This document shows positions 1 to 64,000 of a stretch of 64,000 bases of DNA, one piece after another. The position numbers and the translations under genes are program-made. Under the pieces are notes generated by a model, which made no database searches, was not told the origin of the DNA, and worked only from the letters and a program-made list of their open reading frames with translations. Source of the stretch: a virus; the IMG/VR virus record IMGVR_UViG_3300049830_000285, positions 96,001 to 160,000 of that record. One strand, 5' to 3'. Positions within the stretch are counted from its first letter, which is position 1; each line of letters starts with the position of its first letter.

Positions 1-459
1 TTGGGTGTGGGAACTGAGAAGCGAAAAATGTACTTCAAAATTATTAGTGACCAAACTATTGAAGGTTCTTTGCGTGATAATCTTCAGCTTGAAATTGATA
101 TGCCAGCAGGGGTTGACACCGTTGTCGAAACTGTCTCTCTTCCATTGACTTATATCAGCTCAGCCGATGTAAATGATATATTTACTGGCTCTTATGATTT
201 TCACAAAGAAGATACTGTTAACTTTGTAGATGGATTCGCTTATTTATCAGTGCGATTGCCGTTAAAAATTCAAAGAAATCTTCCGTTAATCTTCCAAGTG
301 AGCACCGATGGTTCTACTTTTACTAATCCAACAAGTTTGCCAGTAAGTTCTTTACCATTTGATGCTTTAAGCATTGAAAATAATGTACAACCTAAATTAG
401 CCAATTCCAAACAGGGTTCGAAAGCTGAAAAAGGGAAAAATAACAAGAATGGTCAATAA
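1..459 (+). CDS. 3' part of a hypothetical protein, probably truncated by the window edge
   Basis: Open from base 1 to TAA at 459, co-oriented with the structural genes; no recognisable motif. Confidence 0.6.
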   Translation: MGVGTEKRKMYFKIISDQTIEGSLRDNLQLEIDMPAGVDTVVETVSLPLTYISSADVNDIFTGSYDFHKEDTVNFVDGFAYLSVRLPLKIQRNLPLIFQVSTDGSTFTNPTSLPVSSLPFDALSIENNVQPKLANSKQGSKAEKGKNNKNGQ

Positions 460-491
460 CCCACAATGTAATCTGGCCATGGTGCTATATT

Positions 492-3400
492 ATGTCAATT
501 GAAGTCAATCTTGTGCTCCCTGATAACCTCAGAAGCTCATTTTTAAGAGGAGAATTTATTGAACAGGGTCAAACATATACGACTCTGCTACAAAGCAATA
601 ATCCAGCAAGGGACTTAAATCGTCATACTTTAAGTTTTGGTTTTGAATTAGTTGACACAGAAACTCGCGAACCAGTAGCATTGACGAGAATTAAATCGTT
701 AAAAATTTCCAATGACCCTGATTTTGACGCAGAATCTACTTTAGAAATCACCAATTGGCCTGTTGGCACATTTGATAGCGCCACCACTTACACATATACC
801 TTTAACCCGTCATATTTCTTTGACTCAGCAAACGTTTCACCTCAGGGTACAGCAGACGACCCAGGTGCAGTAACTGGTAATCCGGGATTCTTTGTTGAAA
901 ATTGGCCTTTGTCTGGCAACGGCGGATTGTCCACTGTGTACTTTAAGGCAATCCTTGAAGCTGGTTCAGATGAAATCACATATCCAGGCTCATATAGTAT
1001 TTTTGACCAAATATTTTGGGAAACAGAAAGACCGTCAACCCCAGGTAAACCAGAAGTATTAACATTCACTGATGGTTGGGTTGGTCGAAAATATGCGTGT
1101 AAATTTAGAGCTTCAGAAGAATCATCCACGGGACGATTTAGCGCAGGTGTGTCTCGATATATCGGTGATATTATTGAAGTTAGAAAAAATGCTATTTCCA
1201 GCGGAATTTACAATCTATATTCCACGCTCGGCTCTTCTTTGACGGGAGTTTCGAGAAGTATCTTACCAGATGAACCAGCTACAGCAATGACTGTTACTGG
1301 ATACAACGTTCAGTACGATAATACAGGATATGCAGCAAATGCTGGCAGAACTATCAACACCAATCTATTACTCAATACTAGTGCTATTTTACGCGGCGCA
1401 GCTTTATATTCTAATACGGCAACAAAGATTACATTGTCTACGACTGCTCCTGATTTTTGTGTTCAGGCACATGTTCAAATGTCGGTAGCTGATTTAAACA
1501 CAGCGAGTCGCTACTATATTAAAGCGTATACAGGTGTATTTAATGCGACATCTGGTTCTGTAGATGAATTGGTGGTCAGAGTTAACCTTCCTGCTCTGAA
1601 AGACATTCTGAATTCCACTTCACCACAGCAACCTACAGCAGACATTTATCGACTATCTGCATCATATACTCCAACAAGTGTATATAGTGTAAACCTACCC
1701 ATGCACATTGTTCCAGCATTACTTGCCGGGGGATTATTAGAGTTATTTCTTAGTAATTTTGATTCTCGTGGTTTGATGCAAGTATCTGCATACTTTACAC
1801 CAGACGGCGCACCTTCAGAATCCATTTTGATTGCAAGCACATTAATGGCAAATAAATTCTCTGACACGGCTGCCATGGGCGGTGCTATTGTTGGAGCCGT
1901 GACGGGCGGTGATGGTACTTTTCAATGCGATGAGTTGATGATTGCCTCTGGTAGATTCCTACTTGATATTGATTTGGGAGATTGTTTTAACGACGACCGC
2001 TCGGAAAACACATGGTTAGCGGCAAATACTACTTCTAAAAATTGGAATACTTTATTAGCAAATGGAAATTGGCTTTATTACACCGAGTTTGTCAGCAACT
2101 TAGCTGATTCGACTCGTGCTGAAAATGTTTCTGGCCCATCTAAGTCAGTGGCTTCTGATGCATTAACACTTTCAGCACCAGGTTATTTAAATCAAAAATC
2201 TGTCGCTGAAATACAATGCTCTACTCCAACTATGTCATCTCGCGCTCAGGTAACATTCGATGCAGACGTAAATGGAAGCACCAACTTTGGAGAATATTAT
2301 GTTGCATTTAGCCCATATGCTGTAACAGAACAACTTTCAACGTTGCGACCTATGGTTTCTCGATGTGACCCATATCAAAATGAAGCTGACGAGCCAATGT
2401 TGTTGCCCACTATTATCGTGGGTTTCTCGCCAGTTCGTGGAATTTATGTTACACAAAGAAATAATGACAATAGTTTAACAACCAAAAAAATAATGCACTT
2501 TACACCAGATGAAAATGGTGCAGAAACATGGAAAGTTGTTATTTCTAATGAGCCGACTGCTGGCAGCGGTGATACTACCAGTTTGGTGATTTTGCGAAAT
2601 AGTGAAGTCGTGGGAACTGTATTTGTCGGCAATTTATTACCATCGAAAGATATGGGGCTTGGATTCTATGTGGCACTTGGCGTTCGCTCCGAGAAAGCCA
2701 CGCAATCCGAGGCATCTGATATATATAATGCAGATTGTATCTTTTCAAATATCTTAATTGAAGGTTTACAAGCAATACACTCAATCGGTGATGACGACCC
2801 TGTTTCTATCAGACATTTTGCTAAATATGATACTGGCGCAACAACTCTTAAGCCGTTAATGGGTCAATATTTGATTGATGGTTCAACTGATGCTGGAGAT
2901 TTTAAATACTCTCTTTATCCTCAGCGAACTATCGTGGCTGATTCAGACACCGATTATATCATTGAAGTTGCGGCAGCTACAGTTGGTGCAAATATTCCAA
3001 AAACATTTGATTGCCCATCGTATCAATTAGATTTAGTCGAAACTTCTTTAGGGGGATTTGTTTTAAACTATGGAGACCTTGTGTTGGTTAAAGACCAAAC
3101 AAATCCACTTGAAAATGGTGTCTACCAAGTTAAATATGACATTGTTACATTTAGGTACTATTGGGAGCGATGGGCTGACTTAAATGAAGGTACGACTATT
3201 ACCGCTAGCACCACGCATCGCTTATACGTTCAAATGCGAGATAGATGGCTTTGGTGCCAAAACTGTCGCGTGGCAACAACAACTGTTGTTGCTGATTTCA
3301 ACAATGTATCCACCACTATTGACGGAGTAGTTGTTAAAGTTGGTGATAGAGTTTTGGTATGTAAAGAATCTTCCAACTTTATTGCACAAGGAATTTATAC

Positions 3401-6400
3401 CGTTGCATCTATTAATTCAAATGGTGTAACTTGCGTACTTAGCCGTGCATCTGACATGAATGTTGATTCACAACTTTCGCCACGCAGCAGAGTTAAAGTC
3501 GAGCTAGGAAACACTTGGGCTGGAACATACTGGGGATTTAAGCTTATAGCGGAATTGCCACCGTCAGCACCATATGTGTTTGGTGTTACCAATATTCACA
3601 TTCATCAACAACCATTTAATTTGTCACTTGAACCATGTCGATACGCCTCTAATATAAATCTGGTTCTCAGCGGACTCGTGGTTGGCCCATATACTCTTAT
3701 TGATGGTGATAGATTGTTGATTAAATCACAAACTAATCAAGTTGAAAATGGTATTTATATCGCACATGCTGGTGCTTGGACAAGAGCCACGGACTTTGAT
3801 GCACCGAGCGATGTATTCCCGCAAATGGTAATACCAGTAAAAGATGGTGTTGTCAATAAGATAACTAGATGGACAATAGACCCAACTATTCACGACAGTT
3901 TATTAGTCGGAACTATTAACATGCGATTTGTAAAAGTCCCTAATCTAGAGGGTCTCACTTGGTTTTTGGACACCGATGAAGAAACTGTTATCGGCACAAC
4001 TGATATTAAGTTTACAAGTTCCAATTATGCACAAAGCTTTGATGTTGGACAGATGGGATTGAATACATCATTCACAAGTGAACTTTTAGATTTGAAAGTT
4101 CGTAATGATGGTACTGATTTCACATCAAATATGTTTCCATCAGTACGCTTACATCTACACGATGCAAGCACTGGTAAGATTGGAGCGCCACTGACTGACT
4201 GGATACCGTCTGGAAGAAGGTTGTACGAAAGTTTTGCAGAACACGGTGGTTTAATTTCTCAAAATGACTTGGTTCAATTTGAAATGACAAGTCAACCATT
4301 ATATTTAGATTCCGGTCGAAAATATTGGTTGATTGTTCGCACTCCTCCTGCCACATCCTTGCGTTCCGCAAATGCGAGCGAATTAAACTTTGATAAAATG
4401 GTAGACACTAATGAATTTACAGGTTTGAATTTGATTAATGATTTGTATTTCAAATTATTTGCACGAAGCATCGAACGATACGATAGCACCACTCACGCCA
4501 CAGCCATTCATTCTCGTGTCAGAGCTGATTCTCACGCAAGGGTAGAAAGCTCAGCTAGTTTATTATCTAGCGTTGTGCGTGTTGATTTGCAAGCGCCTAC
4601 GTCATCTTCTGTGACGGGTCGTCCATTTGTGGAACCAACTATTATTCCTTCCGTAAGAAGCGCCGTATTGAGTATTGATGCAACAGATGATGATTCTGGA
4701 ATGCTTGCTTTTAGAATCGGAAAAGAGGGGCACTATGGTATGGTTGATTTTACTTGTTGGCAACCATGGTCGGCTTTTGAGAACGCTGGAATCATCGAAT
4801 ACACAACATATCTTTACAATACTTGGTGGAACAACTCACTTGGGGAAAACAATGCTTTGATATTTGATTCTACAGGCACAGGACACGCTATTGCTGGTTC
4901 TACATCAGATGGCTCACGAAGAGTGTGGGTTCAGGTAATGGATGGTGTGGGTAATATTTCTGAATCCTATCCACTTACATTGATTGCCCAGGGATTGGCG
5001 CTAGTGGATACAGTTGCTCCAGCGGGAGCTTTGAGTTTTTCTAATAATTTAACTGGATTAACGGCAAACATTACAAATACTTCTTCTACACTACTTGCCA
5101 CTTCTGGCGCAGATAGAACAAGTGCAGTCAAAGATATTCGCTTCCGCGCTCTTAAAGCAGGCTCTGCCAGAACATGGTCTCCTTGGTATTCTTCAGAAGA
5201 ATACGTTCAATGGGCTATTGATAATGATATTAATAGTGTGACAGACGGTTTAAAGAGAGTTGAAGCTCAATTTAGAGATTATGGTAATAATATTGAATAC
5301 GAAGCTGCATTATGGGATTCTATTTATGAGTCTGCGGATAAAAATGTGCTCTTTATTGCCATGGCAACTTGGAAACCATTAAGCGCCACCGATGAAACAT
5401 TATATTTGTCTGGCATTAAGTCTGAAAATTACACTGGAGTCAGTTTGTCGGATAGCTTCAGTAAGGATTATCCTGACAATACCGCATATTATGCTGTGTC
5501 CACTGAAGTTGGAAGCATTGGAAGACAAATTCGAGTAAGAAGTTCTGACCATGTTACGGCATATATTAATGCATCGCCTACAACAGATTTTGTCATAGAT
5601 GGTACTCGCGGTTTAATCGTATTCAACACGCCAACAACAGAAGGAGATGTGCTAACTGCCGACATTCATCGCGACTATGCCGTTATTTATAAGTGGGACG
5701 GGAACGCTGTGTTGAAAATAGTTGACATGGGATATTACGAGGAGCCAGCTATTATATCTATGTGCTCCACTCATTTGTTTGCCACAACAAGTGATGATAA
5801 CTTTGTGCTACTCGGCGGTGCCTCTGGAAGAGTTTGGAAATTTAACGGAAGCAATGTATCCGGCCCAGTCTTCACTGGCACAGAGGATAATTACGCACTG
5901 CCAATAACCACTCTTACGATTCATCAATTCCCACATGAAAGCAATCCATATGTTTACGCAGGAACAGCTAACTTCCCGCGATTATATCGAGCTTCCCTTC
6001 CAAATTCGGACACAAGTACCGCATGGAGTGCCGTAGCTGATATTGGATTCTTACAAAGCGGAATAGGTGATATTACATGTGCGTGCAGTGCTTACGGTAT
6101 GTTGTTCCTCGGAACAAATAGCGGACGAGTGTTGCGCTATGAAAGAACGTTAATCAATACAACAGATTCCACAGAACAAGAGACGCTTGAAGAAAGTCTT
6201 TTGCAAAATGAATACATTGGAGAATATGAATCCAATGTATTACCAGTGTCATGTTTATTGGCAACTCAGGAGCAAATCTTAGCTGGTATTGGTGATAGAC
6301 CAGAAATATGGAATTTTGTTTTAACACATCAAATTCAACCAAAGCCAAGCGAGCTATGGGCAAAGCAATTGTTCAATAAATGGTTCATTCACGACTCGGT

Positions 6401-8390
6401 GCCATGGCAATATTACAGCACAGTTGAGAAGGGCTCTTTGTTAAATTCAAGCGGAAGAACTCACCTCAGGGGCGACAGCAGTGTAGTTGCCGAATCCATT
6501 AGTGACCCAGATACAGAAAATGGCTATAGAGATTTGATTCTACTGTCAGGTGGCGCAGCGGGAACTCAAACAGAATTTATAGCTAATACTGGCACAGACT
6601 GGGAGCAATTAATTAGTAATAATACGCCAAGCAATACCTTGCAAAATGTAGTTGCTGCTACAGTAGATGAACTCTCGTTCGAGCCAGTATACAATAATGG
6701 AGCTGCTGGAGTTGGTGCAACCCTCACAGCGACCATTCACGGCGTTTTAGTTGTTGATGGCGTCACTATTGCAATAAACAACAGAATCTTGGTTAAAGAC
6801 CAAGCAAATAGCGCTCATAACGGTGTCTATTCATTAACACAAGTTGGCACTAGTGGTGTTTATTACATTCTCACTAGAGTTGTTGATTTAGATGGGTCAG
6901 CCGATTTCATATCCAATCTATCTGTCAAATCGACTGGCGGCGATTTGAATGCAAATAATAGCTGGTTGCTCTATTCCGAGGCATCATATGTAACTGGAAC
7001 AACCGCGATTATATGGTTGAAGCCAACGTGGGCTATGGAATTCGATATGATGTATTTCACCGGAGCGAAGCAAGGTTTCCGCGTGAGCGATGGATATTAT
7101 GTGACTGATGTTTCATTGTCTTCAAGCGAGTTGACTTTAAGTAGCGGCGGAAAAACCAAAACTGTGCCATTTAGAGACACCAATATTCAAACAATGTCTA
7201 TTGGTGGCGCAAAATACCCAGCCTCAAACGTTAAAAAGATTTGGAATTTCTTTAATACAGGCTCTATTCAAGACAGAGGCCCGTATTGGACTGGGGAAGA
7301 GTCTTCTGCATCCGCTAGTGTCGAGGATTGGAATACTTATCGTTTTGTTATCCCGAGTAATGCTACAATGGGTGTCGGGGCAGAGGAACCAGAAACTAAT
7401 GCTTCCTTTACTACTAAAACTCAATTTGTTCGCATAACACCAACTGCAACAAGTGGAGCGCCAAGATTTGGTATTACAAATCTTGCCTCACCAATATCTG
7501 TAAACACAAGAACAAAAGTCTATGTTCGACTTCGTATAACTGACAATTCGACTTCAAATAGTGTGGAGCCCGCCATTGATTCCTTCGACTTGTCGAAGGT
7601 TAAGATTAGATTTGCCTGGTCTGAATCTAGCAATATTAGTGAAAATACTTCGTGGTATGAACTAGCTGCTAAAAACACTAATGGATTTGAACTTTATGTA
7701 TTCGAACCTTCGTGGAACCAATCATTGCGCTCGTTATCTGTTGAAGTGTCTGGACTTGACGAGGGCATAGGTGCTTCTAGACCATATGTGGATGTTGATT
7801 ATGTTGCCCTAGTAGCTGATGAATTGGCACCAAATTTTGCAGATAACTTCACACAAGTTCGAGTTGCTGTTGAGGGAAGAGATGTTAAAGTTTGGCTGGG
7901 CAAATCGGAACAACCACTTTTAAATGAGATTAATTTCTTGACATTGCCAACAACGCAGATGGAAGTAAGATTTGGAAAGATTGATAGTCTGCAAGAAGCA
8001 AGCACCTGGGGCTGGGGATATGTGCAATTTGTTGTGGGTGGCACCGCCGCCGATAGATTAGAGCGAGCGCCAACAAAGCGTTTAATATACGATTTTACAT
8101 TGCAAAGCAGGCTGCCGTCCACTGGCGGAGTTCGATGTTTGGTCAACTATCAGGGTTCAGCTTGGGCACTTACAGATGGAATATCAGAAATGAAAATATC
8201 AGATAATCCAAATGATAGAGCGGCTAAAACTTTTGAATATATTGCAGAACAAGAAACCTGGAGCATGAGAGAGCCACCATGTCCAAAAGAAACATCTGGA
8301 AAAGGATTAATTCATCCTTTGGCGGCAACTTCTTACTACGGAACACTAATTGTTACTGGTGAACGCGGGAATATTCGCTTTACAACTTAG
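492..8390 (+). CDS. Giant virion-associated protein (2632 aa) with 4 tail-fibre-type modules and beta-propeller-like regions
   Basis: Uninterrupted 7.9-kb ORF, T/S/G/N-rich. Four copies of DGV-x-GDRVLVKDQ-x-NGVY (e.g. DGVTIAINNRILVKDQANSAHNGVY). Confidence 0.75.
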   Translation: MSIEVNLVLPDNLRSSFLRGEFIEQGQTYTTLLQSNNPARDLNRHTLSFGFELVDTETREPVALTRIKSLKISNDPDFDAESTLEITNWPVGTFDSATTYTYTFNPSYFFDSANVSPQGTADDPGAVTGNPGFFVENWPLSGNGGLSTVYFKAILEAGSDEITYPGSYSIFDQIFWETERPSTPGKPEVLTFTDGWVGRKYACKFRASEESSTGRFSAGVSRYIGDIIEVRKNAISSGIYNLYSTLGSSLTGVSRSILPDEPATAMTVTGYNVQYDNTGYAANAGRTINTNLLLNTSAILRGAALYSNTATKITLSTTAPDFCVQAHVQMSVADLNTASRYYIKAYTGVFNATSGSVDELVVRVNLPALKDILNSTSPQQPTADIYRLSASYTPTSVYSVNLPMHIVPALLAGGLLELFLSNFDSRGLMQVSAYFTPDGAPSESILIASTLMANKFSDTAAMGGAIVGAVTGGDGTFQCDELMIASGRFLLDIDLGDCFNDDRSENTWLAANTTSKNWNTLLANGNWLYYTEFVSNLADSTRAENVSGPSKSVASDALTLSAPGYLNQKSVAEIQCSTPTMSSRAQVTFDADVNGSTNFGEYYVAFSPYAVTEQLSTLRPMVSRCDPYQNEADEPMLLPTIIVGFSPVRGIYVTQRNNDNSLTTKKIMHFTPDENGAETWKVVISNEPTAGSGDTTSLVILRNSEVVGTVFVGNLLPSKDMGLGFYVALGVRSEKATQSEASDIYNADCIFSNILIEGLQAIHSIGDDDPVSIRHFAKYDTGATTLKPLMGQYLIDGSTDAGDFKYSLYPQRTIVADSDTDYIIEVAAATVGANIPKTFDCPSYQLDLVETSLGGFVLNYGDLVLVKDQTNPLENGVYQVKYDIVTFRYYWERWADLNEGTTITASTTHRLYVQMRDRWLWCQNCRVATTTVVADFNNVSTTIDGVVVKVGDRVLVCKESSNFIAQGIYTVASINSNGVTCVLSRASDMNVDSQLSPRSRVKVELGNTWAGTYWGFKLIAELPPSAPYVFGVTNIHIHQQPFNLSLEPCRYASNINLVLSGLVVGPYTLIDGDRLLIKSQTNQVENGIYIAHAGAWTRATDFDAPSDVFPQMVIPVKDGVVNKITRWTIDPTIHDSLLVGTINMRFVKVPNLEGLTWFLDTDEETVIGTTDIKFTSSNYAQSFDVGQMGLNTSFTSELLDLKVRNDGTDFTSNMFPSVRLHLHDASTGKIGAPLTDWIPSGRRLYESFAEHGGLISQNDLVQFEMTSQPLYLDSGRKYWLIVRTPPATSLRSANASELNFDKMVDTNEFTGLNLINDLYFKLFARSIERYDSTTHATAIHSRVRADSHARVESSASLLSSVVRVDLQAPTSSSVTGRPFVEPTIIPSVRSAVLSIDATDDDSGMLAFRIGKEGHYGMVDFTCWQPWSAFENAGIIEYTTYLYNTWWNNSLGENNALIFDSTGTGHAIAGSTSDGSRRVWVQVMDGVGNISESYPLTLIAQGLALVDTVAPAGALSFSNNLTGLTANITNTSSTLLATSGADRTSAVKDIRFRALKAGSARTWSPWYSSEEYVQWAIDNDINSVTDGLKRVEAQFRDYGNNIEYEAALWDSIYESADKNVLFIAMATWKPLSATDETLYLSGIKSENYTGVSLSDSFSKDYPDNTAYYAVSTEVGSIGRQIRVRSSDHVTAYINASPTTDFVIDGTRGLIVFNTPTTEGDVLTADIHRDYAVIYKWDGNAVLKIVDMGYYEEPAIISMCSTHLFATTSDDNFVLLGGASGRVWKFNGSNVSGPVFTGTEDNYALPITTLTIHQFPHESNPYVYAGTANFPRLYRASLPNSDTSTAWSAVADIGFLQSGIGDITCACSAYGMLFLGTNSGRVLRYERTLINTTDSTEQETLEESLLQNEYIGEYESNVLPVSCLLATQEQILAGIGDRPEIWNFVLTHQIQPKPSELWAKQLFNKWFIHDSVPWQYYSTVEKGSLLNSSGRTHLRGDSSVVAESISDPDTENGYRDLILLSGGAAGTQTEFIANTGTDWEQLISNNTPSNTLQNVVAATVDELSFEPVYNNGAAGVGATLTATIHGVLVVDGVTIAINNRILVKDQANSAHNGVYSLTQVGTSGVYYILTRVVDLDGSADFISNLSVKSTGGDLNANNSWLLYSEASYVTGTTAIIWLKPTWAMEFDMMYFTGAKQGFRVSDGYYVTDVSLSSSELTLSSGGKTKTVPFRDTNIQTMSIGGAKYPASNVKKIWNFFNTGSIQDRGPYWTGEESSASASVEDWNTYRFVIPSNATMGVGAEEPETNASFTTKTQFVRITPTATSGAPRFGITNLASPISVNTRTKVYVRLRITDNSTSNSVEPAIDSFDLSKVKIRFAWSESSNISENTSWYELAAKNTNGFELYVFEPSWNQSLRSLSVEVSGLDEGIGASRPYVDVDYVALVADELAPNFADNFTQVRVAVEGRDVKVWLGKSEQPLLNEINFLTLPTTQMEVRFGKIDSLQEASTWGWGYVQFVVGGTAADRLERAPTKRLIYDFTLQSRLPSTGGVRCLVNYQGSAWALTDGISEMKISDNPNDRAAKTFEYIAEQETWSMREPPCPKETSGKGLIHPLAATSYYGTLIVTGERGNIRFTT

Positions 8391-8442
8391 TTCAACGCAG
8401 GCCATGGGCTTCCCGTTGTATAAAAAGTAATGGAAGCATACA

Positions 8443-11400
8443 ATGGCCGCACCAACTTTTACATCAGCACTGACGAGCCAAGACGGATTAACAGTTGAAA
8501 TCTTACTTGGTGGCTCTGGGGTTACATCAATCATCCCTGCCACGGGAGCTATTACGGGCTGGACATTAGTCCAAGACCCCGCTGGTTCGGCAACAACTAT
8601 TCCAATTACGACAGCTTATCGAAAGGGCTCGTCTGGTGCTGATGCACTTACTGTTGTTCTTACACTTCAAACTAGATTAACCGCCTTAAGTGTATTGAAA
8701 TTATCCTATTCATCTGGAACAGGAAATATCACCGACCAAACTGCTGCCTTCCCAATGGCAACTTATGCTGGCAGTAACAGCAACTGCGTTAATTATACTG
8801 GGCGTCCCGTATTTTTATCTGCTGCCACCAGTTTAGATGGTCAATTTATTGACATTGTTTTTAATGATTATGATAGCACTTCTATTTTGCCATCTAATCA
8901 GGGAATTCCTGGATTCATAGTCAAGGTTGGTGGTAGTGGTGGAACCTCCCAAACCTTTCCAAACCCAATTAGAAAGGGCGATTCTGGCTCAGACCTTAAA
9001 ACTGTTCGAATCACATTAACGACACCGCTGCTTTATACTGATTCAAACATAGTTGTTAAATACACACCAGATGTTTCTGTATTTATTACTGATAATAGTG
9101 CCCCTCCTGTTCCGACTCTGGCATTTGATTATCAATCAGTTACACAAAATACTATTGAAAGAATAGCCCCAGCATTTGCAAGTGCTCACACATCAACAGA
9201 TGGTTATAGTGTCTATGTAGTATTTACAGAAACGGGCCCGCCGTCTCCGGGTAAAATTTTACCAGAAAGCATTAATATCGCTGGATTTACGATAACAGAA
9301 GATGTCGGCGCTGGTTATGTTACTAGAAATCAAGTTAGTGCCATTCGAAGTACCGATACTATGGATGCAAATTATTTGCGAACCATAATTATCACTCTGA
9401 ACACGCCTTTAACATACAATAAAGTATATAAAATTGCATATGCTAATGTAACTGGCAAACCAAAAGTAACTGATGGAGCCACAATACCTAATAATCTTTT
9501 GGCATTCACTTCTTCACCAGTAACCAACACCACCACATATGAGCGCATTCTTCCAGTTTTTCTTAGCGCCACTACTAGTAGCACAAATCTTGTTTTAGTG
9601 AATTTTACAGAGGCTAATTCTGTTCCATTAGCGCCAACATCACCAAGTGGCTTTATTTTACGAGCAAATGGCGCAAATATTCCATTTAGTATAACTAGAA
9701 CAAGCAACACTCAATACACACTAACGCGAACTGATTATAAAACCTGGGGTGCAGAAGATTATATCACCGTTGAATATGTTCAACCAACTTCTAATTTTGT
9801 AACTGATGCAGCTCCAGCTAGTAATAAATTAGCTAGTTTCGGGCCAAATGTTGTAACAAACGCTATTGTAAATAATACATCAGCACCATTGTTTGTTCGT
9901 GCTGCTACAAATGTTACCGGGAATAGTATTGTAGTTTATATTCGCGAAAATCACAGCTTTCCACCATATATTAACCCATCAACTGGAATTACAGGGTTTT
10001 ATGTTACTGTAAATGGAGTTCCCAGAGACATTATTTCCGCAGTTCGTGGAAATACTATCACAACATTTACAGATGTAAACCGCACCATCAATTTAGCTTT
10101 GGCTTATCCAGTTAGGGCAAAAGATTTGATTAAACTAAATTATTACAATGGTAATGTGGTTGATGTAGATACAGATTCTTCTCCTAATAATTTAGGAAAT
10201 TTCTCATCATTGGTGGAAAACACGACTGCGGCTAAAATCTTTGGAACCAATGTTGCGTTTGCTACTTTTGACTCTGATGAAATATTTAGAACTCAACAAT
10301 TCGATATTCTTCGTTCTTATGGAATACAGTGGATAAGAGATTATCAAGTAGACGGACAGGTGGACACTAATCCGGGTACCCAAACTGTGAATCGTGCGCA
10401 TGCTGTTGTTGTTGCTCGTCAGGCATTAGATTTAGATATCACACCATCTATTGTTTTGGCTGATTCCAATTACGGAATCGAGAATTCAGATGGAGTTAAC
10501 TTTACAGCCGCTAATTTTAATGCTTTCAAACATCGTTTTGCTGACCCAGCAGAGAAATCTGATGTACGACGAGCAATGTTGTGCGCCGCTATTGCTGGCA
10601 ACCTAACAACAGTCTTAACCTGGGTTTTAAATGACGTAAGTGCATTAAATGAACTATTCCCATATGGAACAGTTGGAGAAGAATTTAATGGGCCTAGATT
10701 ATATGAATGGAGATATTTAGCACCAAATGGTGGCTGTTCATGGGATGCATTTGAGCGCGTTTTATCCGGGACACGCGGAGCAGTTGTGTTTAATGTCTCT
10801 GGAAATGTAACGTCTGGAAGTGCATTACCAACAAGCACGGATTTTGCAACATTTTGCGCAGCATTGCCAGTACCTATTAACTTTACTGCTGTTTCAGAAA
10901 GTACATTGAGGTCGCGTTTCGAAAGCTTCAGAGCTTCGTTAGCTACTCGATGGACTAAGGGCGGAACATTGGGTAAAAGCGTCTTAGTGGAAAATGACGA
11001 TAGTAGCACCCTGGAAATTGGAGATTCTTCTTCTCGTGTTGTAACAGCTTTCAATTACAAACGATATGATTCTATTAGCGGTGACCCAGTAGTGAATAGG
11101 GGAGCTAAACAAATAGCTTTGGCACAAACTTTATATAATGCGAATTATCACACGGTGTTATTAGACGAATGGACTGAAAGAACTATAGATATTACTTTTA
11201 CTCTTGGTTCTGGAAAAACCATGCCTTTATGGACTGCTGGAACAGCAGCAGGTTCTTATTATGCTTTATTGGCAAATGATGTTACAAATTACGGTAATCT
11301 TTCTGCGTCACATCTTTGTATAGACCAAACAGACTGTGACGCGGCTATGCATTCAATTTCCCAATTGTTTGAACTTACGCAAGCTTCAAATGATTTATCT

Positions 11401-14400
11401 AGCATTCCTTTTAATCCTTTACACTGGATACTTAGTGGCTCATCGAGTATGGATAGCAGAACTGGATATTTGTTAGAAAGAAGACTTGGCTGGCCATTAG
11501 CTTCTACCATTTTAGATACCACTCCACCTATTGGAAGCTTGGTAATTAATGAAAGTCCAGGAAGTGGCGGTATTAAGGTTCATCATTTCGCAGCATATGG
11601 TTCAACAACATTGAGCAACGGCGGCGGTGGACAGGATGATTTAAATAATAAATATGAAGCCACTCAATTGCTTTCTAGCGGTGCATTTGATATTACTGCC
11701 ATCAGCTTAAATTTCAAGAAAGGCGGAACAATCACCAATCAAAGCGAGAGAATAACGGTTAGTTTATACTCAGACAGCGGCGATAAGCCTTTGCAACAGC
11801 TTGCTACTTCAAGTGACTTTGTTTCTTATGGAGATTTAACAACATCATTCCAAGCATTTGAATTCAAGTTGGATTACAGATTGGAAGACAATACAAAATA
11901 TTGGATTGTGGTTTTCCGCAGTGCTGCTCCATTGGGTACGAGTGCATTTATATACATCTCAACAAAATCACCAGCGGCTGGAGAATATGCAATTTCCAGC
12001 GATGCAAGTTCGTGGACTTTGGAAACAGGCAAGAGTTTTCAATATTCCTTTACAGCCTCAGATGCATCAGCACAACCACAGTCAGCAATTAATGAGTTAC
12101 AAGATGCTCTTGAAATACCAATTTATGATACGGTTACTTTTGGTGGGTCAGATGATGAAACAATTTATGAATTAATAGGTGTTGGAGACAGGCGCTATAT
12201 CGTTATGAGAATTAATCAAGTAACAGAAAATAACGTGTTGGTATATCCAGCTATTAGTAGTGTGGAAGTCGGTCTTACAGCAGATAAGCCAAAAAGCTAC
12301 TTAATAGAAGCTAAGGTTAATCCAACAGATGCCTGGACTTCTTTGTTCACAATGATTGCCGACAATGAATCGCGAGAATACTTTAGATATACTTTTTCAT
12401 CTCCTGTGCGGTTATCTGATATTCGATTGAGCTACAGAGGCGATTTCTATACATCATCTAATGATGGAACCATTACAGTTTCTGGAACTGACCCTCTCAC
12501 ATCGGTTACTGCATTTCAGGCTTCACATTATACTGATTTCCACGACGCAATCAGCTTTCCAAATGCTGATTCAGATGGATGGGTTCCATTTACCGATGGT
12601 ATTTCATTGTTTGATTGGAAAATGATTAATGATTCAGAAACATGGTTGAAACAAGCGGGAAATTCGCTTGCCGGCCCGTTAAGTAATGCAACGATTTTTG
12701 GCGGATTTATTGTTGCACATGACCACACCACTTTGTACACATTCAGTGCATCGGGTACATTAACATCCAGAAAAACTATAACAAGTGGTCAGGAACCAAT
12801 TTTATCCATTGCTGTACATAAAAATGTGTTATATGTAGGCTTAGAAAATGGACAATTGCTTTCTAGTTCTGATGCAAAAATATATTCAACGGTGCCTATT
12901 TCAACTATCACAGCTCCGATTCGAGCATTGGTTTCGTATAGAAGTAAGTTATGGATTGGAACTGGTAGAGACACTGATAATTTATCAAAAATTTATACCT
13001 GGGATTCAACATCGCTCATCTTAATTCGAACACTGGTACAGCCTCAAATAAATGCTTTTGCAGTGGCACACGGTAAATTGTTTGTTGGTGCTGGTAGTGA
13101 TAGTGGAGTTCAAGCAGCTTCAGTGTATTACTATGATGGTCAACAATGGTCATTGACATTCTCAGCTCAATCGGTTGGTGTAGACGCCCTGACGTTCTCC
13201 ACGGCAGATTCAAGACTCTGGGCTGGTTTGGAGGGTGGCAGCGTTTATGCGCTGACTTTCAAAGAAACTGGAGATTTAGACACATGGAAGCAGGCTTATG
13301 ATGGAGATGCCACTCATTATATCTCCATTAGTGATGACCCCAATGGAGATTATGTTTGGCTTTGTTCAGATACGGGATTGGTTGTTTATAACAAATCAAC
13401 GTTAACATTTGCATCTGTTCCATTGCCAACTCCAGAGTCTGGTTTACAATCTGTGTGGACAAACAGCGATGCTGCAAACTACCTAACTATTGGTTCTGGA
13501 ACTCGTAAAATTTATTACAATGATGACCAAATTAACTGGGCGGATTTTAGTGCTAGCCGACCATCTAATGTTAATGCCACTTATTTCAATACTTCGTGGG
13601 AAGAATATATTACTCCGTCTCAAACAGCTAATTGGAAATTCTTTAGCAACACAACACTCGGTGTGTCAAGGCTATACATTAATGATGAGTTGATTATTGA
13701 TGAAGTAACGACTCCTGCTGTAACGACTGGTTGGGCTCAATTGACTGAAGGTAAGTATTACAAATTCAGATATGAATATTTCAAAGATGGGTCATCTGGC
13801 GGCAGCGCAGTTTTGAATTGGCAGGCTAATGGTACTGGTGGAATCACAAATGTTTCAAAGCCTTACTTTGGTAAACCAAATGAAATCACAAAAATTTCAT
13901 ATATCGGTGCAGCACCATATGCAATGAGTAGCTCTGGCAATATTTACTTATTGGATACAAGTGCTATTGCAACCAAAAAGCGAACAGCATATGTTCGCTT
14001 TAAGGATGAAGCTGGCAATACTACAACGCTACCAGGCCTTTCCGATACTATTATTCAAGACTCACCGACCAGAAACGGGGTGAGGATATCAGACGGAAAT
14101 ATTTATCAAATCAACACGAATGATAAGCGTGTTTTGGCAACATTTGCATCACCGATATCTGGTGCTCTCAAATCACCGAAACGAAAGACGCGAGAAGATG
14201 GTTCGTATGAATCAGAACCGTTCTATTCTCCGACATTAACTCGATGGGATAAAATTTCTTTCTTGGCAGTTATGCCAGCGGGAACTTATCAAGAAGAGGG
14301 ATTGGATATCGGCGTAGAAGTAACGCTACAAGTGCGCTCGGGTAAAACACGTGAAGAATGTCTAGCAGCAACTTGGGGCAACGATATGACATACAGCACG

Positions 14401-15324
14401 ATTATTGACCCAGGTATTGCAGGCACTGTGGATACGGCATTAAACGGCGATTTTAGCATTGCTGGCATAAGTGATAAGTGGATACAATATAAAGCTATAT
14501 TAGTTACAGCAACTCGCGGAACAACACCAGAACTTAAAGCTGTTGTGTTGTCTTATCTTGCTGCTCATGCAAGTTATTTCTTCACAACATTGTTAGATAC
14601 TTCTGCTGAATCAGAGAGTCCATATCCACAATTCAGAAGAGGATTGCTAACTGCAAATATGGCACCAAATGGCGGAGCTATTAAATTTGGTTACACAACT
14701 GAAACTGTGTCGCCAACAACTTTCAACTTCTCAAATTACACAGAAATTACACCAAATACAGTTTTTGAGCTTCCCTCTCCATCTCAATATTTGCGATTTG
14801 GTATTTTATTTGTTTCTGTTATGTCAGATGCTGCTCCGACAAAATTGTATCCAAAGACCGCTTGTGTGGTTGCCACAACACAAGTTTTACCTTCGACTCT
14901 TGCTATTGTTTATAACAATGGTGCCGCAGGGGTAGGTGCAACGCTCACAAGGGGAGAAAACGGAGTATTAGGCGCTATTGATGGAGTAACCCTTTCAGTG
15001 AACGACCGACTTCTGGTTAAAGACCAGGCGAACGCCATACAAAACGGTCTGTATAAGGTTACTAATGTCGGTAGTGGTGGAGCACCCTATGTACTTACTC
15101 GGGTGACAGATGCTGACCAAGCTGCGACAGAAATGCGCTATGGTTTGTATACTACCATCACTTCTGGAACAACCAATGGAACTAAGAATTACTTTATGAA
15201 AACCGCAGACGTGATTGTGATGGGAACATCGTTGCTGTCATTTACCGAATTTACACCAGCAATAGTTGATGAATTTGGTGTTCAGCTAGACGCAGGTACA
15301 GCGGACATGAAGTTTATGGATTAA
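8443..15324 (+). CDS. Giant virion/adhesin-like protein (2293 aa): 5 Ig/SwmB-like repeats, GH-like segment, propeller, PA14-like domain, C-terminal tail-fibre module
   Basis: Five repeats starting (A/R/L)P-x-F-x-(S/R)A. PA14-like SRLYINDELIID..LTEGKYYKFRYEYF. DGVTLSVNDRLLVKDQANAIQNGLY near the C-terminus. Confidence 0.7.
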   Translation: MAAPTFTSALTSQDGLTVEILLGGSGVTSIIPATGAITGWTLVQDPAGSATTIPITTAYRKGSSGADALTVVLTLQTRLTALSVLKLSYSSGTGNITDQTAAFPMATYAGSNSNCVNYTGRPVFLSAATSLDGQFIDIVFNDYDSTSILPSNQGIPGFIVKVGGSGGTSQTFPNPIRKGDSGSDLKTVRITLTTPLLYTDSNIVVKYTPDVSVFITDNSAPPVPTLAFDYQSVTQNTIERIAPAFASAHTSTDGYSVYVVFTETGPPSPGKILPESINIAGFTITEDVGAGYVTRNQVSAIRSTDTMDANYLRTIIITLNTPLTYNKVYKIAYANVTGKPKVTDGATIPNNLLAFTSSPVTNTTTYERILPVFLSATTSSTNLVLVNFTEANSVPLAPTSPSGFILRANGANIPFSITRTSNTQYTLTRTDYKTWGAEDYITVEYVQPTSNFVTDAAPASNKLASFGPNVVTNAIVNNTSAPLFVRAATNVTGNSIVVYIRENHSFPPYINPSTGITGFYVTVNGVPRDIISAVRGNTITTFTDVNRTINLALAYPVRAKDLIKLNYYNGNVVDVDTDSSPNNLGNFSSLVENTTAAKIFGTNVAFATFDSDEIFRTQQFDILRSYGIQWIRDYQVDGQVDTNPGTQTVNRAHAVVVARQALDLDITPSIVLADSNYGIENSDGVNFTAANFNAFKHRFADPAEKSDVRRAMLCAAIAGNLTTVLTWVLNDVSALNELFPYGTVGEEFNGPRLYEWRYLAPNGGCSWDAFERVLSGTRGAVVFNVSGNVTSGSALPTSTDFATFCAALPVPINFTAVSESTLRSRFESFRASLATRWTKGGTLGKSVLVENDDSSTLEIGDSSSRVVTAFNYKRYDSISGDPVVNRGAKQIALAQTLYNANYHTVLLDEWTERTIDITFTLGSGKTMPLWTAGTAAGSYYALLANDVTNYGNLSASHLCIDQTDCDAAMHSISQLFELTQASNDLSSIPFNPLHWILSGSSSMDSRTGYLLERRLGWPLASTILDTTPPIGSLVINESPGSGGIKVHHFAAYGSTTLSNGGGGQDDLNNKYEATQLLSSGAFDITAISLNFKKGGTITNQSERITVSLYSDSGDKPLQQLATSSDFVSYGDLTTSFQAFEFKLDYRLEDNTKYWIVVFRSAAPLGTSAFIYISTKSPAAGEYAISSDASSWTLETGKSFQYSFTASDASAQPQSAINELQDALEIPIYDTVTFGGSDDETIYELIGVGDRRYIVMRINQVTENNVLVYPAISSVEVGLTADKPKSYLIEAKVNPTDAWTSLFTMIADNESREYFRYTFSSPVRLSDIRLSYRGDFYTSSNDGTITVSGTDPLTSVTAFQASHYTDFHDAISFPNADSDGWVPFTDGISLFDWKMINDSETWLKQAGNSLAGPLSNATIFGGFIVAHDHTTLYTFSASGTLTSRKTITSGQEPILSIAVHKNVLYVGLENGQLLSSSDAKIYSTVPISTITAPIRALVSYRSKLWIGTGRDTDNLSKIYTWDSTSLILIRTLVQPQINAFAVAHGKLFVGAGSDSGVQAASVYYYDGQQWSLTFSAQSVGVDALTFSTADSRLWAGLEGGSVYALTFKETGDLDTWKQAYDGDATHYISISDDPNGDYVWLCSDTGLVVYNKSTLTFASVPLPTPESGLQSVWTNSDAANYLTIGSGTRKIYYNDDQINWADFSASRPSNVNATYFNTSWEEYITPSQTANWKFFSNTTLGVSRLYINDELIIDEVTTPAVTTGWAQLTEGKYYKFRYEYFKDGSSGGSAVLNWQANGTGGITNVSKPYFGKPNEITKISYIGAAPYAMSSSGNIYLLDTSAIATKKRTAYVRFKDEAGNTTTLPGLSDTIIQDSPTRNGVRISDGNIYQINTNDKRVLATFASPISGALKSPKRKTREDGSYESEPFYSPTLTRWDKISFLAVMPAGTYQEEGLDIGVEVTLQVRSGKTREECLAATWGNDMTYSTIIDPGIAGTVDTALNGDFSIAGISDKWIQYKAILVTATRGTTPELKAVVLSYLAAHASYFFTTLLDTSAESESPYPQFRRGLLTANMAPNGGAIKFGYTTETVSPTTFNFSNYTEITPNTVFELPSPSQYLRFGILFVSVMSDAAPTKLYPKTACVVATTQVLPSTLAIVYNNGAAGVGATLTRGENGVLGAIDGVTLSVNDRLLVKDQANAIQNGLYKVTNVGSGGAPYVLTRVTDADQAATEMRYGLYTTITSGTTNGTKNYFMKTADVIVMGTSLLSFTEFTPAIVDEFGVQLDAGTADMKFMD

Positions 15325-15358
15325 GCTAAAAAAATTGGTATAATGGCATTACAGAGCG

Positions 15359-18300
15359 ATGATTAAAACATCAAAATATTCATATAACATGTTGGAGCTA
15401 GGGGACATTTGGTACCCCGGCTATGACCGTGAAAATATGGAGACGGTTGAAAATCAAATCAATGCTTTAATTAGCTTTGTTGGGCCTGGTGTTATTGATG
15501 GCTGGGATGTAACAAAAATTAGTATTCCGAGTGGAGATGACGTTACTGATGCCACATATAGGTCTGAACAACTTGCATTAATCCAAGCATATGATGCAGA
15601 CCCATATTCAAGACTTGGGCGGCAATTTGCCTTACTAGGCCTTGTATCTTCACTAAATAGCTGTCAGGCGGCGTCTGTATCGAACTTAACACTCTCTGGA
15701 TTGCAAAAAATTGACGGAATAGACATAGTTGCTGGCAATCGTGTTTTAGTTAAAAATCAAACCACACAAACACAAAATGGTATTTATGTGGCAGCTAGCG
15801 GCGCATGGAGTCGCTCAACTGATTTCGATAATAATTCAGAACTATCCGCAAATATGATAATTCGTGTTTTGAGCGGTTCAGATAACGCCAATACACTTTG
15901 GGCGCTATCACCGCCTATAACGGCAAGTGCCTCGCCTTATGCATATACCATTGGAACAAACAAATTGTTTTTCCATGATGCTTGGGAACAAGTGATTCGA
16001 GTAACAACGGGACATGGATTTGTTGGCAAATGGGCAGCTAGAACTGATGTTATAGCTTATTTCAGATTCACGACAACTAATATTTACTACGCCTGGGTGG
16101 AAGCAAGCAATTGTTTGGTAACCGAGGGGTTGGCAGCTATTGTAGTTCCTCTTGACCCAGATATTGATTTTGATTTAACGCACACTGCTGCGTTTCTTTC
16201 AGAAATCTGGGTAAGTCAAAAAAACAACGCAAATAATAATGGCGATTATCGAATTTATATCGACCGTATTGTTTACAGTGATAAAAGACAGGTGTTAAAA
16301 GATTTAGCATCAGCCTTAGACAAAGCGCTGAAAAAAGCATTTTACAGACACGTTCATCTTGGCGGCAGCGACCATCCTAGTAAAATCAACCTAAGCACAA
16401 AGCTTGTGCTCGATGCAGTTGGGCCAGAGGGAAGCACAATATTCTTAATTAAGGATAGTAAGGGTAATACTTTCACCTGGAACGCATCGGATTATGGATT
16501 GCCGATTGTAAAGCTAAACGATGTTGAGCTTCCGATTACATCATATGTTATTAATTCTACTCAAGGTAAGTTGTATCTTCAAAATAGTATCAGCTCAGGC
16601 TCAACCTTAAAAGTGATTTTGCCATTGGCTAAACAAGTTAAATTAACAATTCAATCAGATTCTGATATAGTTGACGCATTTATTTATCTTACTGATGGCA
16701 CTAAAAGATTTGATTCGGATGGAAACCCTAATGGTAATCAAATTTATACCTGGGATGCAGGATTATATCATACTCCAGTGGTGATGTTAAAAGGCGATGT
16801 TGTTGACCCTCTGGTCATTCCTTATACGATTAATGCAAGCCGTGGCGGAATCGCATTTCTTCCCGCATTAGATGGTGCAACATATGTCGATACTGACTTA
16901 GAAGTAATTATCACTCATATTGCTGATGAAATTACTGGAAAACTATCTGGCAAGAGATTAAAGAATATTGATGCATCTACATTTACTATTGGCAAATTAG
17001 ATACTAAGAGAATGTACGGTCTGAGCCATGTTGGTCAAAATAGGCACATGGAACTAGCTGAGTTGCGCCCAACTCTAAGATTGTTTGATTCTGGCGACCA
17101 CACTACATTTTACGCAGAAGTTCCCGGTAGCGAGCTACAGCACACAACGGATATATTTGCGATTTATCAATCTCAAAATTTCATAGGACAAAATACACTT
17201 CTTGGTTCAAAACATGGCTTATTGCAAACATCAGACTATGTTGCTGCTATATTGCAGCCAAATTGGATAGCTGACAGTGGACAAATTGTTCAGATTATTG
17301 ATAATCTTTTGATACCTAAAAATACGAATCATTTTGCAAATACTTTTGTGCGAACATGGGATGATTCTTTAACCCCTCGAACTGGTAGAATATTTTCCAC
17401 TAAAGACCGGGGTTTATCTTGGCAGCGATTAAAGATGCCGACAATTGCTACAGACACAAGCACCATAACAGCACTTGCAACAGCGTTTCAGGTTTCAACA
17501 GAGCGTATCGAAACTTCCACGGGATTGGCGAAAACATATGAATGGTATACGATATATAATCTTGGAACCAACCATGGTTTATACTCAGCGCAAATCAAAG
17601 AAGGCTTGGCGGATGATGAATGGGAGTGGACTTATCAATCTTATTTATCAACTAACACTAAAGTTTACGCAGTTTTGGAAATAGTTACCTTACACGAAAC
17701 ATGGGATAATGACGGTAATCTCACCGAGACATTTGACAGAAGTGTCTACGTCGGCGCTGAAACTGGATTTTTTGTCAACGGATATCTTGTAAGTAATGCA
17801 ATTGTAAAAGGCATTTACTGGCTTCAAGGTGGCACAGACCCAAGAAAAAATAATATCATTTGGCATACAGACCATGAAGTGTATGTAACGCATACATCTG
17901 AATTAATTGAAACAGATAATGCTCGATATTACAATCATCCATTAGTGTATTTCAAGCAAGCTGATATTGTTCAACTAACAGATGCTAAAGCTTCAACTAC
18001 TAGCAATATCACTGATTTCGTGACTTCATGCCCATCTACTGTTGATGGCGTGGCTTTAATTGCCAATGACAGAGTATTAGTAAAAAATCAAACTAATAGT
18101 ATTCAAAATGGAGTTTATACAGTTACAACTGTTGGTGCTGGTTCGAATGGACATTGGATACGCGCCACAGATATGGCGGCAGCAGTAACAGCTACAAGTG
18201 AATTCTACATTCGAGTGACCAACGGCAATATTTTTGGTGGAAGCGCTTGGCATGTTAAAACCACTACATTAATTAACACTGATGCATTGAATTGGATAAA

Positions 18301-21300
18301 TTTGATTTTACGCCCAATTAACGATACATCTCGCACATTCAACAATTTACATCAACATGCATTTGACCCTAGTATCTATTTCGCTTTAACAGACAGCAAT
18401 ATTTATCGTATTGATGATGTGTATGATGACGGAACTGATTCATGGACTGCGTTATCCGCATCTCAATTGATTTGGGAGGAAATGAATCAAGGAAGTCCAA
18501 GATGTATTATTTCGGACAGCACCGGAGATTTTGGAGTATTACGAGTCGGGACTAACAGGGGCATTTGGAAAAGTGCAAAAGCTGTCTGGGATAATACTGA
18601 TGTTAATGCGCCCTGGGTAAGAACAAGCCAACAATTCTTGACTTCACATGAACCCACTGTCTTCGTTGCAACTGATTTCTCAGACTATACAGAGTCGGTT
18701 GAATACAGCCACACACCGCCGACACCAACTTTGCAGCACAGCGTTGCTTATCAAGGATTTATTTGGGATACACCTAAACAACCTTGGGATAATTTCGTCT
18801 TTGAAAAAGATTACACAACATTTTGGGTAAATCCGTGGAATGGCGATAATGCCGATGTTGTGGTGTATATTGGAAACACCCCGAGTGATACGAACTATAT
18901 TTTAACACCAGAGCTGGGCAAAATACAATTTACATCAACTATTGGTCGCACCAATGCTCGCAAGGTCAAAATCACTATTCTTAGACCGGGCGCGTTTATT
19001 TCTGACATTGGCACAATTCCACACGGTGAAATGCCCAATAGTTTTGTAACAAATGCCACTCAATCAACTGTTTTGAGTCAGGATTTTACTGCTCAAGATA
19101 CGATTATTCATGTTGCTGATGAGGGGGCAATTCCTGTTGGAACCAATTATATCGAACTCAGAAACAGTATTAATCGCGAAAGACTTAATATTGTGGTGAA
19201 TCCAAGTACAAAAGAAATTACATTAGCTCATCCGCGCTCTGGAATTGTTACATTTCCAAAAACTACAACAAAGGTCTATGTAGTCAATGTTCAATCAGTT
19301 TTGGGTATTGAAGATGAAATAACTAAAAAACAAACCAACGAAACATATCATTTAAATTCTCTTGGCGGCGTAAATACAATCCAGCTTTCTATTGCTGCAA
19401 AAAATCATTACACTTCACCATCACTGTTTGACAATTATGGAAGTTATGCAAGACATGGATATAATGCTGACCGCGGCCCAAAAAATGCAATGTTTTTTGA
19501 TTTTGGAACAGACCCATATGATTCCACAAAATCCTCGTCAGCTTTTTACGTGGGCAACGACCCATTTGGTGGCATAGATTCTGCTGTAGAACCAACTTCT
19601 GTTTACTCTATTTATGGCGCTTCTCCATCAGGTGATAACATGCAGGTTGGAACCGACCAGGGCATGTGGTATTATTCATTATCAGAATCTCGATGGCTCA
19701 AATCCAGCTCATTGGGTCAGGCGCATAGAACTTATTTTATTCAAAATGTAGACTCTGTTTTGACAACTGGTACTGATTCGGGTGTTTATCAAAAAAACAA
19801 CAATAGCTGGGCTTTAAACGCAACATATCCACAAACTGCTTTTGCCCAAGTTGACAATCAGCCCTGGAAAACAATTGGTGATGTCACCTATACTTATGAT
19901 GCATGGGGTAAAGAAGATGGTTTGGCTTTCATTTTGCATCAAAGCGATTCATCAACTTTTGTTTCAGACCATTTTGATGCATTAGATGGAAGACGAGTTT
20001 ACGGGTTGCACCATGACCAATTTATTCGCGTTAGCACAGATAGCCAGGGCAATACAACGCAAACTCTAGTAAATACATTGTATTTAGCCACAGAAGATGG
20101 ATTATTTGCTGTTACCGAGGGTGGAAGAGATAGTAAATATAGTTCTGTTTTAACTGGCAGACAAATGTTTGGCGATAGCCGACCTATGATTGATGTGGCA
20201 CTTCCAAGCGGCGGCACACAATCAGTTCCTGTAAAATTCTATAGCATAACAAAATCGCAAAGACCAAATAGTATTCCAATGATACTGTTCTCAAGTAATG
20301 GTGTTTATGTTGTTCGAAATTGGAGATGGTGTGACCCAGACCCCGCAGCCGCCCCTCCTGTTCTAGATTTCTTCGCGGAATCTCACAGTTTAGCTGGAAT
20401 TTCATGCTACAGTTATCTGCAAACTTCTGAAGGCACAACACCAGTTGTCTACAAGCTCTTTGTAGCCACAGAAAAGGGTGTGTATAGAAGTTATAACGAT
20501 GGTTATACCTGGGAGCGCTGTGAGCGCATTGCAGGCGGTGATACGGCTGTTTATACTCTTGTGTCTTCTGGAACTGGTATTCTCGCAGGAACTGAACTTG
20601 GCTTTTATTATTCCGATGACGACGGAGATACATGGTATCTTCCAGAAGATAACGGAAATGGTGTAGCTGAATTTGCCTCAGTTGTGTCAACTTCTATTGC
20701 TTTCAATGGTGGATATTTAGCGCAAACTTTTAAACTAGATGCAATATCTAATGATGTTACCAAAGTCGCACTCCATCTATCTCTTAAAGATTTGACGAAT
20801 AACCCTGCCTATAATGCATCGTTGAACAACACCCTTCAAGTTGCAATCTACACCACTAGTGGTGGTCAGCCAAATTCTCCAATCGCGACAGTCGGGACAC
20901 CTGATACAATTTTAGCTAGCGATGTTGCTTTTAGAGGTTGGCATTATGCCAATATATCTGTTACTGGATTAACACCCGGTGCGACCTATGCTCTCGTTGT
21001 CAATGAAAATATTGCACCGGGTGGCGTGTCTGCTTTCAAATGGCACACCTCCAAAGTGTTGAATCCCTACCCTGAGGGAAAAGCGTTTCAAGGGGCGTCT
21101 TGGACTTCTTTAACAACTCAGGATTACTACTTTAGAGTGTATCAGCCAGCACCTCCAATTGCTACTGAAACTATTGAGCCTGTTGGCTATTATGACAACA
21201 CACATCCTATCGGCTGGAGAGAAGGCGAGGGCAGGGGATGGTATGTATCAGGCGGACAATTAACTTCTAATATCAATCCATTAATTAGTTTAGTGGTAGA

Positions 21301-23983
21301 TGACTCCCGTTCTGCAAAATGGAGTGACCCAAGTGTGACTAATCCAAGAGAAATTGCGATTAGCAATTTCTTATCCACAATCTTTCAGTTTACTGATGTT
21401 GTCCTTTCTGGAACTATATTTCCTGAGTTAGCGGGCGAAACATTTTATCCAACATTTGCTGATTTCTGGGTGTTTGGCTCTGGAATATTAGAGCGAACAA
21501 ACGGTTACACTAATGATTTAATTGGAACTATTCAAGTTGTGGCATCAGCATTATATGAACGGGGTTCGTTAAGTGAACCTTATGATACATCAGAAATAGC
21601 TTTTGGTGCGCTTTCGCCACAGTCATTAGCCGATGCAATCGTAAAAGATAATGATGAAGATAACAACATTGAAAGAACAAAACGCATAGTTGAATATATG
21701 AATTCAATCGGAGCTTTAAATCATGATGATATCGTTACTTATTGGAATTCATTAGCTGTCAGCGAACAAAGTGAATGGGGCACTACTGGTGGATTTTTAG
21801 ATTCTAATATTCCATATTACTCTGACGTTAGAGGTTTTGTTCTTGGAAGATTCGGAGAATTATTCTGTCCGTTGGCAGTTGCTATTGTTGATGGTGACGG
21901 CGAGGGAAATCCATCAGATGTAGCATTAATGTTACAAAGCGGCTGGGATGCAGACGGCATCAAGCCATTAGTTCTAGGATTGGGTTCTGGTCATCGACAG
22001 CAAGGGCTTAGAACAATGGCAACAGAAGCGCTTGGAAAACATGTTTCAATTGTAGATGGAACAGTCTCTACTGGAGATTGGGATAATACCATAATATCTA
22101 TTTTACCGGGTGGCGAAAATACGGTTTATACTGCTATTTGGAATAGGATTTATGATTATGAAGAACCCACTTTCATTAGTGTAGTCGGAGCAAATTGGAT
22201 TTCAACTATCGGGTCAAGCGTAGTTCTTCAATACCGATATACCATGGATAGAGTAAATTGGTCTCCTTGGATAACACATAGTGGTGGCGGGTCTGAACTT
22301 ACCATCGGTCTTAAGCTTCTGGGAATTGAATATCATGTAGAATTGCAAGAAGGTATAGACTTTGGGGAAAAATCGCTATCTAGTATTAGCTCTCTATATC
22401 ACAAAGTTATCACTCCTGGGTATAAGTATTTATTTACAAAACCGCAAGATGTTGATGGTATGGTGTTTGAGTATTTGTTATCTCAAGACACAGGAACAGA
22501 TTGGCCTTCAACTGCCGATTTACAATGGGGAATCATAAGAGGCGACTCTGTTGATTTCGCTGATTTCGAACAAATGCGCAAAAACCGAAAGGGCGCTTTG
22601 CCAAATCGACAGGCAAGCTTGCAATTTACAGAAGAAGTAAAGCAAGATAAATTAGCTACCGTTACAAGTGATTTTCATTACTATTATGTAAAGAATAGCG
22701 CTGGACAAACAGTTACATGGTCAACTACAGACATCATTACCGTTTATGCGCTTGTGCTGGGGCAATATCGCGAAGTAGTCCCGGATGGTTCTGATGGTGA
22801 TTTTGGATTTGTGTATTTTGCAAATGCTCAACCATCAGATTTGATTATCAAAGTAACAATTGTAACACCTCAGCATTTGTACACATCTAGCGGAGAAGCC
22901 ACCACTACAAAAGATGGGCGAACTTATGTTCTGGCTAATGGTAGCTGGCCGAAAGACGCAACTGCGATAGTTATTGTTAATGGAAAAATCAAACGCGGGG
23001 GATTCTGGTTATCTCCAGATGATGGTACTGTCACTTTTTCCAAAGAAAGAGAGAGAACAGACCTCGTAACAGTATATATTGAATTTAATCATAAATTCCG
23101 CGTGGGAGTGGAAATTAAGAACTACTCTACTGTTTCAGATGTTACACCGTCGAACTTTGGTTTGTTCTATACAGCTAAGCCAGATGGAAGATTGGTTTTC
23201 TTATATGACAATACTAATCCTCCAGCTATTGTTGACAATCTTGTTTCTATCTTACCAAATGGATATCATGAGCCAACATCGAGTCAGAGATTGCTTTTGA
23301 ATTATGTGTTTTATTCTAGTGACAACAACACTGAGCGCGGCACAAAAACAACATGGTGGAGAAAAAGACCATCAGACCCGGCTACATATTCACTGCCAGA
23401 AGACCCCGATTATCCAGGACAAAACTTCCGGCAAATGACTTATGAAAATATTGAAACAGTTGGAATGACCAATAGACACTTCCCGGAATACAACAATCGT
23501 ACTGTTGAGCGAAAAGCAGATGTTAATGCGAGCGATTGGTTTAAGACTTCAGATATTATTCGAGTGAAAGTCACTCCATCTGATGGAATATCTGATGGAA
23601 TTATAGTTCAATCGTCTGCGACAACTCTTACAGGTGAGCATGTTCCATATGTATCTGGTGTAACTATTTCTGCGACTGGCAAGGTTGAAGAGCCTGCATC
23701 TAGTGGTAAGTTTTACGTTCCTGCTGGAACCGAGCTGCGAGCTTATTATTCATACACAGACACGGACACGGGAACTGTTGTTATCAATGGCACCACCCAC
23801 ACTAGTTTAGTGGAATGGTTTGTTAATGACTCAACTACTGTTTATTCGACGCTGCCAGCGATTCCAGCGGGAACTATTACGGCAGGCCAATCAATTAGCT
23901 TTAGAGTTACACCAAGAGACGGGGCTTTACCTAGCGCTCACATTGGAATTCCAGTAATGAGCGAAAATGTGGTTGTTCGTTAA
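15359..23983 (+). CDS. Giant virion-associated protein (2874 aa) with tail-fibre modules, Asp-box/BNR propeller and possible vWA-like segment
   Basis: Asp-boxes YRSYNDGYTW, YSDDDGDTW, FSTKDRGLSW; two RVLVKNQ..QNG(I/V)Y modules; LVVDDSRS. Confidence 0.7.
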   Translation: MIKTSKYSYNMLELGDIWYPGYDRENMETVENQINALISFVGPGVIDGWDVTKISIPSGDDVTDATYRSEQLALIQAYDADPYSRLGRQFALLGLVSSLNSCQAASVSNLTLSGLQKIDGIDIVAGNRVLVKNQTTQTQNGIYVAASGAWSRSTDFDNNSELSANMIIRVLSGSDNANTLWALSPPITASASPYAYTIGTNKLFFHDAWEQVIRVTTGHGFVGKWAARTDVIAYFRFTTTNIYYAWVEASNCLVTEGLAAIVVPLDPDIDFDLTHTAAFLSEIWVSQKNNANNNGDYRIYIDRIVYSDKRQVLKDLASALDKALKKAFYRHVHLGGSDHPSKINLSTKLVLDAVGPEGSTIFLIKDSKGNTFTWNASDYGLPIVKLNDVELPITSYVINSTQGKLYLQNSISSGSTLKVILPLAKQVKLTIQSDSDIVDAFIYLTDGTKRFDSDGNPNGNQIYTWDAGLYHTPVVMLKGDVVDPLVIPYTINASRGGIAFLPALDGATYVDTDLEVIITHIADEITGKLSGKRLKNIDASTFTIGKLDTKRMYGLSHVGQNRHMELAELRPTLRLFDSGDHTTFYAEVPGSELQHTTDIFAIYQSQNFIGQNTLLGSKHGLLQTSDYVAAILQPNWIADSGQIVQIIDNLLIPKNTNHFANTFVRTWDDSLTPRTGRIFSTKDRGLSWQRLKMPTIATDTSTITALATAFQVSTERIETSTGLAKTYEWYTIYNLGTNHGLYSAQIKEGLADDEWEWTYQSYLSTNTKVYAVLEIVTLHETWDNDGNLTETFDRSVYVGAETGFFVNGYLVSNAIVKGIYWLQGGTDPRKNNIIWHTDHEVYVTHTSELIETDNARYYNHPLVYFKQADIVQLTDAKASTTSNITDFVTSCPSTVDGVALIANDRVLVKNQTNSIQNGVYTVTTVGAGSNGHWIRATDMAAAVTATSEFYIRVTNGNIFGGSAWHVKTTTLINTDALNWINLILRPINDTSRTFNNLHQHAFDPSIYFALTDSNIYRIDDVYDDGTDSWTALSASQLIWEEMNQGSPRCIISDSTGDFGVLRVGTNRGIWKSAKAVWDNTDVNAPWVRTSQQFLTSHEPTVFVATDFSDYTESVEYSHTPPTPTLQHSVAYQGFIWDTPKQPWDNFVFEKDYTTFWVNPWNGDNADVVVYIGNTPSDTNYILTPELGKIQFTSTIGRTNARKVKITILRPGAFISDIGTIPHGEMPNSFVTNATQSTVLSQDFTAQDTIIHVADEGAIPVGTNYIELRNSINRERLNIVVNPSTKEITLAHPRSGIVTFPKTTTKVYVVNVQSVLGIEDEITKKQTNETYHLNSLGGVNTIQLSIAAKNHYTSPSLFDNYGSYARHGYNADRGPKNAMFFDFGTDPYDSTKSSSAFYVGNDPFGGIDSAVEPTSVYSIYGASPSGDNMQVGTDQGMWYYSLSESRWLKSSSLGQAHRTYFIQNVDSVLTTGTDSGVYQKNNNSWALNATYPQTAFAQVDNQPWKTIGDVTYTYDAWGKEDGLAFILHQSDSSTFVSDHFDALDGRRVYGLHHDQFIRVSTDSQGNTTQTLVNTLYLATEDGLFAVTEGGRDSKYSSVLTGRQMFGDSRPMIDVALPSGGTQSVPVKFYSITKSQRPNSIPMILFSSNGVYVVRNWRWCDPDPAAAPPVLDFFAESHSLAGISCYSYLQTSEGTTPVVYKLFVATEKGVYRSYNDGYTWERCERIAGGDTAVYTLVSSGTGILAGTELGFYYSDDDGDTWYLPEDNGNGVAEFASVVSTSIAFNGGYLAQTFKLDAISNDVTKVALHLSLKDLTNNPAYNASLNNTLQVAIYTTSGGQPNSPIATVGTPDTILASDVAFRGWHYANISVTGLTPGATYALVVNENIAPGGVSAFKWHTSKVLNPYPEGKAFQGASWTSLTTQDYYFRVYQPAPPIATETIEPVGYYDNTHPIGWREGEGRGWYVSGGQLTSNINPLISLVVDDSRSAKWSDPSVTNPREIAISNFLSTIFQFTDVVLSGTIFPELAGETFYPTFADFWVFGSGILERTNGYTNDLIGTIQVVASALYERGSLSEPYDTSEIAFGALSPQSLADAIVKDNDEDNNIERTKRIVEYMNSIGALNHDDIVTYWNSLAVSEQSEWGTTGGFLDSNIPYYSDVRGFVLGRFGELFCPLAVAIVDGDGEGNPSDVALMLQSGWDADGIKPLVLGLGSGHRQQGLRTMATEALGKHVSIVDGTVSTGDWDNTIISILPGGENTVYTAIWNRIYDYEEPTFISVVGANWISTIGSSVVLQYRYTMDRVNWSPWITHSGGGSELTIGLKLLGIEYHVELQEGIDFGEKSLSSISSLYHKVITPGYKYLFTKPQDVDGMVFEYLLSQDTGTDWPSTADLQWGIIRGDSVDFADFEQMRKNRKGALPNRQASLQFTEEVKQDKLATVTSDFHYYYVKNSAGQTVTWSTTDIITVYALVLGQYREVVPDGSDGDFGFVYFANAQPSDLIIKVTIVTPQHLYTSSGEATTTKDGRTYVLANGSWPKDATAIVIVNGKIKRGGFWLSPDDGTVTFSKERERTDLVTVYIEFNHKFRVGVEIKNYSTVSDVTPSNFGLFYTAKPDGRLVFLYDNTNPPAIVDNLVSILPNGYHEPTSSQRLLLNYVFYSSDNNTERGTKTTWWRKRPSDPATYSLPEDPDYPGQNFRQMTYENIETVGMTNRHFPEYNNRTVERKADVNASDWFKTSDIIRVKVTPSDGISDGIIVQSSATTLTGEHVPYVSGVTISATGKVEEPASSGKFYVPAGTELRAYYSYTDTDTGTVVINGTTHTSLVEWFVNDSTTVYSTLPAIPAGTITAGQSISFRVTPRDGALPSAHIGIPVMSENVVVR

Positions 23984-24765
23984 TCTAAAACGACATGTGG
24001 ATATTGTGCTACATCATCAAGCAAATCTTGATTGGAAAATTGTTTTCTGTTAATAGTTCTCCAACCATTGCTTGAAAGTGTTTTGTCCGAGGGACAGATG
24101 CTTCTCGTGGTTCTTCCATGCTCACCGTAATGCAAAATTTGAGCATTGTGAATTCTGTCATGTGGATTTTTCGACCTATCAAGGCGAATAAAATCATCTT
24201 CAAGAAATCTCTCCAATCGCACTCTAAATGCCCACATTAATTCTCCATGGCAAACAATTACAACGTTTTTGTCACCAGAATATTCACGATGTAAAGTGTC
24301 TAACACTCTATCTACGCGAAGGCAAAGATTAGAAATTGATTCTCCGTTTGGCGGAGCACCATAAAATGGGTCTTCTTGCTTGAAAGAAGAAGCGCCTGTT
24401 CTTTCAACAAAATCGCGTAATCCGACATCTCCCCAATCTCGCTCACGAAGATATGGTTCAACTTTCCATTGGGCATCTTTAAGATTTAAAGCAGCAGCGG
24501 TTTCTTTTGCGCGAACAAAATCAGATACAAAAAAACCATCGAATTTCAGCTTGATGTTATGCCTTAAATAATCGCCAGCCACTTCAGCTTGTTGGTGACC
24601 AAGTTCGGTTAATCGCCACTTCGAACCAGTTCTGCTCAATACAGATTTGTCTAATGCATCGAATTGCCTAGTTCCTTGGCGCAATTCATGCACCAATTTG
24701 TTAAATTCTGATTCACCATGTCGAACTAAGATGATATTTTTTGGTAACACATTATATGTTACCAT
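23980..24765 (-). CDS. Histidine phosphatase (phosphoglycerate mutase family)
   Basis: LVRHGESEFN (RHG motif), SDFVRAKETA, LRERDWG, VVCHG. Confidence 0.9.
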   Translation of the reverse strand: MVTYNVLPKNIILVRHGESEFNKLVHELRQGTRQFDALDKSVLSRTGSKWRLTELGHQQAEVAGDYLRHNIKLKFDGFFVSDFVRAKETAAALNLKDAQWKVEPYLRERDWGDVGLRDFVERTGASSFKQEDPFYGAPPNGESISNLCLRVDRVLDTLHREYSGDKNVVIVCHGELMWAFRVRLERFLEDDFIRLDRSKNPHDRIHNAQILHYGEHGRTTRSICPSDKTLSSNGWRTINRKQFSNQDLLDDVAQYPHVVLD

Positions 24766-24773
24766 AAATATTC

Positions 24774-26108
24774 TTAAGCTGCGCTTTTAACCCAGATTTC
24801 TAGCATATCGCCGTCAACACCATTATCAGATGCGATAGAGATAGCAGACAAGGTGATACCAGTAATCGCGGTGGCACCAATCGCAAATCGAGTACCAACA
24901 GAAGAGCCAACTGGAATAGTAACAGTCTGAAGACTGGTAGTTAAATCAGCTTTTTGCACAACAAGTGTCGCAATAATTTCATCTGTAGTGGCTGCACTAC
25001 CATTTCCAACAATTCTGACTTCAAGATTTGAATTTAATGAAATACCACACATAGTAGTTTGAGTGAAAGCTAGTGCTGTTGTGCCCATAGTAATAGCCGC
25101 GTTAGTGGACATATAGAACTTTTTAGAGCCATTTGTTGAACCAGATGTGACATAAACTGCCATTCCATATGATACTTCGGTTGCTGATGAAGCGTCTGCA
25201 TCAGTAGCTCGCACAAGCATCCAGGGTACTGATGCACTTCCGATACTGGCAACTACATATACACCATTTTGGAACGCAGAAGCTTGGTCTTTAACCAACA
25301 GTCTGTCTCCAGCAGCTAAGGTGATACCATCTTGCGCAGCCAATGCTGCGTTTCCGCCAGCAGTCAGGGTCGCGCCAACGCCAGCAGTACCATTAGCATA
25401 GGTGGGAGTGTTGGGAAGAACTCCAGTTGTTGCTGCTTTGGCATCTGTAACATCATGAACAGTGGTGAGAGTGGCAGGCCAAGCTCCGCTGGCTTTTGTA
25501 ACTGTTCCTACTTTAACAATTAATTCTTCTACCATTTGGTCGCGCCACAACTTTCTAAACCCCGATGTGAAAAACGGGTCATTAACGCCAGTTGAGGTTG
25601 CGTTCCATTTGTCTCTGAATTTCTTGCTGGAATAAGCGGCTTTAGAATATGTTTCAAGCGCTGTGCAGCAAGCTTTCATGACTGGCTGAACATCAGATGT
25701 CATTTTCTTTTCAACTGTGCGAAAAGATGATGCGAGAGCGGCGGCATTATCATATTCAGTTGACACCATGTTAGTATTTACTGTTTGTCGTGCGTTAGCG
25801 ATTGTTGTAAGTGCATCAATGCCACCCGCCACCGTTCCTAACACCGATGTATAACCTGTACCCAAATCAGTTGTGATACTTAAAACTTTTGTTTTGTCGT
25901 CAAGAGCCATAATACTTACCTCGAAGTCCATTGCCTGTACTTCGTTCTTAATAGTTTCTTCTGGAATTTCTGACAAAGCCCCTACTGACGGCTCAACCAT
26001 TTTTTCTACTGTTTTTGCAGGGCTTTCAACAGCTTTTACTTTCTTATCTTGAATAACAGGTGTAGATTCCTCGTTTTCTTCTGGTGTGATTTTCTTTTCG
26101 TCTGCCAT
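24774..26108 (-). CDS. Probable virion protein containing one tail-fibre-type module
   Basis: YANGTAGVGATLT..DGITLAAGDRLLVKDQASAFQNGVY, the same module as in the giant ORFs. Confidence 0.65.
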   Translation of the reverse strand: MADEKKITPEENEESTPVIQDKKVKAVESPAKTVEKMVEPSVGALSEIPEETIKNEVQAMDFEVSIMALDDKTKVLSITTDLGTGYTSVLGTVAGGIDALTTIANARQTVNTNMVSTEYDNAAALASSFRTVEKKMTSDVQPVMKACCTALETYSKAAYSSKKFRDKWNATSTGVNDPFFTSGFRKLWRDQMVEELIVKVGTVTKASGAWPATLTTVHDVTDAKAATTGVLPNTPTYANGTAGVGATLTAGGNAALAAQDGITLAAGDRLLVKDQASAFQNGVYVVASIGSASVPWMLVRATDADASSATEVSYGMAVYVTSGSTNGSKKFYMSTNAAITMGTTALAFTQTTMCGISLNSNLEVRIVGNGSAATTDEIIATLVVQKADLTTSLQTVTIPVGSSVGTRFAIGATAITGITLSAISIASDNGVDGDMLEIWVKSAA

Positions 26109-26129
26109 GATGCCCTCAAGATATGTTTA

Positions 26130-26172
26130 AAATAAAAAAGCCCAGGAACCTGTTGGTTCCTGGGCTTTTCTT
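26130..26172. terminator. Intrinsic terminator, U-tracts possible on both strands
   Basis: Perfect 15-bp stem AAAAGCCCAGGAACC-TGTT-GGTTCCTGGGCTTTT (26136-26169) just downstream of 26181..26495(-). Confidence 0.9.
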
Positions 26173-26180
26173 TGTTTTTC

Positions 26181-26495
26181 TTAGTGTCCGCCGCGTCCAC
26201 CTGAGCCAGCGTTTCCGCCGTTATTTCCACCAAAGCCACCATTATTTCCGCCGAAACCGCCATTGTTTCCGCTTCCAAATCCTCCACCGCCGAATCCGTT
26301 GTTGCGATTACCCATTCGAGATAAGCTTGTTGGTTCGGGAGACATGTCAAATGTATATTTGCCAGATAAAATCATAGCAATCAATTGCGGGTCTGCGCTT
26401 CGGATGATGATTTTTCGAGTAACCTTACCATCTTGTGCAAATGCTGATGCTGCTAAAATAGCAGATAGTGTGAGAATTGTGAAAAGTTTTTTCAT
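26181..26495 (-). CDS. Small secreted protein with Gly/Asn/Phe-rich tail
   Basis: Signal peptide MKKLFTILTLSAILAASAFA; IIIRSADPQLIAMILSG; repeated GGFGGNN. Confidence 0.75.
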   Translation of the reverse strand: MKKLFTILTLSAILAASAFAQDGKVTRKIIIRSADPQLIAMILSGKYTFDMSPEPTSLSRMGNRNNGFGGGGFGSGNNGGFGGNNGGFGGNNGGNAGSGGRGGH

Positions 26496-26533
26496 GTTAT
26501 TGTTCTTTTTTACACGTGTTGTGTTGTTTTCCT

Positions 26534-26941
26534 TTAGAGTAATTTTAATTCTCCAGTGACTTCATTAATGCGGTGAGCGTAGTTTGGGCCAATAGCTAAA
26601 CAAGTATATGTTGGCACTCCATCGAATTCTGTTCTGCCAGCATCTAAAATCAAATGTACGCGCAACCCCTTTTCTTTTGCTCGTTCATAGATTTGATGCA
26701 ACTCTTCTTCGCTTTCTACCCGGACGCATACTTTTGTAAATGCATCTGTTAGCCAAGCTCGTTCTTCGGAATCAAATTCGATTGTTTTAGCTTGTTTTCC
26801 GTTTTTACGAAATCCAACTTTGTCAGATAAAAAACTCAAGCTAGCATGTGCGCCTTGGGCTACCATTTTGCCCTTACGCATATTCAGGTCATTGCGCATC
26901 ACGATAACCTGTTTAACTTCTAAACCTGGTGTTTCACCCAT
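26534..26941 (-). CDS. pth2: Peptidyl-tRNA hydrolase, Pth2 type
   Basis: KQVIVMRNDLNMRKGKMVAQGAHA, KVCVRV, DAGRTEF, TCLAIGP. Confidence 0.92.
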   Translation of the reverse strand: MGETPGLEVKQVIVMRNDLNMRKGKMVAQGAHASLSFLSDKVGFRKNGKQAKTIEFDSEERAWLTDAFTKVCVRVESEEELHQIYERAKEKGLRVHLILDAGRTEFDGVPTYTCLAIGPNYAHRINEVTGELKLL

Positions 26942-26943
26942 TA

Positions 26944-27270
26944 CTATTTCCTTTTCTTTCGTTCTTTCGAATTGTTAGACGAGCCACCCTGCGGTGTGTT
27001 TTGCTCATATTTTCTTCCAGTGATGTGTTGCTCGCTGTCAAGCCACCCAAGCCATTGCTTAACTTGAGAATACGCCCCACTATCAAACAAATATTGAATC
27101 ATCACAACCTTTTCGTTGTATTCGGTTCGTCGCTCCTTACTCCATCGGTTGGCGTTTTCTTTTTTACTAACCGAACCAAGGGTGAAAATTTTGTTCATTT
27201 CAGCAGCGGCGAGTTTTCTATCAATTGATGCGTCGGATTGATAGTTTCCGTTTTTTGTATTTTTAGCCAT
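26944..27270 (-). CDS. Hypothetical protein
   Basis: 108-aa ORF packed between pth2 and the ARH gene. Confidence 0.55.
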   Translation of the reverse strand: MAKNTKNGNYQSDASIDRKLAAAEMNKIFTLGSVSKKENANRWSKERRTEYNEKVVMIQYLFDSGAYSQVKQWLGWLDSEQHITGRKYEQNTPQGGSSNNSKERKKRK

Positions 27271-28255
27271 AGATTAAACCGTGTAGTTGTTCTGCCTGTT
27301 CCATGATAACATTTCCAAGCTCTAATTCTTGCAATAACAGGACTGGTAATGATTGTACACCATTTTGCGTGCCAATTAGCTGTCCTGTGATACTTCCTGT
27401 AGAATCTGAATCTCCACTGTGATTTACAGCATTAATTATCGCGTCTAAAAAGGTGTCATTTTTCAAAGCACAATAGATACTCATAGCTAGTGCTTCATCT
27501 CCAGTCCATCCTTCTCCAATGTCGCTGAAATGCTCATGATTAAATTTGCTATCCAATGCATGTAATTCTTGAGCTAATTCCCATAATTTTATTGTTCCGC
27601 AGCTATTTTCTTCTTTCTTAATAAAATCAAAAGTGTCAGATTGTGCAATTTCAAATGTTTTATTATGATGGGTTATTAACGAAATCATTCGAGCAAGTGC
27701 CCCAGCGGGAATAAATCCATCAACATCGTGGTGGGTGACAAGAGCACACATCTTACCAGCACAATAAGCTTCATCTGGGTCATTGAGGGTTAATCCAATA
27801 GGTGCAGAACGCATTACGCCACCACAACCTTTACTTCTATTGTTAATGGTTATTCCCGTGTCTTTTAGTTGTTTTAGCGACCCAAGGCAGGTTAGTCCCG
27901 GCGCTCTTTGTGACCAAAGTTCTTTATGTTGCATGATTTTTAAACGAGCGGCACCATCATAATCATTTTCTTGAGTTTCAAGCCAATATAAATATGCCTG
28001 TGTTAAAATCACTTCAAATGGAATGCTTTGTCTAGATTGAAAAAATTGGCACAATGCATCAACGGTAAACATTGTCATCTGGGTGTCGTCAGTGATGGCA
28101 CCTTTTCTACCATAGGCAAAATCAAAATCTTGAATACCTTTTTCGCCATAAGCATGTTTTATGGCTCCCCATTTCATAAACTCAACCGGGGCACCCAAGG
28201 CATCTCCGATAGCGCCGCCAGCCAAACATCCTTGAAAGCGCTCTAATGTGGTCAT
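27263..28255 (-). CDS. ADP-ribosylglycohydrolase (DraG/ARH family)
   Basis: GCLAGGAIGDALGAPVEF, ITDDTQMT, SKGCGGVMR, GDSDSTGSITG. Start placed at MTTLERF, 6 nt after TATAAT. Confidence 0.92.
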   Translation of the reverse strand: MTTLERFQGCLAGGAIGDALGAPVEFMKWGAIKHAYGEKGIQDFDFAYGRKGAITDDTQMTMFTVDALCQFFQSRQSIPFEVILTQAYLYWLETQENDYDGAARLKIMQHKELWSQRAPGLTCLGSLKQLKDTGITINNRSKGCGGVMRSAPIGLTLNDPDEAYCAGKMCALVTHHDVDGFIPAGALARMISLITHHNKTFEIAQSDTFDFIKKEENSCGTIKLWELAQELHALDSKFNHEHFSDIGEGWTGDEALAMSIYCALKNDTFLDAIINAVNHSGDSDSTGSITGQLIGTQNGVQSLPVLLLQELELGNVIMEQAEQLHGLIYG

Positions 28256-28274
28256 GTGTATATTATACTCTATA

Positions 28275-28856
28275 TTAAAATCCTCTAGCTTTCCTAGCAT
28301 GGTGCAGTAGACTTCTGGCTGCCTCTTCTGCTTCTTCTGGCTTTAAAGCCATCCAAGAAATGGTTTGCGAGAAATCAGTTACAACACAACCGTCTTCATG
28401 ACCTATTCTCCATTTGAAATCCTGCGATGGCGCTGCTTGCTGTGTGGTTTCGGATTCATAAAATGGAACAAATTCACCGACAATAAAGGAGGATATCTTC
28501 CCGAGATTCATGTATTTTTTGTCTGCCTTCGGTAAAACAACAATAGCTAACACAGAGTCGTCTAACGGCTGAATTCTCAACGAGTGCTCTCCGCTAATGA
28601 TTTCATATTCAAAACCAGTTTCGCCAATGACTTTACTCCAATGCTGCCCGTGGCTTATGTGTAATTCACACATACCTGAAATAATTTTCACAGCAAAATT
28701 ATTCATCCAATCCCATGATTGAATTTTATCAATTTTATGAAGTTCTAACACCCAATCATCAACGACGCAATGAACAGAACTCGTGCCGCATGAAATCCAC
28801 TTGCCCTTTAATAGCCGTGGCATATCATTTTCCAGTTTACGCAAAGCGTTAAGCAT
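28275..28856 (-). CDS. Hypothetical protein
   Basis: ORF; leaderless start TATAAT-N6-ATG at 28856. Confidence 0.6.
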   Translation of the reverse strand: MLNALRKLENDMPRLLKGKWISCGTSSVHCVVDDWVLELHKIDKIQSWDWMNNFAVKIISGMCELHISHGQHWSKVIGETGFEYEIISGEHSLRIQPLDDSVLAIVVLPKADKKYMNLGKISSFIVGEFVPFYESETTQQAAPSQDFKWRIGHEDGCVVTDFSQTISWMALKPEEAEEAARSLLHHARKARGF

Positions 28857-28907
28857 GATGTTATTATACTCTTTCCTCAAACTGTATATCAAATGTGGTA
28901 AGAAAAA

Positions 28908-29492
28908 ATGCTTCAAATAGGTATCACTGGCGGAATTGCATGCGGAAAAAGCACAATTCTAGAACAAATCAGCTCACTTGGATACTCCGTCTTTTCATCT
29001 GACGCCGCTTTTAAGGCTATTTTTGACACCGCAGAGGTACAAGAGTGGCTGAAAGAGCAAATAACCCAACGCAAGGGAGAAGATGGCTGGAAAGAGTATC
29101 AAGAAGTTGGTAAAACCATGATTCGATATTTGGTACTAAGCGACCCACAATTTAAAACCGATTACGAAAGTTTTGTTCACCCGATGATTCGTAAAGCAAT
29201 GATTGAAGCCAATGCAGATGTTTCAGAGGTTCCGTTATTATTTGAGACTAGCGGAGAGTCATGCTTTAGGCATATTTGGGTTGTGGCGTGTGACCCGGAA
29301 ACTCAAATATCAAGATTGATGGAGCGCATGTCTTGCAATCGAGATTATGCTCTTGCTTGGATAAACAAACAAATGTCGCTTCGAGACAAAATAGAAAGAG
29401 CAACTCGTGTCATTTACACTGATGAAACGCCCGATAAGGTTTTTGAAATAGTTAAACAATCATTGGCTGAAGATTTAACAATGGTAGGTTAA
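28908..29492 (+). CDS. coaE: Dephospho-CoA kinase
   Basis: IGITGGIACGKST P-loop, FVHPMIR, EVPLLFE, VACDPETQISRLMER, Q-M-x-x-x-DK. Confidence 0.9.
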   Translation: MLQIGITGGIACGKSTILEQISSLGYSVFSSDAAFKAIFDTAEVQEWLKEQITQRKGEDGWKEYQEVGKTMIRYLVLSDPQFKTDYESFVHPMIRKAMIEANADVSEVPLLFETSGESCFRHIWVVACDPETQISRLMERMSCNRDYALAWINKQMSLRDKIERATRVIYTDETPDKVFEIVKQSLAEDLTMVG

Positions 29493-29981
29493 GCCAAGCT
29501 CTTTGAAAATAACTCGATTACGTTCATGGGTTTCTGCTCTGATTTTTTCAGCATTTTTAGGATAATTTTCTCCATCATTTCTGCACTCCCACAATTCTGC
29601 ATGACATCGGTCACAATTTGTTCTGCACCAGCCGCCGTTTCTCCATGTGCCCTCTAAGCCACAATCTTCGCAAATTTCACCAGACTGTTTTTCCGCATCA
29701 CTAATCAAAGCACTAAATTTTTTATCTACATCAACCGCGCTCGATGCATAAAATCTCAAGGTGCCAAATTTTTCCTTTACTTGCAAAACGGAATATGTTG
29801 GGTCGAGCTTAATTAATTCAATGTGTAATCTAGCTACCAATGGTAGCCATCCATCACCTACGCCGCTCCAACATGCATCATTGCCTATGTTGGGTTCTAA
29901 AAAATGTAAAGTTTTCATGTTTGCTCTAAAATATGACAATATCCTCTGGGTGGTCAACAACGATTCCGTTATCTTCTTCAA
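29475..29981 (-). CDS. Conserved phage hypothetical protein with C-terminal Zn-binding motif
   Basis: VGDGWLPLV..QVKEKFGTLRFY..CEDCG..CDRC; real start is probably 29918 (MKTLHF). Confidence 0.65.
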   Translation of the reverse strand: MKKITESLLTTQRILSYFRANMKTLHFLEPNIGNDACWSGVGDGWLPLVARLHIELIKLDPTYSVLQVKEKFGTLRFYASSAVDVDKKFSALISDAEKQSGEICEDCGLEGTWRNGGWCRTNCDRCHAELWECRNDGENYPKNAEKIRAETHERNRVIFKELGLTYHC

Positions 29982-30327
29982 TTGGAATAAAATCCTGCTC
30001 TTCTGGTTCCACTGGCTTCATCACTGCTTTGGTGCGCTTCTTGGGGGTTGGTAATAATGCCGGGTCTGGAATATATCGAATATCTGTAATAGCTGATGTT
30101 GGCATTAAATTTGTTTTGAAACTTTTTGCAATCAACTCAGCTTGCTTAATGTCAGAAAATACACCGAGTGTTCTTCCATCCCATGTTTTCACAACGTATT
30201 TATTATCTATTTGGCAAATCTCCAAATAGATGCCCAGCGCATTGGTGGTGGCTACCTTAGTAGCATTAGACATATTTCTTGCTGTCGCAGATGTTGCGTT
30301 CCAGCCTCTTGGATTTACTTTTCTCAT
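29926..30327 (-). CDS. Hypothetical protein
   Basis: Start placed at MRKVNPRG, overlapping the stop of the upstream gene. Confidence 0.5.
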   Translation of the reverse strand: MRKVNPRGWNATSATARNMSNATKVATTNALGIYLEICQIDNKYVVKTWDGRTLGVFSDIKQAELIAKSFKTNLMPTSAITDIRYIPDPALLPTPKKRTKAVMKPVEPEEQDFIPIEEDNGIVVDHPEDIVIF

Positions 30328-30329
30328 TA

Positions 30330-30638
30330 TTATGCCACAGTTGTAGTATTCGCCCAAGCTCCAGCAAAGAACATAGCCCCGACTCCGGTTGTTGTGCTTG
30401 CACTCACCATTGTAATCGTCATAGATGTTGTTGTACAAGCTGTGTGAGTGACAGCGTATGTGTTGCCATTTCGCTGCGCCCATCTGTCATCTGTAATAAT
30501 ACCATCTTTAACAACGCGACAGTGTTCATGATTGCAATTCGGACAGTTTAAAACATGATTGCCGTTAAGCTCCATATCAATTTCGAACTGTACGTATTTA
30601 TCACAATTGTGACACCAAAGCTCTTGCTTCTCATTCAT
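30330..30638 (-). CDS. Small Zn-finger protein
   Basis: WCHNCDK..CPNCNHEHCR; TGCTATACT 7 nt before ATG at 30638. Confidence 0.6.
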   Translation of the reverse strand: MNEKQELWCHNCDKYVQFEIDMELNGNHVLNCPNCNHEHCRVVKDGIITDDRWAQRNGNTYAVTHTACTTTSMTITMVSASTTTGVGAMFFAGAWANTTTVA

Positions 30639-30684
30639 ACACAAAAGTATAGCACATAATGAGGAAAAACGAGTAAGCATTCGC

Positions 30685-31479
30685 TTACTCGTTTGCGGTT
30701 AGTTCATGCATTCTAGATTTACGCCTCGCGTCACAATCTATATGCCTTTCTACATTCCAGTGCTCTGGAAGATACTGCGGATTCATAACACTCACAAAAT
30801 GTTCTCTCCACATTTTGGTGAACTCATTATAGTCCTGAATATTACTTACTGCTTCTTTCCAAACAGCAGCGGAATGGTATCCGCCGAATCGCTCATTTGC
30901 CAACTGTGCCACAATATCATCATTGAAGTCACCAGCATACTCTTCAATACGCAACATTAATCGCAGCGCACTGTCATCGGGAATTTTGTCAGCATATCTA
31001 ATCAAAGTCTTTGCTGCTTTAATTGCTCGAATATGAGTAACATCCTCTTCTTCCATTGATGTTACATTGGTGCCGCATACTAACTTCTTTTTCAATTCGG
31101 TAGCATGTACTTCATATAATTCGTGACAATCACGACATACCAATAAGACATCATGCGAATCATATCGCTTAAGATACGAAGGGAAGTGCTTTCGAAAACA
31201 TCTGGGTAAAGCGTGATGCTTGGTTAAATCACTCTGAATTCCACAAACAACACAAACATTTTCTTTTTCAGCAAGATAGTAGTCGTCGTTGTAATTTCCT
31301 AATCCATTAGGTTCAAACAAAAGCTGAATTGTATGCGGGTCAGAGCTAACAACTTTTGCAAGCCCCCTTTCAACATACCAATCCACCCTTTTCTTGCCCA
31401 TTCTGCACATGAAAACTCCCTCAGGAGATAACATTTTGCAATTTGAGTAAGCAGGCGTTCTCAACGTCTGTAAATGCAC
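30685..31479 (-). CDS. HNH-like protein resembling the C-terminal region of EXD2-type exonucleases
   Basis: YSNCKMLSPEG..WYVERGLA..CVVCG..LTKHHALP..HDVLLVCRDCHELYE. Confidence 0.65.
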   Translation of the reverse strand: MHLQTLRTPAYSNCKMLSPEGVFMCRMGKKRVDWYVERGLAKVVSSDPHTIQLLFEPNGLGNYNDDYYLAEKENVCVVCGIQSDLTKHHALPRCFRKHFPSYLKRYDSHDVLLVCRDCHELYEVHATELKKKLVCGTNVTSMEEEDVTHIRAIKAAKTLIRYADKIPDDSALRLMLRIEEYAGDFNDDIVAQLANERFGGYHSAAVWKEAVSNIQDYNEFTKMWREHFVSVMNPQYLPEHWNVERHIDCDARRKSRMHELTANE

Positions 31480-31500
31480 GATAACTCATTATATCCAAAT

Positions 31501-32148
31501 TTATTTGTTTTTTCGCTTGTTTGTTGCAGAAGCTGCTTTCTTTTTCTTTTTTATTGCGACAGAACGTGCAGATTGGGCAGAAGGAATTTTTGCTTTTATG
31601 TCTGCTTTTGTAGTTTCCAGCTTTGCTTTTTGTGCTGGAGTGGCACTTTTTCGCAATCCACTTGTTTGCTCGGGTGGGTTTTCAGCCTTGTCTTTAAACT
31701 CAGCCATTGTTTCTTTGCTGTCAGCAATGTCTTGCGCATCTTTTAATTTTCCAACCAAACTATTTGCTTCTCCAGCAAAATTGCCAATTACTTTCTTGTG
31801 AGCATCCGTTACCATTCCATGAAGCATGGCATCTCGCGTGACTTGCTTTAGTTCCTCGGAAGGCGGCTTGGCATTTCCATCACTAATCATTCGACGCGCT
31901 TCATCAGTGGACACAAAGAGTAAGCCGCTGACTTGATGACCATAAACAGGTGGTTCTGGCGGCGCAGTTGGTCGAGCGGGCATAACATCTGGTGTTTTTA
32001 GCGTTACAACACCAGTTTCACGTGTGGCTGGAATTAAGACACTTTTTTGCGGAGCAGATTCGATGCGCATACTGCCCTGTTGTAACCAGCCGAATGACGT
32101 AATTTTATTCAGAATTCTTTTGAATACGTTCATATTTTTCTTGTACAT
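31501..32148 (-). CDS. Hypothetical protein with Lys/Ala-rich tail
   Basis: ORF in the minus-strand run. Confidence 0.5.
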   Translation of the reverse strand: MYKKNMNVFKRILNKITSFGWLQQGSMRIESAPQKSVLIPATRETGVVTLKTPDVMPARPTAPPEPPVYGHQVSGLLFVSTDEARRMISDGNAKPPSEELKQVTRDAMLHGMVTDAHKKVIGNFAGEANSLVGKLKDAQDIADSKETMAEFKDKAENPPEQTSGLRKSATPAQKAKLETTKADIKAKIPSAQSARSVAIKKKKKAASATNKRKNK

Positions 32149-32491
32149 TTTTTTGATAGGTTTTTCCAGTTTCGGTTAAAAAATGTAATCCAAGAAATGC
32201 CATAGTTCCAATAACAGCGGCTAAGACTAATCCCGTTCTTAATCCATTCCAAATTAAATCCGATGTACTCAACTGTCCACTCCAGCTAATAGCGGCATGA
32301 TTGGTTTTACTTGTGTCTAGTACATATTCTACTGGTACCCATCCGAGAGTGCTTCCACGCCACACATATGTCCAATTGCGAGTTTTACCTTCGCAGCAGT
32401 AACAAATATGATTGCTGCGAAAATGGGCATTACCCATAGGACATTCTCGATAGAGAAATGGAAGAAATTTTACTTTCCAATCTTTGTTCAT
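32105..32491 (-). CDS. Hypothetical membrane protein
   Basis: One hydrophobic segment near the C-terminus; CPxG..CYCC. Confidence 0.5.
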   Translation of the reverse strand: MNKDWKVKFLPFLYRECPMGNAHFRSNHICYCCEGKTRNWTYVWRGSTLGWVPVEYVLDTSKTNHAAISWSGQLSTSDLIWNGLRTGLVLAAVIGTMAFLGLHFLTETGKTYQKNVQEKYERIQKNSE

Positions 32492-33072
32492 AAATTACAC
32501 TCCTTAAGCGCAGGGTCGTTCGTTAAAAGCATGGCAATCACAAAAGCGTGACCCATTTTTTTCTTGGGATTATTCAACACGTCTCGCAGCGTATTCCCCA
32601 AATCGTTGTACATGTATCCGTCAAAATCTCGCAAAGCTATATCTTGACCGCCTTCATGGAGTAATTCCAGTTCTTTGTAAGCGGCAGTTTGTACGACGCG
32701 CTCAGCATATAAAGGCGCATAGATTTTCTTTCTTGCTTCGATGTAATCTAAGGGTTCACCGTCCCACCAAGAAAACAATGGCTTAGCGCCTCTGCCCATC
32801 GGATATCGGTCTGCCCATTTTTTACTCCAACCCGTTTTTGCCCATTCAAAATATTCGTCAGTTGGCATATTATTGTCATCAACTTGACTTGCATAAACTT
32901 TTGAATATTGCCATGCATTTTCCATGTTGAGGCTAGCATAATCATCATACAATTTGCAAGGCCCAAGTTTAAATGGACTTAGAGCTTGAAATTGATTGGT
33001 TGAACGACTTGTTGTATTAACCTCAAGCGCACCATTTGGCACTGTGTCATACATAGATAATACGTAAATCAT
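32488..33072 (-). CDS. Phage protein, possibly NADAR-like
   Basis: LSPFKLGP..NMENAWQYSKVY..ARKKIYAPLY; ENAWQYSK resembles the NADAR E-x-x-x-Q-x-x-K motif (recalled, not searched). Confidence 0.45.
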   Translation of the reverse strand: MIYVLSMYDTVPNGALEVNTTSRSTNQFQALSPFKLGPCKLYDDYASLNMENAWQYSKVYASQVDDNNMPTDEYFEWAKTGWSKKWADRYPMGRGAKPLFSWWDGEPLDYIEARKKIYAPLYAERVVQTAAYKELELLHEGGQDIALRDFDGYMYNDLGNTLRDVLNNPKKKMGHAFVIAMLLTNDPALKECNL

Positions 33073-33917
33073 GCTTGCTCCCAATATGCATCTATGAGGT
33101 TGGATAGCAATGTCGCCACCGTCATTGGGCCAACTCCACCGGGAACTGGTGTGATGTAGCTCGCCTTGGGAAAAACTTCATCATATCGAATGTCACCCAC
33201 GGCAACATCATTAACTATGGCGTAACCACAATCAACGGCAACAACTCCATCCTTTAAATCAGCGCCTCGAATTAATCCCGGTACACCAGTCGCAGAAATA
33301 ACAATATCTGCGTTAGCTAAAAGCTCTGGCATGTTTTTGGTGTACTTGTGAGTTATGGACACTGTTGCATCGCGCTCAATCATCATTAACGCCATTGGTC
33401 TACCTAAGATAATGCTACAGCCCACGACAACAACATTAGCTCCTCGCAATGGAATGTTATAGTTGTCGAGTAAACGAATTATTCCAAGAGGCGTAGCGGC
33501 TCGATGACCTTTCATTCGACTTGCAAGCAATCCCACTGAAAGCGGCGAAATACCATCCACGTCTTTTGAAACTTTAACAGTGGACAAAATTTGAGATTCA
33601 TCTATAAAAGATGGCAATGGGTGCTGTACCAAAATACCATGAACGCCATGGTCTTCGTTTAAGCGATGCACTAATTCAAACAATTCAACCTGAGTTGTAT
33701 TTTCGTTGACAAAATAAGCTTCACTTTCAGCGCCAATTTGAGCCGCCCATTTGCGTTTCATTTTAACATAAGAAAGGCTCGGCGCATCTTGCCCTGCGAC
33801 AATCACTGCTAATTTTGGCTTGACTGGCATTGTGTCAACTTGCAATTTAAGTTGTTCTAATGTCGATTTCGCGAGAGATTTTCCATCAAGTAAAGTGCAT
33901 TCAGCCTGCGAGGTCAT
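33069..33917 (-). CDS. folD: Methylenetetrahydrofolate dehydrogenase/cyclohydrolase
   Basis: SYVKMK, HGILVQHPLP, KDVDG, ATPLGI, GCSIILGRPMA, ITPVPGGVGPMTVATL. Confidence 0.96.
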   Translation of the reverse strand: MTSQAECTLLDGKSLAKSTLEQLKLQVDTMPVKPKLAVIVAGQDAPSLSYVKMKRKWAAQIGAESEAYFVNENTTQVELFELVHRLNEDHGVHGILVQHPLPSFIDESQILSTVKVSKDVDGISPLSVGLLASRMKGHRAATPLGIIRLLDNYNIPLRGANVVVVGCSIILGRPMALMMIERDATVSITHKYTKNMPELLANADIVISATGVPGLIRGADLKDGVVAVDCGYAIVNDVAVGDIRYDEVFPKASYITPVPGGVGPMTVATLLSNLIDAYWEQA

Positions 33918-34107
33918 GAATCAAGTATACCACTAAGTTGCTTTTTTGAGGATTTTAGGAGCGACTTAATTGCGCAGCCACCAATCTAGGCCTTTATCCA
34001 CTGTTTTTTTGCTGCTAGTCGCTCCTGGTTGGTGATATGGACTTAATGTCGAATATCATGTAATTGCAGCACAACGGACATTAATATTATACGTTATCTT
34101 AAGAAAA

Positions 34108-34334
34108 GGTGTTACAGTTGAGCTTGCCCGCCGTTCTGCTTTATGTCATCATTTGTCTATTGGCCCCTAAACCATCCCATTATAGTGTCACGCTCGCACT
34201 AGGGAAATTCGGGTTGCATACATCCTCCGTGGTACAAGCGACGAATCTCCCACGTTACGTGAATATGCGGCGAAGTTTCTCACCATGTCTCATTAGATTG
34301 AGGTTAGTGCGATGACTTCTCTGACTGTAACATC
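34108..34334 (-). ncRNA. rnpB: Minimal RNase P RNA (catalytic domain with vestigial S-domain)
   Basis: Hand-folded: P1 UGUUACAGU/ACUGUAACA; P2 GUCAUC/GAUGAC; P3; CR-I GAGAAACUUCGCC with CR-V GCAGAACGGCGGGCA forming P4 with bulged U; P5 GCAUAU/GUAUGC; P6 UCACG/CGUGA; P7 CGUGG/CCACG; P15-P17 with GAAU and GGU; CR-IV AGACAAAU; TATAAT at 34337-34342. Confidence 0.85.
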
Positions 34335-34401
34335 TTATTATATCCATAAAAGAAAGGTAATGAGGAAAAACCATCAGAAATTGTAAAACAAAGGTATCGT
34401 C

Positions 34402-34974
34402 ATGCATAAAAAATTAGTTTTAGCAAATTTAGCGGCTGTTGCCAATAGACTAGATGAGCGCGGTATTCATGATGGTGCTGATGCTCTTACACAAGTAATG
34501 CAGCGCATTTCTCAAAACGCATGGTGGCAAAACGATGCTGGCGAGCCAATGTATAGCCCAGAAGCCATTCGCTCCGAAGAAAGAGCTGATAGCGAACGCG
34601 AATATGACCAAGACCCAGGGGATTATAATTCACGACATGATTTTGAAGAAGAAGAGCCAGCTTTAAAGTCACCATCTCCTCATTTACTTCAAGCAATTCA
34701 ACAAATTATGGGCACACCACCGGGCACTCCGTATGTGAAAGGCTATGTTTGGGGCCCGTTAACAGATGAGGTTGCATTTGAAAATCGCGAAGATTTAATG
34801 AAAGTTGTGGATTGGCTATATCAACATCAAGAATTCAACAACGAGTGGGACGGCTACCGAGAACAGCCACCGAAAATTACAATGCCAGAAGATACCGCCG
34901 ATTCTGAGCATCAAATGCAGCCAGAAAGAGAGGATTTCGGGCATTTTGGTGATGAAAGATTAATGGGTGAATAA
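34402..34974 (+). CDS. Acidic hypothetical protein with ANxLD-type N-terminal motif
   Basis: MHKKLVLANLAAVANRLDERGIHDGADALTQVMQRISQ, then a D/E-rich body. Confidence 0.7.
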   Translation: MHKKLVLANLAAVANRLDERGIHDGADALTQVMQRISQNAWWQNDAGEPMYSPEAIRSEERADSEREYDQDPGDYNSRHDFEEEEPALKSPSPHLLQAIQQIMGTPPGTPYVKGYVWGPLTDEVAFENREDLMKVVDWLYQHQEFNNEWDGYREQPPKITMPEDTADSEHQMQPEREDFGHFGDERLMGE

Positions 34975-35506
34975 TATGAATAAGAAACAAGTTTTAGCAA
35001 GTCTGGTGAAAATAGCCAATGAATTTGATAATCAAGGCGAATTTGAATTCGCAGATATTTTGACACAAGTTGGTGTGAGAATCGCACAATGGGATGACGA
35101 GGGATTCGGTGGCGGCGACCATGAGCGATATGAAGACGAACTCGGCAACCATGAAATGAATGAACTAACGCGAGACCATTGGCTTGACGACCATGATGAG
35201 CCAGAAGAGGAAGAAGGCTCTTTCTATCGTGATATAGATTCTGCTGTAAGTGATATTCATTCTCAACAAGTTGCTGGCATGAATGAAACATTTTATGTTT
35301 TTCAAAACGACGAAGGCCTTCTCTACGCTGTACCAGATTCCACTCATACACAATCGCATGACCAGTTTGTTAAAGCAGTCCCAGCAATGACAAAAGAAGA
35401 ACTTGCTGCTTATGTGGATTACCAACGGCAGCAATATGAAGACATTCCTGGAGAAACACCACTTGGTATGGAACTTGATGACCCACATGACCCAATGGAT
35501 TATTAA
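34967..35506 (+). CDS. Acidic hypothetical protein with the same N-terminal motif
   Basis: MNKKQVLASLVKIANEFDNQGEFEFADILTQVGVRIAQ, then a D/E-rich body. Confidence 0.7.
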   Translation: MNNMNKKQVLASLVKIANEFDNQGEFEFADILTQVGVRIAQWDDEGFGGGDHERYEDELGNHEMNELTRDHWLDDHDEPEEEEGSFYRDIDSAVSDIHSQQVAGMNETFYVFQNDEGLLYAVPDSTHTQSHDQFVKAVPAMTKEELAAYVDYQRQQYEDIPGETPLGMELDDPHDPMDY

Positions 35507-35507
35507 C

Positions 35508-35534
35508 AAAAAAGCGGCTTTAAGCCGCTTTTTT
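35508..35534. terminator. Bidirectional terminator between convergent genes
   Basis: AAAAAAGCGGCT-TTA-AGCCGCTTTTTT. Confidence 0.9.
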
Positions 35535-35535
35535 G

Positions 35536-35934
35536 TTATGCCTTGATACCTGGCAAACTCATATCTGGCTCTTTGCCAGCAAGTTTGTCTTGATATCGCT
35601 GCTCATCAATCATGTGAATGTATCCCTCTGGACTTTGGCCAGGTGGTAAAACAACAATATTTTTAAATCCATTGTCTTCTGTGATAAGAGAATCAGATGG
35701 ATGAATTGCGCCCTTGTAGGTTTCACCATAATTGCCCTCTACTTTTCCAGTAGCAGGATTGATGTCACCAAACTTTCGCTTGGTACCTTTGTCAAGAGGT
35801 TCAATGTAATATTTATAACCAGTCTTGAAGGAGCGCACCATAAACCTTCCGGTGTGGTCTCTGTCTTCGAAGAATAGTTTGTCAAATTCCTTTCTGTCCA
35901 TTTTCTTATCCTTTTTGGGGCGTTTCCGCCCCAA
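35536..35934 (-). CDS. Hypothetical phage protein
   Basis: GRFMVRSFKTG..YYIEPL..GDINPATGKVEGNYG. Confidence 0.65.
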   Translation of the reverse strand: MGRKRPKKDKKMDRKEFDKLFFEDRDHTGRFMVRSFKTGYKYYIEPLDKGTKRKFGDINPATGKVEGNYGETYKGAIHPSDSLITEDNGFKNIVVLPPGQSPEGYIHMIDEQRYQDKLAGKEPDMSLPGIKA

Positions 35935-35936
35935 AT

Positions 35937-36767
35937 CTATATTTCCTCAGAAAGAAATTCTTCAATCTCCTTCTGAGTCAAACCGAGAGAGCTGTGCCAA
36001 TATTCGTATGGCTTTTTGTGGAATGAATTCCTATAGCGTTCGAGAGTATACCTCTTTTGACGTATTAATTCCCGTTCCCTTTCCACCCAATATTCCACTT
36101 CTGGCTGCAATGTTTCTTCCAAGTACGGCAACATGCGTCGAATAAGGTCTTTGCAGACGTTATACCGACCTTTATTACCAGGCCTTATCTGTTGTTCCAG
36201 AAGATGTGTCACCGAGCGCACATGGTCTCGCACAATCGGATGCCAGTCTTGGTTGAAAAGAGAAGTCTCATCGACTCTACTCTTACCCTCCATAACTTGC
36301 ACAAGCCGCTCAAGCCCGAATCCAACATCAACTGAGTGTTCCAAAGGATTCACAAGATTTCCAATTTCTAAGTCATTGACAAAAAGTTCGCAGCAATAGC
36401 CGCCAATCTCTCCGTCTGACCAAGTACATTCTTCATCTGGGACTGTGTTATAGCCAAAGCTATCCCATAGTTTTTTGTGATGCAATTGAGTTGGGTGAAC
36501 AGTAACATGTGTGACAGGAATGTTTAATTCACTGATAATGTTATGCCACATTTCTACAGATTTGTGATAATCGTAGTTCCCGAAAGAAAAAGAACCAAGC
36601 ATCTCGAAATACGTGAGATGAGTTCCGTCGCCCACTAAATCCACGTCAATCGTTCGCAAACATGATTGTAAGCTCGAATGATGACTATTATCTGGATTGT
36701 GGAATTTTGGCTTCACCACTTGCATTCCGCTACATGTAAATAGCGTAGTGTCGTCTGGTGGAAGCAA
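35937..36767 (-). CDS. alaS: Truncated alanyl-tRNA synthetase (aminoacylation core only, 276 aa)
   Basis: TTLFTCSGMQ, QSCLR..DLVGDGTHLTYFEMLGSFSFG, LEIGNLV, VDVGFGLERL; no editing or C-Ala domain. Confidence 0.85.
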   Translation of the reverse strand: MLPPDDTTLFTCSGMQVVKPKFHNPDNSHHSSLQSCLRTIDVDLVGDGTHLTYFEMLGSFSFGNYDYHKSVEMWHNIISELNIPVTHVTVHPTQLHHKKLWDSFGYNTVPDEECTWSDGEIGGYCCELFVNDLEIGNLVNPLEHSVDVGFGLERLVQVMEGKSRVDETSLFNQDWHPIVRDHVRSVTHLLEQQIRPGNKGRYNVCKDLIRRMLPYLEETLQPEVEYWVERERELIRQKRYTLERYRNSFHKKPYEYWHSSLGLTQKEIEEFLSEEI

Positions 36768-36911
36768 TTGTTCATTTACGTCAAGTTTGGGAAATCCAAA
36801 CTCTACAAGTTGTCGATTTACTGTGTCTATTAAGCGTCCCGCGTGTTCATGTTCGTTATCCTCCTTCCTTTCATATCTTTACGATATGAAAGCTGTGCAT
36901 ATTGCACAAAT

Positions 36912-37136
36912 CTATTGTACCACGATTCTGTTTATTGCGTGGTCATTTATGACAGCAAATCCAACTTCTTCATATACCATCCAACCAAGTCTCAGTCTTT
37001 TAGGGTCATCTGCTGGAAGAACAGTTAGTTTTTGTTTTATTGGTTTTACTTCAGGTGTCTTTTTGAACAAACCAAATGGAAGAAGCGCCAGTAAGAATGC
37101 GCCCGAGGTTGATTGTAGAAATTCTCGCCTGTTCAT
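36912..37136 (-). CDS. Small protein: twin-Arg/hydrophobic N-terminus plus capsid-like C-terminal segment
   Basis: MNRREFLQ..; PADDPKRLRLGWMVYEEVGFAV shares PKRLRLG with 49428..50294. Confidence 0.55.
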   Translation of the reverse strand: MNRREFLQSTSGAFLLALLPFGLFKKTPEVKPIKQKLTVLPADDPKRLRLGWMVYEEVGFAVINDHAINRIVVQ

Positions 37137-37137
37137 A

Positions 37138-37404
37138 TCAATCTCGATGTAATACGCACATTTTGCCCTGAGGAACGGCAGTAGCTACGTGAACGGTTAT
37201 ATCTTTATCTCGAAAATAAGCATATATGTGCTTATCTACGATGTCTTTCCACGAAGCTTCATCTATCAAACCACTTCCGCGTAATTCTTTATAGTCTTTG
37301 GGATGGATGACAATATCGACTCTATCTGACAATTTGTAGACGCCGTTGAAATTGACCATTTCTCCTTTTAAAATTTCTTTAACATGTTTTTTCATGATGC
37401 TCAC
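37138..37404 (-). CDS. Small hypothetical protein, possible capsid-like fragment
   Basis: IVIHPKDYKELR..ITVHVATAVPQGKMCVL. Confidence 0.5.
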   Translation of the reverse strand: MSIMKKHVKEILKGEMVNFNGVYKLSDRVDIVIHPKDYKELRGSGLIDEASWKDIVDKHIYAYFRDKDITVHVATAVPQGKMCVLHRD

Positions 37405-37670
37405 TTTTCGGTTAAAAGTTTCTTACCAACAGTGTTGTACATTAATCCGCAGACTAACGGAGCAGTCATGGCTTCAGCAAGTGCTTTTCTGCCCTCTGAA
37501 ATATCAAGTGCTTTGGCTATAATAGCTTCTCTTTGAGCTTGAATCTCTTCCCTTGTTAGAGGGACGGGCTTCTTTAAAACAACAGGTTCTGGCTGCTTAA
37601 ATAAACTGCTTGATATAAGGGTGCCGACAAGAGCACCGAATATGCCTTGTAAAAGTGTTCTGCGGGTCAT
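37401..37670 (-). CDS. Small protein with twin-Arg/hydrophobic N-terminus
   Basis: MTRRTLLQGIFGALVG..; IIAKALDISEGRKALAEAMTAPL; TATAAT-N6-ATG. Confidence 0.6.
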   Translation of the reverse strand: MTRRTLLQGIFGALVGTLISSSLFKQPEPVVLKKPVPLTREEIQAQREAIIAKALDISEGRKALAEAMTAPLVCGLMYNTVGKKLLTEK

Positions 37671-37723
37671 TAAATTATTATACTACTTTCCTCATGATAT
37701 TGTCATCCGAGTATAATACAATA

Positions 37724-38014
37724 ATGTGTGAAGTGTATATTTGTGAATTGTGCTTGAGAGAAGTGTCTGAAACGACAGTCCATCATTTAATTCCGCAATC
37801 AGAGGCTAAAAGAAACAAGCTAAAGCCAATTGAGCTGCCAACGGCTAATCTATGTCGTCAATGCCATAAAAAGCTTCATTCGCTCTATTCTAACCGATTG
37901 TTGGGCGACGAGTTAAACACTGTCGAAATCATTAGAGGGCAAGAAGCAATCCAGAAGTATCTTGTTTGGGTGAACAAGATACCTGGTACGCAAGTACATA
38001 AAGAGCGACGTTAA
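37724..38014 (+). CDS. Small HNH protein
   Basis: CELCLR..TVHHLIP..LCRQCHKKLH; leaderless start at 37724. Confidence 0.8.
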   Translation: MCEVYICELCLREVSETTVHHLIPQSEAKRNKLKPIELPTANLCRQCHKKLHSLYSNRLLGDELNTVEIIRGQEAIQKYLVWVNKIPGTQVHKERR

Positions 38015-38607
38015 CCGCCGAAGTAAGAACTCTGCTTGCCGCGAAGTCCAAGAAAATGAGAATTCATTTCTTCATAAGCCACCCAGACATCTTTATCATA
38101 AAACTCTTCAATAGCTTTAAGGTGAAAACCTATTCTGTCTGAATCGACTGGTCGGTAGGCGTTTGTGTCAATGCCAATGTTGTACATATTCAACTGATAT
38201 TTCCAAGCTGCATGAATATGACCGACGAGATTGAATTTATCAACAACACCCCGAGTTGGATAATGAGTAAGATAACATGGAATGTCACAAAAATCTACTT
38301 TAATGCCATCACCCTCTTTGATAATCTGCTCAAAATAAGGAGCAAGGTCTTCATCAGTAAAAACGCGGTCATGATTCCCGCGTGTTAGAATTTTTCGCCC
38401 ATTAAACCTAGCGACTTCTGGAAGAAACTCGGGAGTTTTTTGATAGCAAACATCTCCAAGCATATAAACCAAATCACCTGGAGCAACGAGCTTGTTATGA
38501 TTTTCTACTAATGTGTCAATCATTTCTCGCTGAGTAGTGAACGGTCTACCGATGAGTTCGAATCTATCTTCGCCAAGGTGCCAATCTGCGCATAGCCATG
38601 TTTTCAT
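38011..38607 (-). CDS. Calcineurin-like metallophosphoesterase
   Basis: ADWHLG, MLGDV, RGNHD, LTHYP, VGHIH. Confidence 0.9.
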   Translation of the reverse strand: MKTWLCADWHLGEDRFELIGRPFTTQREMIDTLVENHNKLVAPGDLVYMLGDVCYQKTPEFLPEVARFNGRKILTRGNHDRVFTDEDLAPYFEQIIKEGDGIKVDFCDIPCYLTHYPTRGVVDKFNLVGHIHAAWKYQLNMYNIGIDTNAYRPVDSDRIGFHLKAIEEFYDKDVWVAYEEMNSHFLGLRGKQSSYFGG

Positions 38608-38646
38608 GTGATTACTTATTGTGAATCTTTTTCAGTTTGAGGAAAA

Positions 38647-39090
38647 TCAAACTGAAGACATTTCATCCCACGCTGTCGGTGTAGTTGTTTTAATTCGTTC
38701 AGCAATTTTGTGCAACAACCAGCCCTCAAGCTGTCCATGTTCATCAAAATTGTATCCAGAATCAAGACAAGCTTTGTAAAGTCGATAACCCTCCATTGGC
38801 CGGCCGAGTAAATTATCCATCATGATGTGCATTTGCTCGATGAACATGTCTTCTTGGGCGTCAATATCTGGATTTTTGCGCAATTCTTCAGCCTCTTCTT
38901 CTGTCAACCCGAACATTGGGTCACAGACTGGATTTGGAAGCCCATCTAAATAATACGTTGGGTCGTTGCATTCAACAAGTCCAAAAACTCCAAGCTGCCA
39001 CTCGTCGTATTCCTGGGTGCTGCGCATTAAATGAAAATCAGGAACAATTTCACCGTAACTTTCTGCTTTGGTTATGCATTGTAAACACAT
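38647..39090 (-). CDS. Hypothetical protein
   Basis: MCLQC N-terminus; TGCTACAAT-N5-ATG. Confidence 0.6.
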   Translation of the reverse strand: MCLQCITKAESYGEIVPDFHLMRSTQEYDEWQLGVFGLVECNDPTYYLDGLPNPVCDPMFGLTEEEAEELRKNPDIDAQEDMFIEQMHIMMDNLLGRPMEGYRLYKACLDSGYNFDEHGQLEGWLLHKIAERIKTTTPTAWDEMSSV

Positions 39091-39313
39091 GCCCTATTGT
39101 AGCATATTTTTTTTGGGTGTAGGCTCCGGTGGCAAGAATATAAAGAGCTTGTTCACACTTTCTGCCTTGTTGTTACGTGTCTTTCACGCCCTACTCGTGT
39201 CTAATCTCTCGTTATTCCGCGATTTGTGTCTTCCAATGTCCTGACCACGCGGCGATAAGACTTCGCCAGTTTTCGCTTTGTTGTTTGTTTTCCACCCAAA
39301 ATATTATAGCATA

Positions 39314-39793
39314 TTAAGAAGGAAGTCTTTTAACTCTTTGGTGCCAAGAATCGTCTTCATCTAAAATCTTAAATTTTGCGCCTCTTTCCATATAACGATG
39401 TAAGTCCATCGTGGCTTTTCGAACTTGTATCATGCAATCTTGAGCAACAGCTTGTTTCTTTTGCAGAGTTTCATCAGGATTATTTGTCACTGCGTCGGAT
39501 AAATCGTTATCTACTTGAGTAACAATGCTGCGATATGTGAGCATCGCATATATTTCAAGTTGTTGTTGAAGATTCTCGTATGCCTCTGGATTTCTTGCTG
39601 GCAAAGAGCGCAAATTCTTATTAGCGCCTGCTCGTTGAAGAAAACGTTTCTTGAGTTCTTCAGCTAATTTATAGCTTTGATTAGGCATATGGGCACCGCG
39701 AATTCTTGCGTCCATATCTTCTTTAGCCAATCTAGCCAAAGAATCCGCAAATGCATCCCATGTGTCTTGGATTGATGCTGTTCGATACCACAT
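39314..39793 (-). CDS. Hypothetical protein starting MWYRTA
   Basis: Start placed by similarity to the N-terminus of 58502..59242 (MWYRLA). Confidence 0.55.
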   Translation of the reverse strand: MWYRTASIQDTWDAFADSLARLAKEDMDARIRGAHMPNQSYKLAEELKKRFLQRAGANKNLRSLPARNPEAYENLQQQLEIYAMLTYRSIVTQVDNDLSDAVTNNPDETLQKKQAVAQDCMIQVRKATMDLHRYMERGAKFKILDEDDSWHQRVKRLPS

Positions 39794-39891
39794 GTAATTG
39801 ATTTCGTATTTGAAGTCAAACGCACCTATGTCGTGAACATTGACTTGTCTTAGTACAAGAGAATACACGTGTCTTGGTTTGAGGTATATTA

Positions 39892-40110
39892 GTGATTATG
39901 TTAAAAAAAGATAGAAAAATACGTGGAATAAAACAAAGCATTAGAAAGCAAGTCTTTGCAAAATACCCTAATTGTGCTTATTGTGGTCGCAAATCTGAAA
40001 ACATTGACCATGTTATTCCGCGCTCAGAGGGTGGTTCTAATGAACTTAAAAATCTCGTCGGTTCTTGCGTAAAATGTAATCAGCGTAAAAGAAACTGGTA
40101 TCTAGGCTAG
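39892..40110 (+). CDS. Small HNH endonuclease
   Basis: CAYCG..IDHVIPRSEGGSNELKNLVGSCVKCNQRK. Confidence 0.88.
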   Translation: MIMLKKDRKIRGIKQSIRKQVFAKYPNCAYCGRKSENIDHVIPRSEGGSNELKNLVGSCVKCNQRKRNWYLG

Positions 40111-40127
40111 GGCCTTTCCGCCCTAGC
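40106..40127. terminator. Hairpin between convergent genes
   Basis: GCTAGGGC-CTTTCC-GCCCTAGC; no strong U-tract. Confidence 0.5.
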
Positions 40128-40130
40128 AAA

Positions 40131-40703
40131 TCACTGACCTTTCCCTGTGGAGTCATATTCATAGGTTACTTTATATAACGCATGATTCTGACTATGGAAC
40201 ACCACGATTCCTTCTGGTGAAGGGAATCCCTTGGCAGCGATAGAACCAGTTTCCTGGAGTCTGTTCATTACCTCGTCAACTTGTTCCGTTGAGAACTTGT
40301 CGATTCTAGCTAAAACAGGAACAACATAACACAGCGGCGCTTCAATACATCGGCAATCCTCTGTATCTGTGTGCCATTGGTGAGTGTTGAACAATGAAAA
40401 TCTCTTTTCATTTAATCCATAACCTCTACCTAATCCTGAACCCCACCATTCACCGTAGTGAATACCGTAGCCAAGTTGAGATATAAGCTCTTTCTTGTTC
40501 TTTTCTACCCAGTTGGCGAACCCTTTGTAATCATCTTGTGGGGTGATAAACTTGGTTCGAGATTGACAGAGAACATCTCCTTCGTCTGTTACGACTATGG
40601 CTACGTTCGCGCCGTCAATTTTTTCAGTAACGATAACTTCTCGCTTGAGGCGAGCTATTTTGGGAAATTCTTGAAATTCCAATTTGTATTGTCCTTCCAC
40701 CAC
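40131..40703 (-). CDS. ATP-dependent RNA ligase (nucleotidyltransferase domain)
   Basis: Motif I VTEKIDGAN, QSR, HYGEWWG, FSLFN, PEGIVV, final K. Confidence 0.85.
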   Translation of the reverse strand: MVEGQYKLEFQEFPKIARLKREVIVTEKIDGANVAIVVTDEGDVLCQSRTKFITPQDDYKGFANWVEKNKKELISQLGYGIHYGEWWGSGLGRGYGLNEKRFSLFNTHQWHTDTEDCRCIEAPLCYVVPVLARIDKFSTEQVDEVMNRLQETGSIAAKGFPSPEGIVVFHSQNHALYKVTYEYDSTGKGQ

Positions 40704-41012
40704 TTATTCACTTTTGGAGAATAAGACCCAACATTAACGCAGTAATGTCCTGCGCTCCACTACATTATTTAACGAGAATGCAGACTCGTTTGATATTATA
40801 CTATCAAATCGTCATTTTGTGAACAATATTTCTCTTTTTTGCAAGCCATTCGTAATATTGTTTCAATTCTTCATCGGTGAGATTGTTAATTAACAGCGAA
40901 TCCATTGAGAAAGCATTGCTGAATTCCCTTTTCTGTTTCGTAGCTAATACAATCTTGAAACTTTGTTGCCACCAAAGAAGCCGTGATTTAAGATTCATAG
41001 TATGTTTATACC

Positions 41013-41276
41013 TTAATCTACGTACTTATTCGGCGCATCTGCGTCAAGAATTATCTTTTTGCCGTCTTCAGTGAGGCGATAAATCCAAGCTGTATATTGA
41101 GACTCATCATCTCCTGTTTCTTGGAATGACAATAGTCCCTCGCTGCGACCATATTCTGCTGCTTCAATTTGAAACTGCGCACGTTTATCATCAATACGAA
41201 TAAAATCAGCGTTGCCGTCTCGAAATGCTCTTACGAGACTAACTAAGAAGTTGTAGTGTGGGTCGTGTTCATACAT
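41013..41276 (-). CDS. Hypothetical protein, winged-helix-like end
   Basis: YRLTEDGKK at the C-terminus. Confidence 0.5.
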   Translation of the reverse strand: MYEHDPHYNFLVSLVRAFRDGNADFIRIDDKRAQFQIEAAEYGRSEGLLSFQETGDDESQYTAWIYRLTEDGKKIILDADAPNKYVD

Positions 41277-41640
41277 TGTTTTCAGTATATCCCTTTTTAG
41301 GAGTAAGTTTACTCATTAATTCAAATTTTGGTGTCTTTTTTCGAATGGCTATTTGGATAATATTCCAATCACCACTGTCGTAAAAATCTTTATTTTCTAT
41401 TCCAAGCTCTAATATTTCATCCAAAATGCAATACATTCTTGTTGAAATGATTTTTTCATCTACATTGAATTCACTTAAATCACGAGTTAAAAAATTCAAA
41501 TCCCAAGCAAGTTTTTGAGCTTCAGATAATTTTCGCAATTCCCAAATCAGTTTTTCTAAATGGCGTCTTTTATCCCAGGGTAAAGTTTCCATTCCAAAAG
41601 ACCAAGCCATACCTGGCGTCCAAGGCGTTTTCGGTGACAT
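41269..41640 (-). CDS. Hypothetical protein
   Basis: ORF overlapping its downstream neighbour in the minus-strand run. Confidence 0.5.
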   Translation of the reverse strand: MSPKTPWTPGMAWSFGMETLPWDKRRHLEKLIWELRKLSEAQKLAWDLNFLTRDLSEFNVDEKIISTRMYCILDEILELGIENKDFYDSGDWNIIQIAIRKKTPKFELMSKLTPKKGYTENNV

Positions 41641-41692
41641 AAATGTTTACATTACGCTTGAGCGCGTTTGAGGAAAATGGTATAATTCAAGC

Positions 41693-42103
41693 ATGTACCC
41701 ACTTTACAAAGACATTCGAGAGAAACTTGGCGCTCCGTTATGGCATGATTCTCACGGCGTTCCACGCTACGCTGAGTTTCATCCAAGTCTCTTAGGAGTA
41801 TACGATGAGTACGCCGTACTCTTCTTGGTGCAATGCCAATCTTGTCATCAAGTTTTTCCCTGCGCCGTTGGACATTCAAAACATGTTTTCACTAGCGAAA
41901 TGAAGGTTTTGAAAGATGTGCATGAATTTATTCAAGATTATGTTGGTTGGGGCGATGCTCCACACCATGAAGATATTCCACAATGTGCTGGAACTACTAT
42001 GAGTACAAGTGTAGTAAAATTGCTCAGTGTTTGGGAGAAAAATCGTCACTGGGAACAAGTTGAAATTACTCAATCTATGACCGATTTAGTAACTGATTAC
42101 TAG
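41693..42103 (+). CDS. Hypothetical phage protein
   Basis: TGGTATAAT-N6-ATG; PLWHDSHGVPRY..CQSC..GDAPHH. Confidence 0.65.
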   Translation: MYPLYKDIREKLGAPLWHDSHGVPRYAEFHPSLLGVYDEYAVLFLVQCQSCHQVFPCAVGHSKHVFTSEMKVLKDVHEFIQDYVGWGDAPHHEDIPQCAGTTMSTSVVKLLSVWEKNRHWEQVEITQSMTDLVTDY

Positions 42104-42324
42104 ACTATACTTTCCACAAAGATGTAAGTTTCCAACCCATTTTACGAACTTTTTCTGCCGCTCGGTCGCAATATTCGCAAAATTCGATATTCACCCATTT
42201 GCCGCCATCGACTTTGTACATGTGAATATCCCCTTGACAGGGCTGCTCGTCGCTAGACGCGCATTTTTCTTTGGTGCATGCCATAATAGTTGGATACAAA
42301 AGGAGAGCTTGTATTTGAGGAAAA

Positions 42325-42399
42325 TGGTGGGCCACGAAGGAATCGAACCTTGTCCTACACCGTGTCGAGGTATTGTACTACCATTATACGTCGCAGCCC
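42325..42399 (-). tRNA. Atypical tRNA-Val(GAC)
   Basis: Loop UC-GAC-AC (C33); acceptor GGGCUGCG/CGUGGCCC folds 8/4; UUCGAUU T-loop; A73, encoded CCA. Confidence 0.7.
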
Positions 42400-42404
42400 G
42401 TTGT

Positions 42405-42722
42405 TTATCGCGATTTAAAATATTTGTTTTGCGGCATATACCAGAAATCTGGACTGTTAAATTCTTCGTAATATGCCCACACTTCGCCCATAAAGATATC
42501 AGTAATACCTTGGTCAATACATTCTTTCATAGAGTGTACGCTTAAAACATTTGATATTCTGCCTTGTGAATCAACTCCGAATGCTATCCATCGTGCTTCA
42601 TCTGACGACCTAAAGTTGTATGTCTTAATGACATCGGCTTCAAAGCCTTTTTCTTTTAGTAAAGCTGCTAATCGTGCAGTAAGTGTGTTCGGCTTTACAT
42701 TCGCCACAATCATTTTAGCCAT
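42405..42722 (-). CDS. Hypothetical protein
   Basis: 105-aa ORF upstream of tRNA-Val(GAC). Confidence 0.55.
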   Translation of the reverse strand: MAKMIVANVKPNTLTARLAALLKEKGFEADVIKTYNFRSSDEARWIAFGVDSQGRISNVLSVHSMKECIDQGITDIFMGEVWAYYEEFNSPDFWYMPQNKYFKSR

Positions 42723-42744
42723 TGGTTGCTACTCACTCTTGATG

Positions 42745-43233
42745 TTAATATGATGATTTTAGTTCCACAACTAAATGAGGGTAAAGAATGGCGAGCGAAA
42801 CGTTGTCCTCTCCATCGTGATTTCTCACTCCCAAAAACTGTGCTTGTGGCAATATAAATTGTGAATTTTCCGGGCATTCATCTGAAGTTAGAACTTCCAT
42901 TCCAAGACGATGAGCTTTGCGCTCCGACGATGGATGACTTATTAAGTATACGCAATCCATATAATTTTCTAATATACACATTGCGCGATTAATCTCAGAA
43001 CTCACATTCGAAGGATTGATTTCAATAGCCTTTTGCAACATTTTAATTAAGGCAGCATCTTCATTTTCAATCTCGTCTTGCCATGTTATAAATTCCTCAG
43101 CATGTATAACCTTCGCCTCTCCATCGCGCCAAATAACGGCACATTGTTGCTCAACACCCTCTGGTGGTTCAATACTATATCTCGTGTTACAATACAGGTC
43201 ATCAAACAAAACTTTTTTGGTTAATTCATTCAT
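42745..43233 (-). CDS. Hypothetical protein with capsid-like C-terminal segment
   Basis: TGTATAAT-N6-ATG; VLTSDECPENSQFILPQAQFLGV. Confidence 0.55.
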   Translation of the reverse strand: MNELTKKVLFDDLYCNTRYSIEPPEGVEQQCAVIWRDGEAKVIHAEEFITWQDEIENEDAALIKMLQKAIEINPSNVSSEINRAMCILENYMDCVYLISHPSSERKAHRLGMEVLTSDECPENSQFILPQAQFLGVRNHDGEDNVSLAILYPHLVVELKSSY

Positions 43234-43263
43234 GCCTTTATTATACACAATCACTGATTATAA

Positions 43264-43339
43264 TGGTACTCAGAACAGGAGTCGAACCTGCATAAAACTC
43301 CTTGTAACGAAGCTGTTACTGCCTTTGCACTATCTGAGC
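43264..43339 (-). tRNA. tRNA-Val(UAC)
   Basis: GCUCAGA/UCUGAGU; GCUUC-GUUACAA-GGAGU; GCAGG-UUCGACU-CCUGU; ACCA. Confidence 0.85.
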
Positions 43340-43340
43340 A

Positions 43341-43661
43341 TTAATTGAAGGCTAAATCGCTGAGTATCTTGTCGTAGATACCACCCATTCCTTCTTCCTG
43401 TTGCTGAACAAGTTTGACAATATCTCGAATAACTTCTGAAGTGTTGGAGTTGATGTCAATATGTATTCTGTTTTTTTCATTGCTTAATTCCAAAAAATAA
43501 CAACCCTCGTTGCCAACTACTACCTTCCATTCTCCAACAAATGTTTGCCATCTGTCGTATCCTCGGTTAATCCGAGTCCATTTGAGTTTATTGTCACAAG
43601 TTTTCTTTTCGATTTCTTCGGCAATTTTCATTTGCTTATGGCTGTATTCTGTCATAAGCAT
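43341..43661 (-). CDS. Hypothetical protein
   Basis: ORF between two tRNAs. Confidence 0.55.
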   Translation of the reverse strand: MLMTEYSHKQMKIAEEIEKKTCDNKLKWTRINRGYDRWQTFVGEWKVVVGNEGCYFLELSNEKNRIHIDINSNTSEVIRDIVKLVQQQEEGMGGIYDKILSDLAFN

Positions 43662-43677
43662 CAGTTTACCATAAAAA

Positions 43678-43763
43678 TGGTCGGCATGGCAGGACTCGAA
43701 CCTACGTGAACTTTCGCTTCCATCTTATCAGGATGGCACTCTACCAATCTGAGTTACACGCCG
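43678..43763 (-). tRNA. tRNA-Ile(GAU) with 14-nt variable arm
   Basis: CGGCGUG/CAUGCCG; CCAUC-CUGAUAA-GAUGG; variable AAGCGAAAGUUCAC; ACCA. Confidence 0.85.
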
Positions 43764-43766
43764 AAA

Positions 43767-44252
43767 TTATTCTGTTTTCAAGCATTGAGCTATTTGCTTG
43801 ATTAAGGTGTCAGAAGTGACATAGGAGGCTAAACTGCAATAAAGAGAAGAAGACTGAAGTTCAGCAATGTAAGAATTAACCTTGGCAACAAGTTCTTCAA
43901 TGGCTTTCTTCTCAGTGCTATTTTTGTATTTGTAAGCCTTAATGATATCTAGTTTTTGTGTGAAAAATTCTATGTCAAACGTAGCATCTACATTACCAAT
44001 GTCAATAAGCTTTACTCCCTCAAATTGCTGGATGATATTTCGCTCATCTGGAGTCGTTGAACAAGTTACCATTGGGCCTTCAATAAAAACGTGCATGCCC
44101 ATATAATCATAAATTTGCACTTGATGCAATCGCGCAAACATGAGCGACATGTAGTCTTCATCTTCCAAAAAGATTTTGGTGTATTGGACTTCAGTTTTCT
44201 CTTCACCTAAGGTTCGAAAAGAACGACATGTGCTATGGCTAATCATAGTCAC
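43767..44252 (-). CDS. Hypothetical protein
   Basis: ORF in the minus-strand run. Confidence 0.5.
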   Translation of the reverse strand: MTMISHSTCRSFRTLGEEKTEVQYTKIFLEDEDYMSLMFARLHQVQIYDYMGMHVFIEGPMVTCSTTPDERNIIQQFEGVKLIDIGNVDATFDIEFFTQKLDIIKAYKYKNSTEKKAIEELVAKVNSYIAELQSSSLYCSLASYVTSDTLIKQIAQCLKTE

Positions 44253-44294
44253 AGCATACCTGAAAGTTGTTGCCGTTTTTAGGCGGCAACAATC

Positions 44295-44690
44295 TCATTT
44301 TCGTCGCTCGAAGCTCACCTCAACAGAATAGTATGTATCCAGATTAGCGCACCAACGAATCACGAGTGACCCCTTGAATGTACCAATACGGTAAAACGTC
44401 CACAGCAAATCTGAATCGTCTTCCGAAGAAGATTCATCAGCATATGCGACTGGGGCTCCGACGAGACTTTGTGGGTCTCCGCAGATATCCTCAATGTAAA
44501 CGAGTTCACAGCAATCCTGCCCGTGATACATGATGTAAGACTCCGTTTCGTCTACAGTAAACACGATTTCGTCGCGATTTACCTTGACATCACTTAATAT
44601 CTTTCCAACAAGGTCACTGAACTTTGGCGATGGTTGTCTAGTTGTTTGTATGTTTGTCATATCAATGTCGCGCAACAAACTATAGAACAA
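44295..44690 (-). CDS. Conserved phage hypothetical protein
   Basis: MYHGQDCCELVYIEDICGD..WTFYRIGT.KG..VIRW. Confidence 0.7.
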   Translation of the reverse strand: MFYSLLRDIDMTNIQTTRQPSPKFSDLVGKILSDVKVNRDEIVFTVDETESYIMYHGQDCCELVYIEDICGDPQSLVGAPVAYADESSSEDDSDLLWTFYRIGTFKGSLVIRWCANLDTYYSVEVSFERRK

Positions 44691-44788
44691 TTCTAATATA
44701 CTTCAAAAACCACCACTTATAAGCTTTTTTTGATTATTTTTTAAAAAGGCCTGAATTTCCGTGTCTCCATTGTCGTTTTATATATGTA

Positions 44789-45046
44789 ATGAAAAACTTA
44801 CGTAACATTAACCTCTCGCCAAAAACACAATCCGAAGTCTACGCTTGGATGACTTGCGCAATTCTCGCGCACACTCGAATGGGCGTTAGTTTTACTCCCA
44901 AGGGAGCGAAACTCGCAAAGGAGATTAAAATGGCTCCTGAAGCATTTTTAAAGGTAGTGGATGAGCTACAGAAAGAGAATGCGTTCGGCTTCACTGAGTT
45001 AACAAGCGAAGAAGCGGAAGAGCTTAAACGTTGGGTGAAAGAATAA
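44789..45046 (+). CDS. Hypothetical protein
   Basis: 85-aa ORF convergent on tRNA-Ala. Confidence 0.55.
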   Translation: MKNLRNINLSPKTQSEVYAWMTCAILAHTRMGVSFTPKGAKLAKEIKMAPEAFLKVVDELQKENAFGFTELTSEEAEELKRWVKE

Positions 45047-45064
45047 CATCATGTTGAAAAAATT

Positions 45065-45143
45065 TGGTGGAGGATACGGGATTCCAACCCGTCTGTTTTC
45101 TTCCTTGCAAAAGAAGCGACCACCGCCAGTAGTCCTATCCCCC
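45065..45143 (-). tRNA. tRNA-Ala(UGC), atypical
   Basis: GGGGGAU/AUCCUCC with G3.U70; UUUGCAA loop; A8; T-loop UUGGAAU; 7-nt variable loop; ACCA. Confidence 0.8.
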
Positions 45144-45500
45144 ATATTGTGACGTTGTTTCGTATGAATCATCAACGTCAAGTTTGTCATCCACTTTTGT
45201 GGATTTGTGAATGTCTCGCCACCCATAAGCGCGTGTCCTGGGATTGCACAATCCGCAATCCCAGGAACATCCAACAAATTTCTTTTTGCCCTCGTGTCTC
45301 CACTTGCCTTCGTTTCTGTAAAGGCGACGAAAGCATTTGGTGACAAATTCGTGGTTAGTTGGAACCAAGATGTAGCCTCTCTCTGGATGGCGAACATACA
45401 TCTCAGTTTCCTGAGATTCTTCTGCCCACCAACTACGATTCCAAATACGTCGTTTAATTAACGCAGTTTTTGCTCTGCGTTCAGCTCTTGTGTGTTTCAT
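45135..45500 (-). CDS. Hypothetical basic protein; stop overlaps the tRNA-Ala 5' end
   Basis: MKHTRAERRAK..CSWDCGLCNP; final GGG GGA TAG lies inside the tRNA. Confidence 0.6.
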   Translation of the reverse strand: MKHTRAERRAKTALIKRRIWNRSWWAEESQETEMYVRHPERGYILVPTNHEFVTKCFRRLYRNEGKWRHEGKKKFVGCSWDCGLCNPRTRAYGWRDIHKSTKVDDKLDVDDSYETTSQYGG

Positions 45501-45610
45501 TATCCTGTCTTAGATGGCTATGCCGTCTAATACACAGAATGTTTTCCAAAGTATTTCATGAGTTCATTATACTACGAAATACTCACGTTGAGGAAATTTG
45601 GTGGAGGAGG

Positions 45611-46327
45611 TTATCTTAATCTCGATTTTCGACCATTGCCTTTATTTAAAATACCGTATGTTGGAGTTAACGCATGACAATTTGGGCAAATCAATTCTAG
45701 GTTTATTTCTTTAGAATCTGTTGAATCGCCGTTAATATGATTTACTTGTAACGGAATCTTTTTAGTAATAGGATGCTTTTTTGACCATCCACATTGTGAA
45801 CATTGCGCTCGATATTTTTCATGTAAAAACCTTCTAATATGATTGCTTATTCCCCCGCTTTTAGTGTTTCCAGAAATTTCACCTTGCTGCCATTTCGCAA
45901 TGTAATTTTCATATTGTAAATTTTTTCGATGAATAGTACAATATTTTGAACCTGTAGTTTTAACATTGCAAATACAACAATGATATGTTCGCTTAATAGC
46001 TTGTCCGTAGAAAGATGGTTTAATGTTTGGCAGCCCATCAATAGATTGCGCCTTGTCTTTACATATTCTAGAACAAAAGTGAAGTCCTGATTTGCTTCTT
46101 GAAAATTTGCTTTTTGACCGCGTTATTGTTTGATTACACCAAGCACAAAATTTTTCAATATTAGTGATTAAATTGACATGCTTTTGTCGGCACTCACGAG
46201 AGCAAAAATGAGATGGATGTTTGTTAATCTCTTTGTTTAATTTAAGAAAAGTTTTTTCACAACCAGTACATGTGACTTCTGAAGCTGAGCGATTTTTACC
46301 GTAACTATCTTTGATATATAGGTTCAT
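45611..46327 (-). CDS. HNH homing endonuclease with N-terminal Zn-finger repeats
   Basis: CTGC..FCSREC, CAWC..FCSRIC, QCSQCGW..LQVNHINGDSTD..NLELICPNCH. Confidence 0.9.
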   Translation of the reverse strand: MNLYIKDSYGKNRSASEVTCTGCEKTFLKLNKEINKHPSHFCSRECRQKHVNLITNIEKFCAWCNQTITRSKSKFSRSKSGLHFCSRICKDKAQSIDGLPNIKPSFYGQAIKRTYHCCICNVKTTGSKYCTIHRKNLQYENYIAKWQQGEISGNTKSGGISNHIRRFLHEKYRAQCSQCGWSKKHPITKKIPLQVNHINGDSTDSKEINLELICPNCHALTPTYGILNKGNGRKSRLR

Positions 46328-46380
46328 AATATAGCATTTAATCCGTTGGTGGAGTATACCTTCTTTGCGCTGTGTAAAAA

Positions 46381-46456
46381 TGGTGGAGATAGCGAGATTT
46401 GAACTCGCAACCTATTCAATGCCATTGAATTGCTCTCCCAATTGAGCTATATCCCC
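46381..46456 (-). tRNA. tRNA-Ala(GGC)
   Basis: GGGGAUA/UAUCUCC with G3.U70; AUUCA-AUGGCAU-UGAAU; ACCA. Confidence 0.92.
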
Positions 46457-46467
46457 AGTTGATATCT

Positions 46468-46541
46468 TGGTCGGCATACTAAGAATCGAACTTAGATAAA
46501 TCGGTTATCAGCCGAACCCTCTACCATTGAGGTATATGCCG
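46468..46541 (-). tRNA. tRNA-Ile(GAU)
   Basis: CGGCAUA/UAUGCCG; UUCGG-CUGAUAA-CCGAU; CUAAG-UUCGAUU-CUUAG; ACCA. Confidence 0.92.
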
Positions 46542-46545
46542 AGGT

Positions 46546-46619
46546 TGGTAGGCAGTGAAGGAATCAAACCTTCACTTCTCCCTAATCAGGGGAGCAGTCT
46601 ATCATTAACTTAACCGCCC
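46546..46619 (-). tRNA. tRNA-Ile(GAU) with U37
   Basis: GGGCGGU/ACUGCCU; CUCCC-CUGAUUA-GGGAG; D-loop lacks GG; T-loop UUUGAUU; ACCA. Confidence 0.8.
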
Positions 46620-46634
46620 ATGTGTGGAATAAAT

Positions 46635-46713
46635 TGGTGGAGGGCACGAGACTCGAACTCGTCTGCTGTCCATATTGCAAGTATGGCAATCACACCAGGC
46701 AATTCCGCCCCCC
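46635..46713 (-). tRNA. tRNA-Ala(UGC), atypical
   Basis: GGGGGGC/GCCCUCC with G3.U70; CCAUA-CUUGCAA-UAUGG; G8; 7-nt variable loop; ACCA. Confidence 0.85.
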
Positions 46714-46730
46714 ATGTGTGATTAAAATTG

Positions 46731-46805
46731 TGGTGGGCGATGAGGGATTCGAACCCCCGACCAATAGAATGTAAATCTACTGCGCTTCCGCTGCGCCAAT
46801 CGCCC
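46731..46805 (-). tRNA. tRNA-Val(UAC)
   Basis: GGGCGAU/AUCGCCC; GUAGA-UUUACAU-UCUAU; UUCGAAU T-loop; ACCA. Confidence 0.92.
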
Positions 46806-47145
46806 TTGGTATTTCACACAATCCAGCGTGAATTTTAGCATGACAGTTTCTACATACCAAAACGCATTTATCCATTTCAGCTTGTAGTCTTTTCAGTGAA
46901 ACCATCTTTCTGACCAATGTTGCTACACAATCATCTTTGTCTTTAAGATGGTGAAAATCTAAACATACGATTTCTGATTCTCCACAACAAACACAAGGAT
47001 TTTTTTGCTTCCATGCGTCTACATGGGCTTTATTTCTTTCTCGCTTACCCTGTCTATGGAATTTAGCATTTTCTTTTTTTCGTGCAGCATTTACTGGATT
47101 AGCATACCAATTTTGGTGATAGATTTTTCTTTCTTCGGCGTTCAT
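46777..47145 (-). CDS. HNH endonuclease; 3' end overlaps tRNA-Val
   Basis: CVCCGESEIVCLDFHH..KCVLVCRNCHAKIH; paralog of 48887..49249. Confidence 0.85.
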   Translation of the reverse strand: MNAEERKIYHQNWYANPVNAARKKENAKFHRQGKRERNKAHVDAWKQKNPCVCCGESEIVCLDFHHLKDKDDCVATLVRKMVSLKRLQAEMDKCVLVCRNCHAKIHAGLCEIPRAIGAAEAQ

Positions 47146-47183
47146 AGGTGTTTATTCTTATACATATGTTTACACACCTCTTT

Positions 47184-47225
47184 TCTCCGTGTAAAAGAGT
47201 AACTCTACCGCTGAGTTAATCGCCC
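47184..47225 (-). pseudogene. 5' fragment of tRNA-Val(UAC) lacking T-arm and 3' acceptor strand
   Basis: GGGCGAU UA ACUC AGCGGUA GAGU U ACUCU UUUACAC GGAGA, then runs into the HNH upstream region. Confidence 0.8.
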
Positions 47226-47230
47226 GTAAA

Positions 47231-47306
47231 AGACGGAAAGCGAAAACCATATTGCCTATCGAACCCAACTTAATGGGATTAGAAGTAATGACTTTCATAG
47301 CCGCCT
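47231..47306 (-). ncRNA. Unassigned 76-nt structured RNA in the tRNA array
   Basis: AGGCGG/CCGUCU closing stem; UGAAAGUCAU/AUGGUUUUCG 10-bp stem; inner hairpin AAUCCC/GGGUU; junction strands UACUUC and GCAAU. Confidence 0.5.
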
Positions 47307-47312
47307 AAATCT

Positions 47313-47387
47313 TGGTATCCGCACTGAGACTTGAACTCAGAACCTTTCGCTAATCAGGCAAACGCGCTACCATTGCGCCATACGGAT
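47313..47387 (-). tRNA. tRNA-Ile(GAU) with U37
   Basis: AUCCGUA/UGCGGAU; UUUGC-CUGAUUA-GCGAA; CUGAG-UUCAAGU-CUCAG; ACCA. Confidence 0.9.
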
Positions 47388-47405
47388 ATATCGGTGGATT
47401 AAAAT

Positions 47406-47480
47406 TGGTGGGCAGTGTGAGAATCGAACTCACTTCGTTTCCGTGTAAGAGAAACTCTATTACCAAATTGATAACCGCCC
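47406..47480 (-). tRNA. tRNA-Val(UAC)
   Basis: GGGCGGU/ACUGCCC; UUUCU-CUUACAC-GGAAA; GUGAG-UUCGAUU-CUCAC; ACCA. Confidence 0.88.
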
Positions 47481-47632
47481 AGATTGACTAGTCGCCCGAG
47501 AAAGATTAAAATATATACGATTGTTCTGTCACGCAGTATTTTTGCATATATTTTAATCAAAATGCCAGATTAGAAAGTATGGTGTTTTACCCTTTTCTTG
47601 GGAAATATGCCATGTTTTTTAATCTGAGAAAA

Positions 47633-47707
47633 TGGTACCAACGGGGGGAATCGAACCCCGCCCCCGAGAAGGTATGAACTTCTGGCCCTTTGCCCAAGGT
47701 CGTTGGC
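47633..47707 (-). tRNA. Atypical tRNA with CAU anticodon (Met or Ile2)
   Basis: GCCAACG/CGUUGGU; AGAAG-UUCAUAC-CUUCU; D-arm CCUU-GGGCA-AAGG without U8; imperfect T-stem; ACCA. Confidence 0.65.
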
Positions 47708-47772
47708 ATGTATTGATTTATCATGGGATGGAAGTTTGGGTACTTCCATCCCTCGCAATCAGCTCTATTCGG

Positions 47773-47801
47773 TTTTCAAAGTGCATTGTGAACTTTCGTT
47801 C
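47773..47801 (-). promoter_or_regulatory. rrn-like boxB hairpin plus boxA (Nus antitermination signal)
   Basis: GAAC-GAAA-GUUC, ACAA, then UGCACUUUGAAAA; matches the boxB-boxA order of rRNA leaders. Confidence 0.6.
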
Positions 47802-47814
47802 GGTGTATAAATCT

Positions 47815-47856
47815 AAAAAAAAAGAAGGATTCGGTCTTTCTGACCGAATCCTTCTT
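47815..47856 (-). terminator. Attenuator terminator
   Basis: AAGAAGGAUUCGGUC-AGAAA-GACCGAAUCCUUCUU (15 bp) ending in a 9-U run. Confidence 0.92.
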
Positions 47857-47879
47857 GCATTTCTCTTTGCTTGTGGAAC

Positions 47880-47957
47880 TTAGGTCAGAACGTCCTCTGC
47901 GATAATCGCAGCGGCTACAACAATTGCCATGACCATAATGTTTCTGTTGTATCTCAT
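47880..47957 (-). CDS. Leader peptide MRYNRNIMVMAIVVAAAIIAEDVLT (25 aa; not in the ORF track)
   Basis: AAGGA 13 nt upstream of ATG; 14 consecutive I/M/V/A codons; last codons contain UUCUGACC, complementary to GGUCAGAA of the terminator. Confidence 0.8.
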   Translation of the reverse strand: MRYNRNIMVMAIVVAAAIIAEDVLT

Positions 47958-47984
47958 TTTCGTTCTTTGTTCCTTTTTAAAATC

Positions 47985-48061
47985 TGGGTGCGAGCTGCTG
48001 GAATCTAACCAACCTACCGGGGTTTATGAGACCTCGCTCGTCAACAGTAGAGTAAGCCGCA
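47985..48061 (-). tRNA. Degenerate tRNA-like RNA with CAU anticodon at the 5' end of the attenuated transcript
   Basis: UGCGGCU/AGC(U)CGCA bulged acceptor; GAGGU-CUCAUAA-ACCCC; T-loop UUAGAUU; C73-CCA. Confidence 0.5.
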
Positions 48062-48066
48062 TATTC

Positions 48067-48095
48067 ATTATGCACTGTCAATATGCATTTGTCAA
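48067..48095 (-). promoter_or_regulatory. Sigma70-type promoter of the leader/tRNA operon
   Basis: TTGACA (48095-48090), 17 nt, CATAAT (48072-48067); predicted +1 at the start of the CAU tRNA-like element. Confidence 0.8.
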
Positions 48096-48129
48096 CAACA
48101 TTTGAGGATTTTTTCAAATCTTTTTGTTT

Positions 48130-48408
48130 TTAGCCTAAAACTGGAATGTCTTCAGCTTCATAACGTGTTGTACTTGACCATCCTTCTGGCGACTGCTCTT
48201 TGCACTCAAAGGCAACACATCTGTTTCGACCAGACTGAGCAGTTTGCTGATATGGGCGATTTTTACCATTACCAGTTGTCATCATCGGCTGAAATTCCCC
48301 CAATGACTTGACATTCTCTATGCCATATTTTTCTTCAAGATAATGTCTGACTTTATATTCAGTTGTAAAATTGCCGATTCTTTGGCTTGCAAAAGTGAGT
48401 AACCACAT
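48130..48408 (-). CDS. Hypothetical protein
   Basis: TGCTATAAT-N6-ATG. Confidence 0.55.
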   Translation of the reverse strand: MWLLTFASQRIGNFTTEYKVRHYLEEKYGIENVKSLGEFQPMMTTGNGKNRPYQQTAQSGRNRCVAFECKEQSPEGWSSTTRYEAEDIPVLG

Positions 48409-48428
48409 AACTGAATTATAGCATAGAT

Positions 48429-48617
48429 TCAGTTAGGCGTCTTCCAATCATCATTTGAATCATTATAAGGAGACTTGCGTGGCAGATATCCAAGTGCTAT
48501 TTCTGCCTGTCTCAAAGTATTCTGTCCGCGTTTCCATCCTCGAAAAGAGTCATCCTCTTCAACAGCTTCGTACAAATTCTTAAGCGCTCGTCTTAATGTA
48601 TCTTCAGTTTCGTTCAT
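48429..48617 (-). CDS. Hypothetical protein
   Basis: Small ORF overlapping the upstream stop. Confidence 0.5.
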   Translation of the reverse strand: MNETEDTLRRALKNLYEAVEEDDSFRGWKRGQNTLRQAEIALGYLPRKSPYNDSNDDWKTPN

Positions 48618-48874
48618 GGCTGATTTCTATTGTACAGAGTTACTTCTTTATCGCAACCACTACAGAAATATTTCTTTTCAAAGAGTGATTTGGAAAGGAT
48701 GGTGGTGATATCGTATCCCTCTCCATTTCGCAGCACGACACAATCTATCAGCACATTGTGGATTTTACCGTCAGCATCGACCTCTTCATGCATAAACTGT
48801 GCGTCATCGCAAATTAGCATATAGGGATAGTCAGTGTGGTCGGTAACAAGTTCAGGATTTTCTGTATTGAACAT
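48614..48874 (-). CDS. Hypothetical protein
   Basis: TGATATACT-N6-ATG; C-terminal YFCSGC. Confidence 0.55.
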   Translation of the reverse strand: MFNTENPELVTDHTDYPYMLICDDAQFMHEEVDADGKIHNVLIDCVVLRNGEGYDITTILSKSLFEKKYFCSGCDKEVTLYNRNQP

Positions 48875-48886
48875 GTTCTTAGTATA

Positions 48887-49249
48887 TCACAATTCATCAT
48901 CTTTCATCTTAGCGTGAAGTTTAGCGTGACAATTGCGACAAATCACAATGCATTTATCCATTTCCGCCTGTAGTACGGCAATGGATACTGGTCTTTTTGC
49001 CATATCGGATATATTGCCAGATTTGTTTCCAATATGATGAAAGTCTAAACAAACAATATCAGATTCCCCGCAAGCGCACGGATTTACCATTCTGTATTCA
49101 TCTATATACTGTTTGTTTCGGTTGCGATGAAGTTCTTTGTGAATTTTTGCAGTAGCTTTTTGCTTAGCCTGATATTCTGGCTCTGCATAGCGTTTTTTGT
49201 GATACGAGGCTTGATATGCTTTTTTATCTTCCGTTGATTTGGGTGGCAT
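48887..49249 (-). CDS. HNH endonuclease (paralog of 46777..47145)
   Basis: NPCACGESDIVCLDFHH..KCIVICRNCHAKLH. Confidence 0.85.
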   Translation of the reverse strand: MPPKSTEDKKAYQASYHKKRYAEPEYQAKQKATAKIHKELHRNRNKQYIDEYRMVNPCACGESDIVCLDFHHIGNKSGNISDMAKRPVSIAVLQAEMDKCIVICRNCHAKLHAKMKDDEL

Positions 49250-49302
49250 ACCATATCATACCATGTATAACAAAGCCCATCCTTTAGATGGGCTTATAAA
49301 AA

Positions 49303-49378
49303 TGGTGCGGAGGCAAGATTCGAACTTGCGACCTTTGAGGTATGAACCCAACAAGCTACCAGACTGCTCTACTCCGCA
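49303..49378 (-). tRNA. tRNA-fMet(CAU)-like
   Basis: UGCGGAG/CUCCGCA; A11-U24; UUGGG-UUCAUAC-CUCAA (near 3GC); only one A before CCA, so N72/N73 is ambiguous. Confidence 0.85.
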
Positions 49379-49427
49379 ATATCATTATACCAACATAATC
49401 ACCACTTATCAACTATTTTGAGAAAAA

Positions 49428-50294
49428 ATGTATAAAGCTATTGAATTCGTTGATGAAACGAGTCAAAAATTGCCAAGTGATGAGCTTGGCGGAGACATTA
49501 CGATGAGTAATACAAATAATTCAGCCATAGATGCTATCTATGAAGGAATGGTGGAATCCATTCACGGAATCGACATTACTACTGTTTACAGAGAAGAGCA
49601 AAAAGATTCTCTCTGGCATAGGATATGTGACTTCAAAACATATCCATTTACAGAATACTTTATGTTAGAGGGAAATACTGGCCCTATTTTCATAAGAGTT
49701 TCAGATAAATTAATGACGGCTGGCGGATTAGCAGCAACTTACATTCCAAAAATAACTATTGCCACAAATCCAACAATCAGGTTAGAAGAACTGCGCAAAA
49801 TGCATGATTTTGAAAATCTAATACGTTTTGCCTGTCATCGTCTACATACTCAAATTGATATGGAGTTGATTAAGATTCTTCTTGAGACACACAAAGATAG
49901 TCACGAACTTGAAGAATATACGACCATGATAATGAGCGCGGAAACATGTGAGCAGTTGATTGGTGAGCCTATTGATTGCTCGTTTCATACTCACAAAGGT
50001 TATTCATATAAAATTCCATTAAGAGGAATGGTGCCGACATGGGTGGTGGAAGACACTGAATTCACCAAACTAAGTCTTGACAAATCTGTGGTTATAGACT
50101 TTCAACATGATGGGAAGAAAATAATCATCAGCAATGAAATGCCACCAGACACTATCATTAAGTTAAATGACAATCCAGTTGGTATTGTTTGTTCCCGCGA
50201 GATTGTCTATGCCATGCCCTGTCCTGAGCCAAAAAGATTAAGACTTGGAGCAGTGATTTCTGATGAAATAGGAGTAGGCGTTTACGGCTCTTGA
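49428..50294 (+). CDS. Possible degenerate major-capsid-protein paralog
   Basis: IIISNEMPPDTIIKL..PVGIV..PCPEPKRLRLGAVISDEIGVGVY; shares a motif with 36912..37136. Confidence 0.4.
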   Translation: MYKAIEFVDETSQKLPSDELGGDITMSNTNNSAIDAIYEGMVESIHGIDITTVYREEQKDSLWHRICDFKTYPFTEYFMLEGNTGPIFIRVSDKLMTAGGLAATYIPKITIATNPTIRLEELRKMHDFENLIRFACHRLHTQIDMELIKILLETHKDSHELEEYTTMIMSAETCEQLIGEPIDCSFHTHKGYSYKIPLRGMVPTWVVEDTEFTKLSLDKSVVIDFQHDGKKIIISNEMPPDTIIKLNDNPVGIVCSREIVYAMPCPEPKRLRLGAVISDEIGVGVYGS

Positions 50295-50869
50295 TGCTCG
50301 ATGCCATAAAAAGCGTCTAGCTCTTCTGTCGGAATCTGGTCATTCCATAAACCAGAATAAGACATGATTGGGTAAAGGCGCTTTACAAATTCATCCATTT
50401 GTTCTTTGCTTAGCTTAAGGTCATCCATTTTTTGATTAGCAAAATCAAAGATGACTGTCATAAGAAGCATATTTTTGATTGGTTCTGGTAGTTCTACATG
50501 AATAGTAATTTGCTTTTTACTCTCATTCTTTTCGAACAATGTGCCGGGAATTAATGGTTTTTGAACAACTCTCCACCAATTGTTATCGCCAACTTGAATG
50601 GCAGTCACGAGTTTTGATTTGTCATATCTGAGTAGTGGCTTGACAGAGTTGTCATATTCCCACTTGCCCTCTTTGTAATTTTTGGCAGCTTCTACTCGCG
50701 CCTCTTCTTCGCTGCTTGCCCATCCAAAATATGTTTTACCATTAACAACAAGCTCTGCTGTCCAAGTGTTGACGCCATCGCTGCTAATTCCGCTGCGCCA
50801 TAAGCGGAATGTTCCATATTTTCCTAAAATTACATCATTTAGATGCTTCGCCTGTTTTATCGTGTTCAT
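50282..50869 (-). CDS. Hypothetical protein
   Basis: 195-aa ORF; WTAELVVNGKTYFGWASSEEEARVEAA is dsRBD-like. Confidence 0.55.
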   Translation of the reverse strand: MNTIKQAKHLNDVILGKYGTFRLWRSGISSDGVNTWTAELVVNGKTYFGWASSEEEARVEAAKNYKEGKWEYDNSVKPLLRYDKSKLVTAIQVGDNNWWRVVQKPLIPGTLFEKNESKKQITIHVELPEPIKNMLLMTVIFDFANQKMDDLKLSKEQMDEFVKRLYPIMSYSGLWNDQIPTEELDAFYGIEHQEP

Positions 50870-51242
50870 GATTGAATCGCCGCAGGAACTGTTTTGCTCG
50901 ATTGGTGACGTTGGAAACCGTTTTTTCTAAGATTTGCCCAACTGTTTGCGCTGGTGTAAACCGCATGCATTCTCCGCCGCGAGCTTTGATGATTGTAACA
51001 ATCCATCCCTGACTTTGATATCTTTTTACAAGAATATCACGAATTTCTTGTGAAATATTGTCACTTAGCTTGACTAAAACGGGTTCACCTTTTCGAATTG
51101 ACTTCGCGCTGGATAGCATTTCAGCATCAATGATGTTTTCCAGATTTACAACTTGCAGCGTGCGATTCATGTTTGTCATCGCCTCAGGCGTAGTTGTGTC
51201 TGGTGTACTTTGTTCGATTACTTCTTCTGGACTATATGCCAT
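50835..51242 (-). CDS. Hypothetical protein
   Basis: TCCTCA-N17-TATAAT-N6-ATG. Confidence 0.6.
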   Translation of the reverse strand: MAYSPEEVIEQSTPDTTTPEAMTNMNRTLQVVNLENIIDAEMLSSAKSIRKGEPVLVKLSDNISQEIRDILVKRYQSQGWIVTIIKARGGECMRFTPAQTVGQILEKTVSNVTNRAKQFLRRFNHEHDKTGEASK

Positions 51243-51323
51243 ACTGTGATTATAGCATAAAATGATGGTTTTGAGGATATTTGAGATTTTCCTCAAAATA
51301 GGTTCAAAGCAAGCTATGAAATC

Positions 51324-53177
51324 ATGAAAGTTTGCATGGCACAATTAGAGGTAAGAACAGGCGACCTCGACGGAAACACTCATCAAATCATCGAAACCCT
51401 TTTCGACAACCAAGATAAGGCAGATGTTATTCTCTTTCCAGAATTTATGGTTTGCGGATACAACTGCGGTAGCTTGTTTGAATCAGAAGAATTCATTGAC
51501 GATTGTCTGAATAAGATTGATACAATCAAGCACTTGGTTGGTGACAACCTTGTTATGGTGGGGTGTCCCACTTACGCAGAGCCGAAGTATGAGCCAAATG
51601 GTAATCTTCGACTTCACAACTCTGTGTTCGTTATGCACCAGGGCAAGATTATTCACGTTCACCACAAGAATTTGCTCGCAAATGATTTCCAACACGAAGA
51701 CCGAAAGTATTTCATTCCTGGCGAGACTGTTGAGCCATTCCAATATAGGGGCAAGTGGTATGGCGTTCTTACTTGCGAGGATTGTTGGAGAGGCGACCAC
51801 ACACGAGATTTGGTGGGTGAGCTTAAGGAACAACAGCCGAGCATTGAATCCATATTCTGCTTGAACTATTCTTACTTCACTTACTCCAAGGCTGACTTCC
51901 GAGCCAACTTGCTTTCAGGTTTGTCAAAGGAACACGAAGTTTTCATTTTCTACGTCAACGCAGTTGGTATTGGAGATATCGTAAAGAATTACATTTCTTA
52001 CGACGGTCGTTCTTTGGTATATACGCCAAAGGGAGAGCTGCTTTGCGAAATGGCATCGTTTGCCAAGGATGTTCACATCGTTGATACTGATTATATGGAC
52101 GGTAAGGTGATGAAGACTCAACATTCCCCAAAGAATATGATTAACTTTGCACCCTCAAGAAAGGGTAAGGGAAGTTCAAAGATTACGCCAGCGCCACTTT
52201 GTGCTGTAGAATATTCAACAAGCCTTCGCGACCATAAGTGGACTAAGTATTCTCGAATTTGGAGTTCCATGCTTTATGTTCAAAAGGAACTATTTGCGCA
52301 ATGTGGAATCAAGAAGGCTCAAGTACACGTTTCTGGTGGAGTTGATAGTGCGGTTAATGCTGTTCTTTGCGCCAAGGCGATGGGAGAAGAAAATTGTGTA
52401 TTCGTCACAAACCCAAGTCAGCACAACGGAGATTTCACAAAGAGTAACGCGCAGTCTATTTGTGATAAGTTGGGTGTACCGCTTTATTGGGTGCCAATCC
52501 AGACAATCGTTGATGCATCACTTGAGGCTTGCGATAAGGGTATTGGTCAAAAGCTTTCCGCCGTTCCATTTGTTGTTGGTACATCCGAAGCCACTGTGAG
52601 AAGCACCGTAGGCTTGACAATGGCAAACTTCTTCAATAGTGGTATCGTTTCTACTGGAAATCACACAGAAAACGTACTTGGTTGGTTTTCGTTCCACGAC
52701 GTTGGCAGCATTGGCGTCTATCAGCCAATCGGTGACTTAACTAAGCTTGAACTCTTTGACCTCTGTGGATTCGTTAACAATCTTTACGGCGAGGAGCTTA
52801 TCCCGAGAGAGCTATGGGACGAAGAAGTGCGAACACAACCTGCCGCAGAACTTGCTGACTCCACCGACGACCCATTCGATTATCAAATCTATTCTGGAAT
52901 CTGCGCTGAAATGATTCGAGCGAGAAAGCTTCCAAGAGACTTGATTCGAGACTTTGACATGAGAAATCTGAATGAAGACGCTTTTCCTCCAACGAAGCAC
53001 TATGATTACTACGCCGACAGAGAGAAGTTCGAGAATGCTGTAAACGACGCTTACAAGCGAAGCAAGAGAAGTGTTTATAAGTGTGCTCAATCTGCGCCAG
53101 TGCTAATCATGTCGCCACGGTCAAGAGGATTCAGTTCGCGAGAAACGATTCTTAACTTCTACGACGCGACTGTTTAG
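51324..53177 (+). CDS. nadE: Glutamine-dependent NAD+ synthetase
   Basis: Nitrilase domain (LFPEF, HHKNLL..E.KYF, TCEDCW) fused to synthetase domain (VSGGVDSAV, STGNHTE, QPIGDLTK, PAAEL). Confidence 0.9.
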   Translation: MKVCMAQLEVRTGDLDGNTHQIIETLFDNQDKADVILFPEFMVCGYNCGSLFESEEFIDDCLNKIDTIKHLVGDNLVMVGCPTYAEPKYEPNGNLRLHNSVFVMHQGKIIHVHHKNLLANDFQHEDRKYFIPGETVEPFQYRGKWYGVLTCEDCWRGDHTRDLVGELKEQQPSIESIFCLNYSYFTYSKADFRANLLSGLSKEHEVFIFYVNAVGIGDIVKNYISYDGRSLVYTPKGELLCEMASFAKDVHIVDTDYMDGKVMKTQHSPKNMINFAPSRKGKGSSKITPAPLCAVEYSTSLRDHKWTKYSRIWSSMLYVQKELFAQCGIKKAQVHVSGGVDSAVNAVLCAKAMGEENCVFVTNPSQHNGDFTKSNAQSICDKLGVPLYWVPIQTIVDASLEACDKGIGQKLSAVPFVVGTSEATVRSTVGLTMANFFNSGIVSTGNHTENVLGWFSFHDVGSIGVYQPIGDLTKLELFDLCGFVNNLYGEELIPRELWDEEVRTQPAAELADSTDDPFDYQIYSGICAEMIRARKLPRDLIRDFDMRNLNEDAFPPTKHYDYYADREKFENAVNDAYKRSKRSVYKCAQSAPVLIMSPRSRGFSSRETILNFYDATV

Positions 53178-53186
53178 GTCAGTTAA

Positions 53187-53366
53187 CTAATCGGATTGAG
53201 GGCTATCTTTTGATTGAAGATAGCCCTCAATCAATTTAGCCGCTAGATGCACATTAAATGCTGCTTGTCCGTGAGATGTTCTTACGCAATCTTTCTGAAT
53301 TTGTTTAGCAAGCTCTATCGCTTGATTATCAATTGGTGTGTCTTTTTGCTTCTTCCATGATTGCAT
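53187..53366 (-). CDS. 59-aa hypothetical protein (below the ORF-track cut-off)
   Basis: TGCTATAAT-N6-ATG; MQSWKKQKDTPIDNQAIELAKQIQKD.. Confidence 0.45.
   Translation of the reverse strand: MQSWKKQKDTPIDNQAIELAKQIQKDCVRTSHGQAAFNVHLAAKLIEGYLQSKDSPQSD
53194..53232. terminator. Hairpin downstream of nadE
   Basis: GATTGAGGGCTATCTT / AAGATAGCCCTCAATC, 16-bp stem. Confidence 0.75.
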
Positions 53367-53391
53367 CTAAAGATTATAGCACAATCTGAAG

Positions 53392-53748
53392 CTAGAAATA
53401 CGGAAGGTCATCTGGAAAATCCTCGGCAATCTTACCAGTTTCTTCGATTTCGTAAGCCATTTCTTCGGCAAGCTCTGCGATTTGTTGAACTATACACGCT
53501 CTGTCGAAAAGCGCCTTGTCGCTAATGAGCCCTAGTGTGTTCACAAGCTCTTGTCTGGCACAACCGCGTGCCTTGCTGTCTTGTATTGCATTGAGTGCTT
53601 CAGCGAGTGCTGGAATGTCTTCTGGCTCCAGATATGCCACCATCTTGCCATCAACGACGAGATGATGCATACGCACCCTTCCACCGTAAGTGCAAATGAT
53701 TTGCATACGTCCGAAGTCATGTAAGATTTCTACCTTGTAATCGTCCAT
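53392..53748 (-). CDS. Hypothetical protein, paralog of 53748..54047
   Basis: VDGKMVAYLEPEDIPALAEAL..DSKARG..DDLPYF. Confidence 0.65.
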   Translation of the reverse strand: MDDYKVEILHDFGRMQIICTYGGRVRMHHLVVDGKMVAYLEPEDIPALAEALNAIQDSKARGCARQELVNTLGLISDKALFDRACIVQQIAELAEEMAYEIEETGKIAEDFPDDLPYF

Positions 53749-54047
53749 TAGAAGAATGGAAGCTCGTCAGTGACAGGCTCGGCAATCAATGGAATAGGCG
53801 AAGGCTCTGGTTTGCGACCGTCTCTAAACCCTTGTGCGCGAGAATCAGACACAATACGCTCCAATGATTGAACAAGCTGTGGAATGTCTTCAAATGGTAT
53901 TTCTGATACCATTTTTCCATTAATTTCAATATGATATTGATTGACTGGCACTTTCCATTTATGCGGTGTGTTAGTCTTATCTGCTAATGCTACAGTCTGA
54001 ACGATTTGCAGCCATTTGTAATCATATAGGATTTTAGGTTTAGACAT
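53748..54047 (-). CDS. Hypothetical protein, paralog of 53392..53748
   Basis: INGKMVSEIPFEDIPQLVQSL..DSRAQG..DELPFF. Confidence 0.65.
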   Translation of the reverse strand: MSKPKILYDYKWLQIVQTVALADKTNTPHKWKVPVNQYHIEINGKMVSEIPFEDIPQLVQSLERIVSDSRAQGFRDGRKPEPSPIPLIAEPVTDELPFF

Positions 54048-54341
54048 TATTGACGCTTCTCTTATGATATGTGAGAAAGCACATTCATTGAGGAATTATA
54101 TCACATTTGACACTGCGTTTAGTCTTTCTGGGGTTTCTGCATGTTGTTTCCAGCAGCTTCAAAGCAGCCCTCTGGAGCATTCTTGATAAAATGCTTAGCT
54201 TTCAATGCAGAGTAGAATTTTTTAATGTTACCAATCTCATGCTGAACACCACCATGGTTGCATTTCTTAATGCACTTTACATAAAAAACTTTACGACTAA
54301 TACCCACGTTAAATTGTACGCGGATATTAGTCGTAAATCCT

Positions 54342-55046
54342 TTAGTGTTTGACGGGATATTCGTTGGCGTACTTCACCAATCCAACTTCACTTGTCGTCA
54401 CCCGGCAATATTTAGGAGTCTTGCCTTTGAAATCATAGACGCCAGTGCGCACATATACTAAGCCAGCATCGGTGCCAGAGATATCCACTACACCAGGAAA
54501 CATGAATTCATAGTTATCATCAAACACTTCAAATAAGATGCGAGACAATCTTGGTCTAGTTTTATCACTACGTCTAAGCGTATATTCGAAAAGCACACCT
54601 GATTGGTCAAGAACGGCTTTTGTTTGTCCTGTTGGAGTAACCAAATCCATTCTGAAATTTATGCCTCTAACTTCCCATCCACCATCAATGCTCTTCCAGT
54701 TAATGAAATCATCAATTGGAGTGAGATTCAGAGCCTTAATTTTAGCTTCTTCTTTGTTTTTCTGTTCTGCGATTAATTGTTCTTTTTGTGCAACGGCTCG
54801 TTGATACTCGGCGCTTTTCTTAGCATCGTTCATTATTGCGTTATCACGAATAGCTTGGGCGCGAATTGCCGCCTGAGCCTCGCCACGCGCTTGAGCTTGT
54901 GCCAAGATATATTCTTTTGAATTTTCTTTAATAGCTGGTGGAGCGAAATATCGCCCAACATCAAAGACTATCATGACTGCGGCAAATATAAGTGTAGAAT
55001 AGACAAATGGTAGACGTGATTTCTGTTTCTTTTCGTAAATAGACAT
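54342..55046 (-). CDS. Hypothetical membrane-anchored protein
   Basis: N-terminal TM helix, coiled coil, beta-rich C-terminus. Confidence 0.6.
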   Translation of the reverse strand: MSIYEKKQKSRLPFVYSTLIFAAVMIVFDVGRYFAPPAIKENSKEYILAQAQARGEAQAAIRAQAIRDNAIMNDAKKSAEYQRAVAQKEQLIAEQKNKEEAKIKALNLTPIDDFINWKSIDGGWEVRGINFRMDLVTPTGQTKAVLDQSGVLFEYTLRRSDKTRPRLSRILFEVFDDNYEFMFPGVVDISGTDAGLVYVRTGVYDFKGKTPKYCRVTTSEVGLVKYANEYPVKH

Positions 55047-55047
55047 A

Positions 55048-56418
55048 TTATTCTTGCACTGGCTTTACATAGGGGAACCAGCTCACCTGTCGAATGTGAC
55101 TTGCGTCAGAGAGTGCCATAGCTAATCGGTCAATGCCAATGCCGACGCCAAAAGCTGGCGGCATTCCACAAGCTAAGGCGTATACAAAGTCGTGGTCGAT
55201 TTGATTACCAAGAGCATCAAATTGTGATTGAAATGCCGCGAGTTGAACTTGCGGGTCGTTTTGCTCACAGAATCCATTTGCAATTTCCATACCACTGATA
55301 TATGCTTCAAATCTCTCTGCATACTTTCCATCTTGACTTCTAGCTAATGGCGAAATACAAGATGGGTGATGTGTGATAATTGTCGGAGACAAAAGCTTGG
55401 GCTCAACAAAAGACTTCATGCATTCTTCTAGCATTTCTAATGTTTCTGGCTTCGAGAAATCCCACTCATCAATATCATGACCAGCGTGTTCATAGATGGC
55501 TTCACGCATTGTCATTGTTGTCCAATCGCTTTCATTAATCTTAACTTCAAAATGTTGTGAGGCCGCTTGTACGATTACCTTGAATCGCTCAATTCCTTGT
55601 GTGAAGTTATCATACGCAGTGTAATACTCCAGAAGAGTAAACTCTGGATTGTGATGTGCGCTGATACCTTCGTTTCGGTATACAGTGCCAATTTCATACA
55701 CGCGCTCAAAACCGCCACATAAAAGCTTCTTAAGCTGAATTTCCAATGAAATGCGCAGCTTTACGTCCGCTTCATATGCGTTGTAATGTGTATCGAATGT
55801 CTTTGCCTCTGCTCCGCCCGGAATTTGAAGTAACGTTGGAGTTTGAACTTCGATGAACGATGCAGTGTTGAGAGTTTCGCGAATATTTGTAATCATTCGC
55901 GAGCGTTCAACAAGTCGTTGTCGCAAATCATCATCAATGAGCATCGCCAAGTGTCTATGACGCATTAGAATTTCTGCATCACGCACTTGATTGAATGCTT
56001 CACCATCCTTTTCTTGACCATAAGGAACTGTCACCAGAGCCTTGCTCAAAATATGGAAATTCGATACAAAGATTGACTTTTCTCCAGCAACCGTTGCCTT
56101 GTAAACACCCTCGAAGTGAACTAAGTCACCTGAGTGAATGTGCTTAACAATCTGCTTCCAGCCCTCGGCGGTAAAGCCTTGTTGAAAAACAACCTGGATG
56201 CGTGATAGCTGTGTTGCATTTGGAGTTTCTGAATACAAAATTGTGGCAAATGTCATACTCCCCATACGTCGAATAGTTAAAATTCGGCCGACGAGTGAAA
56301 CACTAGTTCCCTCTTGATAACCACCACGTGGTATCCAGATGTATGGAGTATCCTGTAAATATGGGCGCTGTCCTAACTGGCGCAATTGTTCTAAACTGTC
56401 TATTCTATCTGTTTGCAT
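55048..56418 (-). CDS. lysS: Lysyl-tRNA synthetase, class II
   Basis: OB fold (GRILTIRRMG), EVQTP, GGAEAKTF, LRISLE, FRNEG-like YRNEG..HNPEFT..EYY, ERFE..EIANG, GVGIGIDRL. Confidence 0.92.
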   Translation of the reverse strand: MQTDRIDSLEQLRQLGQRPYLQDTPYIWIPRGGYQEGTSVSLVGRILTIRRMGSMTFATILYSETPNATQLSRIQVVFQQGFTAEGWKQIVKHIHSGDLVHFEGVYKATVAGEKSIFVSNFHILSKALVTVPYGQEKDGEAFNQVRDAEILMRHRHLAMLIDDDLRQRLVERSRMITNIRETLNTASFIEVQTPTLLQIPGGAEAKTFDTHYNAYEADVKLRISLEIQLKKLLCGGFERVYEIGTVYRNEGISAHHNPEFTLLEYYTAYDNFTQGIERFKVIVQAASQHFEVKINESDWTTMTMREAIYEHAGHDIDEWDFSKPETLEMLEECMKSFVEPKLLSPTIITHHPSCISPLARSQDGKYAERFEAYISGMEIANGFCEQNDPQVQLAAFQSQFDALGNQIDHDFVYALACGMPPAFGVGIGIDRLAMALSDASHIRQVSWFPYVKPVQE

Positions 56419-56421
56419 TAT

Positions 56422-56742
56422 TTATCTAAACCTATAAGTGTCAAGTGATGATTGCACTTCTTTTTTCCAATCACCATCTACGTCAAGCTTGCCAATATAA
56501 GCAAGTGCTTTTGCGAGAGCTTTCGCACGTTTATCGCGTTTCTCAGTCTCTGTAGGTGCCTTTGAACACTCTTGCTCGACTCTTATTTGCATAAAATTGG
56601 GAATGAATGCAACCTTTCTGCCGCACTTAAACTCGCGAATTTCAAATCCGTGTCCATTACAATGTCTGTGACGGATTGATTCTGCGATAATGTCAGCTCC
56701 ACAATGTGCGCATTGCGTTTCGGTAATTTCTACTAGTTGCAT
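56422..56742 (-). CDS. Hypothetical Zn-ribbon protein
   Basis: CAHCG..HCNG..FKCG; TCCTCA-N17-TATAAT-N6-ATG. Confidence 0.6.
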   Translation of the reverse strand: MQLVEITETQCAHCGADIIAESIRHRHCNGHGFEIREFKCGRKVAFIPNFMQIRVEQECSKAPTETEKRDKRAKALAKALAYIGKLDVDGDWKKEVQSSLDTYRFR

Positions 56743-56762
56743 TGCTCAATTATAGCAGATTG

Positions 56763-57086
56763 TTACCCTTTTGAGGAAAAAGATTCATGTAATGAGCCGC
56801 CAATATCACAATATTCAGAAGCATCGAATGGTCGGTGCCAATTTTCGCCTTGACTTTGATTGTATTCCATATCTTCTGGATGCGGATATGGAATGAGTGC
56901 AATTCTGGGAATATCTATGCATCCACCGTCTAGCGACACAAGAATCGAAAAAGCTAAACCATCCAGAGCTTCTTCTTTACTATCTGTTTCAACTCTAGCC
57001 CAATATTTAACCAAGTGCTTGATGTGATTAAGAAAAATTTCTCTTGTTTCTTCTGCTGTTTGTTCTCTAGGCTCTGACATTTTCAA
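56763..57086 (-). CDS. Conserved phage hypothetical protein
   Basis: FLNHIKHLVKYW..LDGLAFSILVSLDG..LHE. Confidence 0.65.
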   Translation of the reverse strand: MKMSEPREQTAEETREIFLNHIKHLVKYWARVETDSKEEALDGLAFSILVSLDGGCIDIPRIALIPYPHPEDMEYNQSQGENWHRPFDASEYCDIGGSLHESFSSKG

Positions 57087-57327
57087 TTTCCTTTTTTGTT
57101 TGTATCAATAAGTCATATAGATTGTCGATGGGTGTATTTGATACTACTTCAAGGCTTTGCGTAAAGCAGCCATCTTTGTCAGTACCGCACCTTCGAATAG
57201 GTGTGCCTTCATGATTAAACAAAACGGCCTGGCCGACATCTTCGCAGTGCAACCAATATCCATGTGGACACGGGATTTCATAACATTTCTTAAAGCGAGA
57301 TTTCAACTCGTTCATCATATTACTCAT
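57067..57327 (-). CDS. Hypothetical protein
   Basis: Overlapping ORF in the minus-strand run. Confidence 0.5.
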   Translation of the reverse strand: MSNMMNELKSRFKKCYEIPCPHGYWLHCEDVGQAVLFNHEGTPIRRCGTDKDGCFTQSLEVVSNTPIDNLYDLLIQTKKEIENVRA

Positions 57328-57329
57328 TG

Positions 57330-57749
57330 TTAATCTCCTGGGTGTTCATCTGGTCGCTTGACTTTCAAATTGCCACCGTATATTGATGGAGTTGTGCGTC
57401 TGCCGCTTTCATCTCTTTCACCAAAATAAAGTTCATAGCTCTCGCGCATTGCTTGAGCATACGTGCCACCGCGCCATGGGTCAGCCGGGTCTGACCAACC
57501 ACTGTTTGCGCTATATCCTTCTGGATTGGCTTCTAGTATTTCTTGCCAGTCGATATCTGGATTGAGAGATTCTTGATATTCAAAATCTTCTACGATTTTT
57601 CGCACAGTATCCTTGGCGGCATCAGAAGTAGTTGTTTCTCTCTTCACCGAGATACATGCGCCGCCTTTCATTTCCACCCATCCTTGTTCTCTGAGAAGTC
57701 GATGTTCGCTTTTAAAAAGACATCGACTAAGGATGCTTTCTAAATCCAT
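57330..57749 (-). CDS. Hypothetical protein; coding frame seems to extend upstream (see findings)
   Basis: Frame stays open to a TAA at 57879-57881 and includes LGFVSPEGHFYPCGYCCH. Confidence 0.5.
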   Translation of the reverse strand: MDLESILSRCLFKSEHRLLREQGWVEMKGGACISVKRETTTSDAAKDTVRKIVEDFEYQESLNPDIDWQEILEANPEGYSANSGWSDPADPWRGGTYAQAMRESYELYFGERDESGRRTTPSIYGGNLKVKRPDEHPGD

Positions 57750-58036
57750 ATGACAACAATAACCACAGGGATAAAAATGTCCTTCTGGAGAAACAAAGCC
57801 AAGTCTAGCTGACGGAAGTTGTGGCGTGGGCGCATATTCTTCATCTAAGGCGTCATCTGCTGCCTCGATGGACTTGTTTTAATCAACATAAGGAAATTCT
57901 CTTACAATCTTGTAATTTTCGGGTATCCATGTGCATCTGGTGATACCAGCGCCAGTGCATCTTTCCTTCATATAAGCCAACAAGAATGGGACGCGCAGTA
58001 TCTGGCTCGTCTTTACCTATTATCCATAGCAGTTTT

Positions 58037-58426
58037 TCAAACTCTCTCATGTAACTCCTTTTCGAGCCGTTCGTTTAATGTTGTCATGTCGTCAATTTTC
58101 AAACCAAGAGGTGCTTCAATTCGCTCAAGTTGAATATTGTCATCATAATCAATGTGAACACCTAAAAAGAAATGCTCGCCATTTCTCATAATAAAGCTGT
58201 ATGCTATGTGGTCTTTATGTTTAAAACCGTGCCATCCGCCACCAAATTCAGCAACTTCTTTCGGTGTAGTTGTCTTGAGTGTAATCTCAACATCTTCTTG
58301 CGTTCCATTTTCCCAAGTTATGCGTAATTTTTCACCATCAACAAGTAAATATCCGTCGAGACTATCATGCGAACATGTATCTAACGCATCATTGTAGATG
58401 TAATAAAAACTACGTATTTTGCCCAT
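58037..58426 (-). CDS. Hypothetical protein
   Basis: TAGAAT-N6-ATG. Confidence 0.55.
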   Translation of the reverse strand: MGKIRSFYYIYNDALDTCSHDSLDGYLLVDGEKLRITWENGTQEDVEITLKTTTPKEVAEFGGGWHGFKHKDHIAYSFIMRNGEHFFLGVHIDYDDNIQLERIEAPLGLKIDDMTTLNERLEKELHERV

Positions 58427-58501
58427 GTGTTTATTCTACCCTTTTGAAAATATGGTTTTGAGGAAATAGGATAAATCAGCTTCAATGCAGCATTTTATAA
58501 T

Positions 58502-59242
58502 ATGTGGTATAGACTGGCGCACATTAGAGGGGAGTATTGGCTAAATGAAAATGGCCCAGTACATGCTGATGGCGACCTTGGCGACGACAATCATGAAATG
58601 ATTGCCGAAACACATATGCTCAATGAGCTTAGAAACGATATTGAGTCTCCAGAATATTGGGGCGCACAAACATACAACAATGCGCGATTATTATTCATGG
58701 AAGCTCAAGAGCATCCAGGTGCATATATGGGTCAAATGCCTGAATTTATCAAAGATTTGCAAGCTCAATATGGAAATGAATGGTGGGATTACGCTGACTA
58801 TGACAGCTATTTGATTTGGTTAAATACAAGACATTTCAAAGATGAGGCTGTTAAAAAAAGACAACAAGAATGGACTGAAAGAGAAATTCGGGGATTTAAA
58901 GACCCTCGAACACATGCTTCAAAATATTATGATTGGGTGAGAGTGCATGGCACAAATATCGAAGTTTGGGAAATGAACAATCTTACACGCAAGCGCATCG
59001 AACGTCAAATTGAAGACATCTACCATGATGAAAATGAATATTCAGACGACGATTCGTGGAAAGATTCGCCCAAATTCAATCTTAGTATTCTTTCCACCAA
59101 CAAATATGTTGGTGGACTTACTTACAACCAATTAATATCAGGTGGAGAAGTCGAACATCTTAATACACCAAATCACGTTGAAGTTGGTACTCGTGGTACA
59201 GTGCCGACTAGCGTCCCTGGATATCAATATCAAGGCGGTTAA
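58502..59242 (+). CDS. Hypothetical protein starting MWYRLA
   Basis: GEYW....G..HADGD.GD.NHE..A; acidic, aromatic-rich. Confidence 0.65.
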   Translation: MWYRLAHIRGEYWLNENGPVHADGDLGDDNHEMIAETHMLNELRNDIESPEYWGAQTYNNARLLFMEAQEHPGAYMGQMPEFIKDLQAQYGNEWWDYADYDSYLIWLNTRHFKDEAVKKRQQEWTEREIRGFKDPRTHASKYYDWVRVHGTNIEVWEMNNLTRKRIERQIEDIYHDENEYSDDDSWKDSPKFNLSILSTNKYVGGLTYNQLISGGEVEHLNTPNHVEVGTRGTVPTSVPGYQYQGG

Positions 59243-59643
59243 GAATATTCTTGAATCGTAAAAATAGAAATTAATTGTGTAGCACCGATATTATGCAATT
59301 GATTTTGAGTGTGTTTCCATTCCACACCGTCAATGGGAATACTTATTTCAGCACATTGACCGCCATCATCTTTACTGACCTCACGACCAATAACCATGTC
59401 TTCTAAAATCCACTCTGTGCTGTGTTGCGTTGGATATGCTTCTAAATCATGTTGCGACAACATATGGCGCAAGTCTTTGGCATCATATTCGACGCCATTC
59501 AAAATATATTTTGTATCTTTGAACGGCACTTCGTAAGGCTCACCAGTGTCAGAATTATACTTTGTGTACGACGATGCAATTGTTTTTGCTTCAATGATTT
59601 GGTCTGCTTTGACACCAATAACTAATAATGCGCTGTATCCCAT
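59239..59643 (-). CDS. Hypothetical protein
   Basis: MGYSALLVIG..YNSDTGEPY. Confidence 0.55.
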   Translation of the reverse strand: MGYSALLVIGVKADQIIEAKTIASSYTKYNSDTGEPYEVPFKDTKYILNGVEYDAKDLRHMLSQHDLEAYPTQHSTEWILEDMVIGREVSKDDGGQCAEISIPIDGVEWKHTQNQLHNIGATQLISIFTIQEYS

Positions 59644-59646
59644 AAT

Positions 59647-60375
59647 TTAATCCTTAAATAACCTCAGTTTATTGTAAACACATCTATCTAATCCAATCGC
59701 AATCTCAAAATTTATTAAGTCTTTTTCCACTGACTTGAATCGGGCTTGAAAAGGAACATCTTTACGAAGCGACAAACTCACGACTTCCATCCATTTATCG
59801 TCATTCAAAACTTCTACGTCCATCGTTTTGACGCTGTAATCTGGAAGCCTGTCGCTTGGAATCAATCTAGTCTCTAAGCCGACATGTAAATGAATCATTT
59901 GTTCGATGATTGGTGCTATAGCTTCGAAATAATCATTCTTTGTATCAGCGGTAAAGATGCATTGGAACTCTTGCTGATAGAACTCTTTCAAACGCATGTT
60001 TTTGCTCACCTGGTCTTGTTCTTTTCGGAAGCTTTTAGCAGTCTGCCAAACAACTAGAGGCGGTAACGTTAATTGATTATGCAACAAATGTTCCGCGTAG
60101 GCATAACTTGCTGGCGTAGTCTCAGGGCGTAACACAAGTTCTCGCTCGTCTGGTTTTGGTAGTAAATGAAAAACATCTTCAGTGGTGTATTCTTTGCTAA
60201 TCAAGTCTTTCGGAATAAGCGAAGGCGCTTCAATTTGATGGAAGCACCAAGCTTTATTAGTGTCCAACAAAGCCTCTTGGATATCTTGTGCAAAAGTGGT
60301 GCTAAGCTGCTGTCGCATCAAAATCTCTTTGCTATTCCAGAATGGAACACCATTTAGATTGTAAATGTTTTTCAT
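59647..60375 (-). CDS. Truncated glycyl-tRNA synthetase (alpha2-type catalytic core, 242 aa)
   Basis: LRPETT, KSFRKE, MRLKEFYQQEFQ, RLPDYS..T.D, EVVSLSLR.D, EIAIGLDR; no anticodon-binding domain. Confidence 0.75.
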   Translation of the reverse strand: MKNIYNLNGVPFWNSKEILMRQQLSTTFAQDIQEALLDTNKAWCFHQIEAPSLIPKDLISKEYTTEDVFHLLPKPDERELVLRPETTPASYAYAEHLLHNQLTLPPLVVWQTAKSFRKEQDQVSKNMRLKEFYQQEFQCIFTADTKNDYFEAIAPIIEQMIHLHVGLETRLIPSDRLPDYSVKTMDVEVLNDDKWMEVVSLSLRKDVPFQARFKSVEKDLINFEIAIGLDRCVYNKLRLFKD

Positions 60376-60731
60376 TCTTGCTCACTCTCTTTATTGCAGA
60401 AAGCAAGTAAAACGTCAATCGCAGCAATGGATTCTTGGTCTAATCCATCTTTCCATCTTTCTTCTGTTCCTGGTGTGCAAGTAAAGTTTCGAGTTGTCGC
60501 CATGCACTTGCGTAATAAAGGTGCGACATCCCAATGCATAGCATTAGTTATAGTTAGCATTGCTGAAAAACCAACAGTCAATTTTTCAACATTATCTCTA
60601 AATGATTCCGCGCTATTATGAGACATAACAACGCCCACCATTAATACCTGTAATCCTCTTGGAATAATTTTACGTACTTCGATTGGAGTTGGAATGTCAC
60701 AATTTGGAATGACGGCAATATGCGTGCTCAT
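60372..60731 (-). CDS. Hypothetical protein
   Basis: TCCTCA-N16-TAATAT-N6-ATG. Confidence 0.5.
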   Translation of the reverse strand: MSTHIAVIPNCDIPTPIEVRKIIPRGLQVLMVGVVMSHNSAESFRDNVEKLTVGFSAMLTITNAMHWDVAPLLRKCMATTRNFTCTPGTEERWKDGLDQESIAAIDVLLAFCNKESEQE

Positions 60732-60768
60732 TCATTCATATTACCACAACGAACACATATGAGGAAAA

Positions 60769-60845
60769 TGGAGCCCGGTGCAAGATTCGAACTTGCGATT
60801 ATCGTTTTGCAGACGAGCACGTTAGGCCAGCTTCGTCAACCGGGC
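60769..60845 (-). tRNA. tRNA-Cys(GCA)
   Basis: GCCCGGU/ACCGGGC; CUCGU-CUGCAAA-ACGAU; U73-CCA. Confidence 0.9.
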
Positions 60846-60859
60846 TTAACTATTTTACC

Positions 60860-60955
60860 TTACTTTTTCTTTTTTGGTGCTGGGGCTGGTTTGCCCTTAG
60901 GAGCCTGCGGAGCTGTCTTTGCTTGTTTCTTCTGTTTGTCTTTGCCTTTTGCCAT
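60860..60955 (-). CDS. 31-aa Lys/Pro/Ala-rich peptide MAKGKDKQKKQAKTAPQAPKGKPAPAPKKKK
   Basis: Clean ATG..TAA ORF filling the gap upstream of tRNA-Cys. Confidence 0.55.
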   Translation of the reverse strand: MAKGKDKQKKQAKTAPQAPKGKPAPAPKKKK

Positions 60956-61033
60956 AGTAATAAATCATACTCTATGCGAAATGCTACTTCCTACATAAAT
61001 CCTCAATAAATATATGTGTGATATAATATAAGT

Positions 61034-61405
61034 GTGAAAGAAAATCTTGAACAACGAATGCGAGACACACTTGATGCCGACTTCCCTGAATGGGTGTGGC
61101 AACTAAAACCAGGAAACCGTATTGCGGTTTGTTCATATCAGGGAAGCTGGAGCCCACAAGGAACTCGTTATTGGTATGCAAAAATCTTTGTCTGCATATC
61201 TGGTAAATCAGTTTATTATTACGACCTCGATGACACCATGCGTTGGAATGACCTAAATGATGCTCAGAAATTAATCTTTAGAGGCGGAATAAATTGCACA
61301 CATTACTCACAGTCTCTTAAGCCGATTGAAGAACTTGCTGCAATAGATGCTGAAATTGACGCATATCAGGCTGCTCATCCAGATTGGCGCACTCAAGGTA
61401 TGTAA
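61034..61405 (+). CDS. Hypothetical protein
   Basis: TCCTCA-N16-TATAAT-N6-GTG. Confidence 0.6.
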   Translation: MKENLEQRMRDTLDADFPEWVWQLKPGNRIAVCSYQGSWSPQGTRYWYAKIFVCISGKSVYYYDLDDTMRWNDLNDAQKLIFRGGINCTHYSQSLKPIEELAAIDAEIDAYQAAHPDWRTQGM

Positions 61406-61699
61406 TCAGTCTGTTAACAAAACAAAATCATAGCATGAACAGTATTTGCATCCAACGTGCAAATTGTCTTCATATCCGTCAAAATGGCGATAGTAAGGAT
61501 GCCCACATTCGCACATCTTGCTGTCGCCATAATCAGCTCTGTAGACTTTTTCAGGGTGAGCTTCTACATAGCTTTTGACGAATTCAATAAATTCATCCAT
61601 TCCCTTATTGCCAATAAACTCAGCCATCATTTGCATTTTCAATGTATCGTCCCCGTATGGAACTCCAGCTTGTTGAAAAGCACGCATTAAATCATTCAT
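61406..61699 (-). CDS. Hypothetical protein with CxCxH..CxxCxC motif
   Basis: CECGHPYYRHFD..GCKYCSC; TATAAT-N5-ATG. Confidence 0.65.
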   Translation of the reverse strand: MNDLMRAFQQAGVPYGDDTLKMQMMAEFIGNKGMDEFIEFVKSYVEAHPEKVYRADYGDSKMCECGHPYYRHFDGYEDNLHVGCKYCSCYDFVLLTD

Positions 61700-61712
61700 G
61701 GCTCATTATACC

Positions 61713-62582
61713 TCAGACGCCTCGCGTGATATAATCCCAAAGCATTTCTCTGTTAATGTCAACAGCAATCAAATCGCCGTCTTCACACAGTTCTGTTCCC
61801 CATTTACCTTTTTGATAGATTAATTTTCCTCTTAACCAAGTTGCGCATTCTGGGTGTAAATGACATACGGCAGCCGTTGGGTCGTGAAACATTTTGACAG
61901 GCTGATGCTCTAAATATAAATCCATATGTTCATGGAAGACTTCCATTGCACGATTAGTTGGAGCATGTTTCTTAACACTGGCGTGGATATCTTTGTCATA
62001 AACAATGGTGTGGCAAAGATGCTTACCAACAAAGGAACGCTCAGCAACATTTAGGTTCAAAAATGCGTGAGCCCCGATTTGAGAGCCACCTAAATTAAAG
62101 GTGTTTTCGAACAGTTTATTTTCAAATTTCTCTAAACGAACAACATCTAAATTGTGAATTTCATAACCCATAAAACCGCCTTGCATTGTCGCTCTGCCCA
62201 ATTTACCACCGGATAGTAAATAAGGGCCGACGCTGTGTAAAGGCCCACAAACAAAAAGTTCTGCGTCGGGATGTTTTATCATAGCCTCAGCAATGATATT
62301 TTCTCCCACACCATCGGGTTCACATTCAAGTGGATAGTTGTATTGCTTAAGGAAGTCTAAATGCCTACCGCCAACAGATGATTTATCTCGATTAGGTTTC
62401 CCGCTGCCAACAGGACAATCAACGCCACATTCTTTAAGCAGCCCTTTGGCGACAGCAATCTGGTCTTTATCTCCCGGACTAACAGTAACAGCGACAATCT
62501 CAACGCCAGCGCTAATTAAATAACACAAAGCAAAAAAATCATCAGCATCGCGCCCGATATCGGTTTCAACAATAAGTTTCAT
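61713..62582 (-). CDS. Nucleoside hydrolase (IU-NH family)
   Basis: ETDIGRDADDFFAL, CGPL, MQGG, FN, FHDPTAA. Confidence 0.8.
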   Translation of the reverse strand: MKLIVETDIGRDADDFFALCYLISAGVEIVAVTVSPGDKDQIAVAKGLLKECGVDCPVGSGKPNRDKSSVGGRHLDFLKQYNYPLECEPDGVGENIIAEAMIKHPDAELFVCGPLHSVGPYLLSGGKLGRATMQGGFMGYEIHNLDVVRLEKFENKLFENTFNLGGSQIGAHAFLNLNVAERSFVGKHLCHTIVYDKDIHASVKKHAPTNRAMEVFHEHMDLYLEHQPVKMFHDPTAAVCHLHPECATWLRGKLIYQKGKWGTELCEDGDLIAVDINREMLWDYITRGV

Positions 62583-62633
62583 GTGCTTATTGTACCTGAA
62601 CTGAATAGTGTGAATGTGGACAAATAGTGCGAG

Positions 62634-62837
62634 TTAATCTACCAATTTCTTGGCTGATTCTATCAAAATTTGTAAAGGCGTACCCTTGTATTTGTGCTGC
62701 CACAAATGTGGGTCATAAGGTGCTGTGGCGATTGCCCATTCAATTCGCTCTTTCTCAAAACCTTCTGCGACTGGAGTCATTACGCGAATGGTTCTTGGGC
62801 TGGATATCCCACAGATGAACTCGTTTTTTAGTGGCAT
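62634..62837 (-). CDS. Hypothetical protein
   Basis: Small ORF in the minus-strand run. Confidence 0.4.
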   Translation of the reverse strand: MPLKNEFICGISSPRTIRVMTPVAEGFEKERIEWAIATAPYDPHLWQHKYKGTPLQILIESAKKLVD

Positions 62838-62842
62838 GATAT

Positions 62843-63100
62843 TTATTCTACCACGCCTGCGTGTGGGTCGAAGTCTTTATTCAACGCATCTTCAAGTTTG
62901 TCTGGAAAACCATCGCCGCTATATTCCCAAGCAGCATCGTGCATATTCACTTCTACAACTTCGCAATCTTTGTAAAGCTCAATGATTCTCTTAGGTTCCA
63001 TGCGTTCCCATTTGTCTTGCTGGTAGTCAACTAACTCACCATTCTTGTAATATCCCTCTCCCCACTCAACTCTAACGACTGTAAGCACTGTTTGTGACAT
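62843..63100 (-). CDS. Hypothetical protein
   Basis: TGTATAAT-N6-ATG; WGEGYYKNGEL..GFPDKL. Confidence 0.6.
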   Translation of the reverse strand: MSQTVLTVVRVEWGEGYYKNGELVDYQQDKWERMEPKRIIELYKDCEVVEVNMHDAAWEYSGDGFPDKLEDALNKDFDPHAGVVE

Positions 63101-63130
63101 ACTGTTATTATACATGAAATTGGACTTAGA

Positions 63131-63469
63131 TTATTCAATGGTGTCTTGTAATATGCGTTCCCATGCGTCCCAGTATTCAGACGGGCCTGTAGGAAAAGTA
63201 GATGTGCCATTTCGACGGAGATTGCACTCCTCTAAAGCCGCCTCTTCGCTTGCATAATGTTCATGAAAAGCTGGTGTACCTCCAGCATTAAAAACCAAGG
63301 CCCATATTCTGACACCTGTTTTGTTAGCAGGGAAACATTCGACTGTTGCATCAGATAATCGTCGCGCAGCATCAGCTACGCCCTCTGCATGTTTTCGACT
63401 GTAATATCCAGAATGGTAACTTTCCCCGCGACATGTGCCACGCACTTCATAAAGTTCAATTCGTTCCAC
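63131..63469 (-). CDS. Hypothetical protein
   Basis: TGCTATAAT-N6-GTG. Confidence 0.55.
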   Translation of the reverse strand: MERIELYEVRGTCRGESYHSGYYSRKHAEGVADAARRLSDATVECFPANKTGVRIWALVFNAGGTPAFHEHYASEEAALEECNLRRNGTSTFPTGPSEYWDAWERILQDTIE

Positions 63470-63613
63470 TGATTTATTATAGCATAAATTGGAGTGCAGG
63501 TGCCAGTCTTTATTTGCACATCCGTCATATGTTCGGTGCTAGACGCTCCACGTATCCTGCTTTAAACCAGTCGTCATCTGGCTATGCATACATATTATAC
63601 CACAACTTAAAGA

Positions 63614-63713
63614 TGGAGCGCTCGATGGGATTTGAACGTGCATTTGCATCCTTTACCTTACTCAACCTTCGCAAAGTTGGCGGTTACATGCAAAGTACCT
63701 CGATTACGAGCGC
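63614..63713 (-). ncRNA. tRNA-like RNA with perfect acceptor stem and non-canonical body
   Basis: GCGCUCG/CGAGCGC, U73, CCA, GUUCAAAUC; T-stem broken; inner CAACU-UUGCGAA-GGUUG hairpin. Confidence 0.5.
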
Positions 63714-63739
63714 ATGTTTGGTGCTTTCTTGTATATTGT

Positions 63740-63964
63740 TCACGTGACTAATTTACAAGAAGAAGAAGTAATGCTATATATAGCTGGGTTTTGTGCGCAT
63801 GTGTTTTTACACCTTGAATTAACTCCTAAGTGCAAAACAATGCTTGCAACACTTCGTGAAGATAATAAGTTAAAAGCAGCTTTTAACAAAACTCTTGATG
63901 AGATGGGCGAGGTTAACACTTTGACGCCAGACGGTGTTGTTAAAATTAAAGATTTTATCAACAA
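63740..63964 (-). CDS. Possible small ORF; the opposite-strand ORF 63714..63968 (+) is the alternative
   Basis: Two overlapping candidates, neither with a motif; strand cannot be decided. Confidence 0.25.
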   Translation of the reverse strand: MLIKSLILTTPSGVKVLTSPISSRVLLKAAFNLLSSRSVASIVLHLGVNSRCKNTCAQNPAIYSITSSSCKLVT

Positions 63965-64000
63965 TTAGGTAAGGGTATAGACTCTTCGCTCCATTCTTGA

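Follow-up and report, generated by a model that had tools for sequence, protein, structure and literature searches.

The window, which is the whole 64,000-nt stretch of viral DNA analysed here, has a gap of 484 nt that is flanked by folD (33069-33917, minus strand), recognised by a match to Pfam THF_DHG_CYH, and an open reading frame (ORF) of 190 aa whose product is unknown (34402-34974, plus strand). Within this gap lies an RNA gene on the minus strand, measuring 221 nt from the first to the last base of helix P1 (34111-34331), which is supported by covariation and by a cmsearch score of 238 bits with the family covariance model R1 described below. The parent IMG/VR virus record of the window (G000) comprises 177,708 nt, with a completeness estimate of 47%, and has PHROG matches to tail and head proteins as well as 23 tRNA hits.

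Two other features of the window were noted. Three giant ORFs of 2632, 2293 and 2874 aa follow one another in a row on the plus strand (492-23983). Close to the RNA gene, a 276-aa ORF (35937-36767, minus strand) matches the class II alanyl-tRNA synthetase (AlaRS) domain, PF01411, over its N-terminal portion only (profile positions 27-138 of 552). Judged from its sequence, the product resembles AlaRS but is truncated, its role being unknown, and the same gene is also found near the RNA gene in two related contigs (L002 and L233).

RNase P RNA is a ribozyme that trims new tRNAs, and a preliminary description of this DNA had read the gap as encoding a minimal version of it. All the elements named there, that is P1 to P7, P15, P16 and P17, the GGU in J16/15 and AUAGACAAAU, were found where they had been placed on the minus strand. 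P1 is formed by a 5′ strand, GUUACAGU (34331-34324), and a 3′ strand, ACUGUAAC (34118-34111), and is prolonged by an inner extension that pairs GAG (34321-34319) with CUC (34122-34120). P2 pairs GUCAUC (34311-34316) with GAUGAC (34150-34145), and a single G separates its 5′ strand from P3, a hairpin of variable length (34281-34309) that is reduced to a minimal form in the relatives L006, L324 and L318. The following CR-I-like segment (34268-34280) consists of J3/4, AGAA, and the 5′ strand of P4, ACU[U]CGCCG, whose partner is CGGCGGGC (34133-34126); P4 has 8 bp, arranged as 3 bp, a bulged U and 5 bp. P5 joins CAUA (in 34258-34267) to UAUG (34220-34217) and has 4 bp, not the 5 bp originally assigned to it, while the P6 pseudoknot joins UCACG (34262-34258) to CGUGA in L17 (34192-34188). 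The segment 34165-34216 contains J5/15 (CAA), P15 (CCC/GGG), J15/16, P16, P17 with L17, and J16/15, AUGGUUUA, with its GGU; its helices are numbers 8-10 of our alignment. The remaining segment (34134-34164) is made up of the CR-IV-like J15/2, GCCAAUAGACAAAU, the 3′ strand of P2, and the CR-V-like J2/4, AUAAAGCAGAA. The connection from P15 to P2 is only 14 nt long and lacks P18. AGAA, UAGAYAAAU and GCAGAA are kept in all aligned members of the family.

The specificity (S) domain is replaced by nothing more than P7 (CGUGG/CCACG) and its 17-nt loop, GAGAUUCGUCGCUUGUA (34228-34254), which sit between the two strands of P5. The loop contains a mini-hairpin capped by UUCG. The reduced S-domain and the missing P18 were both described correctly from the sequence at the outset. 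This mini-hairpin reads GA[UUCG]UC in the window, GAC[GAAA]GUC in L324 and GAA[GAAA]UUC in L325, and the insert in the P7 loop measures 17 nt in the window, 46 nt in L318 and approximately 135 nt in L321. A 16-nt block of the stub is invariant in seven sequences.

Conservation of the fold and its relatives

Single-sequence folding compared with shuffled sequences was unremarkable (z = -0.7 for the minus strand and -1.2 for the plus strand), and since the fold energy is not distinctive, the sequence alone is insufficient to judge the RNase P claim. The structure of the preliminary description was mapped onto two alignments, one of 7 sequences (A2) and one of 10 sequences that includes the window (A3). 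In A2, 97.1% of the cells pair, as compared to 32-42% when the partners were slid, and both bases have changed in 26 of 57 pairs, against 0-4 in the slid controls. In A3, pairing is found in 95.8% of the cells (33-41% in the slid controls), and both-sided changes are seen in 32 of the 53 pairs. These changes affect all six pairs of P2, in which 100% of the cells pair, all five pairs of P6, 7 of the 11 pairs of P1 with its inner extension, and 3 of the 5 pairs of P7; P3 shows an exchange of CAC/GUG for CUC/GAG. Covariation among homologues, whose absence would have refuted the RNase P reading, is thus present.

Within P4, every one of the eight pairs is retained, 97.5% of the cells of A3 pair, and four of the eight pairs have changed on both sides with one further pair changed on one side. 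The earlier statement that P4 keeps its bulged U and has changed in a compensatory way is borne out by these data; the A.C pair that was reported with it is real but peculiar to the window, the same first pair being A-U in the other nine aligned sequences. The pseudoknot exists in at least six variants, including UCACG/CGUGA in the window, CCGUU/AACGG, UUGCU/AGCAA and UCGCU/AGCGA, and the more divergent members have CAGUU/AACUG (L324), CAACA/UGUUG (L318) and GGAGAU/AUCUCC (L321). When RNAalifold was run without an input structure, it recovered P1, P3, P4 with its U unpaired, P5, P7 and P15-P17. The G.U pairs identify the minus strand as the RNA strand. We also considered whether the region is coding, and rejected this because of the compensatory substitutions and because neither of the indel lengths in P3, 4 and 19 nt, is divisible by three. 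These findings confirm that 34331-34111 (minus strand) is a conserved structured RNA.

The family comprises ten further distinct copies, all in other large-phage contigs (L002, L006, L226, L232, L233, L241, L324, L325, L318 and L321), which were collected by several routes. A FolD search of a large protein collection returned a tight clade with 65-92% identity, ordinary bacterial FolD proteins being approximately 50% identical, and the 190-aa ORF has five relatives. Scanning the contigs that encode relatives of either protein by nhmmer yielded L002, L006, L226, L232 and L233. A scan with the invariant 16-mer of the P7 loop gave L241 alone, which is located in an IMG/VR record of 478,840 nt, besides chance hits in coding sequence, and a pattern scan with the J2/4-P4 block gave the more divergent L324, L325, L318 and L321. 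The covariance model R1, built from the relatives as had been suggested in the preliminary description, finds every family member in cmsearch with scores of 233-266 bits. Other searches did not extend the family: in the phage GenBank collection, neither the intergenic region (at the DNA level) nor the neighbouring 190-aa ORF had a match; searches of IMG/VR with single neighbour proteins gave no related loci; further exact-pattern scans of IMG/VR gave chance hits only, among the matches listed; and a two-block pattern applied to metagenomes and GTDB genomes returned known members in duplicate as well as chance matches, and bacterial genomes contributed none of these.

Two of the divergent members deviate in their architecture. 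In L318 (4643-4902, minus strand), in addition to the insert in the P7 loop, J2/4 contains a 36-nt hairpin at a site that is also an insert site in many Bacteroidota rnpB genes. L321 (4789-5105, minus strand) is AT-rich and approximately 317 nt long; its large insert occupies the position of the P7 hairpin of the other members, and its P4 seems to lack the bulged U and to run through as 8 uninterrupted bp. L321 may be an intermediate that has kept more of an S-domain.

Comparison with known RNase P RNAs

Database models do not identify the RNA. Rfam at the gathering threshold reported only tRNAs in the window and no RNase P RNA match, and at E <= 10, on sequences of 901 nt and 241 nt, it gave no match to any RNase P family (RF00010, RF00011, RF00373, RF02357 and RF00009) or to a riboswitch, so that the expectation that standard models would miss this RNA has been met. 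The sole Rfam match at E <= 10 around the RNA gene, to NsiR4, was dismissed as a chance hit. RF00010 had no match anywhere in G000 or in a complete relative, G001. In the reverse direction, R1 found neither the E. coli rnpB nor the rnpB of five bacterial genomes, and a chain of position weight matrices derived from 33 rnpB genes failed to rank the site in the 178-kb phage record and gave no significant result. A model of the 3′ half of the family (R2), run on 24 rnpB loci, placed its best match on the homologous 3′ part of the rnpB of L289, though weakly (E = 0.1); on 31 whole genomes, just 1 of its 83 matches at E <= 10 fell in rnpB, that is in 1 of the 31 genomes, and it was not the top match. 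This single match exceeds chance placement but remains a lone case and is weak evidence, as is the sequence-level link to authentic rnpB in general. Since the statistical link is weak, the assignment to RNase P rests on the architecture and the junction motifs and not on a database score.

For this comparison, the E. coli rnpB aligned to RF00010 was used as the yardstick, together with 32 further authentic rnpB genes (33 in total). The phage RNA has the same order of helices, P1-P7, P15, P16 and P17, as bacterial type A RNase P RNA (RF00010; M1 RNA of E. coli, encoded by rnpB), and it shares with it the P6 pseudoknot between J5/7 and L17. The register of P4 is also that of type A, with 3 bp, the bulged U and 5 bp, and the phage helix aligns without gaps to E. 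coli GAGGAAAGUCCGG / CAGAACCCGGCUUA: the 5′ strand is ACU[U]CNNNN in the phage family and AAG[U]CCGGG in E. coli, and the 3′ strand is NNNNGGGY plus A in the phages and CCCGGCUU plus A in bacteria. P5 and P7 have 4 and 5 bp, respectively, in both the phage RNA and RF00010. The RNA thus has the topology of the catalytic (C) domain of type A RNase P RNA, including the long-range helices P4 and P6.

As judged by inspection, the junctions resemble their bacterial counterparts in length and sequence. J3/4 has 4 nt in both (AGAA in the phage RNA, AGGA in E. coli), J5/15 is CAA in the phage RNA and AA after GC in bacteria, and the 6-nt J15/16 has the phage clade consensus AAACAG, which is identical to that in the rnpB of L285. 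J16/15 reads (C)GGGUUA in the phages and GGGUA in bacteria; GCAA, AAACAG and GGGU(U)A all match authentic rnpB, while J2/4 is GCAGAA in the phage RNA (AUAAAGCAGAA) versus bacterial ACAGAA. The CR-IV of the phage RNA, UAGAUAAAUGA, equals the Bacteroidota rnpB consensus; over the longer stretch, the phage sequence GCCAAUAGAYAAAU compares with (C)AGAUAAAUGA in that consensus and with GCUCAGAUAAAUG in rnpB genes that lack P18. Such genes occur naturally, some authentic Bacteroidota rnpB genes being without P18, and they share the link between P15 and P2 of the phage RNA, GC..AGAUAAAUG. The covarying C-domain fold of type A, the exact register of P4, and junctions that match the RF00010 consensus and the 33 rnpB genes support the original reading of the RNA as a minimal RNase P RNA.

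There are also clear differences. The phage RNA has 221 nt as compared to 320-550 nt for bacterial type A, lacks P8-P14 (the S-domain with CR-II and CR-III) as well as P18, and is encoded by a phage, unlike bacterial rnpB. In P4, the E. coli pairs A67-U359 and G68-C358 correspond to C-G and U.G in the phage RNA; two bases that are invariant in the 33 bacterial sequences are therefore altered (A67 to C and G68 to U, E. coli numbering), with pairing kept.

Reduced RNase P RNAs are known from other systems. Those of organelles, such as Rpm1 of yeast mitochondria, are strongly reduced around P1, P4 and the CR-I/CR-V core and also lose most of the C-domain periphery; the phage RNA has retained the bacterial C-domain in full. 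In bacteria, the C-domain of the E. coli RNA cleaves substrates on its own, the P6-like pairing is needed for this, and P18 becomes dispensable once the S-domain is gone (PMC5839562). Like the phage RNA, the engineered Eco CP RPR of that study is a C-domain without the S-domain, and its requirement for a P6-like pairing but not for P18 agrees with the covarying P6 and the absent P18 of the phage RNA; however, such constructs are laboratory truncations with reduced efficiency, whereas the phage RNA is a natural, conserved family with a P7 stub of its own. A natural RNA poor in S-domain is the type T RNase P RNA of the Thermoproteaceae, which earlier Rfam models had missed (PMC3579882). Type T (RF02357) is diminutive and has lost most of the S-domain, as has the phage RNA, but it is archaeal and works with archaeal proteins, whereas the phage RNA has the bacterial P6, P16 and P17 and the GGU of L15. 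RF02357 does not match the phage RNA at E <= 10. The parallel with type T that was drawn earlier holds as an analogy only, and the reduction of the S-domain in the two looks independent. Finally, the RNase P-like RNA of orthopoxviruses (camelpox) is encoded by a virus and did not cleave pre-tRNA in vitro (PMC3001073). It resembles RNase P RNA in secondary structure, as the phage RNA does, but it belongs to an animal virus and has no tRNA-gene context, whereas the phage family shows covariation and has tRNA genes nearby.

Genomic context, tRNA genes and promoter-like sites

In three other lineages (G001, L325 and L318), the RNA gene is found in or near tRNA arrays. G001 is a 478.8-kb phage, complete by CheckV and with direct terminal repeats, that has one copy of the RNA and 62 tRNA hits; the RNA lies inside a tRNA array on the same strand, and a tRNA-Arg gene begins 12 nt past the 3′ strand of P1. 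In L325, the RNA is again within a tRNA array, with tRNA-Gln beginning 2 nt past P1, and in L318 a tRNA array is located 2.4 kb upstream of the RNA. L321 has a tmRNA gene 1.4 kb upstream. In the lineage of the window, the RNA gene adjoins folD and the closest tRNA genes are approximately 8 kb away; in the window, L002, L006, L226 and L232, folD is downstream of the RNA and shares its strand.

On two contigs, L233 (at L233:1034-1756) and the 80-kb contig of P0008 (a FolD with 92% identity), a LAGLIDADG_2 homing-endonuclease gene lies between the RNA and folD. This gene, which is not present at that place in the window, looks like a free-standing mobile endonuclease beside a structured RNA gene.

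CCA is encoded by each of the 12 tRNA genes in the window, in keeping with the conserved GGU of the RNA. Non-standard T-loops, UUGGAAU and UUUGAUU, in which position 56 is not C, were seen in the tRNA genes at 45065-45143 and 46546-46619 (minus strand), respectively; ARAGORN found both genes, and Rfam at its gathering threshold missed the one at 45065-45143.

A promoter-like site precedes the RNA gene on the minus strand (34337-34366), as had been described: TCCTCA (34366-34361) is followed after 18 nt by TATAAT (34342-34337), 5 nt ahead of P1, with no transcript shown. Its TATAAT box is invariant in seven homologues. The motif TCCTCA-N16-19-TAWAAT occurs six times in the window (34337-34366, 37689-37717, 45566-45594, 51249-51277, 56749-56777 and 61000-61027), as compared to 0.19 occurrences expected, and its sequence suggests a promoter class, probably specific to the phage, in which the upstream hexamer is unusual.

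Possible function of the RNA

We consider it probable that the gene encodes a miniature phage RNase P RNA derived from bacterial type A, which has kept the C-domain and lost P8-P14 and P18; both its catalysis and its transcription are inferred. The idea of a working C-domain-only RNase P RNA draws on the published C-domain work (PMC5839562), taken together with the covarying P6 of the phage RNA and its lack of the S-domain and P18. PF00825 (RnpA) has no match either in G000, with its completeness of 47%, or in G001, which is complete. As these searches revealed no phage rnpA, the RnpA protein of the host is assumed to be the partner with which the phage RNA most likely works. The RNA would be transcribed from its own TCCTCA...TATAAT promoter, or together with the tRNA genes in other phages, and would then fold and bind host RnpA. 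The acceptor end of a pre-tRNA could be held by pairing of the GGU with the encoded 3′-CCA and by the A in J5/15, and the 5′ leader would be cleaved with metal ions at the bulged U of P4. A phage with dozens of tRNA genes might in this way have its own supply of the catalyst that matures tRNAs, and in phages with a tRNA starting 2-12 nt past the RNA, this cleavage could at the same time trim the 3′ end of the ribozyme itself.

RNase P RNA has been regarded as a cellular gene, and it is one of the two ribozymes known from all domains of life. Full-text searches of the literature found no phage-encoded RNase P RNA; a screen of circular megaphage genomes with all of Rfam reported only tRNAs and a tmRNA (PMC8172020), and a 2024 review of RNase P brings in phages solely as suppliers of tRNA substrates. 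With a conserved family of this kind, the translation-related genes of huge phages would come to include a catalytic RNA, and standard annotation would be shown to have missed a class. Which parts of the bacterial RNA suffice in vivo has so far been studied via engineered truncations; the phage family would answer this question from nature and would also offer a compact ribozyme for structural and engineering work.

A more far-reaching proposal is that large phages have independently re-derived the smallest RNA that is enough for RNase P function in bacterial cells, a protein-lean RNase P RNA which captures host RnpA or needs no protein and ignores the tRNA elbow, so that phage tRNAs, including those with aberrant T-loops, mature independently of the host and the ribozyme has its own 3′ end trimmed via the following tRNA. 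This we regard as possible but rather unlikely. The connection to aberrant T-loops, which goes back to the preliminary description, is speculation; of the 12 tRNA genes in the window, no more than 2 have such loops.

The conserved elements and the gene neighbourhood also bear on readings in which the RNA derives from RNase P without serving general tRNA maturation. It might be a decoy or regulator that has kept the RnpA-binding face of the C-domain and soaks up host RnpA or competes for pre-tRNA, skewing tRNA maturation in the host, and that has no catalytic activity. The parts that hold substrate and metal would be superfluous in a decoy; nevertheless, the bulged U, CAA, GGU, CAGAA and P6 are conserved or covary across lineages, and a location inside phage tRNA arrays is more easily understood for a processing enzyme than for an inhibitor. 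We therefore think this improbable, while recognising that without a phage rnpA any protein interaction must be with a host protein, that two P4 bases invariant in bacteria are altered, and that the poxvirus RNase P-like RNA is inactive in vitro and has been discussed as a possible decoy (PMC3001073).

We give still less credence to a ribozyme that acts on changed substrates, such as polycistronic phage RNAs, tRNA-like structures or host RNAs. The loss of the S-domain, which recognises tRNA at its elbow, would accord with such a change, and the strong conservation of the stub suggests a new contact; its size ranges from 17 to approximately 135 nt between lineages. The GGU and the encoded CCA nevertheless indicate ordinary recognition of the acceptor stem, the neighbouring genes are tRNAs, and C-domain-only constructs still cleave model substrates of the tRNA type (PMC5839562).

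That the RNA is an unrelated structured RNA merely resembling RNase P RNA, such as a leader or riboswitch of folD, is very improbable: although folD follows it on the same strand in five contigs, the window's included, and no database model names RNase P, the copies in G001 and L325 are in tRNA arrays and that in L318 is 2.4 kb from tRNAs and not beside folD, the LAGLIDADG endonuclease gene intervenes in L233, no riboswitch family matched in Rfam at E <= 10, and the topology, a double pseudoknot whose helices and junctions match in length, is peculiar to RNase P. A folD leader was rejected also because phages further out in the FolD clade possess folD but not the RNA. The miniature RNase P RNA is our preferred explanation, with the rival readings not excluded.

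The interval between the RNA gene and folD has a feature of its own. At 33958-34025 (minus strand), an 8-bp stem, GGAGCGAC...GUCGCUCC, encloses approximately 52 nt, and the corresponding stem in L002, GGGGUGGC...GCCACCCC, shows a compensatory change relative to the window. The stem may be a conserved element involved in terminating the RNA transcript or in regulating folD. On its 3′ side it is followed by AAAAUCCUCAAAAA and then by TCCTCA-N17-TATACT, which ends 6 nt before the ATG of folD and would, if used as a promoter, yield a nearly leaderless folD mRNA.

Follow-up and report, generated by a model that had tools for sequence, protein, structure and literature searches.

A codon-matched leader ORF ahead of a phage tRNA block: a probable ribosome-mediated transcription attenuator with tRNA as its output

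The locus described here is a compact transcription cassette on the minus strand of a virus genome, which leads from a promoter through a short ORF and an intrinsic terminator into a block of tRNA genes for Ile, Val, Ala and Met (the I/V/A/M cassette). It lies in a window of 64,000 nucleotides, the stretch of DNA that was analyzed, which corresponds to bases 96001-160000 of a virus record of 177,708 bp with 40% G+C (IMGVR_UViG_3300049830_000285). ARAGORN identifies 22 tRNAs in this genome, mostly grouped by amino acid. The sequence is found in public sequencing runs of freshwater and freshwater-sediment samples from three studies; the DNA runs that hold it contain identical copies and no natural variants, and no RNA run is among the listed holders.

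The cassette promoter matches the consensus at 11 of 12 positions and carries a TCCTCAAA motif upstream of TTGACA. Only four copies of this extended motif exist in the genome, all of them on the minus strand and three of them ahead of leader ORFs. The aberrant CAU-anticodon tRNA-like RNA that follows scores 21.7 bits against the tRNA-Sec model, which is sub-threshold; it precedes the terminator and would therefore be made regardless of the state of the attenuator. A tRNA-Met gene farther upstream is located behind its own promoter and is therefore outside the control of the leader. The leader ORF, for which translation is predicted, is the sole ORF between the tRNA-like RNA and the terminator, so no choice among alternatives had to be made. 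The hairpin within its control codons is present in the minimum-energy fold and possibly represents an RNA polymerase pause or a 1:2-type element; the stem is identical in the homologous locus L058 (see below), where a 3-nt insertion sits in the loop. A sequence-only reading of this stretch had proposed the TTGACA-N17-CATAAT promoter, the 25-codon ORF, a block of 14 codons restricted to Ile, Val, Ala and Met, the CUGCGA/UCGCAG hairpin inside this block and a 15-bp terminator with a U run, and we recover each of them. Its AAGGA ribosome binding site is present, but at a long distance from the ATG, and its upstream CAU tRNA-like RNA is present and folded, but aberrant.

Table 1. Features of the I/V/A/M cassette and of related cassettes. 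Positions are in window numbering unless marked genome; L058 is the homologous locus in another phage, G001 a distant relative
Feature	Position	Strand	Description
tRNA-Met	49378-49304		upstream of cassette, behind own promoter
Promoter	48067..48108	-	TCCTCAAA motif; TTGACA-N17-CATAAT at 48095-48067 (-35 TTGACA 48095-48090, 17-nt spacer, -10 CATAAT 48072-48067)
Aberrant CAU-anticodon tRNA-like RNA	47985..48062	-	begins approximately at transcription start; from fold
Shine-Dalgarno-like AAGGA	47971..47975	-	13 nt ahead of ATG, long spacing
Leader ORF	47880..47957	-	25 codons and TAA stop; translation predicted
Control block	47898..47939	-	codons 7-20, 14 codons, exclusively Ile/Met/Val/Ala
Hairpin inside control codons	47897..47911	-	CUGCGA/loop/UCGCAG; in minimum-energy fold
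Antiterminator 5' strand (proposed)	47875..47890	-	UUCUGACC (47890-47883), stop codon, GUUCC
Intrinsic terminator	47822..47856	-	15 bp, 5-nt loop; antiterminator partner GGUCAGAA at 47845-47838
Terminator U tract	47813..47821	-	
BoxA-like piece GCACUUUGAA (47784-47775)	47775..47788	-	79% identical to L058, flanks less conserved
Hairpin after boxA-like piece	47725..47752	-	stem kept in L058 despite sequence change
Aberrant CAU tRNA-like RNA	47633..47707	-	encoded CCA; first RNA past terminator, cloverleaf-like fold
Seven tRNA genes	46381..47480	-	Val(UAC), Ile(GAU), Val(UAC), Ala(UGC), Ile(GAU), Ile(GAU), Ala(GGC)
Truncated Val tRNA copy	~47226-47180	-	among the seven tRNA genes
HNH endonuclease ORF	47145-46777	-	among the seven tRNA genes
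Four further tRNAs	42329..45143	-	ORFs interspersed
Ala(UGC) tRNA	45143-45065	-	
Ile(GAU) tRNA	43763-43678	-	
Val(UAC) tRNA	43339-43264	-	
Val(GAC)-like tRNA	42398-42329	-	odd anticodon loop; found by Infernal alone
Asn cassette	genome ~177,470-177,262		outside window; upstream of tRNA-Asn genes
Arg/Cys/Gln cassette	genome ~161,200-160,857		upstream of Gln/Gln/Gln/Arg/Cys/Arg array
G001 Leu/Ser-rich ORF			ahead of Leu tRNAs
G001 Gly/Ser/Thr/Asp-rich ORF			ahead of Gly, Ser, Thr and Asp tRNAs
G001 ORF with Trp, Tyr, Phe, Pro, Glu, Ile, Val, Ala, Ser			ahead of a 12-tRNA array of exactly those types
G001 ORF ending QQRCRR			ahead of Gln, Gln, Arg, Arg and Cys tRNAs

The genes past the terminator are tRNAs and homing endonucleases, and the array tRNAs are all of Ile, Val, Ala or CAU types, with seven standard genes in the first 1.1 kb. 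The GCACUUUGAA piece ahead of them, which we take to resemble the boxA of rrn operons and phage lambda, could serve in processive antitermination across the array, which is untranslated. Twelve tRNAs had been counted behind the terminator from sequence; ARAGORN detects 10 of them and Infernal one more, but the CAU RNA that comes first is called by neither program. Transcription of the array from a promoter of its own downstream of the terminator would speak against attenuation. We find no same-strand match of at least 10/12 positions between the terminator and the first seven tRNAs, and a weak promoter-like site (9/12) within the HNH ORF, ahead of the second half of the array.

The amino acids of codons 7-20, Ile, Val, Ala and Met, are those of the tRNAs encoded downstream. 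Six-frame translation of the whole 177,708-bp genome yields 5135 stop-to-stop segments with 20 or more residues; among these, only the leader ORF contains 14 consecutive residues drawn from the four amino acids, and the next longest run has eight residues.

Two sister cassettes with the same type of promoter are present elsewhere in the genome. The ORF of the Asn cassette has 22 codons and includes the stretch NNNNAN; so high an Asn density, five in six codons, is found in only two segments genome-wide. The ORF is followed by a strong 15-16-bp terminator, which ends 3 nt ahead of the first tRNA-Asn. CUGGUAG in the 3' part of this ORF is complementary to CUACCAG in the terminator 5' arm. In the Arg/Cys/Gln cassette, the end of the ORF is rich in these three residues and includes the sequence QQRCRR; its 10 R/C/Q in 14 codons are the genome-wide maximum, which is common to three segments. 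All six Arg codons in this leader are CGN, matching the array anticodons GCG and UCG, while the long ORFs of the phage use AGA more often than any other Arg codon (the chance of six CGN out of six is 0.043). The ORF runs into a long conserved hairpin of 23 pairs, five of them compensatory, followed by a weak U tract. The 5' arm of this hairpin is formed by the final control codons together with the stop codon, and a stalled ribosome would therefore block the hairpin directly; it is uncertain that the hairpin acts as a transcription terminator. Since this cassette has no good U tract, the cassettes would not all be alike in mechanism.

The NAD-synthase-like gene in the neighborhood identifies a distant relative, G001 (378,848 bp, 33 tRNA genes), whose NAD synthase is 51% identical. 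G001 contains at least four matched leader cassettes, in which mini-ORFs and then terminators precede the arrays (Table 1), and weaker Lys and His leader candidates. A leader pattern search of metagenome contigs returned three more distinct Arg/Cys/Gln cassettes with only Gln, Arg and Cys tRNAs behind them and a different N-terminal peptide sequence in each; the QQRCRR sequence was imposed by the search pattern in these cases, whereas neither an open frame nor the types of tRNA downstream formed part of the pattern. Among the Arg/Cys/Gln variants, the sole array with a tRNA-Arg(UCU) follows the sole leader with three AGA codons. DNA searches of GenBank phages with cassette and array gave stray tRNA-like matches only, the neighboring 288-aa protein has no relatives in viral contigs, and a protein search with the 92-aa ORF upstream matched only itself. 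In the closest relative (ERZ761597 NODE_22 type), all contigs break at the HNH/tRNA region, just short of the expected cassette.

The sequence-only reading had suggested that leader codons might track the anticodons downstream, and they do so in three cassettes here and in at least four in G001. When we permuted seven leaders over seven arrays, the true assignment gave the highest summed enrichment, and two of the 5040 permutations attain this score (one Arg/Cys/Gln array can be exchanged for the other). This ranking bears on the view that ORF composition matches the array by chance, for which we can cite the general abundance of short ORFs and nothing else. Set against the uniqueness of the I/V/A/M run in the genome, and the conservation of the cassette and its composition in another phage, chance is an exceedingly improbable explanation.

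This other phage, a third type represented by loci L058 and L061, was located by a weak protein match to an 86-aa neighbor. L058 provides the homologous locus that the sequence-only reading had hoped for, with all parts in place: a TCCTCAAA/TTGACA/CATAAT promoter, a tRNA-like RNA with a CAU loop at the same position, AGGAA only 5 nt ahead of the ATG, a 27-codon ORF with a 15-codon I/V/A/M block and the same final codons as in the leader here, a terminator and both antiterminator partners. Past the terminator we find a GCACUUUGA piece, another hairpin and an array of 13 tRNAs, exclusively for Met, Val, Ala and Ile. The L058 leader starts with five Asn codons, yet tRNA-Asn is absent from its array. 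Compared with our leader ORF there are two indels, each of 3 nt and in frame, which add I/V/A/M codons only, and the substitutions in the control block likewise remain within the I/V/A/M set. Selection thus acts on frame and composition, not on peptide sequence, which is what a codon sensor would predict, whereas a functional peptide would predict otherwise.

The L058 comparison also bears on a rival view, in which the terminator is constitutive (releasing a short CAU-RNA transcript or acting as an insulator), the ORF is either untranslated or encodes a hydrophobic peptide with a function of its own, and the array has its own promoters. The core of the leader peptide is indeed hydrophobic, the Shine-Dalgarno spacing is long, the upstream tRNA-Met has its own promoter, and there is the 9/12 site inside the array. 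This view, however, leaves unexplained why composition and not sequence is retained in the homologous ORF, and why Asn-, Arg/Cys/Gln-, Leu-rich and other leaders precede matching tRNAs; in addition, the 14-residue core contains neither Leu nor Phe, and it is too short and too unusual to be a membrane helix. We thus regard a constitutive terminator as very unlikely. A type-I-toxin-like hydrophobic peptide was considered as well and rejected, as the leaders of the sister cassettes are hydrophilic and correspond individually to their arrays.

Each of the 15 terminator pairs is preserved in L058, six of them through compensatory double changes. These map exclusively to the lower 11 pairs, and neither the loop nor any of the top four pairs differs between the two loci. 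The proposed antiterminator strand, taken together with the stop codon, has an identity of 88%, and the terminator top and loop 92%, as compared with 36-45% for the lower terminator arms, 61% for the spacer and 44% for the tRNA-like RNA. Constraint within the cassette is thus strongest at UUCUGACC and GGUCAGAA. Indirectly, this pattern suggests that the lower stem is constrained to pair and the top is constrained in sequence, as would be expected if the top had a second partner. Covariation, which had been proposed as a check on both structures, is seen in the terminator, but the antiterminator strands are conserved without it; some of this conservation could stem from the coding role of the final codons.

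UUCUGACC is the exact complement of GGUCAGAA, as the sequence-only reading had it. The proposed antiterminator 5' strand forms the best duplex with the terminator 5' arm and loop (-15.2 kcal/mol, p = 0.022 compared with shuffled sequences), and the L058 duplex extends over 14 bp with one bulge (p = 0.012). The core in our cassette comprises 8 bp only and would occupy no more than the top four pairs of the 15-bp terminator stem. In all five terminator-type cassettes (I/V/A/M, Asn, Leu, Gly/Ser/Thr/Asp and mixed), a strong canonical terminator directly follows the ORF, and the best duplex with the terminator 5' arm and loop is located at the ORF 3' end or stop codon; it beats the shuffles in four of them (p = 0.004-0.032; the fifth has p = 0.34).

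Assuming a standard ribosome footprint, which extends ∼15 nt to the 5' side of the A site and ∼12 nt to its 3' side, positions 47897-47870 lie under a ribosome at the stop codon; they include the whole antiterminator strand and not the terminator. Stalls with the A site on any control codon except the 14th keep UUCUGACC accessible. In folds of the nascent transcript with a stalled ribosome, 10-16 nt of the terminator arm and loop pair upstream, and fewer do so with the ribosome at the stop codon; among the ribosome-masked folds, those of the nascent transcript alone are informative, and weakly. In equilibrium folds, as soon as the 3' arm of the terminator is present, the terminator is invariably the structure of minimum energy, and the two states are not discriminated. 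The switch in an attenuator of this type must therefore be kinetic. The trp attenuator likewise has a kinetic switch, and in classical attenuators, too, the terminator is the equilibrium winner.

These results leave some room for a reading in which the mini-ORF is a codon-matched sensor but exerts its effect through Rho access, RNase processing or precursor stability, rather than through 8-bp antitermination. Such a route would fit a short antiterminator without covariation, a terminator that prevails in every equilibrium fold, and an Arg/Cys/Gln cassette that lacks a proper U tract and has its control codons in the 5' arm of the conserved hairpin. It would not account for the strong terminator directly after the ORF and the complementary strand at the stop codon in all five terminator-type cassettes, nor for the pairing partners being the best conserved parts of ours. 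We consider this reading unlikely, though less so than a constitutive terminator.

Given the parts, their order, the codon match, the conservation and the covarying terminator described above, we judge it likely that the I/V/A/M cassette works by ribosome-mediated, leader-peptide transcription attenuation and that the output under its control is the phage tRNA block. Attenuation of the trp/his/ilv type with a tRNA output had been put forward from the initial inspection, and the matching of cassettes to arrays and the L058 homologue support it. We infer translation of the leader ORF, the kinetic competition of the two structures and the physiological trigger as follows. Host sigma-70 RNA polymerase would start at the promoter and transcribe the CAU tRNA-like RNA and then the 25-codon ORF. 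With fast decoding, the ribosome would reach the stop codon and cover UUCUGACC and the stop region, the 15-bp terminator would form, and the array would stay untranscribed. If a cognate aminoacyl-tRNA were scarce, the ribosome would stall in the control block and leave UUCUGACC free to pair with GGUCAGAA, at the top of the terminator 5' arm and in the loop, as soon as the latter is made. This pairing would delay the terminator, so that polymerase could continue into the tRNA array, and the new tRNAs would relieve the stall, closing a negative feedback loop. The Ile, Val, Ala and Met tRNAs are thus probably made only when ribosomes slow on the corresponding codons.

The multivalent ilvGMEDA, ilvBN and thrL leaders (and also trpL, hisL, leuL and pheL) likewise consist of a promoter, a short translated ORF with clustered regulatory codons, which stand for several amino acids, and an intrinsic terminator. 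In ilv/thr-type attenuators a pairing competes with the terminator and the position of the ribosome decides, as we propose for the phage cassette. These are enterobacterial amino-acid operons with biosynthetic enzymes as their outputs, whereas the cassette described here is located in a phage genome and its output, tRNA, would feed back on the quantity that is sensed. In addition, the phage antiterminator strand is positioned at the stop codon and takes only the terminator top and loop, there is no clear region-1 anti-antiterminator, and in the absence of any ribosome the model predicts readthrough as the default, unlike in the trp leader. To our knowledge, all described leader-peptide attenuators control genes for amino-acid biosynthesis or for aminoacyl-tRNA synthetases. 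Among the latter is pheST of E. coli, where attenuation at the pheM leader controls phenylalanyl-tRNA synthetase by charged-tRNA availability. It resembles the phage cassettes as a leader-peptide attenuator of a translation component that responds to charged tRNA, but its output is a synthetase protein for one amino acid, as compared with tRNA arrays for up to nine amino acids in the phages.

T-box riboswitches also couple tRNA status to terminator readthrough by means of an antiterminator; they bind uncharged tRNA directly and without translation, whereas the phage sensor would be a translating ribosome. Searches of the window and of the other leaders with Rfam covariance models detected no T-box motif or specifier loop, and Rfam returned no leader family or sequence match in them other than tRNA. 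The Arg/Cys/Gln cassette, with its control codons in the hairpin 5' arm where a stalled ribosome would block the hairpin, bears some likeness to pyrBI. There the signal is polymerase pausing at low UTP, as opposed to codon-specific stalling in the phage cassette, and the I/V/A/M cassette differs from pyrBI in its use of a separate antiterminator.

What would be new in the I/V/A/M cassette is a regulated output that consists of tRNA, and the phage setting. The first inspection had known of no such case in phages, and our searches agree: we found no account of leader-peptide or attenuation control of tRNA genes, in phages or elsewhere, in the full-text literature (older subscription papers lie outside this coverage), and no paper on on-demand control by a codon-matched leader in the literature on phage tRNAs and attenuation. 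One potential exception would be an attenuator at the tRNA-Phe genes of E. coli, for which the literature search gave no confirmation. Leader-peptide attenuators read the supply of cognate aminoacyl-tRNA, and by the device alone the loss of a tRNA is indistinguishable from a shortage of its amino acid. As the output here is tRNA, the simplest logic would be a feedback that tops up the tRNA pool.

Phage-encoded tRNAs have been described to replace host tRNAs lost in infection and to counter tRNA-cleaving immunity; in their titles and abstracts these papers deal with what phage tRNAs do, as opposed to their control, which is our subject here (PMC10264068, PMC11555353, PMC11464382). In light of these papers, anticodon nucleases, toxins and the loss of rrn-encoded tRNAs are plausible triggers. 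We tentatively propose, as an idea that may well prove wrong, that large phages carry tRNA-pool meters for individual amino acids, each array being opened by stalls on its codon-matched mini-ORF and replacing tRNAs lost to host shut-off or to tRNA-cleaving defense. If true, such meters would add a general level of control to phage gene expression that has so far gone undescribed, and they would be the first attenuators to make the very molecule they sense. The cassettes described here would extend classical attenuation to a stable-RNA output with direct product feedback, and they would offer small, modular elements with which the speed of decoding can be read out for codons of choice.

The purpose of phage tRNA genes has been debated for decades, with codon compensation, replacement of degraded host tRNAs and escape from tRNA-targeting immunity as the proposed explanations. 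A codon-matched sensor for each array would mean that the phage measures its supply of tRNA and corrects it separately for each amino acid. The role of phage tRNAs would then become testable, by asking which of amino-acid starvation, anticodon nucleases and host shut-off opens each attenuator.

Behind the terminator of the cassette that carries the Ile/Val/Ala/Met leader ORF and its tRNA array, we located a conserved, boxA-like GCACUUUGAA piece followed by a hairpin. In L058, the locus of a third phage with a homologous cassette, the stem of this hairpin is retained although the sequence differs. Piece and hairpin together may serve the untranslated array as a processive-antitermination or processing signal.

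In the leader pattern, a short ORF is spelled in the amino acids of the tRNAs downstream. Five codons for Asn and one for Lys open the L058 leader (L058:16100–16120), and tRNA-Asn and tRNA-Lys are both absent from the array behind it. Either these N-terminal codons lie outside the sensor or the match between leader and array is not strict. The Lys/Ala/Pro-rich ORF ahead of a lone tRNA-Cys lacks both Cys codons and a terminator and therefore falls outside the pattern.

The class II synthetase and NAD synthase-like genes are both kept beside tRNA arrays in relatives, and we found no leader ORF ahead of the synthetase gene. Three giant ORFs of 2632, 2293, and 2874 amino acids are also present in the window. 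All three leaders of IMGVR_UViG_3300049830_000285 end in a TAA stop codon. The genome encodes an amber suppressor-type tRNA, and the distant 379-kb relative G001 has two tRNAs with a CUA anticodon and one tmRNA.

The leader-type promoter occurs a fourth time without a mini-ORF behind it. Degenerate tRNA-like pieces are found there instead, followed by a 214-amino acid ORF with a KWDG motif, which resembles the motif of nucleotidyl-transferase ligases. In one relative, a gene with a Pfam RNA_ligase domain comes after the tRNA array. Such ligase-like genes may provide a tRNA repair function tied to the arrays.

Features in and around the tRNA arrays (window coordinates unless marked)
Feature	Coordinates	Strand
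Giant ORFs, three in succession	492–23983	+
Second HNH ORF	46327–45611	
Truncated tRNA-Val(UAC) copy, then HNH endonuclease ORF	47226–46731	
GCACUUUGAA piece, then hairpin	47788–47725	
ORF similar to second HNH ORF	49249–48887	
Glutamine-dependent NAD synthase-like protein	51324–53177	+
Class II aminoacyl-tRNA synthetase, Asp/Lys/Asn type	55048–56418	-
31-codon ORF directly ahead of lone tRNA-Cys	60846–60960	-
Fourth leader-type promoter and downstream region	genome 164296–163355 (window 68296–67355, past window end)	
tRNA with CUA anticodon	genome 43328–43402 (outside window)	+

The 3' end of the HNH ORF behind the truncated tRNA-Val(UAC) copy overlaps an intact tRNA-Val. The relatives' assemblies all stop at the HNH/tRNA point of the array. 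The tRNA array appears to be undergoing remodelling by homing endonucleases.
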